From Candidatus Latescibacterota bacterium (GTDB lineage Bacteria; Latescibacterota; UBA2968; UBA8231), in NCBI GenBank assembly GCA_965219385.1, contig CBDCNM010000001.1, positions 1,290,631-1,331,135 of the forward strand: 40,505 nt of DNA, written 5' to 3'. Every line of letters starts with the position of its first letter. Position 1 is the stretch's first letter. The translations under genes and the position numbers were made by a program. Positions 1 through 40,505 of this stretch are shown one piece after another. A model generated the notes under the pieces. That model made no database searches and was not told where the DNA came from. It saw nothing but the letters and a program-made list of their open reading frames with translations.

Positions 1-1
1 G

Positions 2-598
2 AAAGGGGGAGAGCAGCGCCGACGAGGTTTACTCTTCGGCGAATTGGCCCACGCCGCCCTGGAGGCAAGCGCCCTCGACCCCGATGAAGACCGCGCGGCC
101 TGGGTGGATCGCCTCCTGCTGGAAGCCGCCTTGGGCGACCCGGATCTGCACCAGCGCTTCCACCACGACCTGATGGACCTGCTCGCCCGCTTCGAGGACT
201 CGGTCTTCGGTCGAGCCTTGAGCGCAGACCCGGCCGCGCGGATCGAGCAAGCCTTTACCCTCAAGTTAAAAAACGGGATCATCCAGGGTGTGATCGACCG
301 AATCTGCAAGGACCCGGAGGGCACCCCGCGGATCATCGACTACAAAACCGGCCCGGTTGCTCCCCAGGCCAAGGCCACCGAAGCCCAACGCCATCGCCGC
401 CAGATGCAGATCTACGCTCTCTGCCTGCAGCGGCTTTATCCGGACCAGCCGTCATACCGGGCCACGATCTATTTTACCGCGCTCGACCAAACCTGCACCT
501 TTGCATTTACTACGGCGGACCTGCGCCAGGCAGAGGAAGAAATCGAGCAACTCATGCAAGAGGTCTCCTCCAGGTGGCCGTTGCCATGGTCCCAGTAA
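2..598 (+). CDS. C-terminal RecB-family PD-(D/E)XK nuclease domain of an AddA/UvrD-like helicase-nuclease (5' partial)
   Basis: Frame open from the window edge; motifs FGELAHAALE, GVIDRI, IIDYKTG, QMQIYA. Confidence 0.8.
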   Translation, partial: KGGEQRRRGLLFGELAHAALEASALDPDEDRAAWVDRLLLEAALGDPDLHQRFHHDLMDLLARFEDSVFGRALSADPAARIEQAFTLKLKNGIIQGVIDRICKDPEGTPRIIDYKTGPVAPQAKATEAQRHRRQMQIYALCLQRLYPDQPSYRATIYFTALDQTCTFAFTTADLRQAEEEIEQLMQEVSSRWPLPWSQ

Positions 599-653
599 TT
601 TGCCCGAACCGCACCACGTGGCCCATCCCACCCAACAACAAGTGCAAATACCC

Positions 654-2399
654 ATGACTCAGGACAGACAGGATATCGAGTGCGATGTCCTGATTGTAGG
701 CGGCGGTCTCGGTGGCACGGCCGCTGCAATCCGCGCCGCCCGCACCGGCTACAAGGTCTGCCTCACCGAAGAGAACCACTGGCTGGGCGGCCAGTGTACT
801 GCCCAGGGCCTCTCCACCCTGGACGAGCACAAGTACATTGAACGCTTCGGAGGCACGGCCTTGTACGGCGGGTTCCGCAACCACATTCGCGCCTTTTACC
901 GCAAGAATTACCTGCTCGCGGAAAAGGCCGATGCCGATCCCTTCTTCAACCCCGGCGCCCCCCTGAGCGGCCGCCTCAGCTTCGAGCCCCAAGCCGCCCT
1001 TTCAGCCCTTCTCAACATGGTCCTTCCCGAGATCGAAGCACAGAGACTCGAGATTTTTTACCATGCACGCCCACTCGGTGCCGAGATTCACAGCGCAACC
1101 ATTCGGACCGTGACCCTGGAGCAATCGGACTACAACCGCCTCCTCTGTTTCCACCCCGCCTATGTCCTGGATGCAACCGAATTGGGCGATCTCCTGCCTC
1201 TGGTGGGTGCCCCCTTTGCCATGGGCGCCGAGGCCAGGGCTGAAACCGACGAACCCCACGCCAGAGCAGAAGGCCCCGCCCCGCACCTGATCCAGCCCTT
1301 CACCTACCCCTTTGTGGTGGATTTGTGCCCCGGCGAAGACCACACCATCCCCCAACCACCCGACTACGAAAAAAATCGAGACCAGCAACCCTACACCCTG
1401 CCCCACAACCAAGCCCCCCCCGATACCTTCTGGTCCCATCATCGCATCCTGGCCGCCGACCAGTTCGCTCCCGACCAGCTAACCGGCGACCTGATCGCGA
1501 TCAACTGGCCCGCCAACGCCTTCAAGGGAGCCCCCCTCATCGGCAAGGCTCCGCAGGATTGGGCGGAAATCCTCCAGCACGCCAAAAACCTGAGCCTGGG
1601 TTTGCTCTACTGGCTCCAGACCGAAGTCCCGCGTCAGGACGGCCAGGGATGTGGTTACCCGGAACTGCGTCTGCGCCGCGATTTCCTGGGCACCGAGGAC
1701 GGTCTTTCGCAGTCTCCCTACATCCGCGAGTCCCGCCGTATCAAGGCTCGCAAGATTGTACTCGAGCAGGAGATCTCCGCTCAGTACCAACAAACAGCCC
1801 GCGCCGCTTTATTTGCCGACAGCGTCGGCCTGGGCTTCCATCCCTTTGACCTCCTCGCCGCACAGGGTGATCCGGCCTTCTCCGGTCCCACCAAACCCTT
1901 CCAGATTCCCCTGGGGGCACTGATCTCCCAGCAGCTGGACAACCTGTTAACCGCCGGCAAAAATCTGGGCGTCACGCACCTCACCAGCAGCTGTTTTCGC
2001 CCGCATCCAACCGAATGGGCCAGCGGCGAAGCAGCCGGCGCCCTGGCCTGCTTTTGCCTTGGCCAGCAACACAGGCCGGCCACCATCCACGACACTCCCG
2101 ACCTCCTCCGCTCCTTTCAACGGGAACTCCTACGCCATGGCATTCCTCTATACTGGTACGTAGACCTGCCTGTGGAACAACCGGCCTTTGCAGCGACCCA
2201 ACTCCTTGCTCTGGAGGACATTTTGTCCGGCCACACCGGGCATCTGCGCTTCGAACCAGAAACCCTGATTGAGGCAAACCAATTTCAAAGCCTGGTCCAG
2301 GCCGTCGGCCTGGACCAGGATATCGCCGGTTCGGAGCCCCGTTCCCGCAAGGATTTAGCCTGCCTCATTGCAGAGAGCCGATTCGGCCTGTTGGCATAG
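654..2399 (+). CDS. FAD-dependent oxidoreductase (FAD_oxidored family)
   Basis: Rossmann motif DVLIVGGGLGGTAAA, plus DATELGDL, PYIRESRRI, PFQIPLGALI. ATG 654 preferred over the ORF-track start at 357. Confidence 0.85.
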   Translation: MTQDRQDIECDVLIVGGGLGGTAAAIRAARTGYKVCLTEENHWLGGQCTAQGLSTLDEHKYIERFGGTALYGGFRNHIRAFYRKNYLLAEKADADPFFNPGAPLSGRLSFEPQAALSALLNMVLPEIEAQRLEIFYHARPLGAEIHSATIRTVTLEQSDYNRLLCFHPAYVLDATELGDLLPLVGAPFAMGAEARAETDEPHARAEGPAPHLIQPFTYPFVVDLCPGEDHTIPQPPDYEKNRDQQPYTLPHNQAPPDTFWSHHRILAADQFAPDQLTGDLIAINWPANAFKGAPLIGKAPQDWAEILQHAKNLSLGLLYWLQTEVPRQDGQGCGYPELRLRRDFLGTEDGLSQSPYIRESRRIKARKIVLEQEISAQYQQTARAALFADSVGLGFHPFDLLAAQGDPAFSGPTKPFQIPLGALISQQLDNLLTAGKNLGVTHLTSSCFRPHPTEWASGEAAGALACFCLGQQHRPATIHDTPDLLRSFQRELLRHGIPLYWYVDLPVEQPAFAATQLLALEDILSGHTGHLRFEPETLIEANQFQSLVQAVGLDQDIAGSEPRSRKDLACLIAESRFGLLA

Positions 2400-2404
2400 A
2401 AAGT

Positions 2405-2596
2405 CAGTACTTCACGAAATACCCGTAACTATTTGGACCTCAAAGCCGGGAGGGGATCTTGCCGGCAGGCAGGGCGGTGGGGACTGCGAGCCGGCGTAGC
2501 AACGGGAAGGGGGAGCGGGGCAAGAGCGCCTTGGGCATCATAAAACGCCAGAGGCACAAGCCCCGCACGGCCGACCGCCGATTCCGTGAAGTACTG
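2405..2596. mobile_element. 192-bp MITE with 16-bp terminal inverted repeats and 5-bp target duplication
   Basis: CAGTACTTCACGAAAT (2405-2420) vs ATTCCGTGAAGTACTG (2581-2596), 15/16 complementary; AAAGT on both sides (2400-2404, 2597-2601). Confidence 0.85.
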
Positions 2597-2661
2597 AAAG
2601 TATTCCAGAATGGCAATCTTGCTCCGCGGTTGATTTTTCCGTATTTTTTTCTTTTAATGGT

Positions 2662-2737
2662 GCCGCTTTAGCTCAATCGGTAGAGCACCTGATTTGTAAT
2701 CAGGCGGTTGTGGGTTCGAGTCCCATGAGCGGCTCCA
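2662..2737 (+). tRNA. tRNA-Thr (anticodon TGT)
   Basis: 76-nt cloverleaf: acceptor GCCGCTT/GAGCGGC, anticodon arm CCTGA-TTTGTAA-TCAGG, T-loop TTCGAGT, encoded CCA. Confidence 0.97.
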
Positions 2738-2747
2738 ATAACCTATT

Positions 2748-3470
2748 TCACCTCTCCTTGCTGCCTGGCGATTGATAGCCGCCTTGCTGGCGATACTTGA
2801 TTGGCGATATACCTTCTTGTTTTCTAAATGCTTCCGCCAGACGACGGGAATTTTTGAACCCGCACTGATCGGCGATTAAATATACTGGGTCATTGGTTGT
2901 TTTAAGTAAGCCTTTTGCCTTCTCTACTCGGTAGAAGGTCAGTCTTTGTGTAAATGTGGAGCCAATGTGTTTCTGGAACAGACTGGTGGCATAACCCCTT
3001 GAAATATGAAAATATAGACACAGATCCTTTAGCCTCAGCGGGCCCTCCGTAGCATGCTCGCGCAGGAATACATTGAGGCGATTCGCCAGACAGTGCGGAG
3101 AAGGATGCCGCTTCTCGATCAAGCGACAAACCGCCTCAATGAATTCGGCTGCTACTACAGGTTTCATCAAAATGTCCTCCGCCCCCAGTCTCACGGCTTG
3201 CACGATGTCTTGCAAGGCGATCTGCCTGGCCAGCATTACAACCTCCGTTGGGATGCATCTTTGCCGAATGGTTTGCAATACCTTCAATCCATCCAGCCGC
3301 GGCATTTCCAAATCCATGATGGCCAGGTCAAATAGGTTTGTACAGAGTTGCCTCAAGGCCTCTTCTCCATTCTCGGCTACTACTACGTTGCCCAATCCCG
3401 CCTTGACAAGCTCTTCTCGAAGATCAGCGCACACACTGCGATCATCATCCGCGATTAGAATTCGTGCCAT
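2748..3470 (-). CDS. Response regulator, receiver domain plus AraC-type HTH (YesN-like)
   Basis: ILIADDD, AIMDLEMP, MKP receiver motifs; C-terminal IADQCGFKNSRRLAEAFRKQEGISPIKYR. Confidence 0.9.
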   Translation of the reverse strand: MARILIADDDRSVCADLREELVKAGLGNVVVAENGEEALRQLCTNLFDLAIMDLEMPRLDGLKVLQTIRQRCIPTEVVMLARQIALQDIVQAVRLGAEDILMKPVVAAEFIEAVCRLIEKRHPSPHCLANRLNVFLREHATEGPLRLKDLCLYFHISRGYATSLFQKHIGSTFTQRLTFYRVEKAKGLLKTTNDPVYLIADQCGFKNSRRLAEAFRKQEGISPIKYRQQGGYQSPGSKER

Positions 3471-3549
3471 GTCATGCTCTCTCTCTGAGGATTTTAGTTT
3501 TTAGACGGCTTCTTAGAAAAGAGCGGTCGGTCTGTTTACCCCTTCTCTT

Positions 3550-3566
3550 TGCACAAACCATGCCAG
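3550..3566 (-). promoter_or_regulatory. Putative sigma54 (-24/-12) promoter for the response regulator
   Basis: Minus strand CTGGCATGGTTTGTGCA, GG-N10-GC spacing, about 80 bp upstream of ATG 3470. Confidence 0.7.
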
Positions 3567-3736
3567 CATAAAAAAATGTCCTGAATAGAACATCCAAGAC
3601 ATTGAATTATATAAACCTGCGTAAATTGTAATGGATCTGGATAACCGTGCAATTAAATACTTGAATCGTCCAGTTTTATACGACTCGAACTTCCGAGAAA
3701 CACATAACGAACTAAATATATTTCACTTGTACAATC

Positions 3737-3771
3737 TCGTCCTGATACACGAAAAATCGTGCAAAGGACGA
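3737..3771. promoter_or_regulatory. Tandem palindromes, candidate enhancer (UAS) or regulator binding site
   Basis: TCGT-N8-ACGA and TCGT-N7-ACGA 20 bp apart, together forming an imperfect 35-bp inverted repeat; related TCGT-N10-ACGA near 3666-3683. Confidence 0.45.
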
Positions 3772-3926
3772 CAATCACTGCACGGCGGTGTTGCTAGCCT
3801 CTTGCGCCTGGCTTTCTTAGAGTCCCTACGTAAATTCGCTCTGCGGCCCGAGAGCGAGCAAGAAGGGGCGTGGGCCCTCCCTCCACCTGCTGCTGCGTCC
3901 ACTCGCAGCCCACCGCGTTGCCCGTT

Positions 3927-5384
3927 TCAGCCGCGCGCCGCCCAGCGGGGGTTTGGCGACGGCTTCTTAGGACGCCTCAGCCCATATTTCCGCATGCGCG
4001 AACGCAGTTTCTCAGGATGAATCCCCAGCAATTTTGCCGCCCCGCGCTCTCCATAGATTATCCAGTTGGTGGTTTTCAAAGCTCCTATAATACTTTGTTT
4101 TTCCTGTTCTTCTAAAGAAACTCGCCCTCCGCTGTCCGCGCCGGGCACCACAGCCAATTCGGGTTGGTCCATCAACAAGGGCAGGTCGTCGATCTGGATG
4201 GTATTGTCTTTGCATACAAGGATAGCGCGCTGGAGGAGGTGTTCTAGCTCCCGCACATTACCCGGCCAGGAATAGCCTTGAAGATAACCTATAACGCCCA
4301 AACCCAGAGCCGGCACAGGACGATTGAGGTGGCGCGCATATTGCTGGACGAAATAGTCCACCAGCGAGGGAATATCTTCCCGTCGCTGTCGTAGAGGAGG
4401 AAGATCGATAGCGTACCCGCTCAAGCGAAAAAACAAATCTTCTCTGAAGGTCCTTTCGCGGATGGCCTTTCTCAAATCGCGGTTCGTGGCCGCCAGGACC
4501 CGCACATTCACGGGTATGGATTGCCCACCTCCCACCCGGGTCAATCTGTTATCATCCAGTATGTTGAGCAATACCCGCTGCGACTCGATGGGCAAATCCC
4601 CGATTTCATCGAGAAATAAGGTGCCCCCATGGGCGAGTTCAAAATGCCCGATCTTACGTGCTACAGCACCTGTAAAAGCGCCTTTTTCATGCCCAAAAAG
4701 CTCGCTTTCAACCAGGTTTTCGGGAATGGCTCCACAGTTTAGCTGGATAAAGGGTTTCTCCCGTCTCGAACTCATGGAGTGGATGGTGCGCCCCATCAAT
4801 CCCTTGCCAGTGCCGGTTTCTCCTAAGATCAGTACAGTCATATCAGTGTCAGCGACCAGAGAAACATTCTCCATGGTCTTTTGTAAGGAGGGACTTTTGC
4901 TGATCAAAGGTTGCTCGGCGCTCTGAAGGGCCTGTTCCAGCGCCTGGATCCGTTCGTTCTGCGCATCTGCGGTAATCTCTATTTTCAGGCTCACAGGTTC
5001 CGAAATGAGCCCATCTCGATCCATGGCCCGCGCTGAAAAACAGTACTTTCCCGGAGCAAGATTCTTGTACGTCACCTCTGTATCAGAACCACCAATCCAC
5101 ATCCTTCCTTGCCGATCCTCACCCAAACCATAGATTCTTTCCCGACCGAGATCTTGCATTTGAACCACCTCCCTCTCGTCTCCATCCCACTTATAGAACG
5201 TCCCCATATCGCTGCTACCAGCCCAGATCTGTCCACTCTGGTCGACGACAAGCGAAAAGATTGTCCCTTTTGAACCGTCAGCACCGCCACCTATAGAAGT
5301 AATTTCCCCTCCTTCCATGCGCGCCATCCCTCCCGTTATCCCAATCCAGATACGTCCGCTATGATTCTCGACCAATCTCCACAC
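3927..5384 (-). CDS. Sigma54-dependent enhancer-binding protein with eroded beta-propeller/Y_Y_Y sensor region
   Basis: GETGTGKG, GAFTGA, LFLDEIG, WPGNVREL, Fis-type HTH. N-terminus has DxxGRxWIG repeats and a YKNLAPGKYCFSARAMDRDG fragment. Confidence 0.85.
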   Translation of the reverse strand: MWRLVENHSGRIWIGITGGMARMEGGEITSIGGGADGSKGTIFSLVVDQSGQIWAGSSDMGTFYKWDGDEREVVQMQDLGRERIYGLGEDRQGRMWIGGSDTEVTYKNLAPGKYCFSARAMDRDGLISEPVSLKIEITADAQNERIQALEQALQSAEQPLISKSPSLQKTMENVSLVADTDMTVLILGETGTGKGLMGRTIHSMSSRREKPFIQLNCGAIPENLVESELFGHEKGAFTGAVARKIGHFELAHGGTLFLDEIGDLPIESQRVLLNILDDNRLTRVGGGQSIPVNVRVLAATNRDLRKAIRERTFREDLFFRLSGYAIDLPPLRQRREDIPSLVDYFVQQYARHLNRPVPALGLGVIGYLQGYSWPGNVRELEHLLQRAILVCKDNTIQIDDLPLLMDQPELAVVPGADSGGRVSLEEQEKQSIIGALKTTNWIIYGERGAAKLLGIHPEKLRSRMRKYGLRRPKKPSPNPRWAARG

Positions 5385-5420
5385 TTCCGGATGTTTTATG
5401 CACCTTTATGCCCATAGATC

Positions 5421-6215
5421 TCAACCCTGAGTTGCCTTTATGACCTGGCGAGCACTGTCTCCTGTCTGCACGACCCCCACCTGTAGCATCCTCTCTATGG
5501 ACCCGAACCCCAGAAACCGGACTCCCCGACCCATAAGTTCGGGTAGAATATCCGCACTCAAGAAATGCCCTCCGGCTATTTTGCCGTATTCACGACAGGC
5601 CTGGCCTACCCGCTCGACGATCTCCAGCACCTCGGGATGGCCGGTCCGTCCCGGGTGCCCCAAAGCGACACTGAGATCGCCAGGACCAACGTAGAGCACG
5701 TCTACTCCCTCTGTCGCGGCAATCTCATCGATCAAATCCACCGCCGGCCGAGTTTCAATCTGAATGATCGTGAACAGATTGCGGTTGGCTTCTTCCATAA
5801 AGGTGCCCGTGTCATCCGGGCCCGTGAATCTTGTGTGAGGACGGGCAAAATGTGCCCCCCTCTGGCCCAGGGGGGGGTATTTTGAACTGCTCACAGCCCG
5901 CTGCACATCCTCCAGGGATTGACTCATAGGTACCATAATACCCTCGGCCCCGGCGTCCAGTACCCGCTTGATTTCCGCCTGGTCCGGCCCCGGTACCCGG
6001 ACCAGCGGGCACAAACCCTCCTGCTTACCGGCCAGAATCAACTGCATGACGTCCCCTGGATTAAAACAGCCATGCTCGGTGTCCACCAGCATAAAGTCAA
6101 AGTCATTTTGTCGTAGCATCATGGGCACGGCCGGCGTCGTCAATTCAGCTACAAAGGTGCCAAGGGCCACATGGCCCTCGTCCAAGCGGCCCCGCAAGCT
6201 CTTTGCCAGTTCCAT
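5421..6215 (-). CDS. HpcH/HpaI aldolase family protein
   Basis: DFMLVDTEHG, LDAGAEGIMVP, KYPPLGQRG, IQIET, VGPGDLS. Confidence 0.9.
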   Translation of the reverse strand: MELAKSLRGRLDEGHVALGTFVAELTTPAVPMMLRQNDFDFMLVDTEHGCFNPGDVMQLILAGKQEGLCPLVRVPGPDQAEIKRVLDAGAEGIMVPMSQSLEDVQRAVSSSKYPPLGQRGAHFARPHTRFTGPDDTGTFMEEANRNLFTIIQIETRPAVDLIDEIAATEGVDVLYVGPGDLSVALGHPGRTGHPEVLEIVERVGQACREYGKIAGGHFLSADILPELMGRGVRFLGFGSIERMLQVGVVQTGDSARQVIKATQG

Positions 6216-6221
6216 TGCTGC

Positions 6222-6737
6222 TTACTCCTTCCGTTTGTTTTTTACCCAGTCGGAAAGTGCCTGCCAGTACCTCTCATCCCAACAACCCCGGGCAGCCCCT
6301 GAGGTAGAAGGCAGTACGAAAGCCACGGTCAGGCCTATCCTCTCCGGCTGCATCCCGTACTTCACTTGGTGGCCATAGAATTCCTGGGCAGCTCGCTTGC
6401 CGTTGAAGCCCACAGACCAGGGTCTGAACTTCTCGAGCTTGGCGCGCAGAAGCGCGGGCTGAAAATCCGCACGGGACAACTCGCCATCGCTCCCCGCACG
6501 CTGTTTGACCATATCCGTCAGGCCAATGCCACAGGCAAGCAAATGGTGGTATTCCCGGGGCGCGAACCGACGCTGGGTCAGTCCGATCCGATAAAGCACC
6601 TCCCAGAACAGATTGCCTGGGCCGGCGTAATAAGCTCTGGCCTGGGCCGAGCGCGTGCCCACGGCCGAGCCGCAAAACACCAGCTGCAGATCTGGCCCGA
6701 GTACATCCGGTAAAACAGATGCCATTTCATCCTGCAT
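6222..6737 (-). CDS. mug: G/U mismatch-specific DNA glycosylase (MUG/TDG family)
   Basis: LPDVLGPDLQLVFCG, YYAGPGNLFW, GIGLTD, VLPSTSGA. Confidence 0.85.
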   Translation of the reverse strand: MQDEMASVLPDVLGPDLQLVFCGSAVGTRSAQARAYYAGPGNLFWEVLYRIGLTQRRFAPREYHHLLACGIGLTDMVKQRAGSDGELSRADFQPALLRAKLEKFRPWSVGFNGKRAAQEFYGHQVKYGMQPERIGLTVAFVLPSTSGAARGCWDERYWQALSDWVKNKRKE

Positions 6738-6872
6738 TCTATAACTCTATTCAGGTATTTGCAGTGGTTGGCAGCGTACAAGATACAGGGAGGACGAGAT
6801 TATTTCAAGTTGTCCAGAATCCAATCCCATTCAAATATCCCGGCGCTCGAGAAGGCTTGTAATTTCCGACCT

Positions 6873-7895
6873 CTAAGAGAGTTGCACCAGATTCTCGAAA
6901 TACTTGCCGCAATCGCATGTAGTGACCGGGATGTTTAAACGATTTTCGATTGTATCAATCAGTCGAAGTACCGTTGTGGTCAACTCGGATTTTGAGCGTG
7001 CCCCGGCTACTTCTGGGTCCAGGTGATCACAGAAGGTGAGTGCGATTTGAGTCGGACCGTTGAGCATCACGGCCTCTTCCAGATGGGGCCAGGATATACC
7101 TGCGGCCTTGCGACGGCGACGCCCTGAGGTCACACCGTATTCGGCGATGTTTCGTCTATCTTCTTCAACCGGGTCGAGTTGTAGGGGCAAGGGGCCGGCG
7201 CCAACGCGGCTGGGCAGCGCCTTAACGACGAGTATTACTTCTCCGATGTACTGCCAGTTGAGCCCCACGTCATCGGCAAAGGCGACGGCAGTGCAGTTGT
7301 CTGAGGTGCAGTAGGGATAGTCCCGGGACAGCGCCAGCGAAAGATGGGTACCCTGGCTTCCTTCTATCACAACGGTCTCTCCCCGCGCACAGGCGATATT
7401 GAGTTCACGGGCGACATCTGTGGTAAAACCTTCAAGTCGGGGAAGTTGGTGGGCTTGCCGGGCACGGCGCATGACAAACTCGGACCGGGCAACCCCCGTG
7501 CCACTACCCACAGTGCCCACGACTTTATTCAGGTGGGGATCACACGCTTCGCGCTGGCGGTATTCCGGCAGGATGAGCGGACAGCGAAAATCTACCCGAG
7601 TCCGCTGGCGGATACCGTACTGGCGATCGAAGCGCTCGAGTTCGGCCAGGAAGGTTTCTAGGTCCAGGGCCACGCCGCTGCCCACCCGTACCTGGGTGTG
7701 TGGATGCAGGAACCCACACGGTAGTTGGTGGGTGCGTATCTGCTCCCCATCGGCAAAGAAAATGCTGTGCCCTGCATTGGTACCGGTGCCCGCTCGCACA
7801 CTATAGGCGGCCCGATGTTGATGGGCTAGATGAGCGGCGATTTTGCCCTTGCCCGAGTCGCCCCAAAAGGCATCGACAACGATGATGGCACTCAT
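6873..7895 (-). CDS. purA: Adenylosuccinate synthetase, short (340 aa) form
   Basis: WGDSGKGK, NAGH, EGSQG, YPYCTS, SRVGAGPLP, EYGVTSGRRRR. Confidence 0.88.
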   Translation of the reverse strand: MSAIIVVDAFWGDSGKGKIAAHLAHQHRAAYSVRAGTGTNAGHSIFFADGEQIRTHQLPCGFLHPHTQVRVGSGVALDLETFLAELERFDRQYGIRQRTRVDFRCPLILPEYRQREACDPHLNKVVGTVGSGTGVARSEFVMRRARQAHQLPRLEGFTTDVARELNIACARGETVVIEGSQGTHLSLALSRDYPYCTSDNCTAVAFADDVGLNWQYIGEVILVVKALPSRVGAGPLPLQLDPVEEDRRNIAEYGVTSGRRRRKAAGISWPHLEEAVMLNGPTQIALTFCDHLDPEVAGARSKSELTTTVLRLIDTIENRLNIPVTTCDCGKYFENLVQLS

Positions 7896-7959
7896 GGTAT
7901 AGATCTCCTCGATTGAGTTGGAAAAAGCGTCCGGGAATGAGGATATGTTTATTTTGCAG

Positions 7960-7974
7960 ATTAGTAAAATTTAT
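7960..7974. promoter_or_regulatory. Possible LysR T-N11-A box between divergent purA and lysR
   Basis: ATTA-N7-TTAT in an AT-rich intergenic region; second palindrome TCATTAAAAATTTATGA at 7989-8005. Confidence 0.3.
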
Positions 7975-8075
7975 TATTATTATGCTCGTCATTAAAAATT
8001 TATGATTCTAACGCTTTTTTGAGTTTCGCTGGAATTCATTTATTTACCATCCAACTCAAAATCCATGAGGTATCC

Positions 8076-8971
8076 GTGGACCTGAACCAATTGCGTGGAT
8101 TTTTCGAGATCGCACGAGAGCAAAGTTTCACCAGGGCCGCAGATAAGCTTTTCCTGACCCAACCGGCTATCAGTCTGCGGATCAAGAGCCTCGAAGAGGA
8201 GTTGGGCGAGCCCCTCTTCGAGCGCCAACGCCGGAATATCCGCCTGACCCCCGCCGGCGAAATACTCTACCAGCGGGCTTTGAAGATTTTTGTAGAGTTG
8301 GAGGAGATCCGCACCGAGATCGCCGCTTTGCAGGATGTGTTGCGGGGCCGTTTGGTGATTGGCACCAGCGATACCAATTGCACCTACGTACTGCCCGAGT
8401 TGCTGCGGATCTTCAGCCGCGATTATCCCCACGTAGAGATCGATATACGCAATAAAATGTCTTCGGAAGTGGTTCGTCTGGTAATTGAAGATCAGGTGGA
8501 CTTTGGCCTGGCTACCCTTCCGGTGCGGCGCCCTGATCTGGCCGGCGCGGAACTCTTTCGGCGCCGGGAGGCCTTCATCTGTAGACCGGATCACCCATTG
8601 GGACACCGCAAGATCGTCCGCCTGGAAGAGATTGCGGAAAGCCCTGTGCTGGCCCTGGAGCAGGGCAGTACGAGCCGGCAATTGCTCGACGAGGCCTGTT
8701 TCGCCGGGTGGGGGTGATCCTGCCCATGGCGATGAATCTGGGCAGTATCGAGGTCATCAAGAGCTTCGTGGAGTACGGATTGGGGGTCGCGATAGTGCCA
8801 CGAGTAGCAGTAGAGCAAGAAGTGGAGGTGGGACGGCTCGTCGCTCTTAGGGTGCGGGGGCTGCCGCCGCGGTCGGTGGGTTTGATCGAGCGGCGCGGCA
8901 AGAATCGTTCGCCGGCGGCCGAGGTATTCCTCGATATGCTCGACAAACGGGTGAAAGGACTGGTATTTTAA
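8076..8971 (+). pseudogene. LysR-family regulator, frameshifted near 8700
   Basis: GTG start after GAGG; HTH SFTRAADKLFLTQPAIS. First frame stops at 8717; the C-terminus (GSIEVIKSFVEYGLGVAIVP) continues in the frame of ORF 8708-8971. Could be a sequencing indel. Confidence 0.85.
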
Positions 8972-8994
8972 GGATCGGTAGTTGTAAACGGCCT

Positions 8995-10449
8995 CTACCC
9001 ACTATAAGCCGTCGAGGAAGTGGTGCCGCCTCGTCCGGTCCAGTTGGTGTGGAAGAATTGGCCGCGCGGTCGGTCGACTCGCTCGTAGGTATGCGCTCCA
9101 AAATAATCGCGCTGGGCCTGGAGGAGATCGGCGGGAAGGCGCTCGGTGCGGTAGCCGTCGTAGTAGGCCAGGGCACTACCGAAAGCGGGTACGGGAATGC
9201 CCTGCTCGACGGCGGTTGCGACCACCCGGCGCCAGGCCGATTGGCTGGTTGCGATGGCCTGGGCAAAATAGGGGGCCAGCAGGAGGTTGGCCAGATCGGG
9301 TTGGGCATCGAAGGCTTCTTTAATATGGCCTAGAAACTGGGCCCGGATGATGCAACCTCCTCTCCACAGGAGGGCGATATCGCCGTAGTTGAGGTCCCAG
9401 TCGTACTCCTGGGCAGCCAGGCGCAAAAGCTGGAAGCCCTGGGCGTAGGAGCAAATCTTGGAGGCGTAGAGGCACTGGCGCACGTCCTCGACAAAGCTCT
9501 CGCGGTTCCCCTCAAAGTGGATCTGGGGGCCCTGCAGGATCCGGGCGGCGGCGAGGCGTTCATCCTTGATGGCGGAAATGGCCCGGCTGAAGACCGCTTC
9601 GGTAATGGTGGCAGCCGGAGCGCCCAGATCCAGGGCTTCTATGCCGGTCCACTTGCCCGTGCCCTTCTGGCCGGCCACATCCAGGACGACATCGACCATG
9701 GGTTGTCCAGTTTCCTCATCTACCTGGTCCAGGATCTCACCTGTGATCTCGATGAGATAACTGTCCAACTCCCCCTGGTTCCAGTCTTTGAAGACCTGGC
9801 TCATGGCGGCAGGGGCCAGGCCCGCAACGCGGCGCAGCAGAGAATAAGCCTCACCGATCATCTGCATATCGCCATACTCGATGCCGTTGTGCACCATCTT
9901 GACGTAGTGCCCCGCTCCGTCCCGGCCGACCCAGTCGCAGCAGGGTGTGCCGTCGTCCACTTTGGCGGCGATGGCCTGGAAGATCTCCTTGACATGAGGC
10001 CAGGCCTCCGGGTGGCCTCCGGGCATGATGCTGGGGCCGGTCAAGGCCCCCTCTTCGCCTCCCGAGACCCCGGTGCCGATAAAGCGCAGTCCCTGTTCGG
10101 CCAGGGTCCGGGTGCGGCGGGTGGTGTCCTGGTAATTGGAATTGCCGCCGTCGATGAGGATATCTCCCTCTTCAAGAAGCGGTGCCAACTCGCCGATGAC
10201 CTTGTCCACGGCGTTTCCGGCCTGTACCATGAGCATGATCCGGCGTGGATGTTTAAGCAGGGCAACCAGTTTGGTGGGCGTGTGGGCTCCCACGATCGGC
10301 TGGCCTTGGGCGCGGCCGGCCAAAAAGTCATCAACCTTTGAAGTGGTGCGGTTGTACACCGCCACGGTGTATCCCCGAGAGGCCATATTCAGCACCAGGT
10401 TTTCGCCCATGACAGCCAGGCCGATCAGGCCTATATCTGCTTGTGCCAT
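8995..10449 (-). CDS. gnd: 6-phosphogluconate dehydrogenase, NADP-dependent, decarboxylating
   Basis: [48 protein letters not shown]. Confidence 0.97.
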
Positions 10450-10493
10450 TTCCGTTTTCTCCTCAGTGGTTTTGCAAAAGACCATCCGCTCTT

Positions 10494-12188
10494 TTAGTGT
10501 GTCAGTTCCTGGATTAGTTTCTTTAAGCCAGATTCCACCTCCTGCCCCAAATGAATGCGGAGCACCTGGCGCTGGTTGTCGATCAGGCCCTGGCGGTCCC
10601 CCAGGGCCTGGGCGGCTTTGAGGACCCCAAAGCTAAAGCTCGAAGCGGAAACGCCGGCGGTAGCGGGGATTTCGACATCCTCACCCGCCTCGCTGGTGAA
10701 CTGGATGAAGAGTCCGTGACCGGCGTCTCCCTTGTGCAGCTGTCCGGTCGAGTGGAGGAAGCGAGGACCGTACCCCAGAGTAGTGGCCAGCCGGGTGCGA
10801 TTCCGCAGGACAAGGCGCAGATCCTGGAGAGCGGCATCGGTCTGCGGGTTGGGGTCGACATAGGCCTGCAGGGCGATATAGCTGCAGTCGTCGTCTTCAG
10901 CAGCGCGTTCCAAAAGATCTTCCAGAGCTTCTTTCAGAGACCCCACGGCGCCATCGCTGTACACGGAAATTTCGCCGCTTTGGAAGGTGGGTTCCAGAGC
11001 AGGGAGCTGGCTTTGTTCCCGATAGGCGTCGATCATATCCCGGGCCAGAAGCTTGGCCGCCTCGACATTGGGCTGGTCAAAGGGGTTGATTTCCAGACAG
11101 TAAGCCGCTACGATGGTGGCCATTTCCCAGCGCATAAACTCGCCGCCCAGATCGTAGCGATCATTCAACTCCAGGCAGACCGCAGGCTGGCCGGCATCTA
11201 TCAGAGCCTGAATGGAATGGTCGTGGGTATCGTCACCCTGGAGGCGCAGATAGACAAAGAGACGGTCGGCGGCGTAGACGGAAGGAGGGCCCAGGGGTTC
11301 GCCTTCCACGGGCAGAATCCCCTTGCCTTCTTTGCCGGTGCTCTCGGCGATCAACTGTTCCACCCAGGCACCAAAGGCGGCAAGCGGAGGAGAACACACC
11401 AGAGTGATTTTATCGCGGCCGCCCAGGGCTCCGGCTCCAAGGATTGCTCCCAGCCAGGCGCCGGAATTTTCCTCGGAGCGGGCACACTCGGCGGCCATAT
11501 CCCGGGCTCGTTGCAACAGCAATTCTACATCCATACCGATCAGGACAGCCGGCACCAGACCAAAGAAAGACAGGGCCGAATAGCGGCCCCCAATTTCGGG
11601 ATGGTTGAGAAATGTATGGCGGAAGTTCAACTCGGTGGCCAGATCGGCCAGGCTGCTTCCAGGATCGGTGATGGCCACAAAATGCTCGCCGGCCTGGTCG
11701 TATCCTACGGCTTCGATCGCGCGATTGTAGAAATACTTGAGGAAGGACATGGTTTCAACCGTGCCCCCTGATTTGGTCGCTGGTATGAAGAGGGTCCTGG
11801 CCGGGGCCAGGTGTTCGGCCTGGGTGCGGACTGCATCGGGATCGGTACTATCCAGCACACTCAGTACAAGGCCCCCCTCGGCGGTCCCGAAAGTACGCGA
11901 AAAAACCTCGGGAGCCAGGCTGGATCCGCCCATTCCCAGGAGCAGGGCATGGGTGTAATCGACCCGGCGGATGGATTCGGCTACGGCTTTGATCTGACAG
12001 AGGTGATCGGGCATGGTTGTCGGGCTGTCGAGCCAGGCCATACGGTTGGCGATTTCGGTGGGATCCGGCTTCCACACGGTGTGGTCGCGACCCCAGATGC
12101 GTTCTATGATCTGCTTTTGGCGCAGCCGGACCATAGTTTCATCCACAGCTTGCTTCAAAGAGCCGAGAGCGATGGGCAGCAGGTTCAT
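10494..12188 (-). CDS. pgi: Glucose-6-phosphate isomerase (type found in Tal-Pgi fusions, here stand-alone)
   Basis: [57 protein letters not shown]. Confidence 0.88.
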
Positions 12189-12345
12189 GAGGAGTAGTCC
12201 TTTACACCTCCAAGCTCATAGTATGTGTGCTTGTGCCACATTTTTTTGAATTATAGGTCTCTTTATATTAGTTTATATACATAGCTTTTCAGAACAACCT
12301 CAATTTTTTCCAATTTTTCTTTTTTCACAGAAAGGAAATCTTCAC

Positions 12346-12771
12346 ATGCCTAACGTTGTGCAAATTATGAGGGATGAGATCCGTCGCGTTGCACGCAAGG
12401 AAATACGTAGCGAATCTACCTCTCTGATAAACCAGGTACGCAAGTTGAGAGAAACCGTGAAGAAACAAAATCAAACCATAACACAACTGCAGAAATCCCT
12501 TGTCAAATTGTCGCCTCAGTCTACTGCTGTGGTACTCGGAGATTCAGATGACGAACAGCCAAGAGCAAGGATAACTCCAGCATCCATCAAGCGCCAACGC
12601 ACCAAGCTCAAATTGTCGCAACGCGAACTGGGCAAGTTACTCGGTGTGACTGCTACCACCGTAGTCCGCTGGGAAACCGGAACCTGCAAACCACGCGCCA
12701 CTCACCAGGCCCAAATTGCCGAACTCCGCAATATGAGTATACAGGCCATCAAAACCAAACTGGCGAACTGA
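12346..12771 (+). CDS. XRE-family HTH protein with N-terminal coiled coil
   Basis: RBS GAAAGGA; LKLSQRELGKLLGVTATTVVRWETG. Confidence 0.85.
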   Translation: MPNVVQIMRDEIRRVARKEIRSESTSLINQVRKLRETVKKQNQTITQLQKSLVKLSPQSTAVVLGDSDDEQPRARITPASIKRQRTKLKLSQRELGKLLGVTATTVVRWETGTCKPRATHQAQIAELRNMSIQAIKTKLAN

Positions 12772-12882
12772 TCCATTCTCAGGAGGCACAACATAGCGAG
12801 CCAGACTTAAGAAGCCGTCTCAAAACCCCCGGCGGTTACCGTCGATTTACGCACAGTGCGGATTCGCCATTTTCGTACACCC

Positions 12883-12914
12883 AGAGCCTCCGTTCCACCA
12901 GGGACGGAGGCTCT
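12883..12914. terminator. Strong hairpin between convergent genes
   Basis: AGAGCCTCCGTTCC-ACCA-GGGACGGAGGCTCT, 14-bp stem; U-tract weak. Confidence 0.55.
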
Positions 12915-12917
12915 ATT

Positions 12918-13739
12918 CTACTCCCAGTAATCCAGATACTGCATCATTTCCTTCAGCAGGGACAAGTTCTCTCTTTTTCGCGCCCCATTGGCTACTATCT
13001 GTGCTTTTTTTATCAGCATGGCGCACGCCTTATCTCCTTTTTCTTTTTCGAGGTCGGACGTCCCTTTGAGGAATTTGTCGAGGGCATAGACCCTGAAACG
13101 ATCCATGGCATGATGGGCCCGGGATAGTTGGTCGGCATGGCCGCCGTATTTTACCAGCAGTTTCTCATCCAGATAAGCAACCTTGTAGTGATAAGCGATC
13201 CGTAGAAACAGCTCGTAATCTTCACAGGCAGGCAGGGCCTCGTCGAACAAACCAATACGCTCGAAAACACCAGAGTGGATGATGATCGAGGAAGGCGACA
13301 TGCAACACCTCGGCAACGCCTGTAGAAAAATGTCTCCACCAAATTTTTGGTGGTGTTTGTGGGGATTGACCCGCGCGCCATTGCGGACCCAGATCTCGTT
13401 TGTATGACAGATCCGCAACCCCGATAACCTCAGGGCTTCGACCTGTTTACCCAATTTTCCCGGTAGCCATTCATCGTCCGAATCCAGGAAAGCCAGCCAT
13501 TCCCCCCGCGCTTCCACCAGGGCCCGATTTCGCGCCGCCGAGACCCCTTTATTGTGCGGTTGTACCAGCAGTTTGACCGCATCCCCAAACTCCTCCTGGA
13601 TGCGGTCGGGGGTGCCATCCTCCGAGGCGTCGTCGACCACAATCAATTCGCAATCTCGAAACTTCTGCGCCTGCACGGAACGAATGGCCCGACCGACCAG
13701 GTCCCGGCGATTGAACACAGGTATTACAACGGATATCAT
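12918..13739 (-). CDS. Glycosyltransferase family 2
   Basis: ISVVIPVFNR, VVDDASEDGT, GVSAARN, FLDSDD, CEDYEL. Confidence 0.92.
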   Translation of the reverse strand: MISVVIPVFNRRDLVGRAIRSVQAQKFRDCELIVVDDASEDGTPDRIQEEFGDAVKLLVQPHNKGVSAARNRALVEARGEWLAFLDSDDEWLPGKLGKQVEALRLSGLRICHTNEIWVRNGARVNPHKHHQKFGGDIFLQALPRCCMSPSSIIIHSGVFERIGLFDEALPACEDYELFLRIAYHYKVAYLDEKLLVKYGGHADQLSRAHHAMDRFRVYALDKFLKGTSDLEKEKGDKACAMLIKKAQIVANGARKRENLSLLKEMMQYLDYWE

Positions 13740-13761
13740 AAAGGCGTTTTTCTAGCGGCCT

Positions 13762-13885
13762 TCAAAAAATCCCGGCCGTGAAGACCACGGCCGTAGCGTC
13801 CGCGAGCGCCTGCTCCGTAGCTGGGCCAGCAGCCAGTCGGGCACTGGGTAGCTGCCCACCACCGTCGTCTTGATAGTCGTGGCAA
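13762..13885 (-). pseudogene. Remnant of the N-terminus of a cobalamin-independent methionine synthase II-like gene
   Basis: IKTTVVGSYPVPDWLLAQ, then after a frameshift TEQALADATAVVF; nothing further. Confidence 0.6.
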
Positions 13886-13894
13886 ACCTTCCCG

Positions 13895-16120
13895 TCAGCG
13901 GGCAACTGCGGCCTCTTCCAGTTTCTCCACTACCAGGCCCGTCGTGATTACCTCGGGCAGGACAATGGGACGATCCGCCCGGCCGCCGGGCAGAATCACA
14001 TACAGCGGCACCCCGGAGCGCCCAAAGGCCTGCAACAACGCCGTGATCTCCGGGTTGCGATTGGTCCAGTCGGCTTTGATCAGGGCCATATCCATCTCGG
14101 CGAATTTGGCACGCACTACCGCATCTGTCAGCACCGTGCGTTCGTTTACTTTGCAGGTCCAGCACCACTCGGCCGTAAAGTTGATGAACACATTCTGTCC
14201 GGCCGCGACCAGGCCTTCTATCCTCTCTACGGAAAAGGGCTGCCAGTCCAGCCCATCCTCTGACTCTGGGACCATGGCTGCCAGCGCGTGTTCCTCCTCC
14301 AATAGGGGCTGCAGGAAGGCGCTGTACCCGGCGCCGGTGAACGCCAGCGCTGCTATCCATCCCCCTACTCGCTTCCTGGTTGTACTGCGCAAATCCACCC
14401 ATTGCCCCAGGATCCAGCAGGACAGGGCCAGGCACAGAAGAAAAGCCTTAGTCCACACCACCCCCTCCATGCCCACCTGCTTGCCCAGCACCCACAAAAG
14501 CCACAGCACCGTAGCCATCAATAAGAAGCCCATGAACTGTTTAAAGCGCTCCATCCATACCCCGGGCTTGGGCAGGAAACGCATCCAGGCCGGTTCCAGG
14601 GCCAGCAGGATATAAGGCAGAGCCATCCCCAGACCAATACAAAAGAAAACTCCCCAGATAATCCCGGCCGACCGGGAAAAGGCAAACCCCAGGGCCGTGC
14701 CCAGAAAAGGCGCTGTACAGGGCGTGGCCAGAATGGTCGCCAGTACCCCATTGGCGAAGCTGCTGATCAGGCCCTCGCGCCCGGCCACTCCCCCCAGGGT
14801 TCCCTGCCCGCCGGGCAAACGCACGGTGAAGACCCCGAAGAGGCTGAGTCCCAGCGCAAAAACCAGAGCAGCCATGGCCATGACGAAACCCGGGTAGTGG
14901 AACTGGAAACCCCAGCCGATCTGCTCGCCCCCCGACTTGAGCAGGACCACAAGAGCGGCCAGCCCTAAAAATGTCGCCACGATCCCGGCCGCGAAGGCCA
15001 GCCCCAGCTGGCGGATACGCCCCCTTTCTTCACCGGCCTGGGACACGAAACCGAGCACCTTCAGGGAGATGACCGGCAATACACAGGGCATCAGATTGAG
15101 GATCAGCCCCCCCAACCCGGCCAGCAACAAATAAAAGCCCAGCGAGAAGGGGGCCTGATCTTCCCCTTCGAGGTGGAAATCCATGGCCAGCAGCCCTGGC
15201 GATCCCGAAGCCCGAACGCTCCCCAGGTCCAACTCCACGGTGCCGTAACGCACCTCCTCCTCGCCCTCCAGATGGTAGACCAGCACCCCCTGCAGCACCT
15301 GGATATCCTCTGCCCCATAGGGCTGTAGCCCCAATCGCAGCAGCAAGGCCCCCCCATGCCCCTCCTCTGGGGCGCTGGTGGATCCGTCCTGCTGCAACCG
15401 TTGCACCGGCTCGAAGTCAAAGGACTCCGCAGCATTGCTCGGATAAAAGTCGGGAGTAGAGGGGCCCACCTTCAAAGGCTTGACCTGGTGTTCCAGAACC
15501 ACATCGACCTGGATCCCCTCTCCTTTTCCCTGCACCACGTAATCCAGCTTGATGCCCTCGCTCTGTTCGAGGGGCCGGGGGACCCTTGCGCGGTACAACG
15601 CAAAAAGCTCCGCATGCACGGACGTCCTCTTCTCACGGCTTACCGGCAGTTCGAGAACCAGGCTGGTGTCTCCCGGAATACAGGACTCCCGACACACCAG
15701 CCAGGAGACCGTCGCCCCGAATTTCAAAGGTGTAGCGGCGAGGGCGCCATCACCCGGGCCCTGCACCTTGGCCTGCAACAGGTTTTCGTCGGAGTACCCG
15801 TACACCACAAGGTCGCCCGCTTCGGTGTATTTGCTCGGCAGGGGCCACTGTAAAGGTCCCGCGCTAAAACCTGGGGGCAGATCCCATTCGATCTCGGTGG
15901 GCTTGCCGGCATCTCCGCCGAACTCCCAGTAGGTGTGCCACCCCTCCTCCATGCGCAACTGGACGCCCAGATGAAAAGGGTTGCCCGGCTCCACCGCTGC
16001 CACATCCGCCAGCAGGCGGGCCCGCACCGGGTGGGCTCCTCCATCCAGGGCACAGATTTCACCTGCAGCCAGCCCTCCTAGAACCAGGGCGAAAAAGAGG
16101 CTTCTTTTACCGCAGGTCAT
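13895..16120 (-). CDS. DsbD-family thiol:disulfide interchange protein
   Basis: Signal peptide, GWHTYW, LVCRESC, LNLMPCVLPV, ATPCTAP, thioredoxin FTAEWCWTC. Confidence 0.92.
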   Translation of the reverse strand: MTCGKRSLFFALVLGGLAAGEICALDGGAHPVRARLLADVAAVEPGNPFHLGVQLRMEEGWHTYWEFGGDAGKPTEIEWDLPPGFSAGPLQWPLPSKYTEAGDLVVYGYSDENLLQAKVQGPGDGALAATPLKFGATVSWLVCRESCIPGDTSLVLELPVSREKRTSVHAELFALYRARVPRPLEQSEGIKLDYVVQGKGEGIQVDVVLEHQVKPLKVGPSTPDFYPSNAAESFDFEPVQRLQQDGSTSAPEEGHGGALLLRLGLQPYGAEDIQVLQGVLVYHLEGEEEVRYGTVELDLGSVRASGSPGLLAMDFHLEGEDQAPFSLGFYLLLAGLGGLILNLMPCVLPVISLKVLGFVSQAGEERGRIRQLGLAFAAGIVATFLGLAALVVLLKSGGEQIGWGFQFHYPGFVMAMAALVFALGLSLFGVFTVRLPGGQGTLGGVAGREGLISSFANGVLATILATPCTAPFLGTALGFAFSRSAGIIWGVFFCIGLGMALPYILLALEPAWMRFLPKPGVWMERFKQFMGFLLMATVLWLLWVLGKQVGMEGVVWTKAFLLCLALSCWILGQWVDLRSTTRKRVGGWIAALAFTGAGYSAFLQPLLEEEHALAAMVPESEDGLDWQPFSVERIEGLVAAGQNVFINFTAEWCWTCKVNERTVLTDAVVRAKFAEMDMALIKADWTNRNPEITALLQAFGRSGVPLYVILPGGRADRPIVLPEVITTGLVVEKLEEAAVAR

Positions 16121-16163
16121 GGCCGTTCTCCGCTGACAATTGTGTACCTGATTGTTCCGTGTT

Positions 16164-17468
16164 TTACTCGCGAAGTTCTATGCGCGCCCCGAGGCCGATC
16201 AAATCCTCGAAGAACGCTGGATAGGACTTGCCCACATTCTCCGCGTCCAGGACCTCGAGGCCCCGCCGGCAGCGCAGGCCTACGATGCTGAGCATCTGGG
16301 CGACCCGATGGTCGTGGTAGGAGTGCATCTCGATCCCCCCTTCGTATCCCTGGGGACAGCCCCGCACCAGGATCTCGGCCTCGCGCTCCTGACAGTCCAC
16401 CCCGATCCGTTTCAGTTCCCGCACAGGTATGGCAATGCGGTCGCACTCCTTGAGACGCAAATTGCCGATCCCGTAAAACCGGGTCTCCCCCGCGGCAAAG
16501 GCGGCCACTGCCAGCATGGCCAGCACCATATCCGTGGCCGTGTCGCCATCGAATTCTACCCCGTACAACCCCTGATGCCCTTCGAGCTCAACCTGACGAC
16601 CGTCGTATTTTACCCCTACTCCCAACTGTTGCAGCAAAGGGATCACGGCGCGCTCCCCCTGAAGGTCCTCGAAGAGGCGCTCCACTACAATGCGGCTGTT
16701 GGTGACCGCCCCGGCGGCCAGAATGGCCGCGGCCGATGGGTAATCGCCGTTGACTGTGTATTCGCCGGGTGAGTACGCCTGTCCTCCCCGGATCCCGAAG
16801 CCCATCAAGTCCTCCCGGGCTTCCACCTGAATGCCCGCCTGTTGCATGACTTCCAGGGTAGTGCGAACGAGAGGCTTGGACACCAGCCGGTCTTCGACCT
16901 GGAGGGCCAGGTCCTCGCCGATCAGGGGAGCCAGGAAAAGCAGAGCGCTCAGGTACTGTGAGCTTTGCGCCCCGCTCACCCGCACCTGCCCCCCGTGCAG
17001 TTTGCCGCCGCGCAGGACAATGGGCAACCGGCCCCCTTCTGACTCTACGGCTACGCCCAGCTGTTCAAGGGCTCTCAACAAATCGCCGTGAGGCCGCCGC
17101 CCCAGAGAATCCTGGTATGCGGTCCGGAAAGAAACCTCCGGCAACAGGGCTCCCACCCCCATGAGGAAACGCAGGACCGCGCCCGCATTGCCCGGATCCA
17201 CCACCCCCGGATTTGCGGGCCGATCTCCAAAGCCACGTACATGCAAGTGACGACCACCTCGCCCGTTCACGCTTTCGCAGATTTGGGCGCCGAATCCCCG
17301 CAGGCAACGGACCATGGCCCCGGTATCGTCGCTGTGGGCCGGAAAGTGCACCACGCTCTCGCCCTGGGCCAGAGCCGCCACCAGCAAATAGCGAGTAGTG
17401 TAATTCTTGGATGAAGGAGGATCGAGCCGTCCCGCCAGTTGTTCCGTGTAGTGTATTTTTGCTCTCAC
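16164..17468 (-). CDS. aroA: 3-phosphoshikimate 1-carboxyvinyltransferase (EPSP synthase), divergent type
   Basis: PSSKNYTTR, GNAGAVLRF, SSQYLSALL, LRLKECDR, DHRVAQ, KSYPAFF. GTG 17468 preferred as start. Confidence 0.9.
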   Translation of the reverse strand: MRAKIHYTEQLAGRLDPPSSKNYTTRYLLVAALAQGESVVHFPAHSDDTGAMVRCLRGFGAQICESVNGRGGRHLHVRGFGDRPANPGVVDPGNAGAVLRFLMGVGALLPEVSFRTAYQDSLGRRPHGDLLRALEQLGVAVESEGGRLPIVLRGGKLHGGQVRVSGAQSSQYLSALLFLAPLIGEDLALQVEDRLVSKPLVRTTLEVMQQAGIQVEAREDLMGFGIRGGQAYSPGEYTVNGDYPSAAAILAAGAVTNSRIVVERLFEDLQGERAVIPLLQQLGVGVKYDGRQVELEGHQGLYGVEFDGDTATDMVLAMLAVAAFAAGETRFYGIGNLRLKECDRIAIPVRELKRIGVDCQEREAEILVRGCPQGYEGGIEMHSYHDHRVAQMLSIVGLRCRRGLEVLDAENVGKSYPAFFEDLIGLGARIELRE

Positions 17469-17604
17469 TGCCCTTGCGGCTCCAGTTCGTATTGGACGAT
17501 GCGGTAACGCAGGGTATCGCGGCTGTATAGCACCGCAATTCGCTCTGTGGCCCGCGAGCGTGCGAGGAATGGCGTGGGTCGCCGCCGCCTCGCCCGTGCG
17601 GATC

Positions 17605-18624
17605 TCAAAATTTTCCACTGCGCGATTCGTACCTGGTCGGCTTGCCCAGACTCGTCCCCCCCGAGCGCACCCAGTGAGCCATCCAGGCGATGATCTGATC
17701 CGCTGAAATGGCCGGCGCCCCGAATCGGGCCAGCATCTTCGATGCCTCGCTTAGGAGCGCCGTATCGCTCTCTTCGCCAACGAAAATGGGTTCTTGGCCC
17801 AGTGCCGCGCCCAGTTGTCGTGCAATCCACCGCACCGAAAGGACCTCCAGACCGCCCAGGTTGATTACTGTTGACGGACTACTACAAAGGGGGAAGCTAC
17901 GCGCCAGACAGGCATTGGCATCCCCCTGCCAGATCTGGTTTACATGTCCCATCGCCAGGTCAATCGGTTCCCTGCGGCTTACCTTCCAGGCAATGTCGTG
18001 AATGATTCCATAGCGCAACTCGGTAGCGTAAAACAGCCGTATCACAGCCAGTGGAGTAGCTTGTTTCCGACACAGGTATTCAGCCACCCGCTCGCCCCCC
18101 AGACGCGACTGAGCGTACTCGCCGATGGGCCCCAATTCCCCTTCTTCTCGACTGCCCTTTGCCGCGGCCGAAGTGTAGGAGTACACATTCCCCGAACTCA
18201 CGTATACGATTCTGGCCTCGGGATACCTTGCCAGGACCTTGCCCGGCAACCAGGTATTCATCGCCCAGGTTGTGGGCTCATTGCCGGTGGCACCGAATTT
18301 GTAGCCGGCCAGCAAAAACAGGTACGGAGCCTCCGGTAGAGCCGCCAGTCCTTCTTCCCCCAGCAAATCGGCTTTTAAGGTTTTTACCCCCACGTCCTCC
18401 AGGTGGCGCTGATGTTCCGGGCTGGAAAAACGGGAGACTCCGATCACTTTGCGGGCCCCGGCCCGCACCAGTAATTCGGCCAGGGTCGGCCCCATCTTAC
18501 CGCCCACTCCGAGGATCAGAATGTCGCCATTAAGCTGGCCCACCGCCTCCACGACCGCAGCCGAGGGCGCGGTCATCTGCTCGACCAGTGCTTCTTCCGT
18601 TTCGATCAAAGGCAAACCGATCAT
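17605..18624 (-). CDS. NAD-dependent epimerase/dehydratase family protein
   Basis: ILGVGGKMG, SSGNVY, YAQSR, RLFYATELRYG. Confidence 0.85.
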   Translation of the reverse strand: MIGLPLIETEEALVEQMTAPSAAVVEAVGQLNGDILILGVGGKMGPTLAELLVRAGARKVIGVSRFSSPEHQRHLEDVGVKTLKADLLGEEGLAALPEAPYLFLLAGYKFGATGNEPTTWAMNTWLPGKVLARYPEARIVYVSSGNVYSYTSAAAKGSREEGELGPIGEYAQSRLGGERVAEYLCRKQATPLAVIRLFYATELRYGIIHDIAWKVSRREPIDLAMGHVNQIWQGDANACLARSFPLCSSPSTVINLGGLEVLSVRWIARQLGAALGQEPIFVGEESDTALLSEASKMLARFGAPAISADQIIAWMAHWVRSGGTSLGKPTRYESRSGKF

Positions 18625-18906
18625 TAGCGTATAAGGGCCTTATCCTGCACCTCATTACCTTCTAGCTTCACCCTTGAAACACCAAAGAAAACATACTGAA
18701 ATACCCGTCGATGAACAATCCCCAACCCCAGACCCGCAAATCGCCCCTATCTATTGGGGGATTTGCCCCCCTGACGAAATCCTGGAAAAGTCCTGTATCA
18801 CGGCCTACTTATCATCCCTCAGTCCCATGATCGTGGCTTTAGTGCCTGGTTTTTTGTATTGTAGTGTAAAAGCTATAACCCCGGCACCTGCTATAAGGAA
18901 ATTCGC

Positions 18907-21123
18907 ATGGATCTTTTTGAGGCAGGCCTCCAGGCCCAACTCGAACGCGAGCAGCCCCTGGCAGCGCGTCTGAGGCCCCGCACCCTGGACGAATTCATTG
19001 GCCAGGACCACATCCTCGGCCCCGGCCGGCTCCTGCGCCGAGCCATTCAGGCCGATCAACTGTCCTCATTGATCTTCTACGGCCCCCCGGGTACCGGCAA
19101 GACCACCCTGGCATCCGTTATTGCCAACACCACCCGCTCCCACTTTATCACCATCAACGCGGTGCTGGCCGGCGTCGCCGAAATCCGCGGGGCCATCAAC
19201 GAAGCCCAGGAGCGGCGCAAACTCCACAACCAGCGCACCATTCTCTTTATTGACGAGGTCCATCGCTTCAACAAAGCCCAGCAGGATGCCCTGCTGCCCT
19301 GGGTCGAAAACGGCATGGTCATCCTCATCGGCGCGACCACTGAAAACCCTTATTTCTCGGTCAACCGGCCCCTGCTCTCGCGCAGCCGCGTCTTCCAGCT
19401 CCAGTCCCTGGACGAGGAGTGTTTGCGCTGCATTGCCCGGCAGGCTCTGGCCGATGCACGCGGATACCAGAAACTGAGAGTGGACCTCCAGCGGGAAGCC
19501 CTCGAGCACCTGGTCAACGTGGCCAATGGGGACGCCCGGGCCCTGTTGAATGCCCTCGAGCTGGCCGTGGAGACCACTCCACCCGACGAGCAGGCCCGTA
19601 TTGTGATCACCCTGAAAGTAGCCGAGGAGTCCATCCAGCGCCGGGCCGTGCTCTACGACAAGGAGGGCGATTACCACTTCGATACCATCAGCGCCTTCAT
19701 CAAGTCCATGCGCGGCTCCGATCCGGATGCCACCGTGTACTGGCTAGCCCGCATGGTCTACGCCGGCGAGGATCCCCACTTCATCTTCCGCCGCATGCTC
19801 ATATTTGCCAGCGAAGACATCGGCCTGGCCGACCCCCAGGCCCTCCAGGTGGTGGTGGCCGCGGCTGAATCCTTTGATCGGGTGGGTCTGCCCGAGGGCC
19901 GCTTTCCCCTGGCTCAGGCCGCACTCTACCTGGCAACCGCCGCCAAAAGCAATTCGGTCTTTGCCTTTTTCGACGCCCTGGCCACGGTCGAACGGGAACA
20001 GGAAGCCGAAGTGCCCAGCCACCTCAAGGACGCCAGTCGGGATAGCGAAGGCTTCGGCCACGGGGCCAACTATCTCTACCCTCATGCTTACAGAGACCAC
20101 TGGGTCCCCCAGCAGTACCTGCCCGATGGCCTGCAAGGCCGCGTCTTTTACACCCCCTCGGATCTGGGGGCCGAAAGAACCCTGGGGGATCAGGTCCGCC
20201 GCCGCCGCGAAATCCAGTTGACCGCCATGGTCGAAGGGCAATCCTCCGCACCCGAGGTGCTGACCTTCTCGCCGCCGGGTCGCGGCCGCGATCAATGGCT
20301 GCAGCGCGCCACCAGCGAAATAGGCGCCCATCTCGAAGGCATCCGCCAACGCCTGTTCCAGGCCCTTGTCCTGCAGCGCCACCACCTGGTTCTGGACCTT
20401 CAAGCCGGCACCGGCCTGCTGACCTGGGAAGCTCTGCGCCAGGTGCCCGAAGGCGGGGTCTGGACCCTGGCCGCCGACAAGGCCACGGCCATCACCCTGC
20501 AGGAAATGGCCACCCATCTGGAGTTCGAACGCCCGGTAGTCCTCCAGGGCCCCTTGCTTCGTCTGGAGGCATTACTTGAAGAACGCGAACCGGGCATCCG
20601 CTTCGACGCCATCATCGGCCGCAATGCTCTGGGAAGCCTGACCGACAAAAGAGAAATTGTCCAATCCCTGCCCAATTTGCTGAGTGCCGGAGCCCGCCTC
20701 AGCCTGGTGGAGGCCGTTCCGAAAAAGGCCCAGCGGCTCTACCAGTTGGTCGACCTGGACAGCCTGGGCGACGACCTTAAAGAACGGATCATCAGCACCG
20801 AAGAAGCCATTTACGCAGACGCCGAAAACCCGCGGGTGAACTGGGTTACAACCGATTTGCAGGCCTTGTTTGACCAGGCGGGATTTGTCAATCTCCGCCT
20901 GCAGACCGAAACCGGGCACACCCTCCGACGCATTACTCCCCAGCAACTGGGGCACTGGTTCAATCCCGGCGGCCAGAAGCATCAGACCTACGCCAATTAC
21001 CTGCACCAGCAGTTAAACGACGAGGAATTGCGCCAGGTAAGGAAGCTTTTTGAGAGGGAGTTGGCCAACAAAACCGTGCCCTGGTCCTCCACCCAGGTCT
21101 TTTTGAGCGCGGAGCCCGGGTAA
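18907..21123 (+). CDS. rarA: RarA/MgsA AAA+ ATPase fused to a C-terminal SAM-methyltransferase-like domain
   Basis: [41 protein letters not shown]-terminal [11 protein letters not shown]. Confidence 0.92.
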
Positions 21124-21295
21124 AAAACACCTTCCCATGCAATAAAACCATGCACCTCGACCTCCTTGGGTTGCCCTGCCCCTATAAATTTAAGGTATTG
21201 ATTTATGCTCCGTTACCTTTTAAATTACGAGCTATTGTCGACCTGGTAAGGGTGCCGACATCCTAAATACACCTTAAAACCCTAACACAAAACTT

Positions 21296-22537
21296 ATGGA
21301 AAAACGCCTGCCCTACCTGGTCTTTTGCCTGGCCTTCGGTACCGCCTTCTCCGCCTGCAGCACAACCGAGCAGCAGGTAGAAGGCCTGATCGAGCAATTG
21401 GCCGCCAATGAAATCGACGCTCCGTCCTGGAACCAGGCCGTCGACCAGTTGATCCTCATCGGCCGTCCAGCCGCCCGCCAGTTGATCGCCCATATCGCCG
21501 CAGCTCACTACACGGGTGAAAACTACCGTGAATACCGCGAGGAAATAGAAAAAATTCGCACCGGTTGCGCCCGGGCCCTGGGCAAGATCAAGCCCCGGGC
21601 CGCGTCTGCTGCCCTGGTCGGCACCATCGGCCCGGACTTCACGGACCCCGAACGCCTGGCCGGTATCTGGGCAGTGGGAGAAATAGGTTTTGATCAGGCC
21701 AGTGCGGATGCCTTGAAGAAAGAGCTGGAAAAAGAACCGGTAGAGGACGAAAATCCCGCTATCCGTCTCCACGTGGTTATCGCTCTCATCAAAATGGGTG
21801 AATACGGTCCGGCGGACCAAGTCAAAATGGTCATCAACGGCGAAGATCCCGGACTGCGGAACGTCGCCCTGGAAGGGCTGGAAGGGGCCAACTATTTTGG
21901 GGTACCGCTCCTAGTCGATATCGTTGCCCAGGAAAGTCCTCACCAGGGCCAGATCCAGGATATCCTGAAAAAAGTCAAACAGCAGCTGATCGGCCAATTG
22001 AACCACGAAGATCCCGAATTGCGAGGTCAGTCGGCCCGGGCCCTGGGCAAGATCGGCGATTCGGGCACCCGGGACGACCTCGTCGCCCTGCTCGAAGACC
22101 CCAGTAATCAGGTGAGATTTAATGCGGCTACGTCGCTGGCGGAAATGGGTCAGGCAGAGGGCATCGATTTCCTCTTTGACGCCCTGGAGGACCAGGATCC
22201 GATTCTGCGGGCCAATGCCGTCAAGTTTCTCTCGGAAGTCCAGAGCAATTCGGCCTCGGTGGAAAATCAACTCCTCGAAGCCCTGGGGCACGACAATCCG
22301 CTCGCCCGTTCCGGGGCTGCCCAAGTGCTTGCTCAAGCCCGGGTTGCAACGGCCCTTCAGGCCCTGTTACAGGCCACCGAAGACTCTGTGCCCGAAGTGC
22401 GCTGGAACGCGATTATCGCGCTGGGCGTTATTGGTTCGCCCGCAAGTCGGGCCCGCCTCCAGGAGTTGCTCCAGGATGGCGACGATACCGTGGCTTATTA
22501 TGCTAAATGGGCCTTGTTGCAACTCGAACAGGGCTGA
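21296..22537 (+). CDS. HEAT-repeat (PBS lyase-like) lipoprotein
   Basis: Lipobox FSAC; repeated LxDxDPxVRxxAAxALG units. Confidence 0.8.
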   Translation: MEKRLPYLVFCLAFGTAFSACSTTEQQVEGLIEQLAANEIDAPSWNQAVDQLILIGRPAARQLIAHIAAAHYTGENYREYREEIEKIRTGCARALGKIKPRAASAALVGTIGPDFTDPERLAGIWAVGEIGFDQASADALKKELEKEPVEDENPAIRLHVVIALIKMGEYGPADQVKMVINGEDPGLRNVALEGLEGANYFGVPLLVDIVAQESPHQGQIQDILKKVKQQLIGQLNHEDPELRGQSARALGKIGDSGTRDDLVALLEDPSNQVRFNAATSLAEMGQAEGIDFLFDALEDQDPILRANAVKFLSEVQSNSASVENQLLEALGHDNPLARSGAAQVLAQARVATALQALLQATEDSVPEVRWNAIIALGVIGSPASRARLQELLQDGDDTVAYYAKWALLQLEQG

Positions 22538-22635
22538 TACCCCCGGCACAAAACCTACATTCGCCGCCGTCCACGATCTCCAGCCATCAATGCCCGAAAG
22601 GGCTTAGCTAGAGGCTTCAACCTGAGGATCCATCC

Positions 22636-23556
22636 ATGAAGAAATTGATCGGCCTTTGCATGCTCGCTGCCGTCCTTGCAGCCACGGCTGTTCGCGCCGC
22701 CGAAACCCCTGAAACCGTGTTGATCCGCCAGGCCCTGAACAACGACAAATTCGGTCTTCGCCGCGGCATTGACTATCTGGACCTGGCGCTTTCGGCCTAC
22801 GCTGAAAATTTCGCGGCCTACGTCGGCCACAACACCGCCGATCCACGCGGCTGGTCCGTACTCTACGAAGGTAAGGAGGCTTTTGCCCGGATCCTGGAAG
22901 CGGATCTTAAAGCCAACCGCTACGACATGGAACGCGCCATACCATTTATCCTGGTGCGCGAAAAGAAAGCCATTGCCACCACGGTGGACTCGGGCAAGGT
23001 CATCAACCGCCAGACCGGCGCCAGCCACCCCTTCAAGACCCAGCGCCTCTGGACTTTTATCAAGATCGAGGAAAAGTGGCTGGCCACGGCCTTTGTCCAG
23101 GATATCGGAGATACCACGGCGGGGCCTCGCCAGCCCTCGATGGATGCACCTGAAGTCCAGCTGATTCTGCAACGCGAAAAGGAAGCCTGGGAGGACGGCA
23201 ATGCAGGGGCTATCCTGGGTCTTTTCGACGAGGAATTCATCGGCTATGATGGAAAAGATGAACATGCCCCCGCCAGCTGGATCATCCTCTTCAGCAATGC
23301 CCTGGAACTGGAAAAATGGCTCGGAAAAAGGCTGAAAACCGCTCAGTACAGCATCAATCGTGAGGTGCTCTATACCACGGTGGGGGAAAACCGCAAGGAA
23401 GCCCTGGCGGTGACCCTCGACCACCTCTCCACCGGTTATGAGGAGTTCGGACCTGCCATCCACCAGCAGAACCGCTATGTCCTGTGGACTCTGAGCCGGC
23501 GCAGCGGTTCCTGGAAGATCACCAATATGCTTTACAATCTGGGGCTTTCGGACTGA
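22636..23556 (+). CDS. Secreted protein with two NTF2/SnoaL-like domains (putative)
   Basis: Signal peptide; two similar halves (YVGHNTADPRGWSVLY / YDGKDEHAPASWIILF) ending WLAT / WKIT. Confidence 0.55.
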   Translation: MKKLIGLCMLAAVLAATAVRAAETPETVLIRQALNNDKFGLRRGIDYLDLALSAYAENFAAYVGHNTADPRGWSVLYEGKEAFARILEADLKANRYDMERAIPFILVREKKAIATTVDSGKVINRQTGASHPFKTQRLWTFIKIEEKWLATAFVQDIGDTTAGPRQPSMDAPEVQLILQREKEAWEDGNAGAILGLFDEEFIGYDGKDEHAPASWIILFSNALELEKWLGKRLKTAQYSINREVLYTTVGENRKEALAVTLDHLSTGYEEFGPAIHQQNRYVLWTLSRRSGSWKITNMLYNLGLSD

Positions 23557-23578
23557 TAGCCAAGACAGGGGTTACCTC

Positions 23579-25453
23579 ATGGACAAACTGCCCTGGCTCT
23601 TGATCTTTATCTTAGGTTACTGGGGTTATTGCATCTTCTGGGGCTGGAAAGGGGCGCGCCAGGCCCGTACGGCCAGCGATTATTTCATTGCCAATCGCCG
23701 TATCGGCCTGTGGGTTTTTGTCCTGGCCGCCACGGCCACATCCTTCAGCGGCTGGACCTTTGTCGGCCATCCGGGGCTGATCTACAAGACCGGGCTGCCC
23801 TATGCCTTTGCCTCGTTCTATGCCATAACCATTCCCTTCACCGGCGTGCTCTTCCTCAAGCGCCAGTGGCTTCTGGGCAAGCGCTACGGCTATATCACTC
23901 CTGGCGAAATGTTCAGCGCTTACTACGGCACCGATGTCATGCGCTTTCTCACCGTCATTGTCGCCATGATCTTCAGCGTGCCCTATCTAGGACTCCAGCT
24001 CAAGGCCTCTGGTCTGCTCTTCAGCCGCCTGCTGCAAGGCACCGTCCTCGAACACACCTTTGTGGGCTCCATCGAAGGGGGGGCCATCATGCTTTCGGTG
24101 GTCGTCTTTCTCTACGTGGCCTCCGGCGGGCTGCGTTCCGTGGCCTATGTCGACTGCGTCCAGTGCATCCTCCTGGCCCTGGGCATCATCATTCTGGGCT
24201 TTGTCGCCCTCGACCTAGTGGGCGGCTGGGAGCAATTCACCAGGGGATTGGCCGCCCTTGCCCGGACCCAACCCGAGATGGTGACCATACCCACCCGGCC
24301 GGAGTCCTCTTCCTTTCTGGAGCGCACCGGCGCCATGTTTCTGGATAGCTCAGGGGGTTCCTGGACCGGACTGATGATCCTGACCTACATGTTTGCCCTG
24401 ATGGGCATCCAGTCGGCGCCGGCCTTTTCCATGTGGGCCTTTGCCAATAAGGACCCCCGCCCTTTTCCCTGGCAACAGGTCTTTGCCTCCTCCCTGATCA
24501 TTGGCGGCATCCTGTTCTTGTTTACCGCCATTCAGGGTCTTGGAGGCGCCCTGCTGGACCTGGAACTCATTCCGGACACATCCAGGCTGGACTTGCCAGG
24601 GGCGGATTCGCTGGTGCCCTACCTCATCGACACCCTCTCCACCGGCCTGCCCTGGCTGGTGGGGCTGCTCGCGGTCTGCGCCCTGGCGGCCATGCAGTCC
24701 ACCGGCGCGGCCTATATGTCCACGGCCAGCGGCATGATCACCCGCGACCTCTACCGGCACTTTTTCAATAAAGAGGCCTCGCACCAGGCCCAGGTCCTGG
24801 TTGGCCGGATTTCCGTGGCTGTCGTGGTCTCTCTGGCCCTGTTGGTGGGTCTGACCAGCGGCGATGTCCTGGTCTTGCTGGGGGGGCTGGCGGTATCCTA
24901 CGGCTTTCAGATGTGGCCCGCCCTGCTGGGCATTTGCTACCTTCGCTGGTTCACCCGCCAGGGCATCGTCTGGGGGTTGGTAGCCGGTCTCCTGGCCGTA
25001 ACCTTCACTGATATCACGGAATTGGGCGGGCTGCTCGGTTTCGGGCGCTACCCCCTGACCCTGCACAGTGCGGGCTGGGGCATCCTCTTCAACCTAGTCA
25101 CTGCCGTCCTGGTCAGCGCTTTCACCCAGCCCAGGGATTCCCACGCCATCGCCCACCGCGACTCCTTCCACGATTTTCTCCGGGAACACGCCGGCCTCCG
25201 TCGGGAAGTGCAAAAGTGGAAAAAACCGGCCTGGATCCTGACCATTGTCTGGTTCCTGGGTGCCATCGGCCCCTTTGCCGTACTGGGCAACGAAAGCAAT
25301 CCCGCCAACTGGAGCTTCGGCATTCCCACCCTCTGGGTCTGGCAGATCGTCTGGTGGATCATCGGTTGCGTCATGATGTACCTGCTGGCTTTCAGGCTGC
25401 AGATGTCTACAATGCCCGAGACCGAGGTAGAATCCCTGGCTCGGCAAGAATAA
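23579..25453 (+). CDS. Sodium:solute symporter family protein
   Basis: DYFIANR, ATSFSGWTFVGHPG, GGLRSVAYVD, AAMQST; many transmembrane segments. Confidence 0.9.
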   Translation: MDKLPWLLIFILGYWGYCIFWGWKGARQARTASDYFIANRRIGLWVFVLAATATSFSGWTFVGHPGLIYKTGLPYAFASFYAITIPFTGVLFLKRQWLLGKRYGYITPGEMFSAYYGTDVMRFLTVIVAMIFSVPYLGLQLKASGLLFSRLLQGTVLEHTFVGSIEGGAIMLSVVVFLYVASGGLRSVAYVDCVQCILLALGIIILGFVALDLVGGWEQFTRGLAALARTQPEMVTIPTRPESSSFLERTGAMFLDSSGGSWTGLMILTYMFALMGIQSAPAFSMWAFANKDPRPFPWQQVFASSLIIGGILFLFTAIQGLGGALLDLELIPDTSRLDLPGADSLVPYLIDTLSTGLPWLVGLLAVCALAAMQSTGAAYMSTASGMITRDLYRHFFNKEASHQAQVLVGRISVAVVVSLALLVGLTSGDVLVLLGGLAVSYGFQMWPALLGICYLRWFTRQGIVWGLVAGLLAVTFTDITELGGLLGFGRYPLTLHSAGWGILFNLVTAVLVSAFTQPRDSHAIAHRDSFHDFLREHAGLRREVQKWKKPAWILTIVWFLGAIGPFAVLGNESNPANWSFGIPTLWVWQIVWWIIGCVMMYLLAFRLQMSTMPETEVESLARQE

Positions 25454-25460
25454 ATCCTTC

Positions 25461-27161
25461 ATGCCCCGCACCCTCCTCCGGCTGTTCCTGGCCCTGGCCG
25501 CAACCGCCCTGATCGCCCTGGTATTGCCCGAACGAGGCGGAAAGGACGGCTGGAGCCTGTTTCCGCCGCTGGGAGCCATCCTGGTGGCCCTAGCCACCGG
25601 TCGTCTGATCCTGGGACTGTCCATTGCCGTCCTCAGCGCCGCCGCCCTCACCCTGCCTTCCTCTACTCCGCTGTATCTCCTGCCCTGGGCTACGCTCCGG
25701 CATGCTGCTCTCGACTTTCTCTGGGCTCCCCTGGTCCAGTCCTTCCAGTTCTACATCCTCGGCTTTACCGCCGCCCTCATCGGCATGGTAAGGGTCATTT
25801 CCCTGGCCGGAGGCAGCCAGGGCATCGCCGCTTTGCTGGCCGCCCGGGCCGAGGGCGCGCGCTCTACCCGCATAGCCACCTTTCTCATGGGTTTGGCCGT
25901 CTTCTTCGACGACTATGCCAACACCTTGGTGGTGGGCACAACCATGCGGCCGCTAGCGGATCGTTTCAGGGTTTCGCGGGAAAAGCTGGCCTATCTGGTA
26001 GACTCGACCGCGGCACCGGTGGCTGGTCTCGCCGTGCTCAGTACCTGGATCGGTTACGAGGTCGGTCTCTTCGAAGATGTGATGCGCGAACTGGGGGTAA
26101 AAGTTTCCGGGTACGAGCTGTTTTTTCGCGCCCTGCCCATGCGCTTCTACTGCATCCTGACTCTGGGTTTTGTAGCCTTGTCCACTTTTCTACAACGCGA
26201 CTTCGGGCCCATGCTGCGGGCCGAGCAACGGACCTATCACAAAGGCCAGGTGCTGGCCCCGGGGGCTCAACCCATGACCAGGGACAGCCTGGACTCATTC
26301 CAGGCTCCAGAGGGCATCCAGGGCCATTGGGCCACGGCCGCCGCCCCGGTAGGTCTGGTCATTTTCTCGGTAGTGTTGGGCATGCAGCTGGATACCTGGA
26401 ACCTGGAAAAGGTCCACAGCGCCCGCCAACACCACGGTCTTTTCAGCCACCTCTACTGGATCGCCGTTCTGGCAAAGGCCGATGGCGCCAAGGTGATGTT
26501 CCTGGCCTCACTGGCCGGTTCGCTGCTGGCTTTCCTGATCGCCCTCACCCGCCGGGACACAACCAGCGGTCGGCGGGTCCTGGGATTGTGGCAGATCGGC
26601 AAAACCTGGATAGGGGCCATTGCGGGATTTCGCTACGCCCTGATTATCCTGATCCTAGCCTGGTCAATCAAGGAGACCTGCATGGCCTTGGGCACCTCCA
26701 CCTTTCTCATTGCCGCTCTGTCGGGCCTGCTGGAGCCGGCCGTTTTGCCCGTCCTGATCTTCCTGCTGGCGGCTCTGGTGGCCTTCTCCATCGGCACCTC
26801 GTGGGCGACCATGGCCATCCTCCTGCCCACCATGCTCCCTCTGGCCTTTGAGATGGGTGGATTGCCGCTGGTATTTCTGGCAGCCGCAGCAGTGTTGGAC
26901 GGGGCTATTTTCGGCGATCATTGCTCCCCGATCAGCGATACCACGCTACTCTCCAGCATCGCCACCTCCTGCGACCATATCGCCCACGTCCGGACCCAGA
27001 TCCCCTATGCCTTGGTCACCATGGTCACGGCTGCCCTTTTGGGCTATCTGGGCACGACCCTGCTGTATCCGTCCGCCCTCGGGCTCCTGCTGGGGTTTGC
27101 CTTCCTCACCTTCGTCCTCCTCCTCACCGGCCGCAACCCGACGGCCCCAATGATGCGCTGA
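25461..27161 (+). CDS. NhaC-family antiporter/transporter
   Basis: FFDDYAN, SREKLAYLVDSTAAP, GTSWAT, GDHCSPISDTT. Confidence 0.9.
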   Translation: MPRTLLRLFLALAATALIALVLPERGGKDGWSLFPPLGAILVALATGRLILGLSIAVLSAAALTLPSSTPLYLLPWATLRHAALDFLWAPLVQSFQFYILGFTAALIGMVRVISLAGGSQGIAALLAARAEGARSTRIATFLMGLAVFFDDYANTLVVGTTMRPLADRFRVSREKLAYLVDSTAAPVAGLAVLSTWIGYEVGLFEDVMRELGVKVSGYELFFRALPMRFYCILTLGFVALSTFLQRDFGPMLRAEQRTYHKGQVLAPGAQPMTRDSLDSFQAPEGIQGHWATAAAPVGLVIFSVVLGMQLDTWNLEKVHSARQHHGLFSHLYWIAVLAKADGAKVMFLASLAGSLLAFLIALTRRDTTSGRRVLGLWQIGKTWIGAIAGFRYALIILILAWSIKETCMALGTSTFLIAALSGLLEPAVLPVLIFLLAALVAFSIGTSWATMAILLPTMLPLAFEMGGLPLVFLAAAAVLDGAIFGDHCSPISDTTLLSSIATSCDHIAHVRTQIPYALVTMVTAALLGYLGTTLLYPSALGLLLGFAFLTFVLLLTGRNPTAPMMR

Positions 27162-27166
27162 CTGTC

Positions 27167-27679
27167 CTACCAGCTGGCCGTGGTGCGATCAACGATTTCC
27201 TCGATGATCATGTCCAGCGCCGCCTCAATGGCCTTGTCCCGACCTTCCTCATCCTCCAGGTTCGCATCGTAGGTTCCCCATCCTTCCACCTCCTTCAATT
27301 CCAGCAGCTGATCCTCGCCTTCGAGCTTCAGCAGTTCCACATTGACGAACACCTTGAAGCGGTACTGCTCGGTCTGCTCGGAAGCAGTGTAGGTGAAAGG
27401 ACTGTCGTCCAGGGATACGATCCGCAAGAACAGCACGGCATCCGCACTTTCTTCATCCACCAGCTTCAGCTGACCGTCGCTGATAAAGGCAGCGCCGATG
27501 CGCTCGGCCATAAGCTCGGCGATATCGAATTCGGGCGTCTCGTTTTCGGCCGCGGGAATGGCCACGCTGCGAATCCCCCCGATCAGGCCGGAAGAGGTGG
27601 AATAATGAGCGCAGCCGGCCATCCAGCACAGGCCGGCAAAGAGCAGCCACCAACTATTCCGAATCCTTCTGCGCCACAT
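27167..27679 (-). CDS. LptE-family lipoprotein
   Basis: Lipobox MAGC followed by IRSVAIPAAENET and ADAVL. Confidence 0.7.
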   Translation of the reverse strand: MWRRRIRNSWWLLFAGLCWMAGCAHYSTSSGLIGGIRSVAIPAAENETPEFDIAELMAERIGAAFISDGQLKLVDEESADAVLFLRIVSLDDSPFTYTASEQTEQYRFKVFVNVELLKLEGEDQLLELKEVEGWGTYDANLEDEEGRDKAIEAALDMIIEEIVDRTTASW

Positions 27680-28199
27680 CTTCACTCCGCTGGGCATCCG
27701 GTTCTTCCGGACTAGCGACCTTCTCCGCGCTTTCCCCGGTCTTGTGGGCTTCCGAGGCCGGTTCGGTGGAATGCCCTCCCCCCTCTTGGGGGGGCAGGGA
27801 ACGCGCCTGGTCTCCCACTACTACAGGTTGACTCTGGGGCCGCCCACTGCCATCCGCGGTGCGCACCTCCAGACGCTCGCGTTCCTCCGACCGCTGGCCA
27901 TAGTGGCCAAAGGAGTGTTGCACCATCATGGCGCTCAAGGTCCCCGGTCTGTCCTGCTCGGCCACCAGAGGGGTGCGCACGGTGCACATGTGCTCCTGAA
28001 CGTGATCCGCCACTACCCGGGCCTTTACCATCTCCCACTTGCCCAATGTCGCCCCGCTGTCCGGGTCCGCGATCTCCTGAAACTCCGCGAAAATCGCGAA
28101 GGTCATACCCTCCTCCACCCCTGCCTGGTACCCCACGTTCAATACCAGGGTAGTATCGTCGATAATCGCAGCTACTTTTCCGTTGATGACGTCCTTCAT
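27654..28199 (-). CDS. Hypothetical protein (beta-barrel, FlgT C-terminal-like)
   Basis: GKVAAIIDDTTLVLNVGYQAGVEEGMTF, EIADPDSGATLG. Confidence 0.65.
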   Translation of the reverse strand: MKDVINGKVAAIIDDTTLVLNVGYQAGVEEGMTFAIFAEFQEIADPDSGATLGKWEMVKARVVADHVQEHMCTVRTPLVAEQDRPGTLSAMMVQHSFGHYGQRSEERERLEVRTADGSGRPQSQPVVVGDQARSLPPQEGGGHSTEPASEAHKTGESAEKVASPEEPDAQRSEDVAQKDSE

Positions 28200-28213
28200 A
28201 CTGACCTGTATTG

Positions 28214-28244
28214 AAAAGCCGGCCTGCGCAGGTGCAGACCGGCT
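28214..28244 (-). terminator. Rho-independent terminator, probably of the M23 gene, now separated from it by the IS
   Basis: Minus strand AGCCGGTCTGC-ACCTGC-GCAGGCCGGCT followed by TTT. Confidence 0.6.
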
Positions 28245-28274
28245 ACTGATTAAACTTCTGTTTGAAATTGTTAA

Positions 28275-29206
28275 GAGGCCGTCTGAAAACCATGTTTATT
28301 CTAAGCGAGTCGTTTGAGTAGCAAGTAAATCATGGCGATCTGAATCAACGCTTCGCTGTGGCGGGTCAACACTTCATAATCTCGGGCATGCCGACGAAAG
28401 TTCATCAACCACGCAAAGGTTCGTTCGACCACCCACCGTCGTTTGAGCGGTGTAAATCCATTTCCTTGTTTAGCGACGACTTCCAAGTCGATCTTATGCG
28501 TCTTTTTTAAGTCGGCTACCCACCCTTTGAGATCGGCTCCCGCAGAGCCGCCATTGACCCACAGCTTACGTAGCCTAGGTAGGCCGGGCGCAACATAGCG
28601 GGTCAACACCCGCTTCAAGCCGTCCCGATCGCCCACATCGGCGGCGGTGACTTCCACCGGCCGGATCCATCCCAAGGTATCTACCCACAGGTGACGTTTG
28701 CGTCCTTTGATCTTTTTGCCGGCGTCATAACCGATTGTTTCTCCTTGGGTTGCCGTCTTGATGGTCTGGCTATCGACCCCGCCGGCCGACGGGGTCAATA
28801 GCCGACCCTGCCGGCGGCGTTCCCGCTGGGTGAGTCGATCCAATATCGGCGGCCAGACCCCTTGTAGGCTCCAGCGGCGAAAGTAGTCATACACCGTTTT
28901 CCACGGCCCCAAACTCGCGGGTAACAAAGCCCAAGGACAGCCGGTCTTGGTCAGATACAAAAGACCATTGATGATCTGGCGTGGATCCCGCCGCGGGCGG
29001 CCCGGCCCGCCAGGAGGCCACGTCGAGGCGGGTAGTAACGGCTTGATTAGACGCCATTGCGCATCGGTTAGATCGGTGGCATATTCGTCGGCAGGCGTAC
29101 TCATCATAGGGGCCTTTCTATTCAGATTTTGTGGTGAAACCTGAATATGGCCCGATGAGTACGCCGATTCAAATACGGGCTACATCAAGAGTTTTCAGAC
29201 GGCCTC
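28275..29206 (-). mobile_element. IS5-family (IS1031-like) element, isoform A, 932 bp
   Basis: Perfect 16-bp TIR GAGGCCGTCTGAAAAC; TAA duplicated at 28272-28274 and 29207-29209. Confidence 0.95.
28301..29107 (-). CDS. IS5-family transposase
   Basis: YATDLTDAQW, VDSQT, GYDAGKKIKGRKRH, RWVVERTFAW. The third acidic motif reads WVNGG here versus WVDGG in isoform B, so this copy may be inactive. Confidence 0.93.
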   Translation of the reverse strand: MMSTPADEYATDLTDAQWRLIKPLLPASTWPPGGPGRPRRDPRQIINGLLYLTKTGCPWALLPASLGPWKTVYDYFRRWSLQGVWPPILDRLTQRERRRQGRLLTPSAGGVDSQTIKTATQGETIGYDAGKKIKGRKRHLWVDTLGWIRPVEVTAADVGDRDGLKRVLTRYVAPGLPRLRKLWVNGGSAGADLKGWVADLKKTHKIDLEVVAKQGNGFTPLKRRWVVERTFAWLMNFRRHARDYEVLTRHSEALIQIAMIYLLLKRLA

Positions 29207-29215
29207 TAAAGGCGC

Positions 29216-30232
29216 TCAATCCTCGGTGAGCAACCAGCCCGCGACCTTTTTATCGCGGGGTTGAGCATCCAGGAGAAAATGCTCGGGATCCACATACCCC
29301 TTGTACCTGCCCTTGCTGCTATCCTGATACCGCACGGCATAGTGCAGATGCGGTCCGGTCGAACGCCCGGTATTGCCCATAGTCCCGATCTTCTGCCACC
29401 GCCTTACGCGGTCGCCCTTCTTCACCAGCACCTTCTCCAGATGACCGTACTCGGTGCGATAAACCCCCTTCTTGCTGTACTCATCGCCATTTTCATCCTC
29501 TCCCAGGATATCGTGCTCGATGGCGATAACGTTGCCCAGACGGCGGTCAAAATAGGCGTGGAGGACTATGCCGTCAGCCGTGGCGACAATCGGAGTGCCC
29601 TTGCGACCGGCAAAATCAACACCGGTGTGAAAGGCCTTTCTGCCGGTGAAGGGATCGTTGCGATTGCCGAATGGAGAGGACTGCCAGAACTGCTGTCGGG
29701 GCGCCGGAAAAATGGTGGGGATGTGCCTGAGGCTGTCTCCGCTGGCGAGGAACTTTTGCGTGATCCGCGCAAAACTCGCCTCCTGATATTTTGCTTCCAG
29801 CTGCAAACGTTCGATCTTGAAGTTCAGCTTCTCCAGCACCCTGCGCTTGTGCAAAGGCAAGTTGGCAAGAGCCGTATCCTGCAGGAATTCAGCCCCCCCT
29901 ACTCCCAGCGGCCGGTCGGGCTCCATCTCATGCCAGAACCTCAGTTTCTCGTCGACCTCCACCAGGTCATCCATGGTTTCTCCCAGCTGCGCAACCTGTC
30001 TTTGGGTCAACTCTAAATTGCGCATCAACTCCGCGTTTTCCAACTCCAGCCTTTCCAGGGAATATTGCTGATCCGCTTGTTGGTAATAGCCGACAGCATA
30101 GTAGGAAAAAGCACTGAAAAAAAACAGACATACCAGTCCGACCATCCATACCATCCATTGCGGAAAACGGTATTCTCGAACCTGTCCATTGTCGAGGGGA
30201 ACGAGTATGAAGGTTATCTGCTTTTTGAGCAT
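29216..30232 (-). CDS. M23 family metallopeptidase with N-terminal TM helix and coiled coil
   Basis: FHTGVDF, YGHL, GNTGRSTGPHLHY. ATG 30232 preferred as start. Confidence 0.92.
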   Translation of the reverse strand: MLKKQITFILVPLDNGQVREYRFPQWMVWMVGLVCLFFFSAFSYYAVGYYQQADQQYSLERLELENAELMRNLELTQRQVAQLGETMDDLVEVDEKLRFWHEMEPDRPLGVGGAEFLQDTALANLPLHKRRVLEKLNFKIERLQLEAKYQEASFARITQKFLASGDSLRHIPTIFPAPRQQFWQSSPFGNRNDPFTGRKAFHTGVDFAGRKGTPIVATADGIVLHAYFDRRLGNVIAIEHDILGEDENGDEYSKKGVYRTEYGHLEKVLVKKGDRVRRWQKIGTMGNTGRSTGPHLHYAVRYQDSSKGRYKGYVDPEHFLLDAQPRDKKVAGWLLTED

Positions 30233-30340
30233 TTTTTCTTTTTTACGAAAATCTCGCAGAATGCCCCGTCCTGTGAGCGGGGATGAATGCGGGCGGTGTA
30301 GGGCTTTAGAAATCGCGGTGGCGGAGCCACGAGTCGGGAG

Positions 30341-30364
30341 AAAAGCCCCGGCCAAAGGCCGGGG
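30341..30364 (-). terminator. Terminator-like hairpin upstream of the M23 gene
   Basis: Minus strand CCCCGGCC-TTT-GGCCGGGG-CTTTT. Confidence 0.5.
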
Positions 30365-30518
30365 ATCGTCCGATCCGAGCGATTTCTTTACTCCTGGAAA
30401 AGGCTCGAATAATCACACCGACTGGCAGGTGAAAACCCTGAAACCACAGTACTTGCCGCCGAGACCAGAGACTCCCTATCGTCCATTCTCAAATACAGCA
30501 GCAAAATTGCCACCTTAG

Positions 30519-30585
30519 AATTTACAAACAGATCGCCCCTCCCGCAAGAGGTCCTATTGACGCCGGCCCCTCTTTAAACTATATG
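30519..30585. promoter_or_regulatory. Candidate divergent sigma70 promoters
   Basis: Minus: TTGCGG-N17-TAAATT (30547-30519). Plus: TTGACG-N17-TATATG (30557-30585). Confidence 0.4.
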
Positions 30586-30634
30586 TTGGAATCAGAAAAC
30601 CTACATCCTCATATGATATGCAAAGGAAAACTCT

Positions 30635-32476
30635 ATGCTTAATACATGCAGGTTATTTTGCTTTATCGGGCTTCTGGCCGGCCATTCACTGGCTACTCAA
30701 GCCCCATCCCTCGATCAAGAGTTCAATGATATACTCTGGAATACCGCTCGCCACATCGACTATTACTACATCGAGAAGGTTTCGCCCGACACTCTGTTCC
30801 AGGCTGGTGCCAGAGGACTCTTCCGCGCCCTCGATCCGGATTCTGATTACACCTTGTCCTCCGGGGATACAGGTCTGACCCAACATTTCACGACTCTCCT
30901 GCAAATCGCCCGGACCATCGACGCCAACGCACTCTACCCGGTCGGAGCGGATACCCTGATTCGCTTCGGCCTCGCCGGCATGCTGGAAACCCTCGATCCC
31001 TACACTGTCTTCATGGAAAAACGCTACCTCGACTCCTTTAATATCCACACCAAGGGCCACTACGGGGGCCTGGGCTTCAAAATCCAAACCGTTTACCCCG
31101 ACAGCGCCATAGCTGTATGGTCGCTGTTGCACTCCGACACCCCGGCGGCCCGGGCGGGCGTCAAATCAGGCGACCTCATCATCGCCATCGACGACAGCAG
31201 CACCAAGTACATGTCCGTTGGCGATGCCGCCGACCTGATGCGCGGTGAACCCGGTACCTCTGTGACTTTGACCCTGGAACGGGCAGGCGCATCCCAGCCT
31301 ATTAAAAAAACCATCACCCGCGAGCGGGTGCAGATGAACAGCGTGGCCTACCACACCCTGTTTCCCGACTCTACCGGCTATATCAAACTGACTGGCTTTC
31401 AATACAAAAAGAGCAGCCAGGAGGTGCGGCAGGCGCTCACAGGCCTCCTGAGCCGGGAGGTGAAGCGATTGATCTTTGATCTGCGCGGCAACAGCGGTGG
31501 CTACCTCCAGGAAGCCGTAGAGATCGTCGATTTGTTCCTCCCCAAAGACAGACTCGTGGTCTTTACCGCCGGACGCGCCTACCCAGACACGGTCTGGCAC
31601 ATTACCAAAGAAGACGCCCTGATAGGGGATACCCCCCTCGTCGTCCTGGTAGACCATGAGTCGGCCAGCGCCTCGGAAATTGTCGCCGGCGCCGTTCAAG
31701 ATTGGGACCGGGGGCTGGTACTCGGCATGCCCACGGTGGGCAAGGGGTCGGTGCAACAGCCCTTCCGCATTGGCGACAAAGCCGAACTGAAACTGACCAT
31801 AGCAGCCTATTTCACTCCCAGTGGCCGCTCCATTGACAAGCGCATGCGCAAAGACTCCACCCTCGTGGACAGTCCCGATAAGCCCTATTACACCCAGACC
31901 CTGGGACGGATCGTTCACGGCGGCGGCGGCATCACCCCCGATGTACACATGGAGGGCCGCAAAGCCACGCCTCTGTACTATCAGCTCCGGGGCTGGCGCC
32001 GCAGCAAAGACGCCAGGTTCTTCCATTTTACCCGGCAGCAGCCGGTTCTGCATCCAGATCTTAAACCGGACTTTCGCGCCGACCAGAAGACCCTGCGCGC
32101 ATTTCGCAAGTTTGTCGAGGAACGGGGCTTCGAGTACATCAGCGAAGCCGAAGCTCATCTGGACGAACTGGAGAAGATAGCCCATCAGGACGAGTACAAA
32201 AAGCTTGAAAAGACGGTCAATCGCCTGAAGAAAGAAATCGACAAAGTGGAAGAACAACACTGGAAAGACAACGAGGAACTCATCCTGTGGAAACTCACCT
32301 TCGACATCCTGGAGAAAGTCCACGGCACCACCGCTGCAGAAGCCTACAACGCCACGGTTGATCCGGTGCTGGCCCGGGCCCGCGCCATCCTGGCGGATCC
32401 ACAAGCTTATGAGGAGTGGTTCAAAAAACCCAAGATCGGCCTGCAAGAGGATCAAACGGCCACCGACTCACCTTAG
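30635..32476 (+). CDS. S41A C-terminal processing peptidase (CtpA-like)
   Basis: Signal peptide, PDZ (YGGLG, TPAARAGVKSGD), DLRGNSGG, SASASEIVAG, TVGKGSVQ. Confidence 0.93.
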   Translation: MLNTCRLFCFIGLLAGHSLATQAPSLDQEFNDILWNTARHIDYYYIEKVSPDTLFQAGARGLFRALDPDSDYTLSSGDTGLTQHFTTLLQIARTIDANALYPVGADTLIRFGLAGMLETLDPYTVFMEKRYLDSFNIHTKGHYGGLGFKIQTVYPDSAIAVWSLLHSDTPAARAGVKSGDLIIAIDDSSTKYMSVGDAADLMRGEPGTSVTLTLERAGASQPIKKTITRERVQMNSVAYHTLFPDSTGYIKLTGFQYKKSSQEVRQALTGLLSREVKRLIFDLRGNSGGYLQEAVEIVDLFLPKDRLVVFTAGRAYPDTVWHITKEDALIGDTPLVVLVDHESASASEIVAGAVQDWDRGLVLGMPTVGKGSVQQPFRIGDKAELKLTIAAYFTPSGRSIDKRMRKDSTLVDSPDKPYYTQTLGRIVHGGGGITPDVHMEGRKATPLYYQLRGWRRSKDARFFHFTRQQPVLHPDLKPDFRADQKTLRAFRKFVEERGFEYISEAEAHLDELEKIAHQDEYKKLEKTVNRLKKEIDKVEEQHWKDNEELILWKLTFDILEKVHGTTAAEAYNATVDPVLARARAILADPQAYEEWFKKPKIGLQEDQTATDSP

Positions 32477-33923
32477 CTCGACTTTATCCATTTATGTAGC
32501 GTACGAGACGGTGTGTATCAAGCGGTTGAGTAGGCTTCGAGGGATTTTTATCAGGTCGTGTTGGTTGGGCAGGTTGGAAAAAGCCTGCCAGAGCCGTTGT
32601 CGGACCCAGGCCACGGCATCGGAAAAGGTGGGTTTTCGTTTGCCATACCAGGCCGTGGCATGGCAGGGGGAGGCGCTTTTGGGGGCCAGCCGATTGGCGA
32701 TGAGGGCGACCAGACTAAACAAGGCCAAGATGACCGGCGTGGTCCGGGCAATGGCCCGCTCATTCCATTGGCGTTGGGTTTCCATGCCCAGATGGGCGCG
32801 GGCTTCCTCAAAGGTAGTTTCTACCGACCAGCGTTGGAGAAAATAGGTCAGCATTTGCCGAGGGGACAGACGCACATCGGTCGAGAGCAAGGCTTGGGGC
32901 GCGAAGCGGCCGGCCGGGTCTCGGATCAGCAGCCAGCGGAGGGGCACGGCGGGCAAGCCAGTGTGATACCACAGCGCCGTTTGGCTGTAGGTTTCCACTG
33001 TATAGGGGCCGGCGGCATACCACCGGTCCAGGGTGAGGGGGTGCCAAGGGGTAGTCGGATCGTTCAGGTGCTGCTGGAGGGTGGGCTGCCGGGCGCCTTT
33101 GCCGCGGGGGCGTCCCCGCGTGTGCGGCGTGCGGGTTGGTGGTGGGTCATACAGGGCCGCATCCAACCGCAAGCGGGTAATCAGCCCCACGTGGGGCCGA
33201 ACCGCGTCGAGAAAGGCCAAGGCGGAGAAGGTGCTATCGGCGACCACGACCAGCCGGCGGGTGGGCAGCCAGCGCGCTACCAGCTTGAGCATAGTCTGCC
33301 CCCGTTGCAACAGGGTGAGGGGGGTGCGCTGGCGCTGAGTATAGTAGCGGGCCGACGGACACAGCACACTCATAAAGGGTAAGGCCCAACTTCGATCCGC
33401 CCAAGGGATAGGCGCTACCAGCATCAACGACAGCCAGCGCAAGCCGCTAGCCTTGACCAGGTGGGGCCCACTCGAGCGGACGGGATCCCGGTAGATGCCT
33501 CGGGCCCCAATCTGGGCGCCCCGGCGCCGCTCGATGGTCTCATCCAGGCCCAGGACCAGGGGCCCGTGGGGGGCAAAGGCGGCCACCAACGCCTGGAGGA
33601 GTAGCTTACTGCCGGCCAGGGGCGACCACACACAGCGGTTGAGGATCCGGTGGTAGGTTTGAAAGGTAGGCTGTTGGCTCAAGCCCAACACCTCCAACAC
33701 GGCGCTGACCGTGCGTTTACCCGGGGCTAACAGCGCCCCGACCAACAGCGTCTGAGCCTGCGGCCAAACGCGGCTCGAAAAAAGGGGGGCAAAGGGCGAC
33801 AAAATCGTTATTATATCTTTCGGCAGGGGGCTCATCGGTTTCTCCTGGGCTGTCGATGCTTGGATACCATCAACAGTACGGAGGATACCGGCCTCCTGCC
33901 ATGCGCGTTTGGATAAAATCGAG
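32477..33923 (-). mobile_element. IS701-like DDE element copy 1, 1447 bp
   Basis: TIRs CTCGACTTTATCCA / TGGATAAAATCGAG; CTTAG on both sides (32472-32476, 33924-33928). Confidence 0.92.
32492..33835 (-). CDS. IS701-like (DDE_5) transposase, 447 aa; extendable to ATG 33955
   Basis: LGLDET, VVADST, QRWSVETTFEEAR; same protein as 37041-38384. Confidence 0.9.
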   Translation of the reverse strand: MSPLPKDIITILSPFAPLFSSRVWPQAQTLLVGALLAPGKRTVSAVLEVLGLSQQPTFQTYHRILNRCVWSPLAGSKLLLQALVAAFAPHGPLVLGLDETIERRRGAQIGARGIYRDPVRSSGPHLVKASGLRWLSLMLVAPIPWADRSWALPFMSVLCPSARYYTQRQRTPLTLLQRGQTMLKLVARWLPTRRLVVVADSTFSALAFLDAVRPHVGLITRLRLDAALYDPPPTRTPHTRGRPRGKGARQPTLQQHLNDPTTPWHPLTLDRWYAAGPYTVETYSQTALWYHTGLPAVPLRWLLIRDPAGRFAPQALLSTDVRLSPRQMLTYFLQRWSVETTFEEARAHLGMETQRQWNERAIARTTPVILALFSLVALIANRLAPKSASPCHATAWYGKRKPTFSDAVAWVRQRLWQAFSNLPNQHDLIKIPRSLLNRLIHTVSYAT

Positions 33924-33927
33924 CTTA

Positions 33928-34857
33928 GAAGCCGTCTGAAAACTCTAATTTTCATTTGATTCGTTTAAGTAGCAAGTGGATCATGGCAATCTGGATCAAG
34001 GCTTCACTATGGCGGGTCAAGACCTCATAATCTCGGGCATGTCGGCGAAAATTCATCAACCACGCAAACGTGCGCTCGACGACCCACCGGCGTTTAACTA
34101 CGGTAAATCCGGAGCCTTGTTTGGCGACGACTTCCAAGTCTATTTTGTGCGTCTTTTTTTGGTTGGCCACCCACGTTCGGATGGCCTCGCCTTGGTAGCC
34201 GCCATCAACCCACAGCTTGCGTAACCGAGCCACGCCGGCGGCCTTCAAGCGGGTCAACACCTGCTTCAAACCCTCTCGATCCTCGACATCGGCGGCGGTG
34301 ACCACCACCTGTCGAAGCAAACCCGACGGGTCCACCAACAGATGCCGTTTGCGGCCTTTGATCTTTTTGCCGGCGTCATAACCGGTTGTTTTACCATGCG
34401 TTGCGGTCTTAATCGTCTGACTATCGACTACGCCAGCCGACGGCATCGCAGCCCGGCCGCTCTGGCGGCGCTCCCTCTTGGTCAGCCGATCCAACACCAG
34501 CGGCCAGACCCCTTGCAGGCTCCAGCGACGAAAGTAATCATACACCGTTTTCCACGGCCCAAAACAAGCAGGCAACAACGCCCAAGGACACCCCGTCTTG
34601 TTCAAATACAAAAGGCCGTTGACAAGCTGGCGTCGATCCCGCGGCGGCCGACCCGGACCGTGAAGCCGCCAGCGCGGCGCGGGCAGCAACGGTTCGATCC
34701 GCTGCCATTGTGCATCGGTTAGATCGGTGGCATATTGCATACGCGGTGTACTCATCATACAAGCCTTTCTGTTCAGAGTTTGTGGTGAAACCTGAATATG
34801 GCTCGATGAGTACGCCCGTTCAAATGCGGCTACATCAGAGGGTTTTCAGACGGCTTC
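33928..34857 (-). mobile_element. IS5-family element isoform B copy 1, 930 bp
   Basis: TIR GAAGCCGTCTGAAAAC at both ends; flanks TTA and TGA do not match. Confidence 0.93.
33952..34758 (-). CDS. IS5-family transposase
   Basis: 268 aa; VDSQT, WVDGGY, RWVVERTFAW. Confidence 0.94.
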   Translation of the reverse strand: MMSTPRMQYATDLTDAQWQRIEPLLPAPRWRLHGPGRPPRDRRQLVNGLLYLNKTGCPWALLPACFGPWKTVYDYFRRWSLQGVWPLVLDRLTKRERRQSGRAAMPSAGVVDSQTIKTATHGKTTGYDAGKKIKGRKRHLLVDPSGLLRQVVVTAADVEDREGLKQVLTRLKAAGVARLRKLWVDGGYQGEAIRTWVANQKKTHKIDLEVVAKQGSGFTVVKRRWVVERTFAWLMNFRRHARDYEVLTRHSEALIQIAMIHLLLKRIK

Positions 34858-34886
34858 TGAGACGGTGCATTGTTTTGCTCAGTCAT
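34858..34886 (-). pseudogene. 5' stub of a third cassette gene cut by the IS5 element
   Basis: GAGGT-N4-ATG then MTEQNNAPS, running into the IS5 TIR. Confidence 0.5.
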
Positions 34887-34954
34887 GTTTACCTCACTTG
34901 AGAAACCATATAAATTCTTTGCAATGATCAGCTGATGAGGCGGCCTTTATAGCG

Positions 34955-35035
34955 GCCCAACGTTTCAGTGCCCCCGAACCGCGTAGCGGTTGGGCGGAGG
35001 GCCGTATGCCCGAAGCCGGGGGCACGGTGTTAAGC
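34955..35035 (-). repeat. attC-like site 1 (81 bp)
   Basis: GCTTAAC-ACC-GTGCCCCCG...CGGGGGCAC-TGAAAC-GTTGGGC; the upstream gene's TAA lies inside the RYYYAAC box. Confidence 0.75.
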
Positions 35036-35488
35036 GCTGGTGCAGCTTCGTGGAGTCATTCCCGTACGATTTTTCAGCTGACTTCCCTCCTGGCATAGGT
35101 CATGGGCAATCATATTCCATTTGGAAAATTCGCACTCATCATCTTCGTTCTCCTCTCCATAATGAATAAATACTACATCCTTCAATTCTTGGTCCTCGAC
35201 GACTTTTCTTGCGCGAATTACCCCTTCACGAAGACACGCGTGATGCACCTTCCACCACCCGTTGATGTAGTAAGCTGTCCAGAGATAGTCGGATACAATT
35301 GTGACCCTTTCCCCCAAGACGGTGTTTTCCAGACCTAGAATGACTCCGTCGAGTTCGGCGACGACGCTGTTGGAGTTGATTTCTCGCCGGCCCGTACGGT
35401 ACTCCTCAATGCAAGGACGGACAATCGCGGCTGCAAACCTGCCCCCTCCACCTCCATCCGTGAAAATCCACGTCCGGCCTGGTTCCAT
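35030..35488 (-). CDS. RNase H-like protein (cassette ORF)
   Basis: WIFTDGG, NSVVAELDGVILGL, IVSDYLW, WNMIAHDLC. Alternative start at ATG 35587. Confidence 0.75.
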   Translation of the reverse strand: MEPGRTWIFTDGGGGGRFAAAIVRPCIEEYRTGRREINSNSVVAELDGVILGLENTVLGERVTIVSDYLWTAYYINGWWKVHHACLREGVIRARKVVEDQELKDVVFIHYGEENEDDECEFSKWNMIAHDLCQEGSQLKNRTGMTPRSCTSA

Positions 35489-35659
35489 TGAATTGTTGCG
35501 ACGTAATCGAATGGGCCACTTTCGTCCTTCACGCTCTGCCGTCAATGGTCTTGTTGTCTCGACTTGAAAAGGAAATTTATCACCCATTTTTTTATCAATT
35601 CCTGGACGTAGCAAGTGCCTCTCAGGAGTTTCGATCACGCACTTGCGCTTAATGAGGCG

Positions 35660-35747
35660 GCCCAACGTTTTCAAGTTGCCGAACCGGCGTAGCCGGTTGG
35701 TGAAACCCAAGGCGCGAATGCGCCGCAGCGGCAACTGGGTGTTACAC
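35660..35747 (-). repeat. attC-like site 2 (88 bp)
   Basis: GTGTAAC-ACCC-AGTTGCCG...CGGCAACT-TGAAAAC-GTTGGGC, with the same internal AACCG..CTACGC..CGGTT hairpin as site 1. Confidence 0.72.
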
Positions 35748-35806
35748 GATGGCTACTTTTTCCACCATAGATTCATCGTCCGTGTTGATCCGTTTTCTTG
35801 ACTCCG

Positions 35807-36859
35807 CTATTGTTTCAGCCCGTACTGGCAGATGGCCTGCTCCACGGACTCACACCATGCCACAAGAGAATCCACTTCGGCGTCCGTCAGCTTTCGTGTG
35901 ATCTGACATCTGAGGTCTCGACCCGCCTGCTCGAAGAGTCCCGTAGACTCGGCCTGTTCCCAGAGAGCCTGGATAACATTCTCGGGCACCGCGGTCTTCC
36001 CCATGAACCTCGCGTCACGTAACGCCGTGTAGACGGTTTGCTTATACACAGAATAGAGCGGGTATCCCCACAGGAATCCAACGTAGATTCCGTTGAGGTC
36101 GGCATTCAGGGAACACCCCCTGGTTCTCCAACGTACAGGCACGGACTTTTTCCTGGCCCATTCGAGAATGCGGGAAAAGACGGCTCTACCATTCTCGTCG
36201 CATGAAGCAAGGAATGCTTCTTCAGTGACGACAGGCAGAGAGCCAGAAGAGCTTGGTGTAAGCTTGCCGACCTCCTTGCCGATCACAGTCTCCTGGGATA
36301 GTAGACGATCGCCTCCTCCATCAGTCTGAAAAAAGGTAAATTCAACGCATGTGACTCGGACACCTTTCGAGCACAGGAACAAGGCCGTCTGTCGGATCTC
36401 AGGGGTGATGCGTTGCCCAATGAGGACGATCCGTTGATCCTTATTGAACGCCACGGCCTCAGCCGCGCCCAACTCGAAATATGCCCGGTGGTATTCGGCC
36501 AGGCTGAGTGACTCGTCGTTCAGGTAAGAACGAAGAATGACTTCGAGGCCGCCAGTGTCGAGTCGCTCGATGAAGGATGCGTACTCAAGGGACTGAGCGA
36601 TGGTATCCCGAGGGGTGCGATCTCGCTTCAATTCAATGATGACCACATTTCCTTGGTGGTCCACGCCGAGTAAGTCGATGAATCCTCCCAAGTTTGTAGA
36701 GACCTGCCGTCCGATAATCAGGATGCCACCATCTTCCAGAATTCCGTCTGGGTTGGACTCAAGCCACTTCTCGAGCACGGACTCTTCGTGATCGACTTGG
36801 TAAGGCGACTGAACATACTCGACGAACGTATTGTCAGGTTGTATCTTGAAGACTCTCAT
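35807..36859 (-). CDS. NucS/DUF91-like PD-(D/E)XK endonuclease domain protein (cassette ORF)
   Basis: ESVLEKWLESNP, IIGRQV, IDLLGVD, IIELKR, AQSLEY; C-terminal domain not recognised. Confidence 0.82.
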   Translation of the reverse strand: MRVFKIQPDNTFVEYVQSPYQVDHEESVLEKWLESNPDGILEDGGILIIGRQVSTNLGGFIDLLGVDHQGNVVIIELKRDRTPRDTIAQSLEYASFIERLDTGGLEVILRSYLNDESLSLAEYHRAYFELGAAEAVAFNKDQRIVLIGQRITPEIRQTALFLCSKGVRVTCVEFTFFQTDGGGDRLLSQETVIGKEVGKLTPSSSGSLPVVTEEAFLASCDENGRAVFSRILEWARKKSVPVRWRTRGCSLNADLNGIYVGFLWGYPLYSVYKQTVYTALRDARFMGKTAVPENVIQALWEQAESTGLFEQAGRDLRCQITRKLTDAEVDSLVAWCESVEQAICQYGLKQ

Positions 36860-36952
36860 ACCTTTTTTCTTTCAGCCTGAATGTTCAGTGGTGTGACCTC
36901 ATCCAAAGTGATTCCGAGAATAAGATGATTCAGACAATGTCAAGGTTCTTAG

Positions 36953-38399
36953 CTCGATTTTATCCAAACGCGCATGGCAGGAGGCCGGTATCCTCCGTAC
37001 TGTTGATGGTATCCAAGCATCGACAGCCCAGGAGAAACCGATGAGCCCCCTGCCGAAAGATATAATAACGATTTTGTCGCCCTTTGCCCCCCTTTTTTCG
37101 AGCCGCGTTTGGCCGCAGGCTCAGACGCTGTTGGTCGGGGCGCTGTTAGCCCCGGGTAAACGCACGGTCAGCGCCGTGTTGGAGGTGTTGGGCTTGAGCC
37201 AACAGCCTACCTTTCAAACCTACCACCGGATCCTCAACCGCTGTGTGTGGTCGCCCCTGGCCGGCAGTAAGCTACTCCTCCAGGCGTTGGTGGCCGCCTT
37301 TGCCCCCCACGGGCCCCTGGTCCTGGGCCTGGATGAGACCATCGAGCGGCGCCGGGGCGCCCAGATTGGGGCCCGAGGCATCTACCGGGATCCCGTCCGC
37401 TCGAGTGGGCCCCACCTGGTCAAGGCTAGCGGCTTGCGCTGGCTGTCGTTGATGCTGGTAGCGCCTATCCCTTGGGCGGATCGAAGTTGGGCCTTACCCT
37501 TTATGAGTGTGCTGTGTCCGTCGGCCCGCTACTATACTCAGCGCCAGCGCACCCCCCTCACCCTGTTGCAACGGGGGCAGACTATGCTCAAGCTGGTAGC
37601 GCGCTGGCTGCCCACCCGCCGGCTGGTCGTGGTCGCCGATAGCACCTTCTCCGCCTTGGCCTTTCTCGACGCGGTTCGGCCCCACGTGGGGCTGATTACC
37701 CGCTTGCGGTTGGATGCGGCCCTGTATGACCCACCACCAACCCGCACGCCGCACACGCGGGGACGCCCCCGCGGCAAAGGCGCCCGGCAGCCCACCCTCC
37801 AGCAGCACCTGAACGATCCGACTACCCCTTGGCACCCCCTCACCCTGGACCGGTGGTATGCCGCCGGCCCCTATACAGTGGAAACCTACAGCCAAACGGC
37901 GCTGTGGTATCACACTGGCTTGCCCGCCGTGCCCCTCCGCTGGCTGCTGATCCGAGACCCGGCCGGCCGCTTCGCGCCCCAAGCCTTGCTCTCGACCGAT
38001 GTGCGTCTGTCCCCTCGGCAAATGCTGACCTATTTTCTCCAACGCTGGTCGGTAGAAACTACCTTTGAGGAAGCCCGCGCCCATCTGGGCATGGAAACCC
38101 AACGCCAATGGAATGAGCGGGCCATTGCCCGGACCACGCCGGTCATCTTGGCCTTGTTTAGTCTGGTCGCCCTCATCGCCAATCGGCTGGCCCCCAAAAG
38201 CGCCTCCCCCTGCCATGCCACGGCCTGGTATGGCAAACGAAAACCCACCTTTTCCGATGCCGTGGCCTGGGTCCGACAACGGCTCTGGCAGGCTTTTTCC
38301 AACCTGCCCAACCAACACGACCTGATAAAAATCCCTCGAAGCCTACTCAACCGCTTGATACACACCGTCTCGTACGCTACATAAATGGATAAAGTCGAG
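36953..38399 (+). mobile_element. IS701-like element copy 2, 1447 bp
   Basis: Same TIRs as copy 1; flanks CTTAG (36948-36952) and CTAAG (38400-38404). Confidence 0.93.
37041..38384 (+). CDS. IS701-like transposase, 447 aa
   Basis: RBS AGGAG; DDE motifs as in copy 1. Confidence 0.92.
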   Translation: MSPLPKDIITILSPFAPLFSSRVWPQAQTLLVGALLAPGKRTVSAVLEVLGLSQQPTFQTYHRILNRCVWSPLAGSKLLLQALVAAFAPHGPLVLGLDETIERRRGAQIGARGIYRDPVRSSGPHLVKASGLRWLSLMLVAPIPWADRSWALPFMSVLCPSARYYTQRQRTPLTLLQRGQTMLKLVARWLPTRRLVVVADSTFSALAFLDAVRPHVGLITRLRLDAALYDPPPTRTPHTRGRPRGKGARQPTLQQHLNDPTTPWHPLTLDRWYAAGPYTVETYSQTALWYHTGLPAVPLRWLLIRDPAGRFAPQALLSTDVRLSPRQMLTYFLQRWSVETTFEEARAHLGMETQRQWNERAIARTTPVILALFSLVALIANRLAPKSASPCHATAWYGKRKPTFSDAVAWVRQRLWQAFSNLPNQHDLIKIPRSLLNRLIHTVSYAT

Positions 38400-38403
38400 C
38401 TAA

Positions 38404-39333
38404 GAAGCCGTCTGAAAACCCTCTGATGTAGCCGCATTTGAACGGGCGTACTCATCGAGCCATATTCAGGTTTCACCACAAACTCTGAACAGAAAGGCTT
38501 GTATGATGAGTACACCGCGTATGCAATATGCCACCGATCTAACCGATGCACAATGGCAGCGGATCGAACCGTTGCTGCCCGCGCCGCGCTGGCGGCTTCA
38601 CGGTCCGGGTCGGCCGCCGCGGGATCGACGCCAGCTTGTCAACGGCCTTTTGTATTTGAACAAGACGGGGTGTCCTTGGGCGTTGTTGCCTGCTTGTTTT
38701 GGGCCGTGGAAAACGGTGTATGATTACTTTCGTCGCTGGAGCCTGCAAGGGGTCTGGCCGCTGGTGTTGGATCGGCTGACCAAGAGGGAGCGCCGCCAGA
38801 GCGGCCGGGCTGCGATGCCGTCGGCTGGCGTAGTCGATAGTCAGACGATTAAGACCGCAACGCATGGTAAAACAACCGGTTATGACGCCGGCAAAAAGAT
38901 CAAAGGCCGCAAACGGCATCTGTTGGTGGACCCGTCGGGTTTGCTTCGACAGGTGGTGGTCACCGCCGCCGATGTCGAGGATCGAGAGGGTTTGAAGCAG
39001 GTGTTGACCCGCTTGAAGGCCGCCGGCGTGGCTCGGTTACGCAAGCTGTGGGTTGATGGCGGCTACCAAGGCGAGGCCATCCGAACGTGGGTGGCCAACC
39101 AAAAAAAGACGCACAAAATAGACTTGGAAGTCGTCGCCAAACAAGGCTCCGGATTTACCGTAGTTAAACGCCGGTGGGTCGTCGAGCGCACGTTTGCGTG
39201 GTTGATGAATTTTCGCCGACATGCCCGAGATTATGAGGTCTTGACCCGCCATAGTGAAGCCTTGATCCAGATTGCCATGATCCACTTGCTACTTAAACGA
39301 ATCAAATGAAAATTAGAGTTTTCAGACGGCTTC
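38404..39333 (+). mobile_element. IS5-family element isoform B copy 2, 930 bp
   Basis: TIR GAAGCCGTCTGAAAAC; TAA duplicated at 38401-38403 and 39334-39336. Confidence 0.95.
38503..39309 (+). CDS. IS5-family transposase
   Basis: Same protein as 33952-34758. Confidence 0.94.
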   Translation: MMSTPRMQYATDLTDAQWQRIEPLLPAPRWRLHGPGRPPRDRRQLVNGLLYLNKTGCPWALLPACFGPWKTVYDYFRRWSLQGVWPLVLDRLTKRERRQSGRAAMPSAGVVDSQTIKTATHGKTTGYDAGKKIKGRKRHLLVDPSGLLRQVVVTAADVEDREGLKQVLTRLKAAGVARLRKLWVDGGYQGEAIRTWVANQKKTHKIDLEVVAKQGSGFTVVKRRWVVERTFAWLMNFRRHARDYEVLTRHSEALIQIAMIHLLLKRIK

Positions 39334-39337
39334 TAAG

Positions 39338-40505
39338 CTCGATTTTATCCAAACGCGCATGGCAGGAGGCCGGTATCCTCCGTACTGTTGATGGTATCCA
39401 AGCATCGACAGCCCAGGAGAAACCGATGAGCCCCCTGCCGAAAGATATAATAACGATTTTGTCGCCCTTTGCCCCCCTTTTTTCGAGCCGCGTTTGGCCG
39501 CAGGCTCAGACGCTGTTGGTCGGGGCGCTGTTAGCCCCGGGTAAACGCACGGTCAGCGCCGTGTTGGAGGTGTTGGGCTTGAGCCAACAGCCTACCTTTC
39601 AAACCTACCACCGGATCCTCAACCGCTGTGTGTGGTCGCCCCTGGCCGGCAGTAAGCTACTCCTCCAGGCGTTGGTGGCCGCCTTTGCCCCCCACGGGCC
39701 CCTGGTCCTGGGCCTGGATGAGACCATCGAGCGGCGCCGGGGCGCCCAGATTGGGGCCCGAGGCATCTACCGGGATCCCGTCCGCTCGAGTGGGCCCCAC
39801 CTGGTCAAGGCTAGCGGCTTGCGCTGGCTGTCGTTGATGCTGGTAGCGCCTATCCCTTGGGCGGATCGAAGTTGGGCCTTACCCTTTATGAGTGTGCTGT
39901 GTCCGTCGGCCCGCTACTATACTCAGCGCCAGCGCACCCCCCTCACCCTGTTGCAACGGGGGGCAGACTATGCTCAAGCTGGTAGCGCGCTGGCTGCCCA
40001 CCCGCCGGCTGGTCGTGGTCGCCGATAGCACCTTCTCCGCCTTGGCCTTTCTCGACGCGGTTCGGCCCCACGTGGGGCTGATTACCCGCTTGCGGTTGGA
40101 TGCGGCCCTGTATGACCCACCACCAACCCGCACGCCGCACACGCGGGGACGCCCCCGCGGCAAAGGCGCCCGGCAGCCCACCCTCCAGCAGCACCTGAAC
40201 GATCCGACTACCCCTTGGCACCCCCTCACCCTGGACCGGTGGTATGCCGCCGGCCCCTATACAGTGGAAACCTACAGCCAAACGGCGCTGTGGTATCACA
40301 CTGGCTTGCCCGCCGTGCCCCTCCGCTGGCTGCTGATCCGAGACCCGGCCGGCCGCTTCGCGCCCCAAGCCTTGCTCTCGACCGATGTGCGTCTGTCCCC
40401 TCGGCAAATGCTGACCTATTTTCTCCAACGCTGGTCGGTAGAAACTACCTTTGAGGAAGCCCGCGCCCATCTGGGCATGGAAACCCAACGCCAATGGAAT
40501 GAGCG
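39338..40505 (+). mobile_element. IS701-like element copy 3 (runs off the window; transposase frameshifted)
   Basis: Left TIR follows CTAAG. G6 at 39958-39963 versus G5 in copies 1 and 2 gives an early stop at 40028. Confidence 0.9.

Follow-up and report, generated by a model that had tools for sequence, protein, structure and literature searches.

A stranded integron-type cassette fragment in a Candidatus Latescibacterota genome, probably served by an IntI-related recombinase without the IntI insertion

The window analysed here is a 40,505-nt (40.5-kb) stretch of a Candidatus Latescibacterota genome, and coordinates without a contig prefix are window coordinates. Between positions 34861 and 36945 it holds cassette genes and palindromic sites, all on the minus strand and enclosed by insertion sequences. 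On the left, the outer arm of the block is IS copy A (32472..33930, about 1.46 kb, minus strand), which carries a DDE_5 transposase ORF (32492..33955; Pfam PF13546, E 3e-28) and is one of about 35 near-identical copies genome-wide. Next to it lies the IS4/5-type IS copy B (33924..34860, about 0.94 kb, minus strand), whose transposase ORF (33952..34758) matches Pfam DDE_Tnp_1 (E 2e-31) and DUF4096 (E 2e-29); about 20 copies of this element, 97-100% identical, are present in the genome. On the right, a second IS A copy (36946..38404, plus strand) is inverted with respect to the left one and is followed by IS B and then IS A (38400..40505, plus strand; the contig end cuts this IS A). This pair repeats the left A-B unit in inverted orientation, with 99.95% identity between window 38403-40505 and window 34858-32757. 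Inverted A-B units are thereby found on both sides of the cassettes, as the first-pass annotation had described the flanks. The 8-kb IS-cassettes-IS block is present twice, at 99.97% identity and with different outer flanks. A composite transposon was considered and rejected: inverted A-B units do flank the cassettes, but neither copy shows a direct repeat at its outer ends.

Cassette gene 1 (35807..36859, minus strand) encodes 350 aa with a NucS-like nuclease domain (Pfam NucS_C, E 7.5e-6) and matches the candidate phage-defence family PDC-S11 (PADLOC PDLC04916, E 1.1e-37). Its ORF (36859..35807) stops 60 nt ahead of site B, an 88-nt attC-type site (35660..35747, minus strand; covariance model 68.8 bits, E 3e-16) with its G|TT crossover at 35666/35665. 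Cassette gene 2 (35030..35587, minus strand; 185 aa from an ATG at 35587) matched no Pfam family and no PADLOC family; in its Atlas features it resembles 'Ribonuclease H' clusters (score 0.94), a lead that points to a possible RNase H-like protein. The TAA stop of this ORF (35587..35030) falls within the R'' box of site A, an 81-nt attC-type site (34955..35035, minus strand; 85.4 bits, E 8e-21) with its crossover at 34961/34960, 705 nt from that of site B. Beyond site A lies the 5' end of a third cassette (34861..34935, minus strand), read from the sequence as a GAGG ribosome-binding motif with an ATG at 34886; the end of IS copy B at about 34858-34862 truncates this gene after some 9-10 codons. 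The two co-oriented ORFs each followed by an imperfect palindrome of 81-88 bp, the stop codon in an R'' box, the third gene start after the first site and the spacing of about 705 bp were all claimed beforehand, and they stand.

The covariance model gave only two matches in the window, sites A and B, and an Rfam 15 scan of the window returned tRNA only, with no attC family and no match at either site. Searches of the 40.5-kb window with an integron-integrase profile and for tyrosine recombinases had no match, and no attI was found in it. Because the window holds two model matches at this spacing and no tyrosine recombinase or other integrase, the locus corresponds to a CALIN, defined by at least two attC sites with no nearby integrase, which agrees with the earlier naming. 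The data support a small CALIN, boxed in on both sides by IS elements and duplicated once.

Site A carries the boxes R'' GCTTAAC and R' GTTGGGC and an uninterrupted outer stem of 10 bp, GTGCCCCCG(G)/(C)CGGGGGCAC, with spacers of 3 nt (ACC) and 6 nt (TGAAAC). Site B has R'' GTGTAAC and R' GTTGGGC, an uninterrupted outer stem of 8 bp that includes AGTTGCCG/CGGCAACT, and spacers of 4 and 7 nt. An AACCG..CGGTT sub-hairpin is common to both sites, and each has two inner hairpins. Measured against the attC consensus (R'' RYYYAAC, R' GTTRRRY), the R'' box of site A fits and that of site B is off at one position. The first-pass annotation had pointed to stems that differ in sequence yet stay paired, to the common sub-hairpin and to asymmetric spacers, and all three are confirmed, the first of them also by covariation across the family described below. 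It had further taken TAAC and GTTGGGC as the boundaries; these are present in both sites, but GTTGGGC, the R' of both as they stand, is part of an insert of 13 or 25-27 nt placed exactly at the G|TT crossover and is not the native right cassette boundary. At site B the insert is the 13-nt TTGGGCCGCCTCA (35653..35665, minus strand, by sequence reading), directly 3' of the crossover G. The native sequence behind it reads G then TTAAGC, and the 8 nt that follow the insert (35652..35645, TTAAGCGC) complement GCGCTTAA of the site A R'' box without mismatch. At site A, 25 nt directly 3' of the crossover G (34936..34960, minus strand; phase ambiguous by 1 nt) correspond to the longer version of the TTGGGCCGC...CCTCA insert. 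Placed at the crossover points of both window sites, these inserts might block recombination.

Taken alone, the two window sites have folding energies within chance (z about -1.7; 8 and 17 of 200 shuffles fold equally well), whereas the evidence from their family is far beyond chance. A covariance model (R1) built from the window sites recovered 47 sites in the genome at E<=0.01 (150 of 3906 candidates scored), and an nhmmer profile recovered 43 at E<0.1. Sixteen of the 30 relatives carry sites of this family too, the highest count in one genome being 77. Over 30 distinct sites, in an alignment that had been fitted to the covariance model, pairing reached 90.2% of cells, compared with 71.8% in shuffles and 31-57% with partners slid, and 96 cells were changed on both sides against 34.9 in shuffles; 13 of the 17 pairs had changes on both sides, and values as high as those observed did not arise in any of 500 shuffles. 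Applied to a plain MAFFT alignment, RNAalifold recovered the same three helices, and compensation was seen in 9 of the 17 pairs. The covarying helices are accompanied by a junction signature, in which the 8 nt that follow the upstream GTT complement the downstream R'' flank at six or more positions: it is present in 16 of 27 neighbouring pairs and in 73 of the 1779 pairs that are not neighbours. For the window pair the score is 6/8 once the insert is skipped, and its first 9 nt are identical. A home-made scan of the genome for AAC...GTT palindromes gave 204 matches, mostly chance; the scan does not discriminate outside this lineage and was dropped.

The geometry supports the non-canonical attC class proposed at the outset. 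Uninterrupted outer stems of at least 6 bp occur in 23 sites, and in 22 of these the 3' spacer exceeds the 5' spacer by 2-4 nt. Canonical attC sites bear extrahelical bases on the L'' arm (Nivina et al. 2016); none, and hence no bulged base, is found in the outer stems of sites A and B, to which this comparison is confined. [quoted passage not shown] 2016 report the same preference for canonical attC. In about 12 of 36 sites, as judged by eye, the outer arms fail to pair with each other, a pattern that crossovers restricted to the R' box would not be expected to produce.

Palindromes placed just 3' of genes, with stable folds and with some family copies degenerate or hybrid, are also what REP- or MITE-like repeats or transcript elements such as terminators and stabilisers with no role in cassette movement would look like. 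We regard this as extremely unlikely, as no T-run follows the stems, each cluster of sites keeps to a single strand, the R'/R'' complementarity ties a site to the start of its own cassette at the rates given above, and clusters abut recombinase genes and attI junctions.

Those recombinase genes lie outside the window. The genome has two platforms that combine a recombinase gene, an attI and a cassette array. At the first (C1:888122-889078; L010), an apparently intact recombinase gene is transcribed towards the array; an attI-like region (C1:889079-889375) comes next and then a GNAT cassette. The junction reads GTAG then TTAGAGG, and TTAGAGG complements the cassette's own R'' box CCTCTAA (CCTCTAAC). 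At the second (C2:1340259-1341166; L023), a frameshifted paralogue is divergent to an array of at least 15 sites; here GCAG is followed by TTACCTG, and the start of the first cassette complements its own R'' box CAGGTAA (CAGGTAAC). At both platforms the first cassette is joined at G|TT beside the recombinase gene, the arrangement by which an attI is recognised. The term 'integrase-less' used for the locus therefore holds for the window but not for the genome, which has one apparently intact and one frameshifted insert-less cognate recombinase.

The solved structure closest to the recombinase is VchIntIA (2A3V, E 4.8e-37), which aligned in two pieces: the recombinase has 26 residues where IntI4/VchIntIA has 67, about 41 fewer at the IntI-specific insertion. 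Consistently, TIGR02249 scored 198.8 bits against a cut-off of 265, with profile positions 174-235 unmatched. The NCBIfam scores for XerA (199 bits), IntI (199), XerC (188) and XerD (179) all fell below the curated cut-offs, and the precomputed Pfam domains assign PF00589 to the protein (row P0001). In an alignment of 11 sequences, R164, K189, H254 and R257 are invariant and H280 and Y289 nearly so; we take these six to be the catalytic residues of a tyrosine recombinase. Judged by its sequence, the protein has a tyrosine-recombinase catalytic domain and lacks the IntI insertion. Its activity is only putative at C1, because an N-terminal extension of about 100 residues present in most homologues is absent there; in the long homologues P0004 and P0019, Pfam gave this extension no name at E<=0.05.

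No canonical IntI scored over the cut-off in this genome, which is 94% complete, so that a canonical intI could lie in the unassembled part. That completeness leaves room for an ordinary integron relic, in which the sites would be normal attC, the canonical IntI would be lost or unassembled and the insert-less recombinase would be a Xer-like bystander. The canonical R''/R' consensus and G|TT logic fit such a relic, and Cury et al. 2016 concluded likewise for the few cases they encountered. We consider it improbable, since canonical IntI is likewise missing from all five site-rich relatives, three of which are single-contig assemblies, and the recombinases of these five share the same insertion gap. 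Moreover, an insert-less recombinase of the same family lies within a few kb of the array, and divergent to it, in four of the five; members of this family also head arrays at two loci of the present genome and in four distant lineages, and two attI-cassette junctions directly adjoin recombinase genes. The first-pass annotation had staked its proposal on further sites or an IntI-like recombinase turning up in the genome or its relatives, and both did so, in the form of the 47 sites, the 16 of 30 relatives and the recombinases beside arrays. Taken together, the window segment 34861-36945 is probably a stranded piece of an integron-type array, belonging to a lineage-wide site family with a cognate, IntI-related, insert-less recombinase.

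Of 79 loci with homologues of the recombinase, 40 had at least 5 kb downstream, and four in other phyla were chosen by eye. Insert-less homologues of 38-47% identity are followed by arrays in Ignavibacteriota (L034), Gemmatimonadaceae (L037), Algibacter (L054) and Flavobacterium (L065), with the recombinase transcribed towards the array in all four. These arrays have short 5' spacers, 3' spacers of 5-7 nt and R'/R'' chains. The same geometry is seen in Flavobacteriia; a likeness to Bacteroidota repeats had been suggested earlier. Another locus, L051, was rejected because its repeats are duplicated genes, not sites. The palindrome scan gave 1042 matches at the homologue loci in its first form and, in a stricter form, 174 upstream versus 168 downstream. 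The nhmmer site profile had no meaningful match among the 79 loci (best E 0.057), which is expected since site sequences are lineage-specific.

By analogy with integrons, the recombinase would bind a folded single strand of the site and cleave at AA|C on the bottom strand, equivalent to G|TT on the top strand. A cassette could then leave as a circle by recombination of two sites and re-enter at the attI beside the recombinase gene. Since the stems have no bulged bases and the enzyme has no domain that reads them, the strand would be chosen by other features: an R'-side spacer that is consistently 2-4 nt longer, inner hairpins placed off centre, and a bottom strand that folds more stably. The piece in the window comprises two complete cassettes (candidate defence nuclease and RNase H-like gene), both terminated by an attC-type site that can fold, and the start of a third cassette, of which only the first codons remain; IS elements would have severed it from any platform, and the 8-kb block would have been duplicated later. 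By the same analogy, we infer that the insert-less recombinase acts on these sites as folded single strands and that the window cassettes may still be movable in trans.

Alternatively, the recombinase may use the sites as double-stranded DNA, like Xer at dif, with the palindromy reflecting paired binding sites. Such a mode would suit an enzyme without the insertion that is credited with the shift to single-strand recombination (PMC7790495), and the genome also holds an 11-8-11 bp palindrome, made from the GTTGGGCCGCC arm, that resembles a classical core site. We find it very unlikely nonetheless, because the outer and inner helices keep pairing as their sequences change (the 96 double changes), a pattern that points to selection acting on the fold and not on one binding sequence, and the bottom strand is the more stable, as in canonical attC. 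In addition, recombination of a phage site folded from single-stranded DNA is known for Xer recombinases, which lack the insertion (PMC3442271).

The arrays resemble sedentary chromosomal integrons and CALINs, such as the Vibrio cholerae superintegron (Cury et al. 2016, PMC4889954), in their single-gene, co-oriented cassettes that end in an imperfect palindrome with RYYYAAC/GTTRRRY boxes. Also shared with chromosomal integrons are the G|TT crossover, the lineage-specific homogeneous sites, the attI by the recombinase gene, integrase-free satellite clusters, a more stable bottom strand, and cassettes for GNAT, methyltransferase and defence candidates, together with a putative toxin-antitoxin pair that was read from two ORFs without a family search. 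Unlike in those integrons, the recombinase here is without the IntI-specific insertion of about 35-40 residues, which lies near patch III (the intI_Cterm or I2 region), the outer stems in the window are uninterrupted and the family has its 2-4-nt R'-side spacer excess, and the variable region is a conserved hairpin pair. Treponema provides an example of what are termed 'inverted integrase' integrons, and this group is matched by the recombinases directed towards the array at C1, L034, L037, L054 and L065. In such integrons the integrase is co-oriented with the cassettes (Cury et al. 2016); by the definition used there, however, they retain the IntI insertion, and the divergent layout at C2 and in four relatives also sets the present systems apart. 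In size and domain plan the recombinase matches XerC/XerD and archaeal XerA, which likewise have no insertion; its NCBIfam scores for XerA, IntI, XerC and XerD are about equal, and in CTX phage integration Xer enzymes can use a folded single strand (PMC3442271). Unlike Xer, the gene here lies at cassette arrays with attI junctions rather than in a dif-type role, and among solved structures the protein is closest to IntI4 and not to any Xer.

Cury et al. 2016 judged tyrosine recombinases without the IntI domain near attC not to be IntI, and current integron detection retains a tyrosine recombinase only if the IntI insertion is present. In the field, the insertion is regarded as what made it possible to recombine folded single strands (PMC7790495), and Smyshlyaev 2021 describes it as 'not fully conserved' in its integron-like subgroup. 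Our literature search, covering articles without their supplements, found no account of an insert-less integrase working on cassette arrays. In the present family of genomes, where a single genome can hold 77 sites, the attI junctions are proper and the recombinases heading the arrays are all insert-less, which suggests that the IntI-insertion rule misses a whole branch of integrons. Whether this branch is an old and widespread second integron lineage, found in FCB-group phyla among others, with folded sites, no I2 insertion, no extrahelical bases and the strand read from spacer asymmetry, is in our view an evenly balanced question. If it is, integrons would owe their origin to something other than the IntI insertion, which would have refined them later, and many 'integrase-less' CALINs would have a cognate enzyme that current tools discard. 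The arrays also offer a natural test of strand choice without extrahelical bases, and the odd palindrome pair of the window is explained by them as a stranded cassette fragment, one cassette of which encodes a candidate phage-defence nuclease.

We also examined assembled contigs of public sequencing runs. The site B-site A junction was absent from those of four runs, where rare variants are dropped by assembly, and the sole joint seen, skipping 35037-35299, is a truncated gene copy also found at C2:750671-751117 and not an excision product. Many public-run contigs end or diverge within sites A and B, which is expected because the family is repeated. From one RNA run came three short contigs of low depth over 35100-35330, which do not demonstrate transcription. 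Contigs of three DNA runs, from three studies, span most of the window stretch.

The minus strand of the window carries two co-oriented ORFs within 34861-36945, cassette gene 1 (36859..35807, 350 aa) and cassette gene 2 (35587..35030, 185 aa), each with an attC-type palindrome 3' of it. Site B (35747..35660, minus strand, 88 nt) runs from GTGTAAC to GTTGGGC behind the former, and site A (35035..34955, minus strand, 81 nt) from GCTTAAC to GTTGGGC behind the latter. The first-pass annotation had described this arrangement, and its details hold: the outer stems are unlike in sequence yet remain paired (10 bp uninterrupted in site A, 8 bp in site B), an AACCG..CGGTT hairpin is common to both, the spacers are asymmetric (3 + 6 nt in site A, 4 + 7 nt in site B), the AAC box (R'') of site A contains the stop codon of the 185-aa ORF, and a third gene start lies beyond site A (ATG at 34886), interrupted by an IS end. 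The fold energy of sites A and B alone is not unusual (z ~ -1.7, equalled by 8 and 17 of 200 shuffles), so that the case rests on the site family. Cassette gene 1 has a PADLOC match to the candidate defence family PDC-S11 (E 1e-37), and the product of cassette gene 2 may be RNase H-like, judging from language-model features only. A copy of cassette gene 2 at C2:750671-751117, on a second contig (C2) of the genome, is 97.7% identical, with 261 nt missing from its 3' part and a different family site fused to it; this deletion form recurs as a joint in contigs from three public runs.

Similar sites, first found elsewhere in the genome by a short motif search, numbered 43 at E<0.1 with a profile built on 11 sites. 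The covariance-model check proposed in the first-pass annotation succeeded here and in relatives: a model built from the family sites given by the profile search returned 47 sites at E<=0.01 (150 of 3906 first-look candidates scored; three of the 47 duplicate the window sites), and sites occurred in 16 of 30 relatives, at up to 77 per genome. Site-bearing relatives comprised 9 of 18 from the genome's own family and 5/9 and 2/3 from two other families within its class. In the source genome, the sites are grouped in about a dozen clusters, with one strand used throughout each cluster.

Among 30 distinct sites, in an alignment fitted to the covariance model, 90.2% of cells in a three-helix structure were paired, compared with 71.8% in shuffles and 31-57% with slid partners. 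Both-sided changes affected 13 of 17 pairs (96 such cells versus 34.9 in shuffles), and neither the pairing nor the both-sided change value was reached in any of 500 shuffles. RNAalifold recovered the same helices on a plain alignment of 11 sites. The spacer on the R' (GTT) side exceeded that on the R'' side by 3 nt in 13 sites, 2 nt in six and 4 nt in three, with one exception among the 23 sites whose outer stem was uninterrupted over >=6 bp (from 44 examined, one unparsed). The bottom strand was predicted to fold more stably than the top in 24 of 36 sites, where the P value of 0.002 overstates the case, given the relatedness of the sites. By eye, the outer arms are mismatched in about 12 of 36 distinct sites (e.g., C1:483118, C2:1317340, C2:1334645, C2:4426137 and C2:4428469, C1 being the contig of the window); there, the outer helix cannot form, and the 5' arm of one stem type is joined to the 3' arm of another. 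Such hybrid arms suggest either that sites have exchanged sequence within their conserved middle or that they have decayed.

In integrons, the first bases of a cassette are those that closed its own circle, so that they are complementary to the sequence flanking the cassette's own AAC box. We found at least 6 of 8 matching bases beyond GTT in 16 of 27 neighbouring site pairs (<4 kb apart), compared with 73 of 1779 non-neighbour pairs. On this evidence, the family palindromes are cassette sites. The window pair at first seemed to fail and passes once it is recognised that GTTGGGC, which does stand at the right boundary of both sites as first annotated, is not native and belongs to a crossover insert: 13 nt lie directly behind the crossover G of site B, and the 8 nt behind them, TTAAGCGC, complement GCGCTTAA at site A exactly. 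Genome-wide, no fewer than 11 sites or attI-like sites carry the same insert at their crossover, in a 13-nt form or a partly palindromic 25-27-nt form; it is located exactly at G|TT in the window (35653-35665 and 34936-34960) and at C1:186152, C1:890026, C1:891501, C2:762502, C2:2195304, C2:2450605, C2:3378353 and C2:3691334. Separately, an 11-8-11 bp palindrome from the same GTTGGGCCGCC arm is present in five copies (C2:212000, 1451068, 4116386, 4175521 and 4203963), each lying 5' of a paralogous gene encoded on the opposite strand; in appearance, the palindrome resembles a classical tyrosine-recombinase core site of the double-stranded kind.

Outside the window, two loci combine a recombinase gene with an attI-like region and cassettes. 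At C1:888122-889078 (plus strand), the recombinase gene is followed by an intergenic region, a GNAT cassette whose first bases, TTAGAGG, complement its own CCTCTAA box, a PCMT-type methyltransferase cassette, a second site and an IS. The frameshifted paralogue at C2:1340259-1341166 is divergent to an array of at least 15 sites over 22 kb, whose first cassette opens with TTACCTG, complementary to its own CAGGTAA box. From their ORF translations, we take the C2 cassettes to encode putative methyltransferases, GNAT, HAD, nitrilase and NUDIX proteins, a toxin-antitoxin pair and others. In this main array, two sites lie 2438 nt apart, and the gap between them is nearly filled by an opposite-strand ORF of 331 aa (L023 8980-9975, C2:1330980-1331975; L023 is the locus around the array), a putative IS110-type transposase by its look; the R'/R'' chain is broken there (3/8 matches). 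Two more attI-like sequences, on the minus strand at C2:2195.3 kb and C2:3691.3 kb, had no recombinase detected nearby; both are similar to the attI-like region of the C1 recombinase, down to a promoter-like TTGAC..TATTAT stretch. At L010 5283-5340 (C1:889282-889339; L010 is the C1 recombinase locus), the C1 attI-like region has an 18-nt perfect inverted repeat around a 19-nt loop, which is absent from both orphan copies.

Of the solved structures, that of the Vibrio integron integrase (2A3V, E 4.8e-37) is closest to the recombinase, in an alignment interrupted where the Vibrio enzyme has 67 residues and the recombinase 26. Against the integron-integrase profile, the recombinase scored 198.8 bits (cut-off 265) and left positions 174-235 unmatched; the profiles for archaeal XerA, for XerC and for XerD gave about equal scores, all under their own cut-offs, and the conserved catalytic-type positions are kept. 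The intI search suggested by the first-pass annotation yielded no canonical integron integrase in this genome (94% complete), and did yield these insert-less recombinases with attI-like regions at C1 and C2. Likewise, no canonical integrase was found in any of the five site-rich relatives examined, four of which have an insert-less recombinase beside an array. Most database homologues are 360-395 aa long, with an N-terminal extension of ~100 residues that both copies here lack; it bears a conserved IPGRxW..KxWSIP motif (homologues P0004, P0005, P0010, P0015, P0019 and P0115), and Pfam gave it no name.

The system is an integron in its logic, and its enzyme is not an IntI under the accepted definition. 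In the account of attC in Nivina (2016), IntI reads bulged bases; unlike the canonical attC of that account, window sites A and B lack them. No recombination product was seen in assembled contigs of public runs, and the literature searched held no description of cassette arrays with an insert-less integrase. Among 79 homologue loci (40 with at least 5 kb downstream), clear arrays stood behind the recombinase on one contig each from Ignavibacteriota, Gemmatimonadaceae, Algibacter and Flavobacterium, a lower bound counted by eye; generic palindrome scans could not measure the recombinase-array association at these loci. In all four arrays, R'/R'' chains are present, and the spacers are short on the 5' side and 5-7 nt long on the 3' side.

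Inverted IS units stand on either side of the window cassettes. The 8-kb IS-cassettes-IS block (window 32471-40505) is repeated at C2:3379549-3387582 with 99.97% identity, and no target duplications were seen at its outer IS ends. The end of C2 (C2:4474386-4479750) is the reverse complement of the C1 end over 5366 nt; because of this overlap, the two contigs probably join at the window end. The genome is IS-rich (in the window, IS at 28268-29214, 32472-34860 and 36946-40505), with ~35 copies of a 1.46-kb element (IS-A), ~20 of a 0.94-kb element (IS-B) and a further family 80% related to IS-B; as a pair, A and B form a 2.39-kb unit at no fewer than eight places. Lone motifs like the IS-B terminus (AGAAGCCGT..AAAACCC) occur without an IS at L010 4083-4110, immediately 5' of the C1 recombinase gene, and at about C2:4474090, and are possibly solo ends from IS-mediated deletions. 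Among its chance hits, the palindrome scan also returned two CRISPR-like arrays, with repeats at regular spacing, at C1:137091-137195 and C1:329545-329682.
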